From a virus (Duplodnaviria > Caudoviricetes): a stretch of 64,000 nt of DNA. A program made the position numbers and the translations under genes. How positions within the stretch are numbered: the first letter of the stretch is position 1; every line of letters starts with the position of its first letter. This document shows, piece after piece, positions 1 through 64,000 of this stretch. The stretch lies in the IMG/VR virus record IMGVR_UViG_3300024346_000004. One strand, given 5' to 3'. The notes under the pieces are model-generated. The model did not search any database. It was given only the letters and a program-made list of their open reading frames with translations, and was not told the DNA's origin.

Positions 1-3000
1 AATCTAATTGGTTCTGGGGAAAATGAATTTGTATTATCTCCATATAAAACATTAGTATTTAAATGTATTCTTTTAAGTAAAGTATTTCTATCTAAATAAA
101 TAATTGGAGATATGCAATAGTTCTTGAATTTATCTGCAAATGTCCAGTGAGCAACATGTGGGAATGCAAAAATAGTATTAGCACTTCTGATACTATTTGA
201 TCTTAATAGATATGACCAACCATTTAAACTTCTAATAAAATTTTCAGCACACTGTATTGCGTCTACTAAATCATCAGGTTTTGCTAATGGATTACTAATT
301 CCCGAAAAACTAAACATATTAGTGTCAATAAATTTATCAATATTTCCTAATGTTGAAATATATCCTTTTAACAAATAAAGTGCAGAAGGTGGATAAATTA
401 CTCTGTCTAATAAAGAATCATATCCAATATTATCTTGATAATTCCTACTTTGATATAATAATACATCTATGTTTGGTATCATGATTAGTAGTGGAGTACT
501 GTGAGTAAATAATTCTATATTGTTTGCATATATATCAGAATCTTTAATAACTGTCACTCCACTTGTAGATGTAAATATGATAATAGGAGTATCTTTATAA
601 ATACCATGTCTAGGTGTACAGAATTCCCCATTCATTAAAGATCTATCACGGTTAATAATAGGTATCGTTCCACCACATGTTAACACTAATGAATCTACAA
701 ATGTTGATACAGTAGAGTTTACACCTAATAAAGAAAAGTCAAAAGTTCTAGCAATACCCGGACCTGAATATTCTAGAAAAATTCCACCACCATAACCATT
801 ATCACCACATATTAATCTTAAGAATATAGGCCCAGCAGATAAAGTAATGCTTGCACTTACTTCATAAAATCCATGACTACCAGGTTCTGATAAAAAGGCA
901 TTAGCAGTAGTAAATCCACTCTCTGCATTTGCTCCGATCCAAAAATAACTAGCGTCATCAGATCTTAAATAAAATGTATATGAACCTGGTGTTGTTATAT
1001 TTATATAACCATAATAATGATATGTCCATGCTGGTATAGATATATTTAAATTAATTGTATTAAAATTTCCACCATAAGTGGGGACATTACTATTTATAAA
1101 ATTTATATTATCAGCAAAATAACCAGAAAATTCGTACTTAACGAAACCAGGTAATGTTTGTGATGAAATAGTCATGGTTTGTCTAATGTTATATTTTTTA
1201 ATACCTATGACATTAGACGTTCCGATATAGTATACACAATAAACATATTGTGTATTGTAATCATCCATAGGCTTTAGCGGCATTGCAAAAATAGTACCAA
1301 CTATAGAAGGATTGGATAAATTGTAGATATTTGCGCCAATTGGGTCTGTTAATGTTGATAAGTATGTTTTGCCTAAGAAAAAATCATTTTCAGTAACACC
1401 TTTGACCAAATAGAGGTTTGTTGTTGTATGAAAAATAATTCTTACTTCTTCTATAACATAAGGTGTATTATTAGTTATATTTTCTGTAACTGTTTGTGAT
1501 AATGTTAAAGATGTGTCTGATGGTAAATCTGTAATGTAATACCATTTATCTACAAGATGTGGTTCTGTAGTACCAAAGCCTATTCTTGAATTTTTAGAAA
1601 AGTTAGATGTTCTCCAAGATGTATTAGTTCCAGTGACAGTTGTACCAGTGGCAGAAATAGTACCAGTAGAATATCTGGTAATAGCCATTTTGATATTTGT
1701 AATACCGTAGGATCCCGTTATACCAATATCCCCTACAAATGTCATTTTTCCTGTTGACTTAAAATGTTTATATAATGCAAATCTTCTTGGATTACCTGTA
1801 GATGGTCTATCTAAAACAATATAGTTGATATCATCTGACCAAGCAGCTACATCCATAATATAAGCATAAACATCTTGAGCTTGATAAATACTGTCATATT
1901 TAGGTCTAGCTATATCAAAATCTTTTAATTTGACATAATTATCTTCTTTATTAGCTCCTGTAAATAAAGAATAATATGTCCCTAATGATAATTTCTTGTA
2001 ATCGTATCCACCTGAAGCATTTGTTACAAGAGTTCCATTAGGGGTTATAGTTCCAGTGTCATCAAAATGGGTATAGATTGTAGTTGTTAATAATTGTTCA
2101 CTACCATTTATTCTTCCATATATTTTATAACTTGCGGCTCCATCAACCCAATTCCATTTGATTCTATTAAAATTATTTGATGATAAAGTTGAATTACCAG
2201 TAGTTGTTATTACTGCATCTGTGGCTATAGATTCACTAAATTCATCCACAGCTTTTATTCTGTATGAGTAAGATGTAGAACCAGAAGTGCCAAAATTTGT
2301 GATTGTTACATTTGATGGTTTATCTATTACAGTATATCTTGTATATTGTGTTGATTGATTGAATTCAAAATCTTTTACATATTTAACTATGCTTGATACA
2401 TTTTTATAAGGTGCTGGATTAAATGTACTTAATATTGGTAGTTTTTCTTCTGATGTAATACTTGAAGCTGATAAAGATCTGTTTTGTGAATAAGAATAAT
2501 AGTTTAAAGCTGCTGGAGGATTGATAAATTGATAAGGTTGTTCATATAGCGACAATACTTCTTCAGCAGATAAAGCACGATTGTATATTTGAATAAGACC
2601 TAGATTAAAGCTGGCATATACTGAGCTAGCTTTAGCAATACGAAGGTTAGGAAACGGATTTGAAAGTGTGGAATTATTTGAAGAGCCAAAATAAATTCCA
2701 TTTTTATAAGCCAAACTAACACCCGAACCATTATCTCTAATTAAGGTATAATTTATCCAAACTCCCAATGGCGGAACTTCATAAAAATCAGCAAAGTTTC
2801 CAGGGTTTGCTCTGAAATAAAACACACCGTTATATGTAAAAAAACTCCAGCTCCACGAGCCAGAACCATAAACGTCATTTCCTACATATACAAGAGGGCC
2901 ATTTTGTAAACTATTGAATTTAACCCAAATACTAACAGTATTTGCCTCTGGTGTGTATGAAGAAAAATCTACATAATCGTTAGTTCCGTCAAACTTAAGT

Positions 3001-3191
3001 GACCCCAAATTTTCAGGAGTTATTAAAACCCCATTTAATAAATTTCCATTATTATCTTTAGCCAAATCATAAATCTTATTTCCGGCTTGTTCATTAAATA
3101 GCCAGCATCCCACCAGTCCTTGAGAGAGAGGATGATTGAAATCTATTGTGGATCCTAAAGCAGGTTTGATTTGTGATTTATTATTAAACAT
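1..3191 (-). CDS. LamG/FN3-like/PA14 domain virion (tail/receptor-binding) protein, 3'-truncated by the window edge
   Basis: Not in the ORF track. ATG at 3191; hand translation MFNNKSQIKPALGSTIDFNHPLSQGLVGCWLFNE... is paralogous to 3194..8617. The same frame is still open at the left edge (...VLYGDNTNSFSPEPIR). PA14-like block ~725-1155 (YYGYINITTPGSYTFYLRSDDASYFWIG). Confidence 0.85.
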   Translation of the reverse strand, partial: MFNNKSQIKPALGSTIDFNHPLSQGLVGCWLFNEQAGNKIYDLAKDNNGNLLNGVLITPENLGSLKFDGTNDYVDFSSYTPEANTVSIWVKFNSLQNGPLVYVGNDVYGSGSWSWSFFTYNGVFYFRANPGNFADFYEVPPLGVWINYTLIRDNGSGVSLAYKNGIYFGSSNNSTLSNPFPNLRIAKASSVYASFNLGLIQIYNRALSAEEVLSLYEQPYQFINPPAALNYYSYSQNRSLSASSITSEEKLPILSTFNPAPYKNVSSIVKYVKDFEFNQSTQYTRYTVIDKPSNVTITNFGTSGSTSYSYRIKAVDEFSESIATDAVITTTGNSTLSSNNFNRIKWNWVDGAASYKIYGRINGSEQLLTTTIYTHFDDTGTITPNGTLVTNASGGYDYKKLSLGTYYSLFTGANKEDNYVKLKDFDIARPKYDSIYQAQDVYAYIMDVAAWSDDINYIVLDRPSTGNPRRFALYKHFKSTGKMTFVGDIGITGSYGITNIKMAITRYSTGTISATGTTVTGTNTSWRTSNFSKNSRIGFGTTEPHLVDKWYYITDLPSDTSLTLSQTVTENITNNTPYVIEEVRIIFHTTTNLYLVKGVTENDFFLGKTYLSTLTDPIGANIYNLSNPSIVGTIFAMPLKPMDDYNTQYVYCVYYIGTSNVIGIKKYNIRQTMTISSQTLPGFVKYEFSGYFADNINFINSNVPTYGGNFNTINLNISIPAWTYHYYGYINITTPGSYTFYLRSDDASYFWIGANAESGFTTANAFLSEPGSHGFYEVSASITLSAGPIFLRLICGDNGYGGGIFLEYSGPGIARTFDFSLLGVNSTVSTFVDSLVLTCGGTIPIINRDRSLMNGEFCTPRHGIYKDTPIIIFTSTSGVTVIKDSDIYANNIELFTHSTPLLIMIPNIDVLLYQSRNYQDNIGYDSLLDRVIYPPSALYLLKGYISTLGNIDKFIDTNMFSFSGISNPLAKPDDLVDAIQCAENFIRSLNGWSYLLRSNSIRSANTIFAFPHVAHWTFADKFKNYCISPIIYLDRNTLLKRIHLNTNVLYGDNTNSFSPEPIR

Positions 3192-3193
3192 AA

Positions 3194-6100
3194 CTAAAAA
3201 TTAAATTTATCTCTAAAGTAGTTTGACATTTCTAATACTTCTGCATCTGACATAGTTCTATTAACAACCATCATCGCATATATTCTTCCATCTGAAAATG
3301 GATATAAAGGATAGTTTGATGAATTCCCAATAGAGAAAAACCCAAATAATGTTTCCAATGTAGCATTAACTCTATTAGTTATAAAAAATTTCTGACCATC
3401 TTTGTACATTCTAAATCTTTCATATCCATAAATAGTAGAAGAGTTAGACGTATTACTGTAAGAAAAAGTCATTACTGTATTTTCATCATAATTTTCTACA
3501 TAAAATCTCGGTGCTGAGTATGTACTTTGCCAGTTATCAGAAGTATAATAATATCTACTATTACAGTTATAAGTTAATTCTGTACCTCTCCCATAATATC
3601 CATATACAGGAGTAGCAGATCCATGGTATAAAAGCATACAGTTGTCAGAAACACCATATTGATTAGGCACAGTTTGATTTCTGATAACAAAAAATATTGT
3701 AAAATCTTGATTATAAAATGGATATGATTTAGCCAGTGTATTTGCCGCTACTGGAGTAAAGAAATCATTTACAGAAAATGTTGTAAAATATCCAGCTTTA
3801 TTCCATTCAACATGTCCTTGAGATTGGAAATGATTACCATATCCACTTAAGTCATACCAAATATTTCCAGACTCAGGATAAGATTTCTTTTCTGAAGCAT
3901 CCAAATATAATACTACATTTTTTAATATAGCATAATCTATATTTGAAGAATATATTCTATTAGGTAAAGTATTAAAAGCTAATTTGGTATCTGACAATGC
4001 TTTCGTAACTTCTACTACTTCCACATCATCGTATATAGATTTAGAACCCAAAAATAATGTGTTTCTTGAAAAAGGTACATTATTTATAAAATTAGTACTT
4101 GTACCTGTTAAAGTTTTCCTATTAGTGTAAGGAGTATATACATAACCATATAAGTTTGAAGTAGATGTAATACCAGGCCCAGATACAGTAAATAAAGTTC
4201 TTCGATCTCCAGCACAAGAGTTCATAATACGTATACTATGATATTCTCCACCATTTAAATTTACAGAATAAGAAACTATTCCAGTGTTAGTGTATATATT
4301 TCTATTAATTTTAGTAAAACCAGAATCTGCAGTATTGCCTATCCACATATATCCAGTTGTCCAAGCTTGATATGTAAAAGTATATGAACCAGTTGTTGGC
4401 GCATAAAATTTCCCATAAAAATCAATTGTATATCCATTTATGCTAGCATGATAAGGTATATCAAAGTTGGTTACATGCTCATAATCTTTCATTAATTCAC
4501 CATTATTATGATCAAAATCTCTATTCTGATCATAAAAACGATAAAATCTTTCTCTCAAACCTGGCACATTAATATTTGAAGTACCAGGATCGATACTGAT
4601 TGTTCCTTCACTATAATAAATAGAGGACGGTAAAGTTTTTCTTACAAGCCCAGTAATTTCATTATCTAGTTTTAAATTAACATCACTATAGATACGAGAT
4701 ATTTCATTATTTGTAACTGATTTGCCGATAATTCTTACTTCATAAATTTTCCCATAAAAACCATAGTTCGAATAACCAGAATTTCCAATTTTAAAACTAC
4801 TAGAAGCTAAAGATAAAGTTGGTGAAATATTTTGTGTTTTATTTAATTTCCCATTTATATATAATGAATAATTTGTTCCTGTAAAGTTTATTATAATATT
4901 GTAAATATATCCAGGTTTAATATTTCCATCAGATATAATAACGCTTGAATTTCCAATCCAGAAGTTAACCTTATAATCACTTGAAATATATAAATGATAA
5001 AAATTATTACCTGTAGATCCATTATTTCTAGATAATAAACTCATATTACTAAAGCTAATGTTTTCATCAACCATAAAAGTAATACTCATACATAAACCAT
5101 TACTATAAAGCTTATTGAATAATGTTGATGTAGCGGTTATAGAAGAATTACCAGATAATACCCATGGTCTATCTATTCCTGTGCTTCTTGTCACATTATC
5201 TAGTATTAAAGTATTGTTATAATCAGATAGATCGTTATCATTAAATCTATCTAATCTTAATAAATCCCATTTTGCAGTATATATGTTATAAATTATTTTT
5301 GCTGTTGAATTAAAAGAATAAGTATTAACATATCTCATTCTCTTTTCAATAGCTTGAGAACCTAATCCATTGACCCATGCGTTATTATAGTATTGAAATT
5401 GTCCATATGTATTATCATCACTTCTTTGTGTGTAGATAGTATTACCAGATATTGCATCTTTAGCTTCAATTACTACTAAGGGTTCAGATTCATATAATAC
5501 ATAATTTTTTTTATATAATTCTTTTTGTTTAAATCCTACTACATTATATAAAGTATTAGAGTCAGACAAATTCCATTTAAATTCTGGGGAAATTATATTT
5601 TTTGTCTCATAAAATAAATCTAAATTATATATTTTACGAGGTATAGCAGAATGTGCCATCATAACAAATTCAAATCTAAATTGACATTTATCTGTAGCTT
5701 TAATATCTGATAAATCATGCATTCGATTTAAAGGTATCCAAATGCCTGTGTTGTCTTCTATACCTTCCGTTCTTATATATAAATTATATTCAGCTGGTAA
5801 TTTAGTAAATCTATCGTCACCTTCGCAAAAATTATCTGATAACATTATTTTAGATAATTTTCTAGCATTATATGTAGAAATGACAGGTGTTATTACAAAC
5901 GCATTATATTTTTTCGCAAACAATTCATCAGCTTTGTAACTTATAACTTGCAATGGATTGAATTGGTCTGTGCTTTCACGGGTAATAAATATTAATCCAT
6001 TTGCAATGTGTGTAAGAGGAGCTAAAGACCAGTTGTAATCGTATGCTACATCATATACTAACTTATTTTGAGGATATGAATAGTGAGCAGATAAATATCT

Positions 6101-8617
6101 TCTTTTGAGTTTAATCGCATCTCTTAAACCTGGCTTATATCTATAAAAACAAAATTGTCCATAGCTATATTCCATGCCATAAAACATATCTTCTTCAGGT
6201 AAATATCTCTGATGTCTCAAACTCCACCATCCGCCACCTACTGTAAAGCCTCCATTACCGAATACACCTGAATATTCGTAAATTATCACATTATTGTTTG
6301 GTTCTAAAAGTGGTTTTGTTGGAAATCTAAAATTTCTTCCATAGATAGCTAAATATAAACATTCTGTATCTTTACCAGCACCAGAAATAGTTGTTGCTAA
6401 AATTAATTTACCCGTATTTGCTGGAGGCGCATTTATAGTAGCAAATGTATTACTTCTAGCAATGAAAGCTGATGTTGTTGTTCCACTGCTTAATGATGTC
6501 AAATCAGCTCTTAAATTAAATACTAATAAATGATTACCTGTGGATATATTATTCTGCAAACTTACTACATAGACATATTGAGTATTGTTATCTATCCTCG
6601 GTCCACATACAAAATTAGGATAATAATAAGATTGATTAACACTATCATCTAAATAATATGAAGCTTTTATTCTGTCAACCGTGGTAGCAGCTGGAATAAA
6701 TGCTATTTTTTCATTAGCAAAATCAAAATAACTTAGGCCTTTTACGACAAATAATCCTCCTTTTGTTAAGTCAGAACCATTAAATCTAGCTGTAACTATC
6801 ATCAATTCTTCGATTACGTAAGGAGTGTTTGCTGGATAAGAGTTTGCAGTATTTGTTAGAGTAATTGAAGTATTAGAATTGATTGCTCCAATTTCATACC
6901 AATCTGTGACAAATTGAGGAGTATCTGAACCAAATCCAATTCTGTATCCAACACATAATTTTTGATCATTCCATGTAGTAGATGATCCAGTAACGGTTGT
7001 TCCTGAAACAGTTACAGTCCCATTATTTATAACATTATAACTAGCATAAGGCTTGTCGTATGGTTGTAAATTTTGATTATTAGGAAAATTAACATATGCA
7101 TTTCCAGCATAGTCTATAGTATTTGTTCTTTTGTCGTAAATGTGTAAGTGAAACCTAGCAATAGTCCAGTTTCGCCATTCATCTGTAATAATCCATGTTA
7201 TATCATCAGACCAAGCAAAAGCTTCTCCTAAACCAGGATACAACTGAAGTACACCATGGTTATAATCATATCTATGTTTGATAGATATGTAATTATCTAG
7301 GTATTTAGGGCCTGAGAATAAAAAATGTTCTTCTGAAACATTTAATTTTTTATGATCATATCCCGATGTATTTCTCGTTACAGGAATTATATTTTGTAAA
7401 GTGATGCCAATATCATCATAATAATTATTGTATATATCAGTAATTAATTTGATATTATTTCCTGTCCGACCATATAATCTATAACCTGTTGCTTTTGGTA
7501 CTTTAGTCCATTTTACTCTATTATAATTTGTTGTATCTAAAGTGCTATTGCCATTTGATATTTTAACAACAGATGATGGTAATGTTTCTCCATATTTGTT
7601 ATATGCGCTTATTTGGTATGCATATTCAGTGGATCCTGTTGTTCCAAATGGTGTAACAGAAGATATTGAGGGAGATAATATAGGATTTAAATCTGTTACA
7701 GGTAAATTGCTATCAAATCTAATACTCTCTGCTAATAAACCACTCTCTGGTGTATCTAAAGAATTATAGGGTTTACCAAAAGACTCTGTTGATAAAATAG
7801 AATTTACACCTAATGTTACAGGTCCAGGCATAATAGCAGATCCCATAGATTCCGCTGATGTAATAGAAGGAGCGTATAAAATCCCTTGTTGTCTATATGA
7901 ATAATATTTTAAGGATGCTGGTGGATTGATAAATGCAAATGGATTCTCGTCTAAAAGTCTAATTTCTTCATCTGACAAAGCTCTGTTATATATATAAATT
8001 TGATATATATGACCTGAAAAGTTGTCAATACCTCCGCCTCTTCTGCCAATTCTTAGGTTATGTGCTGGAGAATTGATAACAGAAGGCACGGATGCTGTAA
8101 CTTCCATAGCTAAATTTGCATTTACATATGTCCTTACAAAATTACTAGGACTCCAAGTACCACATGCAAAATTTAAATTGCCATCACAAACATTTTGAGC
8201 AGAATAGGATTGGGCAGAGTTAACAGTAAAACCGACCCCACCAACACTACCACAAGATAGATTATATCCATAAGAATATGTTCCACTTGATTTATCTATT
8301 ATCCATTTGTCAGCAACAGTAGTTTTAAACCAAGCTAATACCGATAATCCAGTAGTTGGTAAAGTATAATTATCATTGGTAAGTTCAATATAATCATTAG
8401 ATCCATCAAAAAATATCGACCCATAATCTTTTGGAAAAAATGCCGGTCCATTAATTAAAGTTCCAAAAGTCGGCCTATCACAAAGGTCATATACTCTTAA
8501 CCCAGATCGTTCATTAAATAAAAAACAATGCACTAAGCCTTCACTTAATGGATGATTCCAATTAATTGAAGACCCATGTGCTGGTTTGTAATTATATTCT
8601 GAACTTCCTGGGAACAT
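3194..8617 (-). CDS. Large LamG/FN3-like/PA14 domain tail or receptor-binding protein (1807 aa)
   Basis: Three LamG-like blocks (FDGSNDY...IYNRALS; ...YEVRIIGKSVT; YLDASEKKSYPESGNIWYDLSG), an FN3-like block (YAYQISAYNKYGETLPS) and a PA14-like block (FYGKFYAPTTGSYTF). Confidence 0.8.
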   Translation of the reverse strand: MFPGSSEYNYKPAHGSSINWNHPLSEGLVHCFLFNERSGLRVYDLCDRPTFGTLINGPAFFPKDYGSIFFDGSNDYIELTNDNYTLPTTGLSVLAWFKTTVADKWIIDKSSGTYSYGYNLSCGSVGGVGFTVNSAQSYSAQNVCDGNLNFACGTWSPSNFVRTYVNANLAMEVTASVPSVINSPAHNLRIGRRGGGIDNFSGHIYQIYIYNRALSDEEIRLLDENPFAFINPPASLKYYSYRQQGILYAPSITSAESMGSAIMPGPVTLGVNSILSTESFGKPYNSLDTPESGLLAESIRFDSNLPVTDLNPILSPSISSVTPFGTTGSTEYAYQISAYNKYGETLPSSVVKISNGNSTLDTTNYNRVKWTKVPKATGYRLYGRTGNNIKLITDIYNNYYDDIGITLQNIIPVTRNTSGYDHKKLNVSEEHFLFSGPKYLDNYISIKHRYDYNHGVLQLYPGLGEAFAWSDDITWIITDEWRNWTIARFHLHIYDKRTNTIDYAGNAYVNFPNNQNLQPYDKPYASYNVINNGTVTVSGTTVTGSSTTWNDQKLCVGYRIGFGSDTPQFVTDWYEIGAINSNTSITLTNTANSYPANTPYVIEELMIVTARFNGSDLTKGGLFVVKGLSYFDFANEKIAFIPAATTVDRIKASYYLDDSVNQSYYYPNFVCGPRIDNNTQYVYVVSLQNNISTGNHLLVFNLRADLTSLSSGTTTSAFIARSNTFATINAPPANTGKLILATTISGAGKDTECLYLAIYGRNFRFPTKPLLEPNNNVIIYEYSGVFGNGGFTVGGGWWSLRHQRYLPEEDMFYGMEYSYGQFCFYRYKPGLRDAIKLKRRYLSAHYSYPQNKLVYDVAYDYNWSLAPLTHIANGLIFITRESTDQFNPLQVISYKADELFAKKYNAFVITPVISTYNARKLSKIMLSDNFCEGDDRFTKLPAEYNLYIRTEGIEDNTGIWIPLNRMHDLSDIKATDKCQFRFEFVMMAHSAIPRKIYNLDLFYETKNIISPEFKWNLSDSNTLYNVVGFKQKELYKKNYVLYESEPLVVIEAKDAISGNTIYTQRSDDNTYGQFQYYNNAWVNGLGSQAIEKRMRYVNTYSFNSTAKIIYNIYTAKWDLLRLDRFNDNDLSDYNNTLILDNVTRSTGIDRPWVLSGNSSITATSTLFNKLYSNGLCMSITFMVDENISFSNMSLLSRNNGSTGNNFYHLYISSDYKVNFWIGNSSVIISDGNIKPGYIYNIIINFTGTNYSLYINGKLNKTQNISPTLSLASSSFKIGNSGYSNYGFYGKIYEVRIIGKSVTNNEISRIYSDVNLKLDNEITGLVRKTLPSSIYYSEGTISIDPGTSNINVPGLRERFYRFYDQNRDFDHNNGELMKDYEHVTNFDIPYHASINGYTIDFYGKFYAPTTGSYTFTYQAWTTGYMWIGNTADSGFTKINRNIYTNTGIVSYSVNLNGGEYHSIRIMNSCAGDRRTLFTVSGPGITSTSNLYGYVYTPYTNRKTLTGTSTNFINNVPFSRNTLFLGSKSIYDDVEVVEVTKALSDTKLAFNTLPNRIYSSNIDYAILKNVVLYLDASEKKSYPESGNIWYDLSGYGNHFQSQGHVEWNKAGYFTTFSVNDFFTPVAANTLAKSYPFYNQDFTIFFVIRNQTVPNQYGVSDNCMLLYHGSATPVYGYYGRGTELTYNCNSRYYYTSDNWQSTYSAPRFYVENYDENTVMTFSYSNTSNSSTIYGYERFRMYKDGQKFFITNRVNATLETLFGFFSIGNSSNYPLYPFSDGRIYAMMVVNRTMSDAEVLEMSNYFRDKFNF

Positions 8618-9037
8618 TTATAGATGTACGATTCTTCTTTTAAGTCCAGAAGTTGTGAAGTTTAATATAGCAATAACTTGACCTAATCCATTATCAGGAA
8701 AAGTTGTACCGTCATCTAGAGATCTTTCAATATAAAGAATTACATCACCATTTGCAGATGCGGGAGCAGATACAGTAAATTCAATAGTAGCACCAATTAA
8801 TTTAGCAGTACTATTATCAATTGCAGCTGAGTTAAGATAAGCTGTATTAATTAAAGTAGTAGGAGAAGCTGGAGTTGTACCAAGGTTTAAAGGTACTGTG
8901 GCACTTCCATCAAATGTGACAGAAGCATCATTAGCATATTTCCATCCTCTATATTTGACAACAATACCACCAGAAGCAATTGTTTGTCCAGTTCCATTAT
9001 AAACAGAAAATCTAAAATCGGGTCCTAAAGCACTCAT
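8618..9037 (-). CDS. Hypothetical beta-rich virion protein
   Basis: 139-aa ORF with an AGGAG ribosome-binding site, tightly packed in the tail operon. Confidence 0.7.
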   Translation of the reverse strand: MSALGPDFRFSVYNGTGQTIASGGIVVKYRGWKYANDASVTFDGSATVPLNLGTTPASPTTLINTAYLNSAAIDNSTAKLIGATIEFTVSAPASANGDVILYIERSLDDGTTFPDNGLGQVIAILNFTTSGLKRRIVHL

Positions 9038-9039
9038 AT

Positions 9040-9504
9040 TTATCTCCTAAAAGCATTACCAATATCAATATGTGTAATGCTGGTATTTTTTCCAAATAAA
9101 ATTTCAGCTCTTGATAACATTTCTTTCGGGGCTAAATTTGAAATATCAATTTTATCCTGTTCAGAAATTACTTCGTTTTCTATGAGCGTATCTAAAACAT
9201 TTTGTACAGCTGGTTCTTCATATTTAAATGTTTGCAATCTAGATGACAATAATCTAAGTATTAAAAGAGCTGCATTCTGAGCTGGATTATCTGTTTTAGA
9301 AACAGATTCAATTAATAATATTTTTCCAGTAGTTAACATATAATCTTCTAATTTATCAATGCTAATTACTGTTTCTCCATCAATATACTTGTTATTTAAT
9401 AAATCAGCTATTCCTACATGATTACCCATTTCAAGTAATATAGAATATCCTAAATTTTCAGGATCTAAATTAATTTCATTACTGAGCTCACCATAACTTA
9501 TCAT
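9040..9504 (-). CDS. Hypothetical phage protein (tail-associated)
   Basis: 154-aa ORF with an AAGGTG ribosome-binding site, in operon context. Confidence 0.7.
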   Translation of the reverse strand: MISYGELSNEINLDPENLGYSILLEMGNHVGIADLLNNKYIDGETVISIDKLEDYMLTTGKILLIESVSKTDNPAQNAALLILRLLSSRLQTFKYEEPAVQNVLDTLIENEVISEQDKIDISNLAPKEMLSRAEILFGKNTSITHIDIGNAFRR

Positions 9505-9513
9505 TATTTCACC

Positions 9514-12009
9514 TTACACTATTTCTATTTTTAATTTAACTTCTTCAGACATTAATATATTTGCGGTTAATACAAATCTTCTTAATGTTCCTACTGTATT
9601 TGTACCAATACCATTTGTCCAAATATTACCTTGAGCTAAATATTGGAAATTACCAAAAGTAGTTTCTGAAGAAGTTTGACTAAATACCAATTTATTATCT
9701 TTTTTTCTAATGTATGATATTTTTAAAGTAAGATTATTCGAATATACTTTACTTTGCTCAAAACCATATATATTTTGTGAAAGATCAGTTATATTACTAT
9801 TAAATTTAAAATATTTAGGAAGCAATTCTTCTTTTTCTGCCAATAACGTATATGAATGAATTCTAGCTGGACACATTGTTAATCCAAATATTTTAAAATT
9901 AAACATGAACTGTATAGAATCTTGTGCTCTAACAGTAGATAAATCATATGGGAAATTCAATCTTGTCCATACACCCGAATTATCTTTTATTCCTGTAGTT
10001 CTGTAAAATACTCTAAATGGATCAGGCTGTACTGGGAAATCTTCAGACGCTACTTCTTCAGCATAGTTAACTAATAACTTATTAAATTTACTAACTGAAT
10101 ATGTGTCTATTTCAGGACAAATTACTCTGTTTTCATATTCCATAGGTGAATCATTTTCTCCACCCACAGGCATTGCAAAAATATTATTGTGTATTGCATC
10201 TTGAATATTTGTAACTGTATTAAAAGTATATATTATTCCATTTTTGACTGTGTATGTTTTATTATAGCCATTGTAAGGATGGTTGAATGTATTCTTGGGA
10301 TTCCATTTTCCTGGAGTATATAAAAATTGTCCACCTATTGCATAAACTCCTTGCAACTCATTTCCGAATTGAAATTTAAAAGCTGTAAATCCATACCCGC
10401 TGCTTGCCGTGTAAAAAAAATCACTATAATCATCATAAACAATTTCAAATGAATTTCTTATATCATATATTCTATGGCCAAAATTAATAATTGGGAAAAA
10501 AAATGTTTCACCAGGCAAATTCAATGCGTTTTTAACAATATAACTTTCTTCTGTTCTGATAAAAAAGTCCACGCCTCTATAAATGAATGAAGTTTTATTT
10601 GCATATGGTCCAGATTTCATTACGACAGGAAACAATCCTCCATATCCATTACCCCATGAATTTACTAATAATTGACCAGTAGTAAAATCATAGCAACTAT
10701 AGTCTGTACCAGCATCTAATAATAAATCTTTACGAATGTTATATCTTAATATTCTTGTTCTATTATTTACATTACTATTATCAACCTGTTTGACATATAA
10801 ATATTGTGTATTATTATCTTTTTGAGGAGTCACACACATGCCAAAGTAAGTATTTGTTGATGTAGGTACAAAAGATTCTTTAATATTGTAAGTGGCTTTT
10901 TGCCCATCTGTTCTATTAGCAAAAGGAATTGTAACAGAACCATTTATCTTAAAATCATCAATATTAAGCCCTTTGACAATATTGATACCATATTGTGCTA
11001 CAGGTAAAATTATCAATCTGATTTCTTCAATTATATAAGGAACATTAGTTTGATTAGCAGACGGTAACCTATCAATTGTAATACTTGAATTACTATTAAT
11101 TCTATTTACATAATACCAGGTAGTAATTTTTTCAGGATCTGTAGACCCAAAACCAATTCTAGCTCCAACAGAAATTTTCTTATCAAAAAAAGTAGTATTT
11201 ATTCCTGTAACTTCAGCAGTAGATGTTGATAGATTGACTAATCCATCTGTTGTTTTATCCATAGATGCGATAAGGTCATAATCATAAGCAGATTGCCCAA
11301 TAGGAGTGAATGTAATATTGATAAAACCTTTGTGCGTAAATGTCCAAGTAAATCTATCAAAAATTACTAAGTGATATTTTCTTATCTGGCTTCCGCTCAT
11401 TTCATTTCTTTGAAATATTAGTAAATCATATCTTTCTGTGTAACTAATAACATCATTGGCGTAATACGTATAAAGAGCTGGCGGTGAAGTTGAATTATAA
11501 ATAACTCTGAATTCATCAAATATATGAAACATCTCATGAGGTTGATTTGAAATATAATTGTTTTCAGGGGTTGTGTTACTTGTGAATAATTTCTGGAATC
11601 TACCTATATTTAATTTACTAGGGTCATATCCAGTAGTGTCTTTTACAGGTAAAGATCCACTAGGTGAAACAGTACCGATATCATCATAATAATTGTTGTT
11701 TACAGTAGCTATAAGTTGCTCTGAATTAACAGTTCTTCCATACACTTTATAACTTGTAGCATAACTACTTGATGTCCAGGATATTCTGATGAAATTATTA
11801 CTACTTAGCGTTGCATTTCCAGTTATTACTACAGGATCGCTAGCTAATGTCTCACCAAATTCACTAACAGCACTTACTCTATAGGAATAAATAGTAGACC
11901 CTGAAGCTCCAAAAGCCTGTAATGAAATTACAGGCTTCGGAACGGAATTTAGTTGTGTTATTGTGCAGCTTGAATCAAAGTTATATTCAAACGCTTGTGT
12001 TGTTGCCAT
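9514..12009 (-). CDS. Tail/receptor-binding protein, core paralogue of the two downstream LamG proteins
   Basis: Shares YSYRVSAVSEFGETLAS, RIGFGSTDP...WYY, PYIIEE and FYRTTGIKDNSGVW blocks with 3194..8617 and 1..3191. Confidence 0.8.
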   Translation of the reverse strand: MATTQAFEYNFDSSCTITQLNSVPKPVISLQAFGASGSTIYSYRVSAVSEFGETLASDPVVITGNATLSSNNFIRISWTSSSYATSYKVYGRTVNSEQLIATVNNNYYDDIGTVSPSGSLPVKDTTGYDPSKLNIGRFQKLFTSNTTPENNYISNQPHEMFHIFDEFRVIYNSTSPPALYTYYANDVISYTERYDLLIFQRNEMSGSQIRKYHLVIFDRFTWTFTHKGFINITFTPIGQSAYDYDLIASMDKTTDGLVNLSTSTAEVTGINTTFFDKKISVGARIGFGSTDPEKITTWYYVNRINSNSSITIDRLPSANQTNVPYIIEEIRLIILPVAQYGINIVKGLNIDDFKINGSVTIPFANRTDGQKATYNIKESFVPTSTNTYFGMCVTPQKDNNTQYLYVKQVDNSNVNNRTRILRYNIRKDLLLDAGTDYSCYDFTTGQLLVNSWGNGYGGLFPVVMKSGPYANKTSFIYRGVDFFIRTEESYIVKNALNLPGETFFFPIINFGHRIYDIRNSFEIVYDDYSDFFYTASSGYGFTAFKFQFGNELQGVYAIGGQFLYTPGKWNPKNTFNHPYNGYNKTYTVKNGIIYTFNTVTNIQDAIHNNIFAMPVGGENDSPMEYENRVICPEIDTYSVSKFNKLLVNYAEEVASEDFPVQPDPFRVFYRTTGIKDNSGVWTRLNFPYDLSTVRAQDSIQFMFNFKIFGLTMCPARIHSYTLLAEKEELLPKYFKFNSNITDLSQNIYGFEQSKVYSNNLTLKISYIRKKDNKLVFSQTSSETTFGNFQYLAQGNIWTNGIGTNTVGTLRRFVLTANILMSEEVKLKIEIV

Positions 12010-12223
12010 CCATCTCTTCCAGTGTACGATTTCCAGTAGCTACAAAAAATGCAGGAAAAGCAGCTATAGGAAATTGAGTAGCGTCTCTCTTTAGATATAC
12101 TTCTACCATATCTAAGGCTTTATAATCTCCAGTATATTTCACACAATATTCAGTTTGTGTTAATACTGGTGTGTCAGCCTCAAGATGGTAAATCACATCT
12201 TCAGGTTTTACATCTTCATTCAT
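11987..12223 (-). CDS. Small hypothetical protein
   Basis: 78 aa; ATGA overlap with the gyrA stop; GAGGT ribosome-binding site. Confidence 0.65.
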   Translation of the reverse strand: MNEDVKPEDVIYHLEADTPVLTQTEYCVKYTGDYKALDMVEVYLKRDATQFPIAAFPAFFVATGNRTLEEMDGNNTSV

Positions 12224-15200
12224 ACATTTACCTCTATATTTTCTTCATTATCAGAGTTAAAATCCTCTGTCTTATCTACTTTTATAACAGATTGAACAGC
12301 ATCTCCATCATTAACTGTGATGACCTTTACTCCCATACCTGCTCTTCCTTTAAGTCTAAGGTCAGATACACGAGTTCTTTGTACTAATCCCTTGGTAGTG
12401 AGAACAAGAATTTCATCATCTTCGGTTACAGATACAGCACAGACAATATTTCCATTTCTAGTTGTAATACTATCAATGGTCTTAATACCCTTTACTGCTC
12501 TACCACCGGACGATCTATAAAGGCTAGCATCTGTTCTTTTACCATATCCCATAGAAGTGATAATTAATACAGAAGGATCAGCATCTTTGTCAAATGTAAT
12601 CATCGAAGCAATTGAATCTCTATCTCTAAGAATCATAGCCTTGACACCTTGAGAATTCTTTCCTACTGCACGAACTAAATCTTCTGAATATCTTACAGCC
12701 ATACCGTTAGTAGTGATTAGCATTACATCTTCAGTACCAGAAGTAGTTGATACAAATTTCAGCTCATCGCCTTCATTTATAATAATTGCTTTAGTACCCT
12801 TTTTACGAAGATTGATATTATATTCTCTAATCTCACTTCTCTTAATCAAACCATTCTTAGTGATCATAATAAAATAACCATCTACGTCTAATGATTTGAT
12901 ATTTAAAGTACAGGCAATTTCATCCCCTTGAGGCAATTCCAAAAGATTGTTAAGATGAATACCCTTTGATGTACGAGAACCTACTGGAATTTCATAGCCC
13001 TTCTTTTTGTATAGATTGCCACACTTTGAGAAGAACAAGAAATAATCATGTGTAGAACCATAGAAGATATCAGAAGCTTCATCTTCTTCACGACCCTTAA
13101 CACCAATTACTCCCTTACCACCACGATTTTGTGCTTTAAAAGTACCTGAAGGAACTCTCTTTACATATCCATCTTTACTTAGGGATACAACAATTTGCTC
13201 TTCTCGAATCATATCTTCTGTTGACATAGAAACTGCTGACTCGACAATTTCACATCGTCTATCGTCACCAATTTTCTCAGCTAGCTCTAATTGCTCACGG
13301 GAAACTAGATTAGACAGTTTACGATCAGATCCGAGAATATCAACAAGCCATTCATTTCTCTTTGTAAGCTTGTCAAATTCATCTTTCATACCAGCGGTAT
13401 CAAGCTTTGTAAGATTACCCAATGTAATTCTAAGAACAGCATCAGATTGCTCTAAAGAGGTTACAAATCCTTGCGTGATGAGTTCTTGCTGTGCCACATT
13501 CCTATCATCAGCTTCACGTATGAGCTTGATAACCGAATCAATTTTAGCGGTAATGCCAATGAGACCATCAAGGATATGGATTCTTCTATTGTTTTTATCA
13601 AGTTCTGCATTGAATTTTCTTGTTAATACTTCTTTACGATGAATTACAAATGTATCAACTAGCTTGAGCATTGGTACATTTTCAACAACTTTTTTACCAT
13701 CTAAAAGTACTGTTGAATTAATTGAAAAATTAGTTCTCAAGCATGTATGTTTTAGAATTAGATTCAAAATAAGATTAGAATTGGTTGTTTTATGAATCCA
13801 TACTCTAATGTCCATACCTCTCTTATTAGTAAGGTTCTTTAGATTTGTAATACCATCTAACTTCTTAGATTCTACAAGCTCTTTAATTTCTCTACAAAAA
13901 CCTTCAGCAGAGCCACCATAAGGAAGAGCTGTTACTTTGATATAATGTTGGCCATTTTTCTCTTGTTCCATAGAATAATAGCCTTCAATTTGAACAGAAC
14001 CACGTCCAGTTGTAAAGTAATTCTTGACACCTTCATTACCAAGAATCTTACACTTTAGCGGAAAGTCTGGTCCTGGCATAATTTCCATCATTTCAGCGAG
14101 AGAAATATTAGGATTTTTAATATATGCTGCAATCAGATTAGCAGTTTCACGAAGATTATGCGGAGCCATACTAGTAGCCCAACCAACAGCAATACCAGAA
14201 CATCCATTCACAATAAGATTAGGTAGTAAAGAAGGAAGAACTGTAGGCTCCATCATCTCATCGTTATAGTTAGAAATATAATCTACAACTTGATTTGATA
14301 GTTCTGAAACCATCTGATCACCAAATACAGAAAATTTAGATTCCGTGTTATGGTTCACAATTCCATTTGCTACAAAAGAGTGACAATCAGAATCTACTTT
14401 AACTGAATATACATTTTGAATTCCAGCGTCTTCGATTTTGACAACCTTTTGATAGAAATAATTATCATTATCAAGCTCTTCCACAACCTTAAATAATTCT
14501 TCTGAAAGATTTTGCTTAAGTTGAGGAACACTCTGCTTGAAATTATTATATCTATCAAAGTTATTGCTAACAACCCATCTATTTCTAGTATTATCTCTCA
14601 AATAATTAGATACATGAGGAATATAATCTCCATGAACAGCTGAATTGTTCTTTTCACTTAGACTATCAATAATAATATTTAAAAGAGATTGCTTTCTTGC
14701 AGATACAAAATTAATCTCACTTCGGAAATTATTAATGTCATTCTTTCCAGTAATGAGAACCTTGTAAATATCTTTTGATTCAGAATAAGATAGTTTTGTG
14801 GTGATTCCAAATCCTAAAAGAACAACCTGAAGTTGATTACAAAGAATCTTACTTTTTGTATTATAAGAGACTACATTGGTATTGATTTCTGCACTGCCAT
14901 CTCCCTCATACAAAGCAGACAGGAATGAAGATACTACACTTTTCGGAGATTGAAGGATAACCCATGGAATAGACTTATCCTTAGATTTAATACCTAGATC
15001 AAAACCCAATTTAGAGAACATTTCGCATATCTTGGCGTTGTGCATTTCAATTGTTACATAAGGATTTTTAGACCAACCAACAGGCTCACGCTCAAATTTG
15101 TGATATGCATCTTGTCCAAAAGTATTATCTAATGCAAAAGTAAATGCGTCAAGAAGATCACCATGAAGATTTGCAAAACCAAATCTCTTAGAATCAATCC

Positions 15201-16038
15201 ATCCCTCAGATACGATACTTCCCATGATTGTAGCGATATTTTCATCAATCACATCAGGAACATTTACAATCTTATTATTAGGTCCAAACTCTGGCTTATA
15301 AGGCGTTAGATCAAAATACTCTGTTGGATAAATACTCTTACGTGAAAGAACAATATAATCATTTTCCTTAATTTCACTTAGCAATTTCCAATCATAGCCA
15401 ACTTTACCATTCTCGTAATTATATGTAAGAACGGGGTGGTTATGAGTACCAGTAACTGAAAAATTATCAGTAGTTGTGATTTTAATAGTAGGGTGAGGAC
15501 CACAATCAAACCACTTAGAAGATTTGTTAAGTTTATTACCAGCAGAAAGAACAGTGATATCAATATCTTCTTGCGATGAAATTTTATCAATTCTGACAAG
15601 ACCTTTATTGGTATAAACAAGAGCATCTGCAGTAAGACAATATCTCATGGCCGCCGGTTTGTCTTCTGGTGCGGGAGATCCGAAGTTTCCTTGGGGTGAA
15701 ATTAATGGATATCTTAGAGACCAATCTTGTGCCATACGAACAAGTGTAGGATAAACAACAGCTTCTCCGTGTGGGTGATAATTACCAGAAACATCACCAC
15801 AAATCTTTGCGCACTTTTTTGTCTTACCTGTAGAACGAAGATTAAGATCATCCATAGCTACAAGAGTACGGCGTTGAGATGGCTTTAGGCCATCTCTAGC
15901 ATCAGGAAGAGCACGATCTTCCATGACAGCAAAAGCATAATTTGTAAATCTTTCATCAAGAAGATCTGTGAATTCTTTATCTATAACATGATCAGTAAGA
16001 GTGCTGGCCTCTACTTCTACGGTTTTATTTTTTCTCAT
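12220..16038 (-). CDS. gyrA: DNA gyrase subunit A, intein-containing
   Basis: RALPDARDGLKP, YHPHG, AAMRY|TE catalytic Tyr, GIAVG, GPDFP, GyrA-box QNRGGKG and C-terminal pinwheel repeats; ~841 aa after splicing. Confidence 0.97.
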   Translation of the reverse strand: MRKNKTVEVEASTLTDHVIDKEFTDLLDERFTNYAFAVMEDRALPDARDGLKPSQRRTLVAMDDLNLRSTGKTKKCAKICGDVSGNYHPHGEAVVYPTLVRMAQDWSLRYPLISPQGNFGSPAPEDKPAAMRYCLTADALVYTNKGLVRIDKISSQEDIDITVLSAGNKLNKSSKWFDCGPHPTIKITTTDNFSVTGTHNHPVLTYNYENGKVGYDWKLLSEIKENDYIVLSRKSIYPTEYFDLTPYKPEFGPNNKIVNVPDVIDENIATIMGSIVSEGWIDSKRFGFANLHGDLLDAFTFALDNTFGQDAYHKFEREPVGWSKNPYVTIEMHNAKICEMFSKLGFDLGIKSKDKSIPWVILQSPKSVVSSFLSALYEGDGSAEINTNVVSYNTKSKILCNQLQVVLLGFGITTKLSYSESKDIYKVLITGKNDINNFRSEINFVSARKQSLLNIIIDSLSEKNNSAVHGDYIPHVSNYLRDNTRNRWVVSNNFDRYNNFKQSVPQLKQNLSEELFKVVEELDNDNYFYQKVVKIEDAGIQNVYSVKVDSDCHSFVANGIVNHNTESKFSVFGDQMVSELSNQVVDYISNYNDEMMEPTVLPSLLPNLIVNGCSGIAVGWATSMAPHNLRETANLIAAYIKNPNISLAEMMEIMPGPDFPLKCKILGNEGVKNYFTTGRGSVQIEGYYSMEQEKNGQHYIKVTALPYGGSAEGFCREIKELVESKKLDGITNLKNLTNKRGMDIRVWIHKTTNSNLILNLILKHTCLRTNFSINSTVLLDGKKVVENVPMLKLVDTFVIHRKEVLTRKFNAELDKNNRRIHILDGLIGITAKIDSVIKLIREADDRNVAQQELITQGFVTSLEQSDAVLRITLGNLTKLDTAGMKDEFDKLTKRNEWLVDILGSDRKLSNLVSREQLELAEKIGDDRRCEIVESAVSMSTEDMIREEQIVVSLSKDGYVKRVPSGTFKAQNRGGKGVIGVKGREEDEASDIFYGSTHDYFLFFSKCGNLYKKKGYEIPVGSRTSKGIHLNNLLELPQGDEIACTLNIKSLDVDGYFIMITKNGLIKRSEIREYNINLRKKGTKAIIINEGDELKFVSTTSGTEDVMLITTNGMAVRYSEDLVRAVGKNSQGVKAMILRDRDSIASMITFDKDADPSVLIITSMGYGKRTDASLYRSSGGRAVKGIKTIDSITTRNGNIVCAVSVTEDDEILVLTTKGLVQRTRVSDLRLKGRAGMGVKVITVNDGDAVQSVIKVDKTEDFNSDNEENIEVNV
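14347..15639 (-). mobile_element. Intein with LAGLIDADG homing endonuclease in GyrA (431 aa)
   Basis: Begins CLTADALV immediately after catalytic Tyr133. Block B TGTHNHPVL, LAGLIDADG-like IMGSIVSEG and FLSALYEGDGS; ends ANGIVNHN with Thr at +1. Confidence 0.95.
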
Positions 16039-19000
16039 ACATTTTCCTCACTTGCTCGGATAGCTGATTTCTTGATGATGTGTTCTTTTCTAGGGGCTAC
16101 TTCACTACCCATCAACGTAGAAATCAAATCAGACGCATCTTCTGCATTTTCCACATTTACTTTAATGATATGTCTAGTGCCAATTTCCATAGTAGTGACA
16201 CCTAGTTCATCGCCATCCATTTCGCCAAGACCTTTAAATCTGGTTACTTCTATTTTATCACCATATTTCTTACGATAGGTTTCAAGCTCTTCATTAGAAT
16301 GGATATAGAATTTTTGGTTCTTTACATTCACACGATATAGAGGTGGCTTCGCTAAATACAATTTCCCTGCTAATACTAGAGGACGCATAAATCTATAGAA
16401 GAATGTCATAAGAAGGGCAGCAATATGAGCTCCATCGTCATCAGCATCAGTCATAATAACGATTTTGCCATATCTCAAATCTTCAATTTTAAACTCGTCT
16501 CGAATACCAGTACCAAGAGCAGAAATAATTGATGCTACTTCCTCATTTTGCATAAGTCTTGCATAATCGTTCTTTTCTGGGTTGATAATCTTTCCACGAA
16601 TAGGCATAACAGCTTGAAATTCAGGGTCTCTACCAAATTTGCTACTATTGTGAACAAAAACACCACAACTTAATGCAAAGTTATGTGACTCAGGTACTTC
16701 TATGTCATAAACATCTTCAGTATAATTGAGTTTTTCGATAGAAACAATTTTATGATTTTGCAATTTACATGCTTCTTTAGCTTTATCTTTGTCATTATCA
16801 AAGAATTTTTTCACTAATCTTTGAAAACATTGATATAAAGCACTTTCTTGTGATGGAATAGTATCTTTTTGTGTTTCATACAAATAAGCACCAATTTTTG
16901 CAATCATTTTTTTCATATTTGTATTATCAAGAGTAGCTTTTCTTTTCATCTTAAATTCTTCTGTCATCTGTTCTTTTGTTTTCTCAGATCGCCATTTACG
17001 CAAAGATTCATCAGACCATTGCTCAATTGCTTTTTTTCTATTGTTTTCTTTAGCTTCAGGATTATTTTGAAAATATTCTTTAACTCTAATTGATTGAGCT
17101 AAGCGATTTTCTTCTAAAGACCAATATTTTTGCTGTTCCTCATTCAAGGTTTTAAGAACTTCTTGTCGATAAGTTTCATTCGAAAGATAAAAGTTTTTCC
17201 AGGCTGTTCTCATAAATTTTTTATATTCAGGATCAGCCCAAATTTTAGCATTATGTTCAACTAATCTTTTCTGGTTTTCTGGTTCGAGCATTTGATTTCT
17301 AGCTTTCAATCTGAAATCTTCAGTTCTCTTAGCTTCTGCAGATTTTCTTTTTGATTCTTCGCTATGTAAAAACAAAGAAGCATGATCTCTATGCAATTTT
17401 AAATGTTCATCTTTATTCATTCTAACCAAATTATTAGGGTTATTATTTCTCTTATTAAAATCTACATGATGACAATGTGTTGTTTTATCATATGTATATA
17501 CACCCTTCCATAGATTCCACCAATCAGCCATTTTATGAGTAAATACCCAAGTTAAAGCGTTTGGCATCCAAGTCATTTCATATCCATCGATTGTTATACT
17601 TTTTTCTTTTTTGGATGAAATTTTTCTATACAAGGGGTAAAGAGACAAACCCTCACTCATTTCATCTGCTCTGATATAAGAACCATCAGATTTCATCCAT
17701 TTGTGGTCAGGGGTACATATAACAGATTCTCCATTATCAAGAGTAACTTTAATTAGCTCTGCATTCTTCTTAGTCAATCTAGCATGCTTAATCTCAGCTA
17801 AACCAATCTGTCCATCATTTCTAACAGTGTAGCAGAAATTTTGAATTCCTTTTTCTTGTTCTTCTATAAGTTCAATGAATGAAATTTCTCTTCCATCTGC
17901 TAAAGAAATTCTAGTAGAACCAACAAAACATCCCGCTGCGCTATCGCCTTCCACAATAAATAGCTCTGTATTTACATTATCTTCGGAGTTACAATCAGAC
18001 AACTTTCCTGGTAAAGAACCTGAACGGCCTAAGAAACTCTGTCTCTTAATATTTTCTGATGCTCTTTTTGCTGCTGCTCTTGCTTTCGCTGCTCTAAAAG
18101 CTCTGTCAGCAATATTCTTGACAATGGTCGGATTCTTTTCAAAATATTCTGTTACAGCTTCTGAAAATAGTCGATTAACTACACTTTCAACTTCTTGAGA
18201 GCCTAATTTACCCTTTGTCTGCCCTTCAAATTGTGGTTGTGGTAGTCGGACAGAAATAATACCAACAATACCTTCACGAATATCATCTCCGGTAAGGTTG
18301 GGTTCTTTTTCTTTAATTACACCAGATGATCTAGCGAATTGATTTACTACTCTTGTGATAGATGTTTTAAAGCCACTAAGATGAGTACCACCATCAGCGG
18401 TATTAATATTATTAGCATAGGTATATAGAGTTTCATCATCTTCTTCTCCATATTGAAAAGCTACTTGAACATTAATCTTACCTAGCTTATTTTCAAAAAA
18501 GAATGGTTTTGATGGATAAACATTTGTACGTGATTTAGTAAGATAAGATACATAATCAGAAATACCACCCTCAAAATAAAAATCTTCTTTTATACCAGTG
18601 GAATCATTCTTATAGCAAATCTTCAACCCACCATTTAAATAAGCAGTTTCACGTAGACGGCGTAGTAATATCGCTTCATCAAAGTGAATATTGTCATTGC
18701 TTCTCTTATGCCAAATCCTATAAATGACATATAAGGATTGCTCACTAACATTAATTGGTTTAAAAATATCATAAAACATTGCGCCATTAACTTCGCCATT
18801 AATCAAAGCTTTGCGCCATTTTCCAGAGCATTCAGCAAAAACTTCATCAATTTCAAAATCATCAATCAAATGCTCACGAAAAGCATCTTCCACTGCAAAT
18901 TGACCAAAAATGTTATAGTCTGGTGTGAATGTGATTTTTGTGCCTGTAGAAGATGAATTTCCTACCTCTTCTACTTTACCAGCGGGAATACCACGATCAA

Positions 19001-19445
19001 AACTAAGGAGATATTTTTTCTTATCACGAGAAACTTCAACATCAAGTCTTAAAGAAAGAAAGTTTACACAAGAAGCTCCTACTCCATGCAAACCACCTGA
19101 TGCTTCATATCCAGAACCATCATCACCAAACTTACCACCTGCATGAAGTTCCGTAAGTACAATTTCAAGAGTACTACGCTTCTTAGGATCTTCTTGTTTT
19201 ACTGCTACAGGGATACCACGTCCATTATCGATAATAGTTACGGAGCGATTGTCTTTAGAAATAATAACATCAATTTTAGAACAATGACCCGCCATATGTT
19301 CATCTACAGAGTTATCTAAAATCTCCCATACTAAGTGATGTAGTCCTTTCTTACCAGTATCACCAATATACATAGCAGGACGAGTACGTACTGCTTCTTG
19401 ACTTTCTAGAATCTGGATAGAATCTTCGTTGTATTGACTTGCCAT
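16035..19445 (-). CDS. gyrB: DNA gyrase subunit B, intein-containing
   Basis: RPAMYIG, EILDNSVDE, DNGRGIP, LHAGGKF, SGGLHGVG, VEGDSA, PIRGK, MTDADDDGAHI, RFKGLGEM; ATGA overlap with gyrA. Confidence 0.97.
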   Translation of the reverse strand: MASQYNEDSIQILESQEAVRTRPAMYIGDTGKKGLHHLVWEILDNSVDEHMAGHCSKIDVIISKDNRSVTIIDNGRGIPVAVKQEDPKKRSTLEIVLTELHAGGKFGDDGSGYEASGGLHGVGASCVNFLSLRLDVEVSRDKKKYLLSFDRGIPAGKVEEVGNSSSTGTKITFTPDYNIFGQFAVEDAFREHLIDDFEIDEVFAECSGKWRKALINGEVNGAMFYDIFKPINVSEQSLYVIYRIWHKRSNDNIHFDEAILLRRLRETAYLNGGLKICYKNDSTGIKEDFYFEGGISDYVSYLTKSRTNVYPSKPFFFENKLGKINVQVAFQYGEEDDETLYTYANNINTADGGTHLSGFKTSITRVVNQFARSSGVIKEKEPNLTGDDIREGIVGIISVRLPQPQFEGQTKGKLGSQEVESVVNRLFSEAVTEYFEKNPTIVKNIADRAFRAAKARAAAKRASENIKRQSFLGRSGSLPGKLSDCNSEDNVNTELFIVEGDSAAGCFVGSTRISLADGREISFIELIEEQEKGIQNFCYTVRNDGQIGLAEIKHARLTKKNAELIKVTLDNGESVICTPDHKWMKSDGSYIRADEMSEGLSLYPLYRKISSKKEKSITIDGYEMTWMPNALTWVFTHKMADWWNLWKGVYTYDKTTHCHHVDFNKRNNNPNNLVRMNKDEHLKLHRDHASLFLHSEESKRKSAEAKRTEDFRLKARNQMLEPENQKRLVEHNAKIWADPEYKKFMRTAWKNFYLSNETYRQEVLKTLNEEQQKYWSLEENRLAQSIRVKEYFQNNPEAKENNRKKAIEQWSDESLRKWRSEKTKEQMTEEFKMKRKATLDNTNMKKMIAKIGAYLYETQKDTIPSQESALYQCFQRLVKKFFDNDKDKAKEACKLQNHKIVSIEKLNYTEDVYDIEVPESHNFALSCGVFVHNSSKFGRDPEFQAVMPIRGKIINPEKNDYARLMQNEEVASIISALGTGIRDEFKIEDLRYGKIVIMTDADDDGAHIAALLMTFFYRFMRPLVLAGKLYLAKPPLYRVNVKNQKFYIHSNEELETYRKKYGDKIEVTRFKGLGEMDGDELGVTTMEIGTRHIIKVNVENAEDASDLISTLMGSEVAPRKEHIIKKSAIRASEENV
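16647..17930 (-). mobile_element. Intein with HNH homing endonuclease in the GyrB TOPRIM domain (428 aa)
   Basis: EGDSAAG|CFVGST...CTPDHKW...HCHHVDFNKRNNNPNNL...EH...NFALSCGVFVHN|S; basic helical (NUMOD3-like) repeats follow the HNH motif. Confidence 0.95.
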
Positions 19446-19464
19446 TATTTTTCCTTTTAGGCAT

Positions 19465-19497
19465 AAAAAAATGCTGTGATTTAGTTACCACAGCATT
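19465..19497 (-). terminator. Rho-independent terminator between the 213-aa gene and gyrB
   Basis: Minus-strand RNA AAUGCUGUGG-UAACUAAA-UCACAGCAUU followed by a U-run. Confidence 0.8.
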
Positions 19498-19523
19498 CTA
19501 CCCCAAATACAGCTTATTTACAA
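19495..19523 (-). promoter_or_regulatory. sigma70/sigmaA-type promoter of gyrBA
   Basis: TTGTAA-17 nt-TAGAAT on the minus strand, ~50 nt before the gyrB ATG. Confidence 0.7.
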
Positions 19524-19527
19524 TATT

Positions 19528-20169
19528 TTAGCTTGGATCTAACAAGTCTACCAAGTAATGTTTTCCTTGTTTATCTAATATCTCAGCTGTTTTGACAAAT
19601 CTAATATATCTCGATGCCATTCCACCCATACCGGGAGGTCCACCACCTTGCGCTTTGCCTACATTTTTAGCAACATTAAGTGCAATACCCTTAATAGTAT
19701 CTGATAATTCTTCCAAAGATGTTATATCACCAATAGTTTGATCTTTAGGTAATCTTTCCCATCTGCTATCTTCTGTTCTTTTTTGTTCTTTTTCTTCGTC
19801 TTCAGGAGATACATCTTTTCTAGGGATTCTTTTACCAATATGAAGATCGTTAACTGTTCCAGTTTCTTCTCCACCATATGTAGTCCAAACGTATAAAGCG
19901 ATATCTTCAGCAGATTCACCAAGCTTATCAAAAATAATTGTTTGAATATCGATATCGTATAGAATTTTACCTAGTTCATTTAAAGGAGAACCGATTTCTT
20001 CTCTTTGCCCAACAGGAGCTCCGGGGGCTGACATAGGAGCAGTAGGAGCACCACCCATGCCCATCATAGGATCCATACCCATCCCGCCACCCATACCCAT
20101 ATCACCACCCATAGGAGGTGCTGGCGGGGCTGCAGGAGGCATTTCTTGAGCGAATCTATATTTTGACAT
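19528..20169 (-). CDS. Hypothetical Pro/Gly/Met-rich acidic protein (putative virion/head protein)
   Basis: 213 aa; N-terminal MSKYRFAQ, GM/PP-rich low-complexity ends, C-terminal FVKTAEILDKQG motif. Confidence 0.75.
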   Translation of the reverse strand: MSKYRFAQEMPPAAPPAPPMGGDMGMGGGMGMDPMMGMGGAPTAPMSAPGAPVGQREEIGSPLNELGKILYDIDIQTIIFDKLGESAEDIALYVWTTYGGEETGTVNDLHIGKRIPRKDVSPEDEEKEQKRTEDSRWERLPKDQTIGDITSLEELSDTIKGIALNVAKNVGKAQGGGPPGMGGMASRYIRFVKTAEILDKQGKHYLVDLLDPS

Positions 20170-20171
20170 TA

Positions 20172-20624
20172 TTAGCTTGTTCTACTTAAAAAGTCAGACC
20201 AGTGGGAACCTCTACCTGGTGTATGAAATGCTGTAGTTTCGTGCATAGTATCATCAATGACAACTTCAGGCTCTTCTGTTTCTGAAAATAAATCATCTAA
20301 TAATTTAGGGTTGAGAACATTCATGCCATTCCAGTCATTTTGTACCGCTGAGGCTTTTCTTACGATTTGCTCATGACTTAATCCTTGAGCATCAATAAAT
20401 TCATTGGATGAGTCCATCTCAGAGACATTACTCATCGCAATCAAGATAGCATCAGTCATTTTTGATTCTACTAATCTAGAATTATCTGAAGCAGTTTTGG
20501 TCATTTTTGAAGCTGTTTTCTTGAATATATCAGATGCTTCAGCTATAATTACTGCTTGCTCATCGTTCCCTAAATTAGGAACGATTTCTTCTAAAAGTAA
20601 ATGTAAACTAGACTCGATTGACAT
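20172..20624 (-). CDS. Hypothetical acidic protein with KTAS repeats
   Basis: The ORF track starts at GTG 20633; ATG 20624 is better placed after AGGGTG. Confidence 0.7.
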   Translation of the reverse strand: MSIESSLHLLLEEIVPNLGNDEQAVIIAEASDIFKKTASKMTKTASDNSRLVESKMTDAILIAMSNVSEMDSSNEFIDAQGLSHEQIVRKASAVQNDWNGMNVLNPKLLDDLFSETEEPEVVIDDTMHETTAFHTPGRGSHWSDFLSRTS

Positions 20625-20641
20625 TATTATCACCCTACTGA

Positions 20642-20692
20642 TATTTCTTGATATATTATATTTTGTTCTTTAAACATTTTACACCTTCCTTT
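20642..20692 (-). promoter_or_regulatory. Two tandem copies of the AGGA-N18-GAA promoter motif
   Basis: AAAGGA(20692-20687)-N18-GAACAA and AAAGAA(20671-20666)-N18-GAAATA. Confidence 0.6.
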
Positions 20693-23600
20693 AATGTAAC
20701 ACTGATGGATAAACTGCAACAGCCAGAGTATCAGCACCAGTTTCTTTTACTGGATAGGAGAATGTTCTTAATTTAGTTAATGAAGCGTTATATACTTCTA
20801 TTTGACTTAGTAATGTAGCATCTTTACCTGCTACAAATATTTCACCAGCTTTGTTAATACATATAGCATTAGGTGATGACATTATGATGACTTCACTTTG
20901 CAATAAACCACTTGTATTATATTTTCTTAGTAATCCGTTAGAAGTTGTTACATAAATGTTTCCACTAATATCTACACTTACTGATTGAGCATTAGTACAT
21001 GTAAAATGAGTGACATATACTCCGCTACTATTAAATTTGATAATTTTGTTATTATTTTCTGCTATATAAATATTATTATTTATATCCAGGCAAATACTCG
21101 TGACATTGTACATAAGAACATTTGTATTATATTCATTTATCCAAGTAGTTACAGTATTGGTACTATTTAGTTTATTTATATTATAAACAAACACAGATGA
21201 TACAAATGTTTTATAGACTACATATTTATTATTACTACTGTCTAAGGCTATTGATGTTGGTATAGAATTTGTATTCAACGAAGAAATATTAATTTCATTT
21301 GTAATTGTAATATTTGTTTCTAGAATCCAAGCATTATTAGCTTTGTCATATGATCTTTGTCTTAAATTCCTATTTGATGATACTTCCCAAATTTTTCCAT
21401 TTGAATCTACATCAAAAGCATCATATGTATTAATATTATTTACTGAAAGATTTGAAATTGTATCGCCTATGGAATTCTTTAGAACAATACCTGTCGGCTG
21501 AATCATGTTGGTTGGGCCAGAGACAAAATTCAAATACATTAATTGTTCATTAGAAACAATAGTAGTATCTTGTGGAGTTTCAACTACAGTAGATTCACAA
21601 TTAGCACTAGGATTTTTACCATCATAAGGCTTGAACTGTGTAACAAATCTCATATTTCTAATAAGACTAGGATTTTGCCCAGATGGAACATATACAGCCA
21701 AACCTATTTTAGTAGATTTTGCGATATTATTTTTACTTAGGTTTGATCTACCTAAAGATATAGCATTAGTTGATAATGTTGGTAAATCATTCCAAGCTGA
21801 AGGATCTGAATTATATACAGCTAATCCATCTGCTAAATTCCATGTAATATTAGAAGATCCAATAGTATAATAAGGAACTGTAGATGCTGGTTGTGGTAAA
21901 GATATTAAATAATCTTTATTTTCACTAGCTATTCCTGCGATTACTTTAGTTACTGCTCCAGGGAATATTTCAGTATTTTCGTTAAAATCTGTAGCTCTAA
22001 CCCATCTACCGTCTGAACCAGTGCCAGCGAATTCTACAGAATATATACCATTAGCAGAACTTGTTGATTGATTCTTTACTAATATTCTATCCCCAGCTAA
22101 TACTTCTAATCCATCAACTGTTATTGGAGCTCCGCCATATAAAGTAGCTATATTTGTGGTTGTGGCTAATCTACAATCATTAAATCTTACTGTATTAGGT
22201 TGTTTAGCCCAATAAATATTTGTGGAATTTAATACAGGTGAAGATGAACTTAACCATATACCATACCAGCTATTCCCATCTACAATTCCACCAGTTACGC
22301 TTACTCTCAAATAGGGATTTAATTCAGAAGTAGAATTCATCTTAGAATGTCTTACTAACTTAACACTTCTAGAATAACCTAAAGTATATAATCCATTTTG
22401 AGTAGCAGATGTTTGATCTTTAACAATAACAGTAATACCATCTGCTAATGCAACACCATTTAAAGTACCTGATGCTAATGCTGATAAGTCTATATTTGAT
22501 CCAACAGAAATAGTATCTGCATTTGGAAAATTAGAGCTCCATGTATTAGAATTCATAAAATACACATCAGAAGATCCAACTGTTGTAGAAGCAGAATCAA
22601 AATAAGATTCCCATACAGTATCTAAACCTGTTGCACTATTTAACACAGATACAGTTAATGGTTCAATTGAGAATTGATCTGCTGTAGCATTTCCTGAAGT
22701 TACTCTCGAATAAATAGGTTTTTTAGCAGCTCTTACAAATGTTCCTAAATAACGGTCAGCAGCTGTTGTTTGTCCACGAAGTAAAACTCTATTTGAAGTT
22801 GATGATGTTAAATCTACACCATCAATAGTATCTGGTACCGCATTTGTAAGATTAGAAATATTAGTAGCAGTAACAGCATTTGCTTGATAATAATACTTTA
22901 ATGAACTTACAATTCTAAAATATTTATCTACAGTATTAAAAGTATAAGAAGTAGCAGGTGGTAGATGCAATTCATATTCTTGATTTAAAGTACTACCATC
23001 ATTAACTAATACTTTACCATAAGCAAATAATTCATTATCAGCATCAAAATATGGTGCTCTTGCTAATGTAAAATTATTTGTAGCTTTATATAAATAAATT
23101 CCATTTTGAGATGGATTTGTTATTTGGTTCTTTACTAATATTACATCATTAGCTGCTAAGAACGTACCATCTATAAAGTTTGGAGGTGATGCAAGATTGA
23201 TATTTTGTGCAGATCCATTTGTAGCTAATCTGGCAGTAAAATCAGTTAATAATGATTCATCTAAGAAATCTATTCCAGACGTTCCTAATGTTGTAGAAGC
23301 TGGATCATAATAAGATCTGAATGTTTTTGCGCTTGGTAATGTAGTAGAAACATATATTGGCGATATTCCTACTGACTGATATGTTGTGTCTCTTGTTAAT
23401 GTGTAAGAATATTTAGAAATAGCAAAATCATAAATACCATTACCAGGAACATTTGAAGCCAAGTTAGCTGTTAATAAAACAGTATCAAAATTAGCCAGAT
23501 TATAAGAATCTACAATCATAGGCATAGATGTTAATGATGCGACAGATGTATTATATCTAACTGTTACTGTTTGAGCTACATGATATGATTCTGGAATAAA

Positions 23601-26498
23601 ATTTAAACTTCCAAAATCTTGATCTAATAAATAATAAGATACAGTTGGAGTAAGAGTTAAAACAGTATTACTTGGAGTGTATTTAGGTCCAACATATGGT
23701 GCTCTTACTCTACATCCAAATCTAGTATAGTTTTCTGCACCTACTCTTTGTAATGTAATAATTCCAGAACCTACAGAAGCTATACTCCAAATACCTGTTT
23801 CAGGGCTACCATCTGTGTTTGGATAATCATAATATGGCTGAGGATAACCATAATTTACTAATACTCTTTGACCAACTGTAGGAGTGCCATTACCAATTAG
23901 CTTACTCGTTAGAACATTAGAAGTTCCAGTTTCATATAAACTTTCTTGATATCCTAAAGTAACAACCCATTGGCATGTTTGTAATGTATCAATTCCGTTT
24001 ATTGTACTAGAGGTTCCGCCAGCATCAGATAAACTGCTATAAACATGAATATTATGTGTGCCTAGAACAAATGTGTTAGCAGTTGTATATCCAGAAGGAG
24101 TGGTTTCTGCTTGCATATAAAAATGAGCATATCCTGAAGGTAATACTTGGATTCTTACTAATGTAGGCTTAATTAATTCAGAAGTAGTATCAAAGCTTGA
24201 ATGTCTACTCCATGAATTAGCAGATCCAATTTGATAGATACCATTTTTTGTTTTATCAGTATCATAATCTACAAGAATAGTATCTCCTGAGACTAATGCT
24301 CTTGAGATACCAAAACCGTCAGTGATGATAGCTGTACCACTTACTGGATTACCTGTGAAATAATATGTACTGGTAAATTTAGTCCAGGTTGCTGTTTGTT
24401 CTTTCCATGTTTGAGTAAAATCGTATGACAGATAATTTGATTGGAACTTATAGGATGGAATATAAATTTCTCCATGATTTGTTCCTTTCATTGTTTCTAC
24501 AGATATATGAGAATATCTAGCATCTAAATTTACTGTGTTAATATTTGAAGTGTAAGTGATATTATTGGAAATTGTAGATTCATAAGGTGCAGGGGATCCA
24601 TTAACATAATAGATACCATTTTCATTTTTATTCGTTTGTGTTCTTACTACAATCTTATCATTATTCAGCAATTCCGAAGCTATAACCCCATTAATTGATG
24701 CTGTGATTGTTGGAAATGAATTAACAGAATATCCAGATAAATTTTCTGTTGTGTAATATTTAGCAGAAATATTTGTAAATGAAGAATAATTAAAGAAAGT
24801 GACGTTAGCCGAACCCAAAGCAACACTAGTACCAGGAGCATATAACATCCAAGGAGTAGGTTGTGTGCCAGCGGTTAATGTAACTTTTGCTCCTCTAATA
24901 ATCTGGTTATATCCAGAAACAGGATTGAATTGATATGTAAAACTACTAAGAGTAGAAAGATAAATTCCATTTTCTATTGGATTTGTTTGTCCTGTTACTA
25001 AAATAGCCTCACTATCAATAGGTGCTTTACTAAATTGTGTTTCAGGAATTTCGCCAGCCAGATTGACATTAATTATAGTAAGATTAGTACATGGTCTATA
25101 AATATATGGAGTATTTAATCTATCTTCTACTACAATTGCTCCATTTGTTACTGAATTAATTGAGAAAAGATTATTTTGTATACCTCTTGTCATATAGTAG
25201 AAATTTCCACCATATGAGTTGGTACCATTTTGCAAGAAGACTATTGTACTTACTAGTTCATTTGTTGTATCAAAACTTGTTGATCTAGCCCATACACCAT
25301 TGCTTCCTGTACCAGCGCTTGTAACAGAATATATACCATTTTGATATGTTGCTGTCTGATTTTTGACTAGTACTAAATCCCCATTAATAAGGGTGATTCC
25401 ATTAACAACATTCGGAGCTGCTGAAAGATTGATATTAGAAGATGTGGCAACTTTAACTGTTGTAGTTCCAAAATAATGTGTAGCATCAGTCCATTGTAGA
25501 TTCGTATTTGATAAAGTAGCTCCATGATAATATCGGAATACTTTACCCTTGTTTATTGTTCCACTTAAAGAGTAGATGCCAATTTGTCTATTATTTGTGC
25601 TATTACGTAATAAGAAATCAATATTATTCCATTGAGAATCTTTATTTACAGCATTTTGATTTACAGGATATAAACTACTGACATTATAAACACCATTTTG
25701 TGATGCGGTAGTTTGTTTTCTTACTAAAATCCTGTCATTTAAGTTTAATGTATATCCATCTAAAATATCAGGAGCATTAGTGAAATCTGATATATTATTA
25801 GTAGAAGCAACTGCACAAGATGAAAGAGCTCTTCTTGTCGTTCTTTCTACCCATTTAATTGATAATCCAGCATCATAAGTAGCTGTAGTACCAGGCTCTC
25901 CTCCTGATGCATACATAAAATATGACTTTCCTACATCAGGACATGAAGCGTTATCAATAGTGGTAATTCTTCCTCTAAATATAACATTAGCTTGTGTATC
26001 TAATTTATAGTATAGGGAAGATGTGGAGCTAACAGAATCTACAAAATATAATCCATTTTGAGTTTTTGTAGTCTGTGATTTTACTAGTAAATTATCTCCA
26101 GAGTTAAGAACAATACCATCATGTGTATCTGGAGCATTATCTAATATATCACTAGCAAAACCTGATATATTAGTAGTTGTTGATGTAACAGCATTGGGCA
26201 GCACTATTGGATCAACAGTATCTAATAAACAATATTTAAATCTATATCCTAATTGATATAAATCTGATCTTAATGTTGGATTAGTAGGACTTGCTGCTCC
26301 ATAAATATCACCTATAGTTGTGTCAAGCCATAGTTTGACACATTCAACAGAAGAATTTAGCCATTGTAATTGAATAATTTTTTTAGAAGAATATATACCA
26401 TCTTCAATTAAACCAAAATCAAGGCCAGGGAGCTGCGGAGTTGTTATTGTTGATCCGTTAGTGTTGTCTAGTTCTACCCAAATTAAAGCTTGTGACAT
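20691..26498 (-). CDS. Giant repeat virion protein (~12 DRILVKNQ-NGIY modules plus a C-terminal NHL-like beta-propeller)
   Basis: 1935 aa; repeated ATTxNI...DG..L..GDxILVKxQT...QNGIY; C-terminal SIALDSSNNKYV / SVSVDISGNIYV blades. Confidence 0.8.
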   Translation of the reverse strand: MSQALIWVELDNTNGSTITTPQLPGLDFGLIEDGIYSSKKIIQLQWLNSSVECVKLWLDTTIGDIYGAASPTNPTLRSDLYQLGYRFKYCLLDTVDPIVLPNAVTSTTTNISGFASDILDNAPDTHDGIVLNSGDNLLVKSQTTKTQNGLYFVDSVSSTSSLYYKLDTQANVIFRGRITTIDNASCPDVGKSYFMYASGGEPGTTATYDAGLSIKWVERTTRRALSSCAVASTNNISDFTNAPDILDGYTLNLNDRILVRKQTTASQNGVYNVSSLYPVNQNAVNKDSQWNNIDFLLRNSTNNRQIGIYSLSGTINKGKVFRYYHGATLSNTNLQWTDATHYFGTTTVKVATSSNINLSAAPNVVNGITLINGDLVLVKNQTATYQNGIYSVTSAGTGSNGVWARSTSFDTTNELVSTIVFLQNGTNSYGGNFYYMTRGIQNNLFSINSVTNGAIVVEDRLNTPYIYRPCTNLTIINVNLAGEIPETQFSKAPIDSEAILVTGQTNPIENGIYLSTLSSFTYQFNPVSGYNQIIRGAKVTLTAGTQPTPWMLYAPGTSVALGSANVTFFNYSSFTNISAKYYTTENLSGYSVNSFPTITASINGVIASELLNNDKIVVRTQTNKNENGIYYVNGSPAPYESTISNNITYTSNINTVNLDARYSHISVETMKGTNHGEIYIPSYKFQSNYLSYDFTQTWKEQTATWTKFTSTYYFTGNPVSGTAIITDGFGISRALVSGDTILVDYDTDKTKNGIYQIGSANSWSRHSSFDTTSELIKPTLVRIQVLPSGYAHFYMQAETTPSGYTTANTFVLGTHNIHVYSSLSDAGGTSSTINGIDTLQTCQWVVTLGYQESLYETGTSNVLTSKLIGNGTPTVGQRVLVNYGYPQPYYDYPNTDGSPETGIWSIASVGSGIITLQRVGAENYTRFGCRVRAPYVGPKYTPSNTVLTLTPTVSYYLLDQDFGSLNFIPESYHVAQTVTVRYNTSVASLTSMPMIVDSYNLANFDTVLLTANLASNVPGNGIYDFAISKYSYTLTRDTTYQSVGISPIYVSTTLPSAKTFRSYYDPASTTLGTSGIDFLDESLLTDFTARLATNGSAQNINLASPPNFIDGTFLAANDVILVKNQITNPSQNGIYLYKATNNFTLARAPYFDADNELFAYGKVLVNDGSTLNQEYELHLPPATSYTFNTVDKYFRIVSSLKYYYQANAVTATNISNLTNAVPDTIDGVDLTSSTSNRVLLRGQTTAADRYLGTFVRAAKKPIYSRVTSGNATADQFSIEPLTVSVLNSATGLDTVWESYFDSASTTVGSSDVYFMNSNTWSSNFPNADTISVGSNIDLSALASGTLNGVALADGITVIVKDQTSATQNGLYTLGYSRSVKLVRHSKMNSTSELNPYLRVSVTGGIVDGNSWYGIWLSSSSPVLNSTNIYWAKQPNTVRFNDCRLATTTNIATLYGGAPITVDGLEVLAGDRILVKNQSTSSANGIYSVEFAGTGSDGRWVRATDFNENTEIFPGAVTKVIAGIASENKDYLISLPQPASTVPYYTIGSSNITWNLADGLAVYNSDPSAWNDLPTLSTNAISLGRSNLSKNNIAKSTKIGLAVYVPSGQNPSLIRNMRFVTQFKPYDGKNPSANCESTVVETPQDTTIVSNEQLMYLNFVSGPTNMIQPTGIVLKNSIGDTISNLSVNNINTYDAFDVDSNGKIWEVSSNRNLRQRSYDKANNAWILETNITITNEINISSLNTNSIPTSIALDSSNNKYVVYKTFVSSVFVYNINKLNSTNTVTTWINEYNTNVLMYNVTSICLDINNNIYIAENNNKIIKFNSSGVYVTHFTCTNAQSVSVDISGNIYVTTSNGLLRKYNTSGLLQSEVIIMSSPNAICINKAGEIFVAGKDATLLSQIEVYNASLTKLRTFSYPVKETGADTLAVAVYPSVLH

Positions 26499-26520
26499 AT
26501 TATAATCCGAAAAGATTTGT

Positions 26521-26552
26521 ACAGGAGGTTATTTTATTTTTCTACCTCCTGT
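26521..26552. other. Inverted repeat (hairpin/cruciform) between phoH and the 1935-aa gene
   Basis: ACAGGAGGT-14 nt-ACCTCCTGT; no clean U-tract. Confidence 0.55.
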
Positions 26553-26566
26553 GTTAATTATCTTCT
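26537..26566 (-). promoter_or_regulatory. AGGA-N18-GAA-type promoter
   Basis: AGAAGA-N18-GAAAAA upstream of the 1935-aa gene. Confidence 0.5.
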
Positions 26567-27922
26567 TTGTGCTTCTGGTTTATTGAAGATTTCACTAGCA
26601 ACAGCTGCTAATTCAGATCTTTCTACCTTAGACAGAGTAATAGAAGCAACTAAATGACTATGTCTACCACCAGAGATAGCATGAGCAAGTCCGTTTGATT
26701 TAGAATCCAAATATGGGTTTTCTACCTGTGATAAATCGCCTAAAAGAATAACTTTAGAGTCTTTACCGCATCTTTCGACAACCATTCTAGCTTCTTTTGG
26801 AGATAAGTTTTCAGCTTCATCTAATAGAATAATGCTTCTTGGTATACTTCTACCTTGAATAAATGCCATTGCTTCTACTTCGATGATTCCTTCTCTAACC
26901 ATCTCTTCAAACATATTATTTGCTGATAATGATTTTGATCCTAAGATCTGATCAATATTATCTCTAATTGGTCCTAACCATGCAGATACTTTTTCAAACT
27001 TATCTCCAGGAAGAGCACCAATATCTTTACCACCTACTGGGATTAAAGGCTTCATAACAACAATCTTGTCATATGTGCCTTCGTTGATTTGCTGTAATGA
27101 TGAAGCTACGGCTAAAAAGCTTTTACCAGTACCAGCTTTACCAGAAATAGTTACTAGAGGTACAGTTTTGTCATAAAGTGCTTCTAATGCACATTTTTGT
27201 TCAAGATTCTTACCCTGAACATTTTGATATGCTTTAACTGTGGAATTTGATTTATCTTTTAATGTTCGTAATAAACCATTTTTATTATATGTTGGGCATT
27301 TAGCTTCTCCATATTCAAAAATGAGAAATTCATTAGGATAATATGTTCCAATGTTATTTCTTAATTCTTCTGATAGATTAGTGATAGGTGTGTCGTCATC
27401 ACTCCATAACATTTTCCAATCAGTTTCAGAAGTACAAGAAATATATTTTAACCCATTATAATCTTTTTCATCTAATTGATCTGATTTATAATTTTCAGAA
27501 AAACAGTTCCAAGAAATAGCACGTATTCTTAAACCTGTATCTTTAGTTACAACACATACTTTTTTTCTAGGATTAGCTGCTTTCAGAGCCAAGCAGCATT
27601 CAATTATAGCGTTATCCGAATGAACTTTTACAATGTTAGGTCTTTCGTTTTTTTGTAAAGGAGACTCTGTATTGTAAACAAACAATCTACCATTTTGTTC
27701 ATTGATTTTGACACCCTTCATTAAGTCTTGGAGGGTGAAAGCTTCCAAATGTCTGAAAACTTCTCTTGCACTCCAACCAATGATGTCACGCTTGGTTTTC
27801 ATGTCATCTAAATCATCAATAACAGCAAGAGGTAAATAGATATCATTATCTGCGAATTTATACAATGAATAAGGATCATGTAAAAGAACACAGGTATCGA
27901 TTATATATATGTGTTTTGCCAA
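26558..27922 (-). CDS. phoH: PIN-PhoH (PhoH2/YlaK-like) ATPase/RNase
   Basis: PIN motifs IIDTCVLLHDP, SDNAII, VTKDTGLRIRA; Walker A GKAGTGKS; IQGRSI; LDEAEN; GDLSQ. Start reassigned to TTG 27922, 7 nt after GGAGG. Confidence 0.92.
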   Translation of the reverse strand: MAKHIYIIDTCVLLHDPYSLYKFADNDIYLPLAVIDDLDDMKTKRDIIGWSAREVFRHLEAFTLQDLMKGVKINEQNGRLFVYNTESPLQKNERPNIVKVHSDNAIIECCLALKAANPRKKVCVVTKDTGLRIRAISWNCFSENYKSDQLDEKDYNGLKYISCTSETDWKMLWSDDDTPITNLSEELRNNIGTYYPNEFLIFEYGEAKCPTYNKNGLLRTLKDKSNSTVKAYQNVQGKNLEQKCALEALYDKTVPLVTISGKAGTGKSFLAVASSLQQINEGTYDKIVVMKPLIPVGGKDIGALPGDKFEKVSAWLGPIRDNIDQILGSKSLSANNMFEEMVREGIIEVEAMAFIQGRSIPRSIILLDEAENLSPKEARMVVERCGKDSKVILLGDLSQVENPYLDSKSNGLAHAISGGRHSHLVASITLSKVERSELAAVASEIFNKPEAQRR

Positions 27923-27973
27923 TTTGTTTCCTCCTGGCAATCTAAAAAATGGGGATTAATTTCCCTCACTGCA

Positions 27974-28003
27974 ATATTCCCTATGTAGCATGTTATGTCC
28001 TAT
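27974..28003 (-). promoter_or_regulatory. AGGA-N18-GAAT promoter upstream of phoH
   Basis: ATAGGA-N18-GAATAT. Confidence 0.65.
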
Positions 28004-28036
28004 ATTGGTTTAAGCAGATCAAGGTTTTGCAATTAT

Positions 28037-29002
28037 TTAATTTTCAGGCAATTTATCAATAAAATCAGCAGCTTTTTCATCAAATTTGGTATTGTGAGAC
28101 CTTAAATTCAAGATCATTTGTAGCTTTTCTTTATCAAATTGCTTCATTTCATCACCTGACATCCATTTGCTTTGTTTATTATCATTCTCAATTTTTGATA
28201 GATTTTTAGTCAATTTGCCATTATGAAGGTCTTGTAGATCATTTTCCAAATTTGTTTTTAAATAATTTTTAGCTGTTTCAAGAGAAGTGGTTTCTAATAA
28301 ATTATAATCGCTATATGAGACTGATGTTAATTCCCCATTAATCATCACTTTATTACCGTCAGGGCTTACTACTTGATTAGATGTATTCCTTCTTAAAAAT
28401 AAATTTGTTCTTGGAATACATATATAAATCTTGAAAGGTAATGACTCTTCAATCTGTTTAGAGTCTGTCAATCTTAGCACTTCGTTTTCATCATTAACGA
28501 TTGACAGAACTAATTTAGATTTTGTGTCTTTGATAAGAAAATCCCATTCATAGTTATGCTCTGATGTTTGTGGGTAAAAAGCAGGAGCTAGATTAAGTTT
28601 ATCTTTCATCTCAGCAACAGTGAAAAATAAAGAAAATCCAATAGAATCTTCTGGTGTTCCTTTGCGATATGTTCCAACTTTATTCCAATCTACAATGAAT
28701 GGATTTTCTGCATCTAAATTGGAATCTTCTGTAAATTCACCTTTATCGTAAATATTTCTCAACAAAGAATCTTCTAGAATTCTTCTTGCTCTAACTAGAT
28801 TTAAGAATTCTTCATTAGTACCACCAAAATCAGGGTGTTTCTTTCTAGCTTGTTTTCTGAATGCTTTATCAATTAAATCAGAAATGAAAATTTTATCATT
28901 TCTAGTATTACCTTTAGGGAAAGCTTCTCTCGCAATATCTAATATCTCATAGTAATCTTGACTAAAATCAATAATCTTTTTTGGATCAAATTCATTGGAC
29001 AT
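28037..29002 (-). CDS. J-domain (DnaJ class C) co-chaperone with an unknown C-terminal domain
   Basis: DYYEILDI...FRKQARKKHPDFGG...ILED...RNIYD, with HPD motif; no G/F or zinc-finger region. Confidence 0.85.
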   Translation of the reverse strand: MSNEFDPKKIIDFSQDYYEILDIAREAFPKGNTRNDKIFISDLIDKAFRKQARKKHPDFGGTNEEFLNLVRARRILEDSLLRNIYDKGEFTEDSNLDAENPFIVDWNKVGTYRKGTPEDSIGFSLFFTVAEMKDKLNLAPAFYPQTSEHNYEWDFLIKDTKSKLVLSIVNDENEVLRLTDSKQIEESLPFKIYICIPRTNLFLRRNTSNQVVSPDGNKVMINGELTSVSYSDYNLLETTSLETAKNYLKTNLENDLQDLHNGKLTKNLSKIENDNKQSKWMSGDEMKQFDKEKLQMILNLRSHNTKFDEKAADFIDKLPEN

Positions 29003-29040
29003 ACAGGAATTATAAAAGATAAAGCATTATAATTGTAATT

Positions 29041-29367
29041 ATGTGGTACAGACTCGCTCAAAATTATGATATTGACGGTAATCTTGTAGAGGATCAGATA
29101 TTAGCAGATCCTCCGAAAAATCCCGCCCCACAAAATTTAGAAGAAACAGAACAAGATATACCAGCAGGGACAGATATACCTAAACCTGTCCAAGATCTTA
29201 CAGCTGGAATGAGACTACCACCTATCCATCAGTTTTGTCATTGTTATATTCAAAATCATCCTGGTGGTAAAAAAGTATGGCAATTTAGTGAAAATTGCTG
29301 TGAAGAATGTAAAAGTTTAGCTTTAGATTTTAATTCTAAACAAGATCAGATGTATTCACAGTCCTGA
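29041..29367 (+). CDS. Small Cys/His-rich protein with a Mu gpF/SPP1 gp7-like PPxHxxCxC motif
   Basis: MWYRLAQ...LPPIHQFCHC...KKVW...CCEEC. Confidence 0.65.
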   Translation: MWYRLAQNYDIDGNLVEDQILADPPKNPAPQNLEETEQDIPAGTDIPKPVQDLTAGMRLPPIHQFCHCYIQNHPGGKKVWQFSENCCEECKSLALDFNSKQDQMYSQS

Positions 29368-29920
29368 TTTTAATATTATATCCCAGTAAATTAACATCAA
29401 TCTTTTTATTTAGATATGTTTTGTTTGGACATTTTGCTTTGGATATATAATAATTTATTTTTCTTTTAGATTCAGGTTGGAAAATAGAATTTTTAATTAT
29501 TTTATTAGTATGTTTTTTGATTAAATCCCAAGACATATTAGTATTGAAACATTTGTCAAAGATTTCATTTTCCAGTGATTGCAATTCTTTTTTATATAGA
29601 ATTATTTCATCTACTGATAAACATTTAAATGCATTTGTAAGTAAATATCTAAGCATGCGGAAATTAGGGAGATATTTTATTGTTATATCATTAAGTATAT
29701 GAATATCTAATAATATATCAATATCTCCATAAATTTGATTTACATTACCATTTGAAGCAATCCTGTAAATAGATTTAGCTTCATTGCCTTTTCTAATAAC
29801 GATGACAGGTGCGATGGAATGTATATCTATATTAATATTAATGCCAATACCTATAAGATTTACAACATCTTCGTTATGTAATCTTAAAGCAAAGCATATT
29901 TCTGCATTTAGGTTATCCAC
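29336..29920 (-). CDS. Hypothetical protein
   Basis: 194-aa ORF overlapping its upstream neighbour. Confidence 0.55.
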   Translation of the reverse strand: MDNLNAEICFALRLHNEDVVNLIGIGININIDIHSIAPVIVIRKGNEAKSIYRIASNGNVNQIYGDIDILLDIHILNDITIKYLPNFRMLRYLLTNAFKCLSVDEIILYKKELQSLENEIFDKCFNTNMSWDLIKKHTNKIIKNSIFQPESKRKINYYISKAKCPNKTYLNKKIDVNLLGYNIKIRTVNTSDLV

Positions 29921-30513
29921 GATTCTACAACTTTTAAATTCCTGTCTAAATAATAATTTTCTTTATTGCCATAAATTCCTGACCAAAGTAAATATATTTT
30001 TTCTTCAAAAGCTGTATGCCAACAATCTTTCCAACCATAATCTTTTTTTGATAGTATTTGAAAATATTTATGTTTAAATTTATCTGCTATTTCTCCACGT
30101 AATTTTAGCATTGCATATATTTCTTCATCTAAATTACTGGAGCTTGATAAAATGTCATCTTGTGCTAATGGATCAATTCTCAATCCATCATAATATATTT
30201 GCTGATATTCTTCTAATAAATATTCTTCAACAACACTAGCAGCACATATTTTTTTATTTTTCGGCAGATTATATATAAAATTGTATGAAAACGAATTATT
30301 TATGAGCCTAATTCGTTTTCTTTGTAATTCTTTTGTGTCAACATTTATAAGATATGAGATATCTTGATTGGATAAGTTTGTAGTAAATATAATACTGGGT
30401 GTGGAAATATTATTCGATAAAGAAGCGTGTAGAGCGAGTAATATATCTGTGAAATTACTTTTGTTTACAAGCTTCTTTATTTCTTTGTTAAAATATATTT
30501 CAATATTTTCCAA
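29908..30513 (-). CDS. Hypothetical protein
   Basis: 201-aa ORF abutting the upstream gene. Confidence 0.65.
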   Translation of the reverse strand: MENIEIYFNKEIKKLVNKSNFTDILLALHASLSNNISTPSIIFTTNLSNQDISYLINVDTKELQRKRIRLINNSFSYNFIYNLPKNKKICAASVVEEYLLEEYQQIYYDGLRIDPLAQDDILSSSSNLDEEIYAMLKLRGEIADKFKHKYFQILSKKDYGWKDCWHTAFEEKIYLLWSGIYGNKENYYLDRNLKVVESWIT

Positions 30514-30780
30514 TTAAACTTTTTTCTTGAACAATGCGTAAGCCATATCTTTAATATAAGGTGTCAATTTCCCTCTTGTATTGTGCCTTATATTATCCAA
30601 ACCATTATTTGCTTCTTCTATTTTTTTAAGCAATATTTTCTTTTTTGCTTCGAGCTCTTTATCAGAAGGGTTATAATTCAATTGCTTGTAGAAAAGATCT
30701 CGTAAAGCTTTGTCAACAATATCCGTAATTACTTTTACTTCATATGATGGATCTGAACCAGAAGCTTTTCTATACCACAT
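30514..30780 (-). CDS. Small hypothetical protein, MWYRKAS N-terminus
   Basis: 88 aa; N-terminus shared with 29041..29367. Confidence 0.7.
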   Translation of the reverse strand: MWYRKASGSDPSYEVKVITDIVDKALRDLFYKQLNYNPSDKELEAKKKILLKKIEEANNGLDNIRHNTRGKLTPYIKDMAYALFKKKV

Positions 30781-30782
30781 AA

Positions 30783-31013
30783 TTAATAATTCTTTCCTTC
30801 AATAACATGATTCTCATTAATTACAAAAGCAACATTTTGAGAAGGAATGTTAAATAAACAAACATTCATCTTATCATCTTTGTAAATAACATGAAAATCT
30901 TTGCCCACAATTAATATGCCATCAATACCACCAACACAGGTGCCAGGGTTATATGTGTAAATTTTCCACTTACCTACACCTCTATTTTGAATACTACTGT
31001 CATTTAATGCCAT
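30783..31013 (-). CDS. Small beta-rich hypothetical protein
   Basis: 76 aa; GAGGT ribosome-binding site. Confidence 0.7.
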   Translation of the reverse strand: MALNDSSIQNRGVGKWKIYTYNPGTCVGGIDGILIVGKDFHVIYKDDKMNVCLFNIPSQNVAFVINENHVIEGKNY

Positions 31014-31039
31014 AGTAATACCTCACTTTCCGTATATTT

Positions 31040-31069
31040 ATATCCTTGATTTATCACGCTATATCCTTT
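31040..31069 (-). promoter_or_regulatory. AGGA-N18-type promoter
   Basis: AAAGGA-N18-GGATAT, upstream of 30783..31013. Confidence 0.55.
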
Positions 31070-31106
31070 AATTTGCATGTGGATTACTATATGGTAATAT
31101 GAGTTT

Positions 31107-32999
31107 ATGGAACAAAATATGCTCATCAAGTTCTTTTCATCTAAAGAATTTAAAAACATCGGCGAAGCAAAAGCACAAAAAATCATAGATGCATTTGGTG
31201 AAAATAGTATAGATGTTCTGATGGCAAATCCAAAAGCTATCTATGAAATGTCTGATTTAGCTGACACAGATAAATCCACTGTCTACAATTATTTTACCAA
31301 TAAAGATAAAAATACAATCAATAATCTTATCAAATTGGGTTTATCATTTACATTCGCCCAAAAGGTAATGATGTATTTTGGCGTTAACTGCACAAATGAT
31401 ATTAAAGATAACCCATTTTGTATGCTTGAAATTAACGGCATAGGCTTCAAGAAATGTGATCAAATATATCTAGCTAATCATCAAGATATATATAGTCAAC
31501 TTCGTTTCACCGCTGCTGTAACCCATATATTACAAGAATCGACTAATATTGGACACTGTTATTTGGCGAGTAATGAACTTTATAATGAAATAAATAATTT
31601 ATTAATCAACAAACAAAAATATCCAGCACAACAATATAAGCAATATTTGATTGACCTTAATAAAAATCATTCAATCATTATTCAAAACGATAATATATAT
31701 CTTCCATATTTGTATTATGCTGAAAGATCATCAGCTAAATTACTTACAGATTTGGATACATATGAATATGATTTTAACAAAGTAGCAGAACATTGCACTG
31801 AATATAATTTTAAGTCATTGTCTGATGAACAAAACTATGCTATCAATAGTGTTTTGAAGAATAATGTTACTATCATTACTGGTGGACCTGGAGTAGGTAA
31901 AACACACGTAGTAAAAGGTATTGTTCAAGCTTTGAAATACTTTAATGTTAATTATGCGCTTTGTTCTCCCACTGGTAAAGCAGCCGATAGATTGTCTAAA
32001 TCTTCTGATGAGTCTGCTTCAACTATCCACAGATTACTAAAAGCTAATCATACTGGTGGTTTTGATAAGAATGAATATGAATTGCTGGAACATGAAGTTA
32101 TTATTGTTGATGAAGCTTCGATGTTAGATATCAATCTATTTAATTCTTTATTAAAGGCTATGAATACATCTACTAAGCTTGTTTTAGTAGGCGATATCAA
32201 TCAGTTGCCTTCAGTAGGACCGGGTAATCTACTAAATGATCTTATTAGCTCACAATTGTTCCCTGTTTGTAGATTGACCAAAATTTTCCGTCAAACATCT
32301 ACAAATACAATTATCAATACAGCTCACAAGATTTTAAAAGGTGAAGATCCTGACTTGATTCAAGCTTCCGAGGGGTCAAATTGCTTCTTTTATCAAACTA
32401 ATGAAGAAAATCTTGTTAATAGAATAACTAAGCTATATCGCAAGCTTATGGATAATAAATATACACCTCAGCAAATTCAAATAATGACCCCCAAAAAAAT
32501 TGGACCTTTAGGCAGTGTAGAACTTAATAAAATGCTACAAAATGAACTAAATCCTAAAATCAAAGGTGTAGATGAATTCGCTAATGATTACAAAACATTC
32601 CGAACAGGTGATAAAGTAATTCAAAATAAAAATAATAAAACCAAGAATGTATTCAATGGAGAAACAGGCATTATTGTCAATATTTCTAGCTCAATTAGAG
32701 TTGATTATAATGGAAAGATCATTGAATATGTTCCTGCTGAATTAGTAGAATTAGATTTGGCTTATGTAATTACCGTTCATAAATCTCAAGGCAGCGAATA
32801 CGAAGTTGTAGTATTCTTGCAATATAATCAATATTTTCCATTACTTCAAAGAAAACTTCTATATACTGCTGTCACAAGAAGTAAATCATATTGTTTTATC
32901 TTAGGCGATTATAACAGCATGATCAAGTCTATAGAAAATTTATCTGAAAGTAAAAGAAATACCAGCTTGATAACAAGATTAAAGGAATCAACAGTATAA
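31107..32999 (+). CDS. recD2: RecD2-like SF1B DNA helicase
   Basis: HhH motifs (KNIGEAKA, INGIGFKKCD), TGGPGVGKT, VDEASM, VGDINQLPSVG, LTKIFRQ, LAYVITVHKSQGSEY, LYTAVTR. Confidence 0.93.
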   Translation: MEQNMLIKFFSSKEFKNIGEAKAQKIIDAFGENSIDVLMANPKAIYEMSDLADTDKSTVYNYFTNKDKNTINNLIKLGLSFTFAQKVMMYFGVNCTNDIKDNPFCMLEINGIGFKKCDQIYLANHQDIYSQLRFTAAVTHILQESTNIGHCYLASNELYNEINNLLINKQKYPAQQYKQYLIDLNKNHSIIIQNDNIYLPYLYYAERSSAKLLTDLDTYEYDFNKVAEHCTEYNFKSLSDEQNYAINSVLKNNVTIITGGPGVGKTHVVKGIVQALKYFNVNYALCSPTGKAADRLSKSSDESASTIHRLLKANHTGGFDKNEYELLEHEVIIVDEASMLDINLFNSLLKAMNTSTKLVLVGDINQLPSVGPGNLLNDLISSQLFPVCRLTKIFRQTSTNTIINTAHKILKGEDPDLIQASEGSNCFFYQTNEENLVNRITKLYRKLMDNKYTPQQIQIMTPKKIGPLGSVELNKMLQNELNPKIKGVDEFANDYKTFRTGDKVIQNKNNKTKNVFNGETGIIVNISSSIRVDYNGKIIEYVPAELVELDLAYVITVHKSQGSEYEVVVFLQYNQYFPLLQRKLLYTAVTRSKSYCFILGDYNSMIKSIENLSESKRNTSLITRLKESTV

Positions 33000-33029
33000 A
33001 GCTCTAAAATATAATAAGAGGTATGTTTT

Positions 33030-33941
33030 ATGGACTTTAGAGAAGTTTTTTCACAAGCTGGCCCAAATGCTAAAGAAAGAGCAGATAGACAATTTGCTCA
33101 AACATATAGCCATGATAAAGATCTTATTGATTTAAGAGACCCAAGTGATAGAGAATTAGTTAAATCTATCAATCCTAAAGTTATGGAAGTGGTTGAAGCA
33201 TACGAATCGATGCCACAAAAATACGTCCCTACAAAACCATATGTAGTAAGATTCGGTAATAAAACAGTAATTATCCCTCCTGTTAAGGGATTAAAAGAGA
33301 AATTTGAAAAAGAATTAGCTCCTCTCTGTTTTATGAGCGAAGAAACAGCAGAACGTAATGTAGGAAGTGCTAGAAATTTTATTCAGAATGTAGGATTACT
33401 TCATACAGATAGACCTAAATCTGCAACATTACATGTAAGATACTCTACTGGTACAGATTCAGGAATTAGTGCTGATACTGAAAGAGAAGTCGCCTTAATC
33501 CCTAGATTAGATAGATTAGTACAATCTTTACCTCCAGATTATACTAGATCATTAGGTTTAGTAGAAAAAGGTTCACATAAATTAATGTGGCAAACTAGCT
33601 TGATGAGAGCTATGTTTGATGATACTTATCGTAATGAGATTATAGACACACTAACTCCATTTGAAAAAGGTGTTTTAAGATCTAAAGTTTCAACATTATA
33701 TGCTTTGAAAAATAAGTATGAAAATGATCCAGAAGCATTTATGGCAGAAATTAGTTGGGATCAATTAACCGCTCAATTACTAAAAGATCTAGATAGAAAA
33801 TTTGAATATACAAAAATTCACTCTGCTAGATTAAAAACAGGTAAAAACTGGTATCCTGTAGACTTCCCAGGAATGATCAAAGAATTTATCACAGGAACAA
33901 AACATCCTGAAACTCTACATTCTGAAGAAGAATACGAATAA
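33030..33941 (+). CDS. Hypothetical protein
   Basis: 303 aa; GAGGT ribosome-binding site. Confidence 0.75.
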   Translation: MDFREVFSQAGPNAKERADRQFAQTYSHDKDLIDLRDPSDRELVKSINPKVMEVVEAYESMPQKYVPTKPYVVRFGNKTVIIPPVKGLKEKFEKELAPLCFMSEETAERNVGSARNFIQNVGLLHTDRPKSATLHVRYSTGTDSGISADTEREVALIPRLDRLVQSLPPDYTRSLGLVEKGSHKLMWQTSLMRAMFDDTYRNEIIDTLTPFEKGVLRSKVSTLYALKNKYENDPEAFMAEISWDQLTAQLLKDLDRKFEYTKIHSARLKTGKNWYPVDFPGMIKEFITGTKHPETLHSEEEYE

Positions 33942-33942
33942 A

Positions 33943-33974
33943 AATAAGGCTGAAACATTAGTTTCAGCCTTATT
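33943..33974. terminator. Perfect 14-bp hairpin, probable (bidirectional) terminator
   Basis: AATAAGGCTGAAAC-ATTA-GTTTCAGCCTTATT directly after the stop at 33941. Confidence 0.75.
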
Positions 33975-34005
33975 CTCCTTAAGTATGCGTGTATAATGTC
34001 TGTAT

Positions 34006-35382
34006 ATGTCTGATATCATTAAAAGCAATACTCAGCGGTGTGCTTTCTGTACTAAGAAAGCTACTGAAAAAATTACAGACCATTTGAATTTATTTTCAAA
34101 AGATAATGCTCTTTATTTATGTGAAGCTCATTTTAACAGTTTTCAAGTTGGAACTGTTTTTGGGCAGATGGAAATAAATGCTAAAATTATTTCTATTTTA
34201 TCTAATATAGACGATGATCTCACTGGAGAGACATTGAAAAATAGAGTATATACATTAGTACCTTTGGGAAAAACACAAGTTGATTCATCGCCTCAATCAA
34301 GGCCTGTTTCATTTTCTGAATTTAGCCCAAAATATTTCTATGAGTCTTTGAATAAAAAAGTAATTGGTCAAGAAGATGCTAAAAAGAGAGTATCTTTGGC
34401 TGTATATGAGCATGTAAAATCATCATTTGACAAAAATGAATCTAATGATAGGCACAATATACTTCTTCTTGGCGCATCGGGAAGTGGCAAAACTTTCATC
34501 ATCAATAATGTTGCCAAAGACTTAAATGTTCCTTTTGTCGTAGGTGATGCTACTTCATATTCTCCCACAGGTTTTCAAGGTTCAGATGCGGATTCATGTA
34601 TACACGATCTTTGGACATCAGTAGAAGGCGATATAGAATCAGCTGAACGTGGAGTAGTTTTTATTGATGAAATTGATAAACTAGCTACATATAATCACAC
34701 TGGATCAAGATCTGAATCTTTTAATCAGTCTACACAGTCTACTATGTTGAAGCTTATAGAAGGTAAGCGCATAAAAATACCATCATCCGTCACAGGTGAT
34801 ACTGGTAGCCCGCCTCCATATATATCTACTAATAAAATATTATTCTGTTTTGGCGGGGCTTTTAATGGTCTGCATAAAATCGTAGCTAAGAAAATGGGGA
34901 AAAAAGAAAAAACCATTGGATTACGATCAGACGCAGATTACAATGAAGAATATCAAAAACAATTAGAATCTTATGAAATCTTAAGATCTGCTTCTCAAGA
35001 TGTCCTTATAGAAAGCCTTATAGAATATGGATTATCTGCTGAATTTGTAGGTAGAATTCAAAATATTGTTGCATTAGCTCCTTTAAACAAAGAAGAACTA
35101 ATGAAATGTTTAGTAGAAATTGAAACATCACCTGTCAATAAACAACAGATTCTTTTTGCCGAGTCTGGTATACATTTGATATTTGAAGAAGATTTTCTAA
35201 ATCATGTTATTGATAAAGTTGAAAAAATGGGTACAGGTACAAGAGCTCTTAACACATTAGTAAAGAAATCTGTATCTTATGCTGCATTTGAACACCTTGG
35301 TCATTCAGGTAAGAAACCAAAGAGTATTACCATCATACAGGAATGCTTAGAAAATCCTGAGAAATATCATATAGAGTATTAA
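34006..35382 (+). CDS. clpX: ClpX-like AAA+ unfoldase
   Basis: N-terminal CAFC...CEAH zinc domain, VIGQEDAK, GASGSGKT, FIDEIDK, LKLIEG, GGAF, IGL loop, EFVGR, GTRAL. Confidence 0.9.
   Translation: MSDIIKSNTQRCAFCTKKATEKITDHLNLFSKDNALYLCEAHFNSFQVGTVFGQMEINAKIISILSNIDDDLTGETLKNRVYTLVPLGKTQVDSSPQSRPVSFSEFSPKYFYESLNKKVIGQEDAKKRVSLAVYEHVKSSFDKNESNDRHNILLLGASGSGKTFIINNVAKDLNVPFVVGDATSYSPTGFQGSDADSCIHDLWTSVEGDIESAERGVVFIDEIDKLATYNHTGSRSESFNQSTQSTMLKLIEGKRIKIPSSVTGDTGSPPPYISTNKILFCFGGAFNGLHKIVAKKMGKKEKTIGLRSDADYNEEYQKQLESYEILRSASQDVLIESLIEYGLSAEFVGRIQNIVALAPLNKEELMKCLVEIETSPVNKQQILFAESGIHLIFEEDFLNHVIDKVEKMGTGTRALNTLVKKSVSYAAFEHLGHSGKKPKSITIIQECLENPEKYHIEY
35337..35366 (+). promoter_or_regulatory. 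AGGA-N18-GAA promoter inside the clpX 3' end
   Basis: ACAGGA-N18-GAAATA, 34 nt before the TTG at 35400. Confidence 0.6.
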
Positions 35383-35399
35383 AAATATAAGGTGATATT

Positions 35400-36959
35400 T
35401 TGAGCAAATATATTAAGAAAATTGTTGATTTAAACAGATATACTACAGATTCAGAAGCTAATGTAAAGCTATCTTATAAAACTCTCGAAGCAATTTCATC
35501 CTTATGGGTCAAGGTTGCTGATAACCCTGTCACCCCTACAGTACCCGATGTTACTCGTGCTATTGGTGTTCAAACTACTTCTAGAGATATTGCTAACTAT
35601 ACCAAAATTGTAGATCATTTTTTAAATCTTTTAATGAAGAGCACAAATCAAAAATATAATCAAAAAATATATAAATATGATTTTGTTTTTACTTCTAATC
35701 CTGAAATAGATCCAGAAGCAACTTTGCATAAGAATGAGATTGACAAAAAGTTTGATGAATTAAAAGCAGCTGAACCTACTCCAAGTTTTGAAACTAAATA
35801 TCGTAAAGCTGGTGGTAGCAGTTGGACAGCATATAGCGATGTAATTTTTTATATTGAAAGTACAGGGTTCAGTGGAACTCTTGAAACTGATGATACTACT
35901 ACTCCAACTCCAACAATTAATGCTACTGTATTATATAATTTGCCTTCAGCTCCTAGGCATAATAATCCAGCATATTTGAGTTATAGTAATACAGCTAAAG
36001 TAGCATTACTCAATCTTTGTACAAGCAGAGGCATCCCACCCGTAGCACCTGGGTCACCTCTTAACACTTATGAAGATTATAAAAACAGTATCATTGCATC
36101 TTTCGGAACTCCTACAGTAAAACAAAAAAAGATTCGATCTAGTAATCCTATTGAAGGTGTAATACCAAAAACAGATGACGAATATTTTATAATTGATTTA
36201 GTAAAATTAGTTAACACTAAGACAGCGCCACCACCTGGTATGCCAAGAGAGAATTATGAATATATTTTAAATAAATCTGGCGTTTTGACCTGGGCGGGTG
36301 TTTCAGAAACAGATCCTAGCGTATATAATCCAGCGTTGCTACCTTATGATCCAAATAAATTTGCTGTAGGGGATGTTGAAAAAGCTACATTACTCAACCG
36401 AGATTTGAAAATTCCCGCAAGTATGGGTGGTTTTATTTTAGCTAATGTTTTAGCTTTACGTGCATCTATGATAGCAAGCATTACATCTACAGTAGAATCT
36501 AATTTCGACTTAGATGGTGGACAGATAGCTATTCAAGAAATGTTTAGTGCATTTACTCCTCGACAAGCAAAATTATTCAATGCTAGAGGTTTGGAATCTT
36601 ATGTTGCTAATGATGGAACAGTAAGATTTGATGTAGATAAAACTATGGATTATCTTAAACAAATGGCTAATTACAATGGTATAACACAGTTTTTTGATAA
36701 AAGAATTCAACTTAAGTTGTCTAAATTAATTGATTACCCTATAGAATCTTATGATAATGAAAAAGGTGTAAAGAAAACAACTCCTTACAAAGATTTTATC
36801 AAGAATGCAACATATGAACAATTAGTAGATCCAACCATTATCAGTCTAATAAGAAATATTGCTAGACAAATAGCCGTTGAAATAGGTAAATTAGAGATCA
36901 AATTAGTTCGTTATCAAAGAAGACAGAGAATCGATAAAATCAATAAAGCAGGTGATTAA
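35400..36959 (+). CDS. Hypothetical Pro/Thr-rich protein (putative virion protein)
   Basis: 519 aa; AAGGTGA ribosome-binding site; TTG start. Confidence 0.75.
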   Translation: MSKYIKKIVDLNRYTTDSEANVKLSYKTLEAISSLWVKVADNPVTPTVPDVTRAIGVQTTSRDIANYTKIVDHFLNLLMKSTNQKYNQKIYKYDFVFTSNPEIDPEATLHKNEIDKKFDELKAAEPTPSFETKYRKAGGSSWTAYSDVIFYIESTGFSGTLETDDTTTPTPTINATVLYNLPSAPRHNNPAYLSYSNTAKVALLNLCTSRGIPPVAPGSPLNTYEDYKNSIIASFGTPTVKQKKIRSSNPIEGVIPKTDDEYFIIDLVKLVNTKTAPPPGMPRENYEYILNKSGVLTWAGVSETDPSVYNPALLPYDPNKFAVGDVEKATLLNRDLKIPASMGGFILANVLALRASMIASITSTVESNFDLDGGQIAIQEMFSAFTPRQAKLFNARGLESYVANDGTVRFDVDKTMDYLKQMANYNGITQFFDKRIQLKLSKLIDYPIESYDNEKGVKKTTPYKDFIKNATYEQLVDPTIISLIRNIARQIAVEIGKLEIKLVRYQRRQRIDKINKAGD

Positions 36960-36961
36960 AA

Positions 36962-37774
36962 ATGACTAGAAATGAAAAATATATAGCTTTAAATATAGAG
37001 CTGGATCATTTAGAAAAAGCTATATATGATAATAGAAATACTAAAATGGCTAAAATAGTCACAGCAAATCCGGGTGCTCTCGCTACTATTGGACCTCAAC
37101 TGATTAAAATTGGTGTAAGTTCAGGCACAACAACTCAGTTTTTACAAAAAGCTGGTTCAGGAGCTATTAGTCCAACAACTTTTAGCACAGTATTATCGAG
37201 TGGTATGACAAGTGTTCCTGGACTAAGTAATATGAAGAATCTTAGTCTTGGTTTAAATTCATGGGAAGAAATTGGAAACGTATTACAAGATATTCTTAGT
37301 ACCGCAGAACTAATCGCAAAATTAGCACCTATGATTATCTATACCATTGATTCACTAGTTACTATGGATACTATTTCTCCAGAAGAAGCATCAAAAAAAG
37401 TTCAAGATCCTCTTTATGATTCTAAACAACAAGCTGGTACTGATTCTGAAGCACAAGCACAGATGGGTGGATTTACAGGTGGTGGATTTGGTAACATTCC
37501 TATGAATACAGATCCAACAAAAGTAGATATTACTTCTAGCAACAAAAAAATGACTCGTTTGGCTGCAAATGAGGTCGAATTAACTGGAGCAGATGCTAAT
37601 GCAATGCCAGACTCTGTAAATGGCATTCTAAAGAGATTTATGGCTTTAGCTAATGACCCAACAACTGGTGGTCCTAATGATCCTAGAACAGCTAAAAAGT
37701 TGGAAAATTATTATAACGAACTTAATAGTAAGTATGGTCCAGTATTGAAAAAATTACCTAAGGTCAATCTTTAA
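36962..37774 (+). CDS. Hypothetical protein (putative internal head protein)
   Basis: 270 aa; AGGTGA ribosome-binding site; KIVTAN / TRLAAN motifs. Confidence 0.7.
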   Translation: MTRNEKYIALNIELDHLEKAIYDNRNTKMAKIVTANPGALATIGPQLIKIGVSSGTTTQFLQKAGSGAISPTTFSTVLSSGMTSVPGLSNMKNLSLGLNSWEEIGNVLQDILSTAELIAKLAPMIIYTIDSLVTMDTISPEEASKKVQDPLYDSKQQAGTDSEAQAQMGGFTGGGFGNIPMNTDPTKVDITSSNKKMTRLAANEVELTGADANAMPDSVNGILKRFMALANDPTTGGPNDPRTAKKLENYYNELNSKYGPVLKKLPKVNL

Positions 37775-37776
37775 TT

Positions 37777-38373
37777 ATGAATCATTTAGATATTTATAAA
37801 GTTGCGTCTGACAGGGATAAGAATCTTAATTTTCAAGAAGCTGACCATTTAGATAATGAATTGATCAAAATTGCACAAAATTTAAGTGTTCCAGGTGCAG
37901 TAGTTACAAGTCCATCTGAAATGTTTTTCGGTGGGGCAAATTCTCAATATGGTTTTTCCCAATTGCCAGGAGCTTCTATTCAAGGTAAAGGTGCTAAAAG
38001 ACCAGATTTATTCTTTCACGAACCTGGTTCTGATTCAAGATTTAGAATAAACCCAGCTACAGGTAGAGAATATTCTTACGATGAGATTAAAGTATTGCAA
38101 GAACGTGAATTGATGAATCAGCAAACTAGAAATCCTCAATATGAACAGGCATTTGAGAATCAGTGGAATAATTATTACCAGACATTAATTCAACAGGGTG
38201 CTACTCCTGATATGCTACAAAATGTATTATATCATTGGGGTGAAAAATTAGCTGCTAAGGTCAAAACTGGTATGACTCCTGCACAATTTTTCTCTCAGTA
38301 TGGAATTATTAATCCACAGCTTAGAACAAGCCTTATGAATCTATTACAACAGGAATCTTTACTTAAGAATTAA
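37777..38373 (+). CDS. Hypothetical protein (putative internal head protein)
   Basis: 198 aa; N-terminal YKVASDRD...EADHLDNELIKIAQ. Confidence 0.7.
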   Translation: MNHLDIYKVASDRDKNLNFQEADHLDNELIKIAQNLSVPGAVVTSPSEMFFGGANSQYGFSQLPGASIQGKGAKRPDLFFHEPGSDSRFRINPATGREYSYDEIKVLQERELMNQQTRNPQYEQAFENQWNNYYQTLIQQGATPDMLQNVLYHWGEKLAAKVKTGMTPAQFFSQYGIINPQLRTSLMNLLQQESLLKN

Positions 38374-38390
38374 ATGTATAATTGGACATT

Positions 38391-39137
38391 ATGACATGTC
38401 CATTATATTGTTCTAAAGTAAATCAATGCTTTGTAAAAATTACTTCTAATACAAACATTCTATCTCATCTTACATCAATCCCCTTAAATCTTGTAGACAG
38501 TCAATGGTCCGAAGATTGCAAGGGGATTTTTGCTAATTGTTCTTTTGTTGAAAAAACTACAGAAGAAATTAAAGAAGAAGCACCTGATACTTCCGAAGCA
38601 CAAGAAGAGCCAGTTATTGAAATAGAAGATGTCAAAGTACGTATTTTCAAATTAGATAATCCATATGTGGTCAAAGCTGATGTACTTGTTTATCCTAATA
38701 ATATGCTTTTGAATATTGATGATCCTTTGCTTGCAAGAATGACTAAAAATAAAATGCAAGATTATTTGGATAAAGTCAAACGTCCTATTAAAATGGGTTC
38801 GGTACATGAATCAGAATCTTTTGGAATCGTTCCTAAGAAGGTTTACCATGCAATTATTTCTGGTGAAAGCAGATTAGTTAGTGAAGAAGATATTAGAATC
38901 TGCACAAGAAAATCTTTATTATTAGCAGAAGAAGCACAAGCAAGAACTGTTGTCTATATTCCATTTGACTGCGGAACACATGACATTCTTGACACAGCTA
39001 GAACACAATTAGCAGCAATTAAGACCTTTTTAAAGCAAAATAAGGACCTACAATACATTAAAAATATCTTTATTGTAATGGAAGATGAGGAATCTTACAA
39101 TGTTTTCATGGAATATTATAATAGAATATTTAAGTAA
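38391..39137 (+). CDS. Macrodomain-like protein with a Cys-rich N-terminus (degenerate active site)
   Basis: KADVLVYPNN, MGSVHESESFGIVPKKVYHAII, ARTVVYIPFDCG and IKNIFIV fit the macro fold order. ATG 38391 is preferred over TTG 38382. Confidence 0.7.
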   Translation: MTCPLYCSKVNQCFVKITSNTNILSHLTSIPLNLVDSQWSEDCKGIFANCSFVEKTTEEIKEEAPDTSEAQEEPVIEIEDVKVRIFKLDNPYVVKADVLVYPNNMLLNIDDPLLARMTKNKMQDYLDKVKRPIKMGSVHESESFGIVPKKVYHAIISGESRLVSEEDIRICTRKSLLLAEEAQARTVVYIPFDCGTHDILDTARTQLAAIKTFLKQNKDLQYIKNIFIVMEDEESYNVFMEYYNRIFK

Positions 39138-39142
39138 AGGTA

Positions 39143-39478
39143 TTGTTTATGCAGCCAAAATCAGATGCTATATTACAAGCGTTTATGGACAGCTTTACAT
39201 TTCCACTATGGCTTGTTGATTCTAATCATAATATTTTAATGAATGAGTATGCTCTAGGGTTATCTAATTCTGGTTTTGATATAAGATCTAGAATTGGCAA
39301 AATGCGGTTAGGTGATACAAAAAATATTGTTTATAATGGAATAAAATATAAAATTCACAGTAAAGATATTAATCACGGCACAAACTGCTTAGTATTCACA
39401 ATGGAAAAAATACTTGATGATGTTGTTAGGCTCAAAGAATCAACATCTAAATTAAGGAAAGTATTAGGCTCAGTATAA
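39143..39478 (+). CDS. Small PAS-like domain protein
   Basis: ILQAFMDSFTFPLWLVDSNHNILMNEYA resembles a PAS N-terminus; start may be ATG 39149. Confidence 0.5.
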   Translation: MFMQPKSDAILQAFMDSFTFPLWLVDSNHNILMNEYALGLSNSGFDIRSRIGKMRLGDTKNIVYNGIKYKIHSKDINHGTNCLVFTMEKILDDVVRLKESTSKLRKVLGSV

Positions 39479-40036
39479 TTGATGGAACATAATGATGATG
39501 ATTTCAATTACAGAGATCTCAAAAATATAATAAACGCACAAACAGAAGCTTATGTAGAATTCAATAATGCACTAGTAAGAATCATAGAACTTCAAAAACA
39601 GATTAAAGAAGAAATTAATCGTGTTGGGGATACTGATTTAGACGAGCTTAAAGGCATTTCTGAAAAAATAACCAAAGTTACTACTTTACTGGAATTATTT
39701 ACTGATAATAAAAACAGTCTAGCTAATGAGATGGACGAGTACAATGCTGTTCTTTCTGATTTCGGTTCAGAATTACAGAGTTTTAAATTCGACTTAGAAA
39801 GAATTATTCTTACCCAAGCTTCTAATAATGAATATGAAAAACTGAATAGATCTTTCAACGACAAATCAAATACTTTAAAATCCCTTATTGATACTTTGGG
39901 TAAAAAAGTAGATTCTATGCAAGGTACACAAGATAAAGCATATAGCCAAGTTCAAAAATTCTTATGGGGCTTAGGCGGAGCTTGGTTCGTTATTCAATTT
40001 TTAATTAGTATTGGACTGTATAATCTTAGGAAATGA
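39479..40036 (+). CDS. Coiled-coil protein with a C-terminal transmembrane helix
   Basis: Heptad-rich body, ends FLWGLGGAWFVIQFLISIGLY; start may be ATG 39482. Confidence 0.7.
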   Translation: MMEHNDDDFNYRDLKNIINAQTEAYVEFNNALVRIIELQKQIKEEINRVGDTDLDELKGISEKITKVTTLLELFTDNKNSLANEMDEYNAVLSDFGSELQSFKFDLERIILTQASNNEYEKLNRSFNDKSNTLKSLIDTLGKKVDSMQGTQDKAYSQVQKFLWGLGGAWFVIQFLISIGLYNLRK

Positions 40037-40398
40037 AAATAAATATTACAGGAGATTATATTAATCTTCTTGATAAATTAAAACAAATAGATAATACATA
40101 CTATATAACAGAAGAAGATGCTTTAAGAGTTCATATATCTAATAACAAGCCTGATAATCATGTTCATGTATGGCAAAAAGTACATGATAATAAAGTAACA
40201 GATCCATATTCTTATTATGAAAAATTAAAACAAGATATGGGGTTGTTGATATTAGTGGTAAAAAATGTCTTCTACAATTCTAGACTAGGCACTATGCATT
40301 TAATATTTCATTACGATGGAATTGCTAGTTGCCAAAATGATCAAGAATTAGATTATATTTTAGCGGAAATGATTGCAGAACTTCAATATAATGAGTAA
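40033..40398 (+). CDS. Hypothetical protein
   Basis: 121 aa; ATGA overlap with the upstream gene. Confidence 0.7.
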   Translation: MKINITGDYINLLDKLKQIDNTYYITEEDALRVHISNNKPDNHVHVWQKVHDNKVTDPYSYYEKLKQDMGLLILVVKNVFYNSRLGTMHLIFHYDGIASCQNDQELDYILAEMIAELQYNE

Positions 40399-40627
40399 AT
40401 CCTTAATCAGTTGCTATTGCTCCGAATGCTATGAACAGTATTTTATGAGCAATGATGAAATATTAATACCTAAATCTATGAGTATTATGGCAAAAGCAAA
40501 AAATATCGAAGATCCAAAAACATGGATCGATTGGCTAGAACATATTCAAAATTATTGTCCTGAATGTAGGCTTAAAAAAGCTCCTGAATCATGTATTAAT
40601 AATTTATCTAGAATGACTAAGAGATAG
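40391..40627 (+). CDS. Small putative zinc-binding protein
   Basis: CYCSEC...YCPEC; the in-frame ATG at 40391 overlaps the upstream stop. Confidence 0.6.
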   Translation: MSKSLISCYCSECYEQYFMSNDEILIPKSMSIMAKAKNIEDPKTWIDWLEHIQNYCPECRLKKAPESCINNLSRMTKR

Positions 40628-41096
40628 CTTTTTCAACTAAAGATTTGAACATATCTTTTAATATTTTTTCAGAATCACTAGTAATCTTACCGTCTGAAAA
40701 TTCTAATCTTCCGCTGTCTAATAAATAAGAGGCTAGTCCTAATCCTGCATCTTCTGCTGTTTCAATTAATTCAGGATTAATCGATAATGGTTCAGAAGAA
40801 TTATCTATAGATTCATTTTGTGCAGTTCTAAATATTCTTGAAAATAAATGATCTATATATCTATCGTCTACAGATGAAGTTCTAAGATTATCAATATCTG
40901 CTTGTGGTATTTTGTTAACGTATGATTGAACAGCTTCTTTATGTTTAGGACATTCCCAGTAAGTAGATCTTAAACCACCTCTACAGTCTAAACATACAGG
41001 TGCGCCACATTCTGGTTTACTACATACACCCATGTAAGCTCTATGTACAGGCTTACCGCATTGTGAACATGTTAAATTAGGAACGTAATTTTTCAT
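40617..41096 (-). CDS. Zinc-finger protein with an acidic C-terminus
   Basis: CSQC...CSKPEC...CLDC...CPKH, followed by IFRTAQ. Confidence 0.7.
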   Translation of the reverse strand: MKNYVPNLTCSQCGKPVHRAYMGVCSKPECGAPVCLDCRGGLRSTYWECPKHKEAVQSYVNKIPQADIDNLRTSSVDDRYIDHLFSRIFRTAQNESIDNSSEPLSINPELIETAEDAGLGLASYLLDSGRLEFSDGKITSDSEKILKDMFKSLVEKAIS

Positions 41097-41100
41097 TTGC

Positions 41101-41129
41101 TTGACAATTCTACCTTTAAAAGATATATT
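41101..41129 (+). promoter_or_regulatory. Near-consensus sigma70/sigmaA promoter for the lytic transglycosylase
   Basis: TTGACA-17 nt-TATATT. Confidence 0.8.
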
Positions 41130-41135
41130 ATAGAT

Positions 41136-41265
41136 GTATTAAGGGGAAACCTTTAATATAGTAGGGCCTGAGAGGCAGCCCGAACTTATGCCATTCGTGG
41201 AAATCCAATAAAGGATGTCTCATACGTTGGAAAGAGCTAACACTTTCCCAACGCACTCTGGAGGT
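41136..41265 (+). ncRNA. Structured 5' leader, candidate cis-regulatory RNA/riboswitch
   Basis: GC-enriched 135-nt leader with at least five stems (GAAA and UUCG loops), ending in GGAGGT. Confidence 0.5.
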
Positions 41266-41270
41266 ATCAA

Positions 41271-41906
41271 ATGAAATATTTGGCACTATTTATGAGTATG
41301 ATTTCTTTCATACAAGTAGGTGTTAAGCATGAAAACTCGAAAGGTGCTTTGGTTGGTGCGGATACTACACAACAAAAATTAAATCTGCAAGCTTCTGAAA
41401 TGAGTCCTGATAAGAAAAAAATTATTGGCTTCATTCAGATCATACAACCAAAATATCCTATGGCAAAAGTTAAACAAATAGCTGATGTCATATTCTTAGC
41501 GAGCAAAAGATATAGGATTGATCCTTATGTTATTACTACTACAGCTTATGTAGAAAGTGAATTCGACATGAAATCAAAGCCCTGTATCGGTATTATGCAA
41601 ATGCTAGGATCTACAATTAGATCAGAATACAAAGGTACAAAACATGACCCTCGTACAGTACAAGGGAATATCATGTTAGGAACTGATTATCTGAAGAAAA
41701 TATTAGATATGCAAAAAAACAAATCTAATAGCCCATCAAGAATATCAGCTGACTGGAGATTCTATCGTCTAATGTGGGGCAGATATAGTGGGTATGGGAG
41801 CGGAAGTTTCTATGTCAAAAGAAACCAGACTGTGCTCCATTCCTTAAAAACCCTTAGCCTAGATAAACTCAAAGCTAAAATTAAAAGTAAAGGGCATATC
41901 TGGTAA
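41271..41906 (+). CDS. Lytic transglycosylase (SLT family) with an N-terminal hydrophobic signal/SAR-like segment
   Basis: YRIDPY...AYVESEF (catalytic Glu), IGIMQM, NIMLGTDYL, RYSG. Confidence 0.88.
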   Translation: MKYLALFMSMISFIQVGVKHENSKGALVGADTTQQKLNLQASEMSPDKKKIIGFIQIIQPKYPMAKVKQIADVIFLASKRYRIDPYVITTTAYVESEFDMKSKPCIGIMQMLGSTIRSEYKGTKHDPRTVQGNIMLGTDYLKKILDMQKNKSNSPSRISADWRFYRLMWGRYSGYGSGSFYVKRNQTVLHSLKTLSLDKLKAKIKSKGHIW

Positions 41907-41943
41907 AAAAAATGGGGAAGATAGAAATATCTTCCCCATTTTT
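41905..41943. terminator. Bidirectional Rho-independent terminator
   Basis: A8-TGGGGAAGATA-GAAA-TATCTTCCCCA-T5 between convergent genes. Confidence 0.9.
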
Positions 41944-41962
41944 AGCTTAGAAAGCAGAGAGA

Positions 41963-42799
41963 TTAGTAACCTCTGCGCTGTCCTGATGGATATCTTGAAG
42001 TCTGAGCTGCCAAAGAAATATTTGGTGTAGCATTTCCAGCTGCAAGAATCTGAGTCATGTCGAGAACTAATCTATTAAATTCGAAAGTATTCTTTTCGAA
42101 CTTCTTTTGAAGATTTCTCATAGAAAGAATAGTTTCGTTTGCGACGAGTGATCTTGCATCGTAATCTGTCTCTGCAACAAGAGCTGCATAAGCAGTGTCG
42201 AATGCAGTACAGGCTGCGACGATCTGATCCTTGACCTTAAGGAAATCTTCCCAGGTTTCGGTAGCGAGTGATGTTGCTGCAACGCCAACGTTAACGTCAG
42301 TAGGATACTTAGCAACTGAATTGTATACAGCAACAGCTGGTAACTCTTCAAATCTTACTGCATCAATACCGAGGGTAAATCCAGCAAGAATATTTCTAAG
42401 AACGAATACTTTCGCTCCGTTGACAGTACCACCATTGACAGCAACAAACTTGAAGTTGCTAGCTGCAAGTAATTTTGCAGAAGTGTCAAAGCTGGTATTT
42501 CTTGACCATGCACCAGATGCTGCGGTATAGATACCATTGTCAAATGCATTTGTCTGATTTTTTACGAGAACAAAGTTACCAGCTGAAACAGAAACACCAT
42601 CGATGGTCTGTGCGCCAGTAAGAGCGATGTTTGCTGTAGTAGCAGCATGAATAGTGGCAGGTGTACCTACTGTACCAGCAGCAGTAAATGCGACACTGAC
42701 AGCCTGAGTAAATTTAATTTCTCTCTTATCAGCAACGTTATCAACTGCTCTTGCTCCAGGTGCAATTCCACTGATGAAACTAGATGGATAGTTTGGCAT
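41963..42799 (-). CDS. Virion protein with one DRILVKNQ-NGIY module (decoration/fibre-like)
   Basis: AATTANIALTGAQTIDGV...VLVKNQTNAFDNGIY...W.R; AGGAG ribosome-binding site; higher GC than its neighbours. Confidence 0.75.
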   Translation of the reverse strand: MPNYPSSFISGIAPGARAVDNVADKREIKFTQAVSVAFTAAGTVGTPATIHAATTANIALTGAQTIDGVSVSAGNFVLVKNQTNAFDNGIYTAASGAWSRNTSFDTSAKLLAASNFKFVAVNGGTVNGAKVFVLRNILAGFTLGIDAVRFEELPAVAVYNSVAKYPTDVNVGVAATSLATETWEDFLKVKDQIVAACTAFDTAYAALVAETDYDARSLVANETILSMRNLQKKFEKNTFEFNRLVLDMTQILAAGNATPNISLAAQTSRYPSGQRRGY

Positions 42800-42868
42800 A
42801 TAAATCTCCTATAATTTTCCTTCGAAGAAAAAATTTAGTTTAAAACATTTTTTTGTTTTCTGATAACG

Positions 42869-42898
42869 TTTTTCTACATCTATCAGGTTATTTCCTTT
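42869..42898 (-). promoter_or_regulatory. AGGA-N18-GAA promoter (leftward of a divergent pair)
   Basis: AAAGGA-N18-GAAAAA. Confidence 0.65.
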
Positions 42899-42907
42899 TT
42901 TCTTGGA

Positions 42908-42937
42908 ACAGGATATATAAACCTTCTTGGAGAATAT
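42908..42937 (+). promoter_or_regulatory. AGGA-N18-GAAT promoter (rightward; heads the tail-fibre operon)
   Basis: ACAGGA-N18-GAATAT. Confidence 0.7.
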
Positions 42938-42970
42938 GCTATCTGTACAATAATCTTTGTAAAACAAAAA

Positions 42971-44485
42971 ATGCTAAAAGAAAATAACATTTGGTCAGGG
43001 TCAAATACATTTTTAAAAAGTGTAGTTTTCCCAAAAAATCAAACATTTCATCTTGATAATCTTGTATCAGATTCTCCAAAATCTGGTTCAATGTTATACT
43101 ACGATGGCTCAAAATATTCTAATATTGAGCCAGGTTCATCCAATTCATCTCTTGTATTACTGGGAGATAAACCTACATGGACTTCTATCAATATTTCTAA
43201 AGTATCTGGAATATTGCCTATAGAAAATGGCGGTACAGGCTGGACAAACGTACCAAATCCAGGTTTATTATTTATTAACAAAGATATTATTGAATCTATA
43301 TCTCCTGTAAATAACAAAGTATTAGCTTATATTAACAATGAATTTACATGGATTTCTTTACCTGAACAAGCAACTATCCAATCTATTGAAGTTCCAGACA
43401 CATCAAATTTTATTACTTTAGATGATATTCCTAAGCAAAAAGATTTCTGGGAAGTTACTAATGGCGGAACAGGTCTCAAAAATGTAAATAAGGGTGATTT
43501 ATTATATTCAAATCAAGATAATAAAATCACCGTATTATCAGCGGTTAGTAAAGAGAATTTTATTTTATCTGTAGAAAATGATCTCCCAAAATGGATTGAA
43601 CTAGATGTAAATAAAATCCTCAAAAAACAGATAAAAGATTTCCCAACATTTGAAATAACAGATAAAGTCAAAATTAATAATATTGAGATAGCTCGTATAG
43701 ATTCTGATATTAATGGAACAGCTTTATCTATTAGAGAAATTTTACCAGCTAATTTAGGTGGTACAGGTTTTGATGTTTCTAATATACCTATGGGATCAAT
43801 ATTATATGCTTCTGAACAATCACATTATAATATCTTGTCTCCTGGGGAAGCTGATTCTGTTTTAATATCTAATGGAGAAAATAAAGCTCCATCATATAAA
43901 AAGATTAATTTAGAATATGCAGCAGGATCAGGAATTAAGCTATCAGATAAAACATTTTCTTTTGATAATGAAGCTAGCTATACTTTTACAAATCCACAAA
44001 GTTTTAATCTTATATCTACCAAAATCGCTAAAGCATCAAGAATTATATTAGAAGAAGATACTATAGACAAAAATAATAATAGCTTGTTTGTAGATAACAA
44101 TACATTATTCTTTAGAAGTAATAACAATAACCATAATTTACTTCAAAAACAAGAGATTATACAACCATACATTACATTACAAATATTATGTAATACTAAC
44201 GATTTATCCGCTCCATTTATGATTCCTTACTTGTCAGATCATAAAGAACAATTTAGAGTAAAAAGATTAGATTGGTATATTACAGATTACAAAGAATCTA
44301 TCAACATAAATATAGTTAAAAATGGTATAGATTTATTATCTAATGATATTTTAGTAGATAATAAAACAGGATATATAAATAATTTTGGACTATTGGAATT
44401 ACTGTCTGGAGATTTTATATTTTTCTCAGCATCAGTGGAAAATAAATGGAATCTTTGGATTACTCTTGAAAGGCTATCTGTATGA
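42971..44485 (+). CDS. Tail fibre-related protein
   Basis: Repeated LP..NGGTG / GDLLY fibre motifs. Confidence 0.7.
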   Translation: MLKENNIWSGSNTFLKSVVFPKNQTFHLDNLVSDSPKSGSMLYYDGSKYSNIEPGSSNSSLVLLGDKPTWTSINISKVSGILPIENGGTGWTNVPNPGLLFINKDIIESISPVNNKVLAYINNEFTWISLPEQATIQSIEVPDTSNFITLDDIPKQKDFWEVTNGGTGLKNVNKGDLLYSNQDNKITVLSAVSKENFILSVENDLPKWIELDVNKILKKQIKDFPTFEITDKVKINNIEIARIDSDINGTALSIREILPANLGGTGFDVSNIPMGSILYASEQSHYNILSPGEADSVLISNGENKAPSYKKINLEYAAGSGIKLSDKTFSFDNEASYTFTNPQSFNLISTKIAKASRIILEEDTIDKNNNSLFVDNNTLFFRSNNNNHNLLQKQEIIQPYITLQILCNTNDLSAPFMIPYLSDHKEQFRVKRLDWYITDYKESININIVKNGIDLLSNDILVDNKTGYINNFGLLELLSGDFIFFSASVENKWNLWITLERLSV

Positions 44486-46911
44486 GTAATTTCTTTATAA
44501 TTCCACCTCGTTTGATTGTTGGCTCTACTCCTGGGGTCAATGTAGTAACAAGCTTAAATGGTCTTCGTGGAGATCTAATTGTAAGTGCTGATACTCTTTC
44601 TGGAATCTCAGCATCAGTAAATAATAAAACAATTACCCTTACCATATTGCCAAACTTCTATGTAAAAAAAGCTGGCGATACATTTCTTGGTAACCTTGAT
44701 TTTATTCCTACAGCTGGCAAATATGGTCTTAAACTATTAGCTTCAAATGTAGATCCAACAGAATTTGCTGAAGGCGCTATTTATTTTAACACTAACGCAA
44801 ATGTACTTAAAATTTATTCTGATGGTGCTTGGTTAACATTAGCTCAAACAGGTGCATTAACACAAGTAGATGGAGACCTTAGATATCTTAAAATAGATGC
44901 TAGTAATGGTCCTTTAACAGGCAACTTATCTTTAGGTACTACATTATTAGGTTTAGGACAAAAAAATTCCGATCCGCTTACTGGTGTTCCGGGACAGGTC
45001 TATTATAATACAACTACAAATTCACCAAGATTATATGATGGTACTGCTTGGACAGGATTTGCTGGTGCTGCGGTTAGTCTTACATCAGGGAACGGTATTA
45101 GTCTTTCTCCATCCACAATTACTTCCAATGGTTCTATATCAGTTAATCTTGGATATAATTTTATTTGGACAGGCTCTCATACACATAACAACGCTATAAC
45201 ATTTGCAGCTGCTCAAAGATTTGATATTACTAAATTAGAAATAACATCTCAAGCTACAGGTGATTTAACATATTATTCTGGTACTAACTGGACTAGAAGA
45301 GCAATTGGTACAGATGGTCAAGTATTATCCGTAGTATCTGGTGTACCTACTTGGAGTACGATTTCAGATGGTAGAATTGGCACCCCAGCAGATACATCTT
45401 ATTCTGATGGTTATTTTAGCACATGGACATCGAGTACTACAGTAGCAGATGCATTTGATGATGTTAATGAACTATTATTACTATTAGCTCCAACTCAAGG
45501 TGGTTTACTTACTGGAGTTAATCTTACATCATCTGGAGTTACGTTCTATTCAGCCAAAGTACCATCCGGATTACCTGCTGCTTGGTATGGCAATGGTGTT
45601 ACTGCTGGAAGTACTATTACATCTTATTATGTAACAGGTACATTATCTCTTGTATCACCGTCTCCATCAACTATTTTTAGAGCTGGTAAACTTAACACTC
45701 CATCTAGTTATGGCAATGTTGTTCATAAATTATATACTGTAGCAGCCCCATCTGGAACAGCGGTAGACACTATAGCTTTATCTAGTATTGTTTCTACTCC
45801 TTCTACAACAGGTTCTTTAACAATTACAGATTTTTCCACTTATAATACAATCTGGAAAAAAGCAAATGCAACAATATCTGTAGTGCAAACAAATGAAGGA
45901 TATGAAGGCCACAGTTTATTTGGAACAGAGGCTGGAGAATCTAATACAATCCATATATACAAGGATACTGTTAATCCAGCGCCATCTTTTAGCACATCAC
46001 CTACCGCAACACAAAATACCGCTTCTTTTAAATATTTATCCGGTATTCAATATTATAATCTTACATCTAGTTTTGATATGAGATTTGTTGCAGCTTCTGG
46101 TATATTTAATAGATGTTATCACCCTACTAAAGTAGCAGCTATAAATGCCACTGGTTTAACAGAAGTAAGTGTAAATCCAGCTACTACTCCTGTCTACACG
46201 GATACTTTTGATAAATCTGGGGCTAATTTTGTTACAACAACTTTGAATGTAGTTGATAGAAATTCATTAAATAAATACATCACGGTAACATTAAATAAAC
46301 CTGCTGGCGGGACAACATCAGTGAATGCATCTATTTCTTATTTTATTAATACATACACCACTAAATCAACACAAACAGCAGAATATTTTGTAGATGAAGC
46401 CCAAAGGTTGGTATTAGGTACAAACACTGCCTGGACATCTACAAATGCCCTAATTAATGGCAATGCGCAAGTAAGGAATTTCACTACAGCAAATACAGGA
46501 TGCTTACAAGTGGCTGATGGTACTGATTATCCAGGTTTTACAGGAAATCAAGAATATCAAAGATATTTCTACAAAACATCTGCATCTACAGGTTCTTTAG
46601 CATTTGGAAATATTTTATATACAGATATTGCTGCTCACGGTACTGGTAATGTAAATGTTTTACTTTATTTAGAAAATGATGCTAAATGGTTTGATCTAGC
46701 AGTACCTCAAGGATCAAATTCTAATGATGGTTCTTCTAGAGCTTTAGCTATTTCAGGTAGAGCTTTTGGTAGTAGCGGTGGAACTCTTAACTGGTCTATT
46801 GGAACATATACTACTGGTCCAACATCTTCTGGAAACTTAGGCAGATATAGAATTGTTATTATATTTAGAAATCTGACTACGACTAAAATAACTTCAATAG
46901 TGAGTAGCTAA
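44482..46911 (+). CDS. Tail fibre/baseplate-associated protein
   Basis: VTSLNGLRGD, G.IYFNT...KIY.DG.W repeats, GTDGQVLSV; S/T/G-rich. Confidence 0.75.
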   Translation: MSNFFIIPPRLIVGSTPGVNVVTSLNGLRGDLIVSADTLSGISASVNNKTITLTILPNFYVKKAGDTFLGNLDFIPTAGKYGLKLLASNVDPTEFAEGAIYFNTNANVLKIYSDGAWLTLAQTGALTQVDGDLRYLKIDASNGPLTGNLSLGTTLLGLGQKNSDPLTGVPGQVYYNTTTNSPRLYDGTAWTGFAGAAVSLTSGNGISLSPSTITSNGSISVNLGYNFIWTGSHTHNNAITFAAAQRFDITKLEITSQATGDLTYYSGTNWTRRAIGTDGQVLSVVSGVPTWSTISDGRIGTPADTSYSDGYFSTWTSSTTVADAFDDVNELLLLLAPTQGGLLTGVNLTSSGVTFYSAKVPSGLPAAWYGNGVTAGSTITSYYVTGTLSLVSPSPSTIFRAGKLNTPSSYGNVVHKLYTVAAPSGTAVDTIALSSIVSTPSTTGSLTITDFSTYNTIWKKANATISVVQTNEGYEGHSLFGTEAGESNTIHIYKDTVNPAPSFSTSPTATQNTASFKYLSGIQYYNLTSSFDMRFVAASGIFNRCYHPTKVAAINATGLTEVSVNPATTPVYTDTFDKSGANFVTTTLNVVDRNSLNKYITVTLNKPAGGTTSVNASISYFINTYTTKSTQTAEYFVDEAQRLVLGTNTAWTSTNALINGNAQVRNFTTANTGCLQVADGTDYPGFTGNQEYQRYFYKTSASTGSLAFGNILYTDIAAHGTGNVNVLLYLENDAKWFDLAVPQGSNSNDGSSRALAISGRAFGSSGGTLNWSIGTYTTGPTSSGNLGRYRIVIIFRNLTTTKITSIVSS

Positions 46912-46913
46912 AA

Positions 46914-48248
46914 ATGCCATGGCTTGACACAGATATTAGTTTTAAGAAACTAAACAATAAACGAATCACTACATCTACTGGTAAAGGTTTAGCAGAAGAA
47001 CGTGGCGCTTCTACTATTGAAAATCATGCCAGAGATTTAAAAATAGACACGATACCTGGTGTTCCTCCTGGTTCTACTACTACTATAGTCCAAGTTTATT
47101 CTACTGGATCTCCGTTGTTATTAGTAGAAGATCTTTCTGTACCTAATCAACAAGCTTGGTTTGCTACTTCTATTTCTGATACTGTTACAGCTAATAATGG
47201 TACTAATGGTTCTGAATCTGCTAGGTTGATGGATTGGATACCTGATAAATACGATTCTCCTGGTACTGTTTCTGGTACTGGATATGAAATCAAATTATAT
47301 GATTCTAGTAACGTTTTAATCCCAAAATCAGATTCATCTCAATGGTTCTTCGATTATCAAACAGGTATTTTATTATTTAAAAATGCTAATACAGATTCTG
47401 GTTCTGTTTCTTCAAGAGCTCCATTTAAAGTTGCAGGTTATAGATATGTAGGTAGAAAAGGTAGTTATTGGGCTATTCCAAGAACTGTTACTTTTGCTGG
47501 TGGTAATGTAACAGGATCTTTTACTATAGATGGTTCAGCAGATGTTCCTGGAGTGGTATTAACAGCTTCTATCTCTGCTGCGGGGCAATTAAATGTTACA
47601 GACGATACTACAACTAATGCAGCTCGTTACATTTCTTTCACTTCTGCTACATCAGGCGCTGCTACTTTTAACGTTTCTTCTACTAAGCTTACTTACAATC
47701 CATCTAGTGGAACTCTTAACTCAACTATTTTATCATCAGGAACATTATTAGCTCCATCTTCAAGTTTGGCTATAAAACCTACTACAAACGCTACTACTGC
47801 TATACAAATACAAAATAGCGCCGGAACATCTATTCTCAACATAGATACAACAAATAATAGAGTTGGTATCGGCACTACTACACCTTCATACGATCTTGAA
47901 GTAAACGGTGAAATATCAGCTACAAGTAAATCATTTGTAATTATTCATCCTACTAAAGAAGGAATGAAATTAAGATATGGAAGTTTAGAAGGACCTGAAA
48001 ATGGTGTATATGTAAGAGGTATTGCTAATTCTAATATAATAGAATTGCCAGATTATTGGACTGGTTTAGTAAATTCTTCTACTATTACTGTACATTTAAC
48101 ACCTATTGGGAAACATACTAATCTTGTTTTTATTAAATATGAAGACAATAAAGTATACATAAAAGCTGGCTGGTTTCAAAAGATTAATTGCTTCTATTCT
48201 ATATGGGCTGAAAGAAAAGATGTCCCCAAGATTAAGGTGGAATTTTAA
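46914..48248 (+). CDS. Tail fibre protein with a C-terminal KSF.I.HP...LEGPE domain
   Basis: NNRVGIGTTTP...LEVNG; TSKSFVIIHPTKEGMKLRYGSLEGPENGVYVRG. Confidence 0.75.
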   Translation: MPWLDTDISFKKLNNKRITTSTGKGLAEERGASTIENHARDLKIDTIPGVPPGSTTTIVQVYSTGSPLLLVEDLSVPNQQAWFATSISDTVTANNGTNGSESARLMDWIPDKYDSPGTVSGTGYEIKLYDSSNVLIPKSDSSQWFFDYQTGILLFKNANTDSGSVSSRAPFKVAGYRYVGRKGSYWAIPRTVTFAGGNVTGSFTIDGSADVPGVVLTASISAAGQLNVTDDTTTNAARYISFTSATSGAATFNVSSTKLTYNPSSGTLNSTILSSGTLLAPSSSLAIKPTTNATTAIQIQNSAGTSILNIDTTNNRVGIGTTTPSYDLEVNGEISATSKSFVIIHPTKEGMKLRYGSLEGPENGVYVRGIANSNIIELPDYWTGLVNSSTITVHLTPIGKHTNLVFIKYEDNKVYIKAGWFQKINCFYSIWAERKDVPKIKVEF

Positions 48249-48961
48249 TGGGTGTATTTTATAATCCATCTATTATCACTGAAGGATTAGTATTGTATCT
48301 AGATGCTGCTAATCTTAAAAGTTATCCTGGATCTGGGACGACATGGAATGATTTAAGTGGCAATAATAATAATGCTCCAATGGTCAATACTCCAACATAT
48401 TCTAATCTTAAAAATGGTGCTTTTACATTTGATGGAGCTGGAACTAATTATTTTGATTTAGATAGCAAAGCATCTCTTATAAATGTGAATGCAGGTACAG
48501 TTGGTGGATGGGTAAGATTCAACGATCTTGACTCAGATTCAACTAATTATGTTTTTGTTTCATATGGTGGAAATGCATATGGTGGAGGTTTTATTTTACA
48601 ACATGCAGGTCTTGGAGGGGCAGCATTAAGGTTAGAACTTCTAGCTTGGGGAGGTAGTATTACTGGAGTTCCGAGAGCAAACATAGATAAGGTTACAGCC
48701 TTGCCATTTCAGGGCCAAGATATTTACATGATCGGAACGTGGACAACATCAGAGGTCAAATTATATATCAATGGTGATTTAAGAGCTACAGTTTTAACAA
48801 ATGCAGCACTCCCATCCAGATCCACTTTGAGAATTAGTAGTGAAGCTGGTAGAAGTAGAGGTGTCAATGGGAATGTTTACAATTGCTCAATCTATAATCG
48901 TGCTTTATCTACTCAAGAAATCTTACAAAATTATAATGCCACAAAAGGAAGATATATGTAA
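48248..48961 (+). CDS. LamG/concanavalin-A-like domain protein
   Basis: GLVLYLDAAN.KSYPGSGTTWNDLSG...FTFDG...IYNRALS..EI.QNYNA. Confidence 0.85.
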   Translation: MGVFYNPSIITEGLVLYLDAANLKSYPGSGTTWNDLSGNNNNAPMVNTPTYSNLKNGAFTFDGAGTNYFDLDSKASLINVNAGTVGGWVRFNDLDSDSTNYVFVSYGGNAYGGGFILQHAGLGGAALRLELLAWGGSITGVPRANIDKVTALPFQGQDIYMIGTWTTSEVKLYINGDLRATVLTNAALPSRSTLRISSEAGRSRGVNGNVYNCSIYNRALSTQEILQNYNATKGRYM

Positions 48962-50319
48962 TGGGTGTTTTTTCTTCTCCTAGTATTCCTTTGGAGGGTC
49001 TTGTTTTTTCAATAGATGCTGGAAATTCAAAAAGCTATTCTGGATCTGGCACAAATGTAAATGATCCTATTAATAGTATATCTGGGGTTATGAACAATGG
49101 AGTTGGCTTCAGTACTCTCATAGGTGGATATTTTTCATTCGACGGTACAGATGACAAAATTTTATATCCATTAAATTCAACTTATGACATATCTCAATCT
49201 ATAACCATTGAAGCACATATCAGACCTTTAAATTATACTTCAGCAGGTGGTGGAGGGATGATTATTACAAAAGTAGCTTCTTATTATCTTGAACTCGCTT
49301 TAAATGGAAAAATAAGAGTATATTTTGGTGGATTAAACTCTCCAGGATATCATGAAAGTGTTGGCACTGTATATCTTAATGTTTGGACTCATGTTGCAAT
49401 TACTAGAGACTTTGCTAATAATACTATAAATATTTATATCAATGGTGTGCTAGATAGAACAGTCAGCGGAATTACAGGGAATATAACTGTTCAGCAAACT
49501 TATGGATTATCTGTAGGGGGATATTCTGCTGGAGGATATTTATTTATAGGTCATATAGCTTGTGGAAAAATCTATAATAGAGCCTTATCTGCAGCAGAAG
49601 TAGCACAATTATATAATGCTACAAAAGATCGATATTCATATAAAGCAGATATTATTAAAAATGGACTTCTTCTTAATTATGACATATCTTCTAATTTGTC
49701 ATATACCAGCCCAGATACTTACATACAAAGCACAATCAATAACTACCCTGGATTGGTTGTAAATGGCCCAACTTATAGCTCAAATAATGGTGGATATTTA
49801 AATTTTGATGGAACTAATGATCATATTTTAGTTTACAATAGTCCTTTTGGATTTACCTCAGAAAGTTTTACATATTCTTATTGGATTTATATTAATAGCT
49901 TTACAACGAATTTAGCAAATCAAGGTCCAATTCCATATTATAAAGGTGATTATCAGATAAATGGATATTACTCTCAAATAGGTTCAGATGGAAGTTATTT
50001 CTTTGGTACGAATCAAGGCGGAGCTATGCAATTTAGTGGTACAGCAGCAGCAACTTTTACTACAGGTGTTTGGTATTATATTTCAGATGTAAGAAATGGA
50101 TCTTCTGTAAGAATTTATGTAAATGGTATTGATAGGACAAGTGTTGCAGGTACTCATATAAATCCATCTTATTCCAATTCAGGTTTATACATTGGATCTT
50201 ATAGAACGTTTATTTTTAGCAATATTAGAATAGGAAATTTTAAAGTTTACAACAGAGCACTAAATTCCACTGAAATTTTGTCAAATTTCAATGCTCTTCG
50301 TGGTAGATTCGGTATATAA
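48961..50319 (+). CDS. Double LamG domain protein
   Basis: Two FDGT.D...YNRAL blocks. Confidence 0.85.
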   Translation: MGVFSSPSIPLEGLVFSIDAGNSKSYSGSGTNVNDPINSISGVMNNGVGFSTLIGGYFSFDGTDDKILYPLNSTYDISQSITIEAHIRPLNYTSAGGGGMIITKVASYYLELALNGKIRVYFGGLNSPGYHESVGTVYLNVWTHVAITRDFANNTINIYINGVLDRTVSGITGNITVQQTYGLSVGGYSAGGYLFIGHIACGKIYNRALSAAEVAQLYNATKDRYSYKADIIKNGLLLNYDISSNLSYTSPDTYIQSTINNYPGLVVNGPTYSSNNGGYLNFDGTNDHILVYNSPFGFTSESFTYSYWIYINSFTTNLANQGPIPYYKGDYQINGYYSQIGSDGSYFFGTNQGGAMQFSGTAAATFTTGVWYYISDVRNGSSVRIYVNGIDRTSVAGTHINPSYSNSGLYIGSYRTFIFSNIRIGNFKVYNRALNSTEILSNFNALRGRFGI

Positions 50320-50341
50320 TATAATAGAAAGGAAAAATATT

Positions 50342-50599
50342 ATGGAAGATCGTAATTATGTTATTTTTGATGCTGATGAGGTAGACAAGATTGATTTCAC
50401 CCAAGTTTTAGAAACATCTGCGGAAACATTGAGATTTTCAGTAGACGGCACTAAGACTTTCGTAAAATTTGAAGGTAGCACTCCAGCTTGTTTAGATCAA
50501 GTTACATCAAAATCAGAAGCGTATTCTCATTCTGAAATTCTTGTACTTCTCGCTACAGAAGAATGGACAAACCCAAATCCAATGGGAATTCCAGAATAA
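50342..50599 (+). CDS. Small hypothetical phage protein accompanying the LamG genes
   Basis: MEDRNYVIFD...IDFTQVLETSAETLRFSVDGTKTFVKFEG; start moved to ATG 50342 after AAGGA. Confidence 0.75.
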   Translation: MEDRNYVIFDADEVDKIDFTQVLETSAETLRFSVDGTKTFVKFEGSTPACLDQVTSKSEAYSHSEILVLLATEEWTNPNPMGIPE

Positions 50600-50635
50600 A
50601 CAGTATAATTTTGTTTGATTGTGCCTAAATAGATT

Positions 50636-50665
50636 AAAAGAATTAAAGGGCTCGATCTTGAATAT
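50636..50665 (+). promoter_or_regulatory. AAGA-N18-GAAT promoter
   Basis: AAAAGA-N18-GAATAT before 50697. Confidence 0.55.
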
Positions 50666-50696
50666 AATAGAGAGCTCTTTACTCTTTTGATTTCCT

Positions 50697-53447
50697 ATGG
50701 CTAATTCAGATAAAAATATACGAATAGTTCCAAACAAGAATTCTTCTACTGACACTCCGTTTATAAGGTTTGTCGGTCAAAGTAATGCCCCGATACTTCT
50801 AAGAGTACTAGATGATAATACTCTTTCATTTGAAGGATCATCGGGGCAACTTTTTTCTTTAAATAATAACCTCACTACTGGCTGGATATTTTCTGTTTCT
50901 GATATATCCGGTATTCCATCATTTAGAATTAATGCTGATGGAACTGTAGGACTAGCCGAGTATACAGGCAATATTGGTATAGGTACTGCTGGAACTACAC
51001 CAACTTTTAAAATCACAGCAGGAACAAATACAGCTACATCCACCGCAACACCATTAACAGCTTCTTTAGGCGGTACATATTCTTCGACCGCTGGAGCAAA
51101 TCCTAAGTTAAGATTATATTATGACGGAACAAACTCTTCAGGATTTGGATACAGCAATAATCAATTAGAATCTATCGCAAGAAGTACAGATGATTTTGTA
51201 TGGTACTTCGGCGGTACACAAAAAGCTAGGTTAACAGCTGCGGGTAATTTAGGACTCACAGCAGCAGGAACAGTATCATCTAAATTATTCCTAGAAACTA
51301 ATGCAGCAGCTCAAGTTGGTATTGTTGTTAAAGGATTTGCTTCTCAGACAGGCAATCTTTTAGAACTTCAAGATTCTACAGGAGCAATTAAATATAGAGT
51401 AGCTTCTGATGGTGCTATTTATAATGCTATCACTACCGCTGGATCAACAACAAGCGTCAGATCTGTGTCGTTGCTTGGTGATGGTAATGAAACTTTCTAT
51501 GTAACTAAAGGCGGATATATTTCTGGTAATGCAATTCAGAATCTTTCGCAAAATACAGGAATAGATTTTGGTGGCAATAGATTAAATGTTACAGGACAAA
51601 TATGGACTGGAAATTCAATTTATTTTTCCACCTCCGGAGCTTATTTATTTCAAACTACCAATAAATCTTACTTTCTTTCTAATGGTACTGCTCTAATTTC
51701 TGGTATTTCTGTTCAAGCTTCTTCATGGGCAGAAAATACAAGAACTTTAGGAATAAGTAGTCCTAGTGGTGGTGAAAGAAGTTATTTTGGTGGCTATGGC
51801 AACTTAGTAATCAACATAACCGGATACAATTCTTCTGTTGGCTGGGATGCTACAAATCTACTCTATGCAAATATTGAAAAATTTGGTACATATACAGGTA
51901 ATTTAGCTCAATTTGCTGTTTCAGGGGTAGATAGATTTATTGTTGGCCCTAATGCAGATACAAGTATATTATTAGGATCAAATACAGCAGTTGGTCTTAA
52001 GATTAAAGCTACTGCATCTCAATCTGCTAATCTTATAGAACTTCAAGATTCTACAGGGGCAGTTAAAACATATTTTGATAATAATGGAAGACTTAGAATA
52101 TCCGGTGTTATTAATCATTTCGATGGATCTACTCCTAAAATATCTGTTTATCACGATAATAGTGCTGGCGGTGGAATATTAGTCAAAGGTCAAAATTCTG
52201 ATGCCTTTGCTGCGATAGAAGTACAAACCAATAGCGGAACTACATTTAGAGCTTTTCCATCAGGTTTAGTAGAAGCAATTAAATATACTGGCTATCAGAT
52301 TGTATTAAATTGTACTGTTTATCCAGGATCTACTGAATTTATAATGTTCAATAGTCCTGCAGGATTAATGGAATATAATTCTGCTGGAACAATTGCATTA
52401 CAAAGAAATTTCAATATACAGGGACATATTTTAAGATTTGCTGGATCTCCTACAACAATTTCAAAAGCTGTAGTAGTTCAATTGTCTGGTGCTAACTCTG
52501 CTGGCTCCAACTGTACTATTGATGAAAATATTGTATTTAGAGTTTTAACAAATATTACAACTGCTAAGGGAATTGTAGTCCAAGCAGCCACATCTCAGAC
52601 AGCAAATCTCTTAGAATTTCAAAATAGCTCTTCTGGAATATTATCTTTTGTAAATCCTTCAGGTTCATTCTTACCAACAACTTCAGGATTATCATTAGGT
52701 GGTAGTAGTAATAGATGGAATTTATTTGCGACAAGTGGAGATTTTAATAATACAGTAAGTTTATCTCCATCAGCATCCACCACAGAATTAAGATTTTATG
52801 AATTAGCAGCAAATGGAGCTGATTACACAGCCTTCAAAGCTCCTAATATTCATGAACAATCTATTACATATACATTACCAGCTATTGCCCCAGCTCTCAA
52901 TCAAGTATTAACAGCTTCTTCAGTATCAGGTGGTAACGTAACATTATCTTGGGGTGCTGCTTCTTCTGGAACATTATCCGGCGGTGGTACTCAATATGCA
53001 ATCCCTATGTGGACAAATACAAGTTCATTAGGCGATTCTATCATAACTCAAAATGCTGGAGCAACACAAATTACTGTAGCTGGTAATTTTAGAGCAACAA
53101 CAAAAAGCTTTTTAATTGATCATCCATCATTCCCCGACAAGCTTTTAGAACATGGATCTTTAGAAGGACCCGAACATGGAGCTTATGTCCGAGGTAGGGC
53201 TAGTGGAATAAATTATGTCACTATACAACTACCAGACTATTGGAAAGACTTAGTAGAAGAAGATTATAGCATTTATATCACTTCCAGATGCAATTCCAGT
53301 CTTTTCGTAGTCTCCCAGTCACAAAATTCGTTTAAGATATCAAGGACAGGGTTACTGTTCTTGAGAAAAATTAAAATAGAATTTGATTATTATTGTGTTG
53401 GAGATCGTAAAGATCAGAAACTCGAATTAGTTCAAGACAAGGTGTAA
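50697..53447 (+). CDS. Long tail fibre protein with a C-terminal KSF.I.HP...LEGPE domain
   Basis: LSFEGSSGQLFS, FSVSDISGIP, three SQT.NL.E.Q modules, LRFYE...FKAP, TKSFLIDHP...LEGPE. Confidence 0.8.
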   Translation: MANSDKNIRIVPNKNSSTDTPFIRFVGQSNAPILLRVLDDNTLSFEGSSGQLFSLNNNLTTGWIFSVSDISGIPSFRINADGTVGLAEYTGNIGIGTAGTTPTFKITAGTNTATSTATPLTASLGGTYSSTAGANPKLRLYYDGTNSSGFGYSNNQLESIARSTDDFVWYFGGTQKARLTAAGNLGLTAAGTVSSKLFLETNAAAQVGIVVKGFASQTGNLLELQDSTGAIKYRVASDGAIYNAITTAGSTTSVRSVSLLGDGNETFYVTKGGYISGNAIQNLSQNTGIDFGGNRLNVTGQIWTGNSIYFSTSGAYLFQTTNKSYFLSNGTALISGISVQASSWAENTRTLGISSPSGGERSYFGGYGNLVINITGYNSSVGWDATNLLYANIEKFGTYTGNLAQFAVSGVDRFIVGPNADTSILLGSNTAVGLKIKATASQSANLIELQDSTGAVKTYFDNNGRLRISGVINHFDGSTPKISVYHDNSAGGGILVKGQNSDAFAAIEVQTNSGTTFRAFPSGLVEAIKYTGYQIVLNCTVYPGSTEFIMFNSPAGLMEYNSAGTIALQRNFNIQGHILRFAGSPTTISKAVVVQLSGANSAGSNCTIDENIVFRVLTNITTAKGIVVQAATSQTANLLEFQNSSSGILSFVNPSGSFLPTTSGLSLGGSSNRWNLFATSGDFNNTVSLSPSASTTELRFYELAANGADYTAFKAPNIHEQSITYTLPAIAPALNQVLTASSVSGGNVTLSWGAASSGTLSGGGTQYAIPMWTNTSSLGDSIITQNAGATQITVAGNFRATTKSFLIDHPSFPDKLLEHGSLEGPEHGAYVRGRASGINYVTIQLPDYWKDLVEEDYSIYITSRCNSSLFVVSQSQNSFKISRTGLLFLRKIKIEFDYYCVGDRKDQKLELVQDKV
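53341..53370 (+). promoter_or_regulatory. AGGA-N18-GAA promoter inside the upstream gene end
   Basis: CAAGGA-N18-GAAAAA, ~80 nt before 53452. Confidence 0.5.
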
Positions 53448-53451
53448 AAAA

Positions 53452-56400
53452 ATGGCAGATAATTTTTCAGATAAAGTAGTAAAGAAACTACAAAAGCAGA
53501 ATTTAGCAGTAGATTTGACAGAAGAAATTGTTGAAGAAGCAGTACCTGAAGCAGTGCCTGAAACGGTACTAGAAGAAGCTGTCATACAAAGCCAAGATGT
53601 CCAATCTATGGGAGCAAATGATGTAACAGCATTTTCACCTGGACAGGTTGGTGGATTGACAATGCTTGACGCTATATATAAAGATATTATTATATCTCCT
53701 GGGCCTCGTAATTCTGGTCAAACTCAAAGTACGGCTTCACAGATTAATTTCTATAATAGCACATCAGCTGTTGCTTTTGATACTACAGGTTATGACCAAC
53801 AATATCGTGCTACAATATTCAATTATATTGAAGGTGACGCAGCTCCGGCTCTTGTGATTGGTGGTTATAATGGAATAAATTATGCTCCAACAACTACGTG
53901 GGGTGGCACTACTGGTTTAACTGTTGCTAAAATTTGGATTCACCCTTTTACTGGCAAAGTTGATGCTAGTATTTTTGATGGTAATAAATTAGTATTATCG
54001 CAAACTAATAATACTCCTCAAATATCTTTTGGTAATACAGCTACTACACAATCATCATTGGCCACAGCTGGAGATCTTGCATGGGATGGTACTACTTTCA
54101 AAGTACATAATGGAACATCTGTACAAACTCTTGCCTATTCATCGGAAGTACCTGGTGCTCAATTTATTTTTAAGAATATGTTTGACGGCACTAATACTGC
54201 TACTGCTGATGGCGTAAACGACACATTCACTTTTACCGCTGGAAATGGTATTACTTGTACTATTAATGCTTCTACCGATACATTAACTATAGCCACTGCT
54301 AATATACCTAATGGTTCTCTTACAAATTCAGCTGTAACTATAGGTAGTACATCTGTTTCATTAGGAAGCACGGTTACAACATTTACTGGTTTAAGTTCTG
54401 TTACTTCTACTACATTTGTTGGTGCACTTAATGGTAATGCCAATACTGCTACTAGTGCTGCTACTCTTACAACAGCAAGAAATATTCAAGGTGTTTCTTT
54501 CAATGGTTCTGCTGATATTACAGTTGTTACCAATGGTACTGGTGTAACTGTATCAGGCACATCAGTTTCGATTGGACAAGTAGTAGGAACAAGTTCAGCA
54601 GTTACATTTGGATCTGTGGCGGCTAATAGTGTAAGAATTGGAAATTCGCCAGGAACCGTTGATACATCTAGTGGTAACTTAATATTAGATTCAACTGGTG
54701 GACAGGTAACTATTAATGATAATGTTGTTATTACTGGTTCTTCAGTCACTCTCGCAGCAGCATCAACATCAACAATTTCTGCTAATAGTAATAAAATTAC
54801 AAATGTAGCAACTCCTACAGTTGGGACCGATGCTGCCAATAAATCATATGTAGATGGATTAATTCAAGGCTTAGATGTCCATGACAATGTGAGAGCTATG
54901 GCAGCTACAGCTATCAATACCAGTGTATTATATTTTCAGACAAATGCAGCTTCTTCAACGTCCGGAACTGCTACTGGAACATGTTATATTGAATCTTCTG
55001 CAAACCAGGCATTAAGTGCTGCATATTTTGATAATATTACTCTGAATTCTGGCAGTATTACAACAGGTGATCGTGTTTTAGTTACCGCTGGAGCATCAAC
55101 AGCTACATATAATATTGGTGGTGTGACAACTACTCCTACAGGTGGGGTAAACGTCATGAACGGTGTTTATGTTGTTACTAATGCAGGTAGCGTTTCCACT
55201 AAATGGAGATTAGATAGAGCTTTAGACTCTGATGACAACATAGAACTAGAGGGTGGTACTTTCGTCTTTGTTCAGGAAGGTGATGTTTATAAAGATACTG
55301 GCTGGTTGATGACAAACAATACATCAGTAACAAAACTTTCAATTGGCAGTGATGCTATTACTTTCACACAATTTTCTAGTGCTGGTCAGATTGAAGCTGG
55401 TACTGGTTTACTTAAAAATGGCAACACTATTAATGCACAAGGAACAACTAACAGAATTTCGGTTAGTCCAGATAACATTGATATTGACGCTAATTATGCC
55501 GGACAAACAAGTATCACAACATTAGGCACAATCGGTACAGGTACATGGAATGCTTCAACTATTGCTGTTGCCAAGGGTGGTACTGGAGCTACATCATTTA
55601 CCGCTAATACTGTGTTATACGGCAACGGTACTGGTGCTATACAGGCAACATCAGTTGCTGGAACTTCAGGTCAATTATTAGTAGCTAATGCAACAGGAGT
55701 TCCTACTTTTGTAAGCTTAGGCGGAGATGCTTCATTAGTTGCTGCTGGAACATTAACCCTAAATACCGTCAACTCAAACACAGGAGGATTTGGAACTTCA
55801 ACTGCTATTCCTGCTATTACAGTGAATGGCAAGGGTTTAATTACAGCAGTATCTACAAATACAATACCAGATGCCACTACTGGAATTAAGGGTATTGCTT
55901 CATTCAGTTCATCGCATTTTTCAGTAACATCTGGAGCTGTATCTTTAAGTACAGTTGCTATTGCAAGTGGTGGTCTTAACAGAACAACAGCAATTTCTGG
56001 TTTTGTTTATGGAGACGGTACAGGATATGCTGCTGCAACCGCTGCTAATCTTAACTCTTTACATGGAACCCAAACAGCCAATACTGTTTATGCTGCTCCA
56101 AATGGCTCTAGTAGTGTCCCAAGCTTTAGAGCTCTTGTTGCTGCTGATCTTCCTACGGCTACAGTATCTGCATTAGGTGTAGCTTCATTCAATACATCAC
56201 ATTTTTCAGTAGCAGCTGGAGCTGTATCTTTAAATACAGTGACGATAGCTAAGGGTGGTACAAACGCTACAGGTCAAACAGGTAATGGTATCACATATTT
56301 TGACTCTACGAGTATTGTTTCAGGAAATAATCTTACTTTCAATCCGACAAATAATGGTGCGACAACAAGTTCAGCATTGTATGTAAACGCAGGTAGTGCA

Positions 56401-56898
56401 ACAACAGGTACTGCGATGTATGTTAATGCTGGAGCTTTAGCTGCTGGAAATGTATTAGTTGTCAATGGATTTGGTACAACAGGTAAGTTAATTTCTGGTC
56501 AAACAAGTGGAACGGAAAAATTCTCTGTTGATGTAAATGGAAACTTAAGAGCAACAACCAAGAGCTTTGATATTCCTCACCCTACAAAAGAAGGTAAGAG
56601 ACTTGTATACGGTGTTCTTGAAGGACCTGAACATGGAGTATATCATAGAGGAACTGTAGAGGGTAAAGATAAGATCAAGATTGAATTACCAGAATATTGG
56701 TACAAATTGGTGGGTGAAAATTACTCTGTTCAACTTACATCTTGGGGACCATATGCAGTTCATTTAGTTGAGAAAACAGAAAATTATTTTATAATACAAC
56801 TATCTAGCAATATCGTCATGAGAAAATTAAAAACAATTAAAGTGGATTATGTTGTTCACGGTGCTAGATTGGATGCTCCACTAGAAATTGAGCAATGA
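53452..56898 (+). CDS. Long tail fibre protein with a C-terminal KSF.I.HP...LEGPE domain
   Basis: KITNVATP..GTDAANKSYVD, GDRVLV...NGVY, YAGQTSITTLGTI, AKGGTG, TKSFDIPHP...LEGPE. Confidence 0.8.
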   Translation: MADNFSDKVVKKLQKQNLAVDLTEEIVEEAVPEAVPETVLEEAVIQSQDVQSMGANDVTAFSPGQVGGLTMLDAIYKDIIISPGPRNSGQTQSTASQINFYNSTSAVAFDTTGYDQQYRATIFNYIEGDAAPALVIGGYNGINYAPTTTWGGTTGLTVAKIWIHPFTGKVDASIFDGNKLVLSQTNNTPQISFGNTATTQSSLATAGDLAWDGTTFKVHNGTSVQTLAYSSEVPGAQFIFKNMFDGTNTATADGVNDTFTFTAGNGITCTINASTDTLTIATANIPNGSLTNSAVTIGSTSVSLGSTVTTFTGLSSVTSTTFVGALNGNANTATSAATLTTARNIQGVSFNGSADITVVTNGTGVTVSGTSVSIGQVVGTSSAVTFGSVAANSVRIGNSPGTVDTSSGNLILDSTGGQVTINDNVVITGSSVTLAAASTSTISANSNKITNVATPTVGTDAANKSYVDGLIQGLDVHDNVRAMAATAINTSVLYFQTNAASSTSGTATGTCYIESSANQALSAAYFDNITLNSGSITTGDRVLVTAGASTATYNIGGVTTTPTGGVNVMNGVYVVTNAGSVSTKWRLDRALDSDDNIELEGGTFVFVQEGDVYKDTGWLMTNNTSVTKLSIGSDAITFTQFSSAGQIEAGTGLLKNGNTINAQGTTNRISVSPDNIDIDANYAGQTSITTLGTIGTGTWNASTIAVAKGGTGATSFTANTVLYGNGTGAIQATSVAGTSGQLLVANATGVPTFVSLGGDASLVAAGTLTLNTVNSNTGGFGTSTAIPAITVNGKGLITAVSTNTIPDATTGIKGIASFSSSHFSVTSGAVSLSTVAIASGGLNRTTAISGFVYGDGTGYAAATAANLNSLHGTQTANTVYAAPNGSSSVPSFRALVAADLPTATVSALGVASFNTSHFSVAAGAVSLNTVTIAKGGTNATGQTGNGITYFDSTSIVSGNNLTFNPTNNGATTSSALYVNAGSATTGTAMYVNAGALAAGNVLVVNGFGTTGKLISGQTSGTEKFSVDVNGNLRATTKSFDIPHPTKEGKRLVYGVLEGPEHGVYHRGTVEGKDKIKIELPEYWYKLVGENYSVQLTSWGPYAVHLVEKTENYFIIQLSSNIVMRKLKTIKVDYVVHGARLDAPLEIEQ
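55897..56240 (+). repeat. Intragenic 59-nt direct repeat pair (55897-55955 and 56182-56240)
   Basis: 53/59 identical by manual alignment; encodes ASF.SSHFSV..GAVSL.T. Confidence 0.8.
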
Positions 56899-57155
56899 TG
56901 CATTTGTTCAGAGTTTATAAAGAAGATAATTTAAATGTTGCCTGGATCTCTATTGAAACAGGCAACATAGATATTGAAGCAGGTATAAGAATGGTATTTT
57001 CATTTTTAAACCTAGAACAACAAGTTATGTCTAAAAATTTATTCGTAATTCAAGGTGATGAATATAACGATCTTGGTAAAAGCGATACAGAGTTAAGTCT
57101 GGCTATTATCACCAAATTATTAGAATATACCAATTGCATCATCGTAAAAGAGTAG
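56895..57155 (+). CDS. Small hypothetical protein (possible fibre assembly factor)
   Basis: 86 aa; ATGA overlap, lies between fibre genes. Confidence 0.6.
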   Translation: MMHLFRVYKEDNLNVAWISIETGNIDIEAGIRMVFSFLNLEQQVMSKNLFVIQGDEYNDLGKSDTELSLAIITKLLEYTNCIIVKE

Positions 57156-57164
57156 AGGTGTTAA

Positions 57165-60100
57165 GTGGCTGTTGATGTTATTATAGATCCAAGTTCTGGT
57201 AAAATTTACTGGAATGATAATGCAGGATCTGGAACCGATCAGTCTATTGCAATTGCTGGTAATGCTTCAAATAAAATTGAATTTATAGGTTATTCTGGAG
57301 CATTTTCTGGTACTTCTGGTTCAGCTCCAGCATCTCCAGAAGCTAGAGTAGTTATTACTGATTCAGCTTCTGATACTTTAATTCCAGGTGTAAATGGCTA
57401 TGAATTAGGGAATAGTACTAATCGCTGGGCCGTTTCTGCTACTACATTAAATGCTACAGGCGCAATAACATTATCATATTCTCCTGCTACTGGTGTAAAT
57501 ACTAATCATACTTTAAGAATTACATCTGCCCCATTTGCAGAAGCTTCGGGTGCTGTTATTGAAATGGGAGCCACTACAGCTTTCGATAATTCTACAGCTA
57601 ATTTCTTTAATGGATCAGCAAATGGTACATATTTAGCTATCCGATCAGCTTCTACATTTACTGGTGATTATTTAAACTTTGGCAAACAAGATGGCACTAG
57701 TACAACATTCTCTGTAAGTTCAAATGGAAATGTTACGGTGAAAACTAGTAACCAGTTTGGATTTGTAGTTAATGATACTGCTAACGCAAACAAGTTTGTT
57801 GTTGATACAAATAATACTAGAGTTGGTATCGGTAAACCAGCTGATTATCCTTTAGATGTTCGCCATACAACTGGAAATACATCAACTGTCGCTTCTGTTA
57901 TTGATATAGAAACATTATCTTCGGGAACTACGGCTGCTGGTTTCGGTGGTGGATTATTATTTAGTAATAAGAATGCCAATGGTGGTACTGTATTATCAAA
58001 TCAAATTGAAGGTATTTTATCAGAAGTTGGAGCTTCATATAAAGGCTCTATATCTTTTAGGACAAACTCTTCTGGCACTAATACATTAAATGAAAGAATT
58101 AGAGTAAACTATAATTCTTTATTATTATATCCTTATGAATCAGCTGGAACTTTAGAGTTAAGATTTAATGCTCTAACAGGTGCAAATTATGTAGGATTTA
58201 AAGCTCCCGATACTATTTCTACTAATGTTATGTGGACATTACCATCGTCCGTTGGTTCTACTGGACAGTTTCTTAAAGTAGGAGCATCTGGAGTATTATC
58301 CTGGGATACCATTACAGCAGGTACAGGCACAGTAACGAGTATTGTAGCTGGAACTGGTCTTACTGGTGGAACAATTACAACTTCTGGAACTATAGCCATT
58401 GATACTACTGTAGTTCCGAGACTTTCTACGAATACTAATGCGTTCTCATCAGCAAACACCACAGGTTCTACTACTTCTTCTGCTTTTTCATTAGTTGCTA
58501 ATTCCTTGACATCTGGTACTGGAGCTTATTTTGCAAGTAATTCAGTAACTTCTGGAAAATTAGTAGATATAGCAATGACTGGAACAGCTGGATCATCCAA
58601 CAGATATGCATTAAATATTGCTGTATCTGGAGCAAATACAGCAAGTGTAACATCGCATGGTGTTTATTCAAATGTCACTGCTACTTCTTCCGTATCTGCT
58701 GTAAATATTGCTGGTGTATTTCTCGCAAGCGGTGGAGCAGCAAATGTCCCTATAAGATTAGGCTCTTCTACAGGCTATGTTAATTTCTTTATTAATACTG
58801 ATGGAACTGGAATTACTTTAAGTCCTTCATCAGCTGGAACACCTTTCTTTACTCTTGGTGGATATTCTGCAGTTGTTCCTGAATTTAGATTATGTGAAGC
58901 TGGCGGTTTCGGAGCTAAATATGTTGGCTTTAAAGCTCCAGTATCACTTGCTGCAAGTAAAATATGGGAATTACCTGGAGTTGATGGAACAAATGGACAG
59001 GTATTAACTTGGACAACTGGCGGTATTCTCACATGGTCTAACGTATCTGGTAGTGTATCAGTTGGGGGAACTAATAACGGTGATATACAATATAAATCTA
59101 GCACTTCATTAGGTGGATCTGCTAATTTAAATTATGATGCTACAAATAATGAACTAAAAGTATTAAATTATAATCCTACAAATTCTGCTTCAACAGCTGC
59201 ATTAAAAATTCTAACAGGTACTACATGGACTGGTTCTGGCAGTGGTACATTAATTGCCGGAAATGCAGTAACAGGATTTGCAGGAAACTTAATAGATTTA
59301 CAAGTCGCTGCAGCATCTAAATTTAAAGTTAGTGCTACAGGTGCTGTAACTATTGCCAATGCTTACACATTGCCTATTACAACTCCAGATGCTGCAGGTC
59401 TATTTTTGTATTATGATGGTACTGATCTTATCTGGGAAGCTAACTCATCAGGAAATATTGTAGCTCAATCATCTACTAACGGTAATAAAGTTGCCTATTA
59501 TAATGCCGCTGGCTCTGCTCTAGATGGTGCTGAAGGTTTAATTTATGAAACTACCGGAACTAATTTATCTGTCTTAGCAACAGGTATTGGAGTGATTCCA
59601 TTATCAATTACAGCATTTACAGGTCATACTGCATCTATTTTCAAAGCTATTTTAAATGCAACAGATGTATTTGTCATTAATAATTCTGGTAATATTTCAA
59701 CAGGAACATGGAATGCTTCAGCTATTGGTGTAGCATACGGCGGGACAGGACAAACAACATATACAAATGGTCAAATACTAATAGGTAATTCCACAGGTAA
59801 TACATTAACAAAAACAACACTGTCTGCTGGTTCTGGTGTTGATATTGCTAATGGTGCTGGTTCTATTACAATTAGACAAAAAAGACCATTATATTTGACA
59901 TTTTGTGCTGGTTTTACTCCTGCTGCATCTGGCGTTGATACGGTTGTTCTAAGAATTCCAGACAGCCCTGCAGATGGTTCGACATCTATATCTTATAACG
60001 TAAGAGAATTATTTATAAGAGTAGAAACAGCTTCTGCTGGGACCTCTTCTGTTCATGTTCAATACTATACTGGGTCTGGAGCATTTTCGTCAACAGGCAA

Positions 60101-64000: not shown

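What the first reader, a model, noticed from the sequence alone, without database searches (positions are those of the whole stretch)
41101..41270. Riboswitch-like structured leader on the lytic transglycosylase, with c-di-AMP (ydaO) riboswitch-like blocks
Seen: a TTGACA-17-TATATT promoter is followed by a 135-nt GC-enriched leader. It contains TATTAAGGG-GAAA-CCTTTAATA; GGGC...GCCC (41164-41181); a TATG/CATA-closed junction holding CCA-TTCG-TGG and ATCC-AATAAA-GGAT; CGTTGGAAAG...CTTTCCCAACG; then the SD GGAGGT. Blocks GGGGAAACC, GTAGGGC..GCCCGAAC and AGCTAAC occur in the order I recall for ydaO/c-di-AMP riboswitches, which often control cell-wall hydrolases. However, the GCUGAAUC and GGGGUGAAU blocks are missing and ~45 nt are inserted. 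Inference: a variant or new cis-regulatory RNA gating a wall-degrading enzyme that would otherwise be expressed early from a strong host-type promoter.
Basis: partly seen in the sequence, partly recalled or inferred. Interest (0 to 1): 0.75.

Follow-up and report, generated by a model that had tools for sequence, protein, structure and literature searches.

The report
Structured leader RNA before phage transglycosylase
The 135 bases between a host-type promoter and a jumbo phage's cell-wall-cutting enzyme gene fold into a chain of RNA hairpins that natural variants of the phage preserve, but the stretch is not a c-di-AMP (ydaO) riboswitch, matches no catalogued RNA family, and occurs only in this one phage species.

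Summary
The structure is more than chance. In 37 metagenome contigs of the same phage species, 11 of 24 terminal-loop bases vary but only 2 of 70 stem bases do (Fisher p = 2e-6). Both stem changes are C-to-T and keep a G.U pair only on the + strand.

So this is a real, selected, + strand leader RNA of the SLT transglycosylase mRNA.

The ydaO reading fails. Rfam gives no hit at gathering score, and RF00379 is not listed even at E <= 10. The only nearby hit is DUF805b, at 15.7 bits against a cut-off of 35.6.

The leader has no second copy in the window. It has no homologue in about 85 sister-lineage SLT loci or in five sister jumbo-phage genomes. Those phages carry a short leader with a different conserved hairpin.

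No compensatory double changes exist, so the switch logic is untested. My best reading is a ligand-independent leader: a 5'-terminal protective hairpin plus an occluded ribosome-binding site that throttles an exported wall hydrolase, as in the T4 gene e leader. A new orphan riboswitch or protein operator is not excluded.

The scan has noted similar, sequence-unrelated leaders before muralytic genes in other genomes.

The parts
41101..41129 (+). Sigma-70-type promoter: TTGACA, 17-nt spacer, TATATT. The predicted transcription start is about 41136.
   Evidence: It matches 11 of 12 consensus positions. None of 35 positions varies in 37 contigs. Equivalent promoters abut the divergent start codon in sister lineages. 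The start site is inferred, not measured.
41136..41159 (+). HP1: a 10-bp hairpin that begins at the predicted 5' end. The stem is 41136-41145 paired with 41150-41159 and includes two G.U pairs. The loop is 41146-41149.
   Evidence: The stem is invariant. All 4 loop bases vary (GAAA, CTAA, CTAT, GTTA). The G.U pairs form only on the + strand.
41164..41181 (+). HP2: a GGGC/GCCC stem with a 10-nt loop.
   Evidence: Loop positions 41172, 41175 and 41177 vary. The stem change C41167T gives U.G on the + strand and C.A on the - strand.
41187..41224 (+). Small three-way junction: closing stem TATG/CATA, HP3a CCA-UUCG-UGG (41191-41200) and HP3b AUCC-AAUAAA-GGAU (41203-41216).
   Evidence: Loop changes occur at 41197 and 41210-41212. 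C41221T keeps a G.U pair. The change at 41197 breaks a pair of the competing MFE helix.
41225..41253 (+). HP4: a 10-bp hairpin with one bulged C. Its loop is AGCUAACA and it ends 6 nt before the SD.
   Evidence: It is fully invariant in 37 contigs. It is predicted in every fold. It occupies the same position as the conserved hairpin of sister lineages.
41255..41297 (+). Ribosome-binding region: SD GGAGGU 41260-41265, AUG 41271, and a predicted weak hairpin that pairs the SD and AUG with codons 3-9.
   Evidence: The mean unpaired probability of the ribosome-binding site is 0.21, the lowest of 38 genes. This is prediction only. Positions 41254-41270 are invariant.
41271..41906 (+). Gene for an exported or membrane-anchored lytic transglycosylase of 211 aa, with an SLT domain.
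   Evidence: Pfam PF01464 matches at 33.9 bits against a cut-off of 21.3. The core TAYVESEF...PCIGIMQ is invariant across the family. The N-terminus is hydrophobic.
40617..41096 (-). Divergent neighbour: a fast-evolving Cys-rich orphan protein of 159 aa.
   Evidence: No Pfam, PHROG or PDB match was found. Variable columns by codon position 1/2/3 are 21%/11%/48%.

Best explanation
SHOWN: The stretch 41136-41270 is the 5' untranslated leader of the SLT transglycosylase mRNA of an uncultured, AT-rich freshwater or estuarine jumbo phage. Its RNA, read on the + strand, folds into consecutive local modules: HP1, HP2, a small three-way junction and HP4. Natural selection keeps these modules paired.

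INFERRED:
1. Host RNA polymerase starts at about G41136 from the TTGACA-17-TATATT promoter, so HP1 sits flush at the 5' end. There it would protect the mRNA from 5'-end-dependent decay.
2. The rest of the leader, together with the first codons, keeps the unusually strong SD (GGAGGU) and the AUG largely base-paired. Translation of an exported, potentially self-lytic wall hydrolase is thereby held low, or delayed, without any small-molecule ligand. This would work in the manner of the inhibitory leader of T4 gene e.
3. The leader is a lineage-specific replacement for the short hairpin leader carrying an anti-SD sequence (complementary to the SD) that sister phages place before the same gene.
For: Structure under selection:
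- Stems vary at 2 of 70 positions and terminal loops at 11 of 24 (Fisher p = 2e-6).
- The chance of at most 2 variable sites in 70 at the third-codon rate of 0.23 is 2.5e-6.
- No variant breaks a pair.

Strand:
- Both stem changes, and the two fixed G.U pairs of HP1, pair only on the + strand.

Promoter:
- Searches support it.
- A natural IS605/TnpB insertion in L129 lands exactly at 41097. It leaves the promoter and leader intact, so they behave as one unit.

Occluded ribosome-binding site:
- Accessibility is the lowest, and the upstream fold the most stable, of 38 genes.
- The SD unpaired probability is about 0.05-0.24 per SD base.

Family theme:
- Sister leaders carry a UCCU anti-SD next to the SD. 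In two lineages the MFE fold pairs it with the SD.

Precedent:
- In T4 gene e, an inhibitory leader helix lowers lysozyme synthesis about 100-fold from early transcripts (PMC3014915).

No terminator:
- No terminator-like hairpin with a T-run lies in the leader. Any control is therefore at translation or stability.
Against: - No transcript data exist: the start site, HP1's 5'-terminal position and expression timing are all predictions.
- There are no compensatory double substitutions, so the fine structure is unresolved. This applies above all to the choice between the local junction and the long-range helix 41188-41196 with 41260-41267.
- Linkers, the junction and the HP4 loop are also almost invariant (1 of 24). 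That could mean a specific tertiary fold or a bound factor rather than passive hairpins. It is not significant against the neutral rate (P about 0.1).
- No internal second promoter of the T4-e kind was found.
Confidence: 0.5

Rival explanations
1. It is a new, orphan regulatory RNA: a riboswitch for an unknown ligand, or a translational operator bound by a phage or host protein or small RNA. It would switch the SD between a free and a paired state.
For: - Only terminal loops drift. Linkers, junction strands and the HP4 loop are nearly invariant (1 of 24, against 11 of 24 in loops; p about 0.01-0.015 for each class). Folded, ligand- or protein-binding RNAs show this pattern.
- Two mutually exclusive pairings exist for 41188-41200: the local junction, or the SD.
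- The sister family hairpin is conserved in sequence, which suggests a trans-acting reader.
Against: - It is confined to one species, with no homologue in sister loci or genomes and none in Rfam.
- Linker conservation is not significant against the neutral rate.
- No covariation supports the switch helix.
- No ligand clue comes from the gene context.
Confidence: 0.2
2. It is a diverged member of the ydaO/c-di-AMP riboswitch family.
For: Only gene context supports this: ydaO elements precede wall hydrolases in some bacteria (established knowledge).
Against: - RF00379 gives no match at gathering score in 64 kb.
- It is not among the hits at E <= 10 in a 501-nt scan with permissive filters.
- The block GGGGAAACC is a freely mutating loop (GAAA to CTAA, CTAT or GTTA).
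- The supported fold is a string of separate hairpins with one small junction.
Confidence: 0.01
3. The inverted repeats work as DNA. They would be operator palindromes for regulators of the divergent promoters, with conserved half-sites and free centres, rather than RNA.
For: Conserved arms with variable centres also fit binding sites for dimeric proteins. HP1 lies at +1 to +24, a classic operator position. The region lies between divergent genes.
Against: - There are five different repeats with unrelated sequences in 120 nt.
- Four positions are G.T in the repeats (two fixed, two arising in variants). These are mismatches as DNA palindromes and on the - strand, but pairs in + strand RNA.
- The 3-4-bp stems are too short for operators.
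Confidence: 0.07
4. It is an independent small RNA gene, or the hairpins serve the antisense 5' region of the divergent 159-aa gene's mRNA.
For: The - strand also folds well (-38.2 kcal/mol, z = -2.09). The divergent gene needs a promoter somewhere to its right. Weak - strand promoter matches lie at 41326-41298 and 41466-41439.
Against: - No terminator lies between HP4 and the SD.
- The G.U evidence favours the + strand.
- In L129 an IS element separates the 159-aa gene side from the leader, yet the leader is unchanged.
Confidence: 0.07

Closest known systems
Inhibitory leader of bacteriophage T4 gene e (lysozyme), and likewise soc, 49 and I-TevI
   Same: A phage muralytic gene is transcribed from an upstream host-type promoter. 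Its SD and AUG are buried in an mRNA helix so that little enzyme is made too early (PMC3014915). Here the ribosome-binding site is the least accessible of 38 genes.
   Different: - T4 uses one hairpin and relieves it with late promoters inside the leader. Here there are five modules over 135 nt.
- No internal promoter was found.
- There is no sequence relationship.
- Occlusion here is only predicted.
5'-terminal stem-loop mRNA stabilisers, such as the E. coli ompA 5' UTR (own knowledge)
   Same: A stable hairpin with no single-stranded 5' overhang at the predicted transcript start (HP1, 41136-41159).
   Different: The start site is not measured. The host and its RNases are unknown. HP1 is only one of five modules.
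ydaO-yuaA c-di-AMP riboswitch (Rfam RF00379)
   Same: A long structured leader lies before a cell-wall hydrolase gene.
   Different: There is no match to the covariance model. The recalled blocks are not conserved. The architecture differs. The element is species-specific.
DUF805b RNA motif (Rfam RF02914)
   Same: HP1 and the following UAUAGUAGGG resemble its hairpin plus purine-rich tail. It was the best + strand Rfam hit.
   Different: It scores 15.7 bits against a gathering score of 35.6, with E = 0.1 in only 501 nt. The GGAA of the loop mutates freely in the population. The downstream gene is not DUF805.
The conserved SLT-leader hairpin of sister freshwater jumbo phages (undescribed, found here)
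   Same: Same gene, same divergent neighbour, same promoter type, a hairpin ending a few nucleotides before the SD, and a UUUCC word about 22-25 nt before the AUG.
   Different: The sister element is about 25-30 nt (UUUCAAG, a loop containing UUCCU, then GCUUGAAA) in a leader of about 60 nt. The window's leader shares no alignable sequence with it and adds about 75 nt of extra hairpins.

Membership tests
ydaO-yuaA c-di-AMP riboswitch (RF00379) | Match to the family covariance model at or above the gathering score | tested here: not met
   There was no hit in the whole window at gathering score. RF00379 is not among the 3 hits at E <= 10 in 40950-41450.
ydaO-yuaA c-di-AMP riboswitch (RF00379) | Conserved core nucleotides retained among relatives | tested here: not met
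   The recalled GGGGAAACC block spans a loop that reads GAAA, CTAA, CTAT or GTTA in variants. Sister lineages lack the leader.
ydaO-yuaA c-di-AMP riboswitch (RF00379) | Pseudo-two-fold architecture with two multi-helix junctions (own knowledge of the crystal structures) | tested here: not met
   The supported fold is three separate hairpins plus one small three-way junction.
ydaO-yuaA c-di-AMP riboswitch (RF00379) | Binds c-di-AMP | not testable with these tools
   This needs in-line probing or ITC.
DUF805b RNA (RF02914) | Match to the covariance model at or above the gathering score | tested here: not met
   The score is 15.7 bits against 35.6 at 41140-41167.
Riboswitch (any class) | Aptamer conserved, with covariation, across diverged lineages | tested here: not met
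   The element is found only in one species cluster (SLT 92-100% identical). No pair has a change on both sides. There are no homologues.
Riboswitch (any class) | Expression platform with mutually exclusive pairings that hide or free the SD | tested here: inconclusive
   The MFE fold pairs 41188-41196 with 41260-41267. The local junction is the alternative. Only the change at 41197 discriminates, and weakly, in favour of the local fold.
T4 gene e-type inhibitory leader | SD and/or AUG sequestered in an mRNA helix | tested here: inconclusive
   Sequestration is predicted: mean unpaired probability of the ribosome-binding site is 0.21, the lowest of 38 genes. There are no probing or covariation data.
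T4 gene e-type inhibitory leader | A second (late) promoter inside the leader that removes the 5' strand of the helix | tested here: inconclusive
   No TATAAATA lies in 41097-41270. I also saw no TGTAYAAT-type motif there on reading the leader. The phage's late promoter consensus is unknown.
5'-terminal stabiliser hairpin | Hairpin within 0-2 nt of the transcript's 5' end | tested here: inconclusive
   The -10 hexamer ends at 41129 and HP1 starts at 41136, the expected start site.
SLT-domain lytic transglycosylase (Pfam PF01464), for the downstream gene | Pfam match above the cut-off, and a conserved catalytic Glu-Ser motif | tested here: met
   The match is 33.9 bits against 21.3. E95-S96 within TAYVESEF is invariant in 15 family members.

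The most novel reading that the evidence does not exclude
The leader is a new orphan regulatory RNA: a riboswitch for an unknown signal, or an operator for a phage protein. Its conserved junction and linker nucleotides would form a specific binding core. It would decide when a jumbo phage releases an exported wall-cutting enzyme. It would have replaced an older, family-wide SD-pairing hairpin or pseudoknot that does the same job in sister phages.
Probability: 0.12. Interest if true: 0.65.

Novelty: new member of a known kind. Interest (0 to 1): 0.35.

Why it matters
The finding shows that within-species variation from metagenomes alone can validate an RNA fold when no diverged homologues exist: loops drift, stems hold, and G.U changes reveal the strand.

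Biologically, it adds a case to a recurring pattern in which phages put folded leaders in front of exported cell-wall hydrolases. T4 gene e is the textbook example, and this scan has noted several unrelated ones. The reason is presumably that mistimed expression is lethal to the infected cell.

It also exposes a second, much more widespread leader hairpin before the same gene in freshwater jumbo phages. That element would be the better target for experiments.

It is not a new riboswitch class on present evidence.

Tried and rejected
Searches and tests that led nowhere:
- BLASTN of 40600-42000 against 50,697 phage records found no match.
- A single-protein locus search in viral contigs found none.
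- The loose pattern GTAGGGC..GCCCGAAC in viral contigs gave only chance hits, more than 119.
- Specific HP2 and HP4 patterns in genome and viral contigs gave one unrelated hit each: a Planctomycetota MAG with 54% GC, and a coding-like context.
- Covariance model R1 found no second copy in the window (best other hit 12.9 bits). It found none in 41 sister loci and none in five sister jumbo genomes.
- Rfam scans of sister leaders found nothing.

Alternative readings rejected:
- A leader peptide. The 7-codon uORF at 41188-41211 loses its stop codon in the L149-type variants.
- The 3-bp extension of HP2 (AGU/ACU) is broken by A41184T.
- Loop-loop and loop-tail pairings that I tried by eye (HP2 loop AGAG with CUCU at 41256-41259) are broken by G41172A in L155. 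This is my own reading.

Tools and annotation:
- The function of the divergent 159-aa protein stayed unknown, with no Pfam, PHROG, PDB or Atlas lead.
- Paper searches for DUF805b and for GOLLD in freshwater jumbo phages gave nothing useful.

Full report
CONTEXT

The window is AT-rich (33% GC). It is full of very large ORFs and phage genes: PhoH, a Dda/exonuclease V-like helicase, and a tail-fibre/decoration module. It has no tRNA genes. No whole genome is held for it. An identical SLT protein sits on a 262-kb metagenome contig, and earlier notes call the genome a jumbo phage.

The finding lies in a 174-nt gap (41097-41270) between two divergent genes:
- a 159-aa Cys-rich orphan on the - strand (40617-41096);
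- a 211-aa SLT-domain lytic transglycosylase with a hydrophobic N-terminus on the + strand (41271-41906; Pfam PF01464 at 33.9 bits).

THE OBSERVATION

These are the promoter TTGACA-17-TATATT (41101-41129, 11 of 12 matches); HP1 at 41136-41159; HP2 at 41164-41181; a small three-way junction at 41187-41224 with HP3a (loop UUCG) and HP3b (loop AAUAAA); HP4 at 41225-41253; the SD GGAGGU at 41260-41265; and the AUG at 41271.

The + strand folds to -39.1 kcal/mol (z = -2.35). The - strand folds to -38.2 kcal/mol (z = -2.09). Among the 135-nt stretches upstream of 38 genes in the window, this one has the lowest MFE and the least accessible ribosome-binding site.

The promoter match by itself is not remarkable in this AT-rich DNA, because 33 matches of at least 10/12 occur and nearly all lie inside genes. 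It is nevertheless invariant in the population. Sister lineages keep a TTGACA-17-TAtAnT promoter at the same spot while the spacers differ.

IS THE FOLD REAL?

The SLT protein has a 90%-identity cluster of 51 members. I fetched 37 contigs of this phage species from many samples. These contigs differ from the window at 2.6-10% of positions over 40617-41906.

Variable columns by class:

| Class | Variable / total |
|---|---|
| Third codon positions, SLT | 23% |
| Third codon positions, upstream gene | 48% |
| Stem positions | 2 / 70 |
| Terminal loops of HP1, HP2, HP3a, HP3b | 11 / 24 |
| Linkers and junction strands | 1 / 15 |
| HP4 loop and bulge | 0 / 9 |
| Promoter | 0 / 35 |
| SD region | 0 / 17 |

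- Stems against loops gives Fisher p = 2e-6.
- The chance of at most 2 variable sites in 70 at the rate of 0.23 is 2.5e-6.
- The HP1 loop alone has four versions: GAAA, CTAA, CTAT and GTTA.
- No variant breaks any pair.
- The two stem changes are C41167T and C41221T. Both turn a C-G pair into U.G on the + strand and would be A.C mismatches on the - strand. HP1 also contains two fixed G.U pairs.

The hairpins are therefore selected as + strand RNA. They are not DNA palindromes and not an antisense transcript. There are no double (compensatory) changes, so this is conservation of pairing, not covariation. The choice between the local junction and the MFE's long-range helix (41188-41196 with the SD) is almost untested. 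Only G41197T, a loop change in the local fold and a broken pair in the MFE fold, leans towards the local fold.

WHAT IT IS NOT

- Rfam gives nothing at gathering score in the whole window.
- A permissive scan of 40950-41450 lists three weak hits and no RF00379. The only one on the + strand in the leader is DUF805b, at 15.7 bits against a cut-off of 35.6.
- A 7-codon uORF (41188-41211) is not conserved.
- No terminator-like hairpin lies in the leader.

HOW FAR DOES IT EXTEND IN NATURE?

A covariance model of the leader (R1) finds no second copy in the window. It finds nothing in 41 sister loci and nothing in five sister jumbo-phage records of 110-358 kb. Specific patterns for HP2 and HP4 hit only unrelated DNA. 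The next SLT relatives are only 36-47% identical. The leader is thus confined to one phage species.

THE SISTER LEADERS

About 85 loci of the same SLT family, mostly from lake metagenomes and some labelled marine, keep the divergent Cys-rich neighbour and the promoter. They have a leader of about 60 nt.

In 70 of them a single conserved element (UUUCAAG, a loop containing UUCCU, then GCUUGAAA) ends 19-24 nt before the AUG. It occurs nowhere else in 285 kb on either strand. Its UCCU word is complementary to the SD. In the L003-type and L161-type lineages the MFE fold pairs it with the SD. No Rfam family matches it.

The window's HP4 stands in the same position and contains CUUUCC, but it is not alignable with the sister element. 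Occlusion of the SD therefore looks like a family theme, realised differently in this species.

MECHANISM

Shown: a selected, + strand, multi-hairpin leader; an invariant promoter and SD; and no terminator.

Inferred:
- transcription starts at about 41136, so HP1 is a 5'-terminal hairpin and a likely protector against 5'-end-dependent decay;
- the strong SD and the AUG are mostly paired (unpaired probability about 0.2), which throttles translation of an exported wall hydrolase.

The closest documented precedent is T4 gene e. There an inhibitory helix lowers lysozyme synthesis about 100-fold from early transcripts, and late promoters inside the leader relieve it (PMC3014915). I found no such internal promoter here.

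A ligand- or protein-operated switch remains possible. Linkers, junction strands and the HP4 loop are nearly invariant while loops drift (p about 0.01-0.015 against loops). That is not significant against the neutral rate (P about 0.1), and a single-species distribution is unusual for a riboswitch.

VERDICT

Earlier notes of this scan describe analogous but sequence-unrelated structured leaders before muralytic genes in other phages and in CPR bacteria. I did not test those.

Noticed in passing
L003:2965-3009, L159:1378-1422, L158:1300-1344, L004:442-486 and about 66 further loci (L002-L009, L158-L246): Sister freshwater jumbo phages carry a conserved leader element of about 25-30 nt: UUUCAAG, a loop containing UUCCU, then GCUUGAAA. 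It ends 19-24 nt before the SLT start codon. It is present once in 70 of about 85 loci and nowhere else in 285 kb. The UCCU word is complementary to the SD, and in two lineages the MFE fold pairs it with the SD. No Rfam family matches it. It is a candidate new SD-occluding hairpin or pseudoknot motif.
   Followed up: partly
L129:1-826, with the junction at window 41097: One population variant has an IS605-family TnpB element (OrfB_IS605 plus Cas12f1-like_TNB). It is inserted exactly between the start codon of the divergent 159-aa gene and the -35 hexamer. Its right-end hairpin (CCCAGGG...CCCTGGG) abuts TTGCTTGACA. The SLT promoter and leader are intact.
   Followed up: partly
window 42936-42970, 62990-63015, 26499-26540 (- strand), 40010-40032, 33985-34005: Many genes here are preceded by a shared word of the type TGTA(C/T)AAT..ATCTTT about 12-25 nt before a start codon that has little or no SD. 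This looks like the phage's common extended -10-type promoter with very short leaders. The SLT gene, with its -35/-10 promoter, 135-nt leader and strong SD, is the exception.
   Followed up: no
window 40617-41096 (-): The divergent Cys-rich 159-aa orphan evolves fast within the species: 21%/11%/48% variable columns at codon positions 1/2/3, against 5%/3%/23% in the SLT gene. Cys-rich neighbours (2 x 102 aa) occupy the same divergent position in the sister loci whose gene calls I saw (L003, L004). Its function is unknown.
   Followed up: partly
L203:1215-1305, L214, L224 (another SLT lineage): One sister lineage has yet another, GC-rich leader (GCUGUGUGCG...ACACGCAGC hairpin) and a longer N-terminal region in the SLT protein. 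This suggests that leaders of this gene have been replaced repeatedly.
   Followed up: no
window 41907-41962: A convergent-gene gap holds a clean bidirectional terminator-like hairpin (GGGGAAGATA...TATCTTCCCC) flanked by A- and T-runs, just after the SLT stop codon.
   Followed up: no
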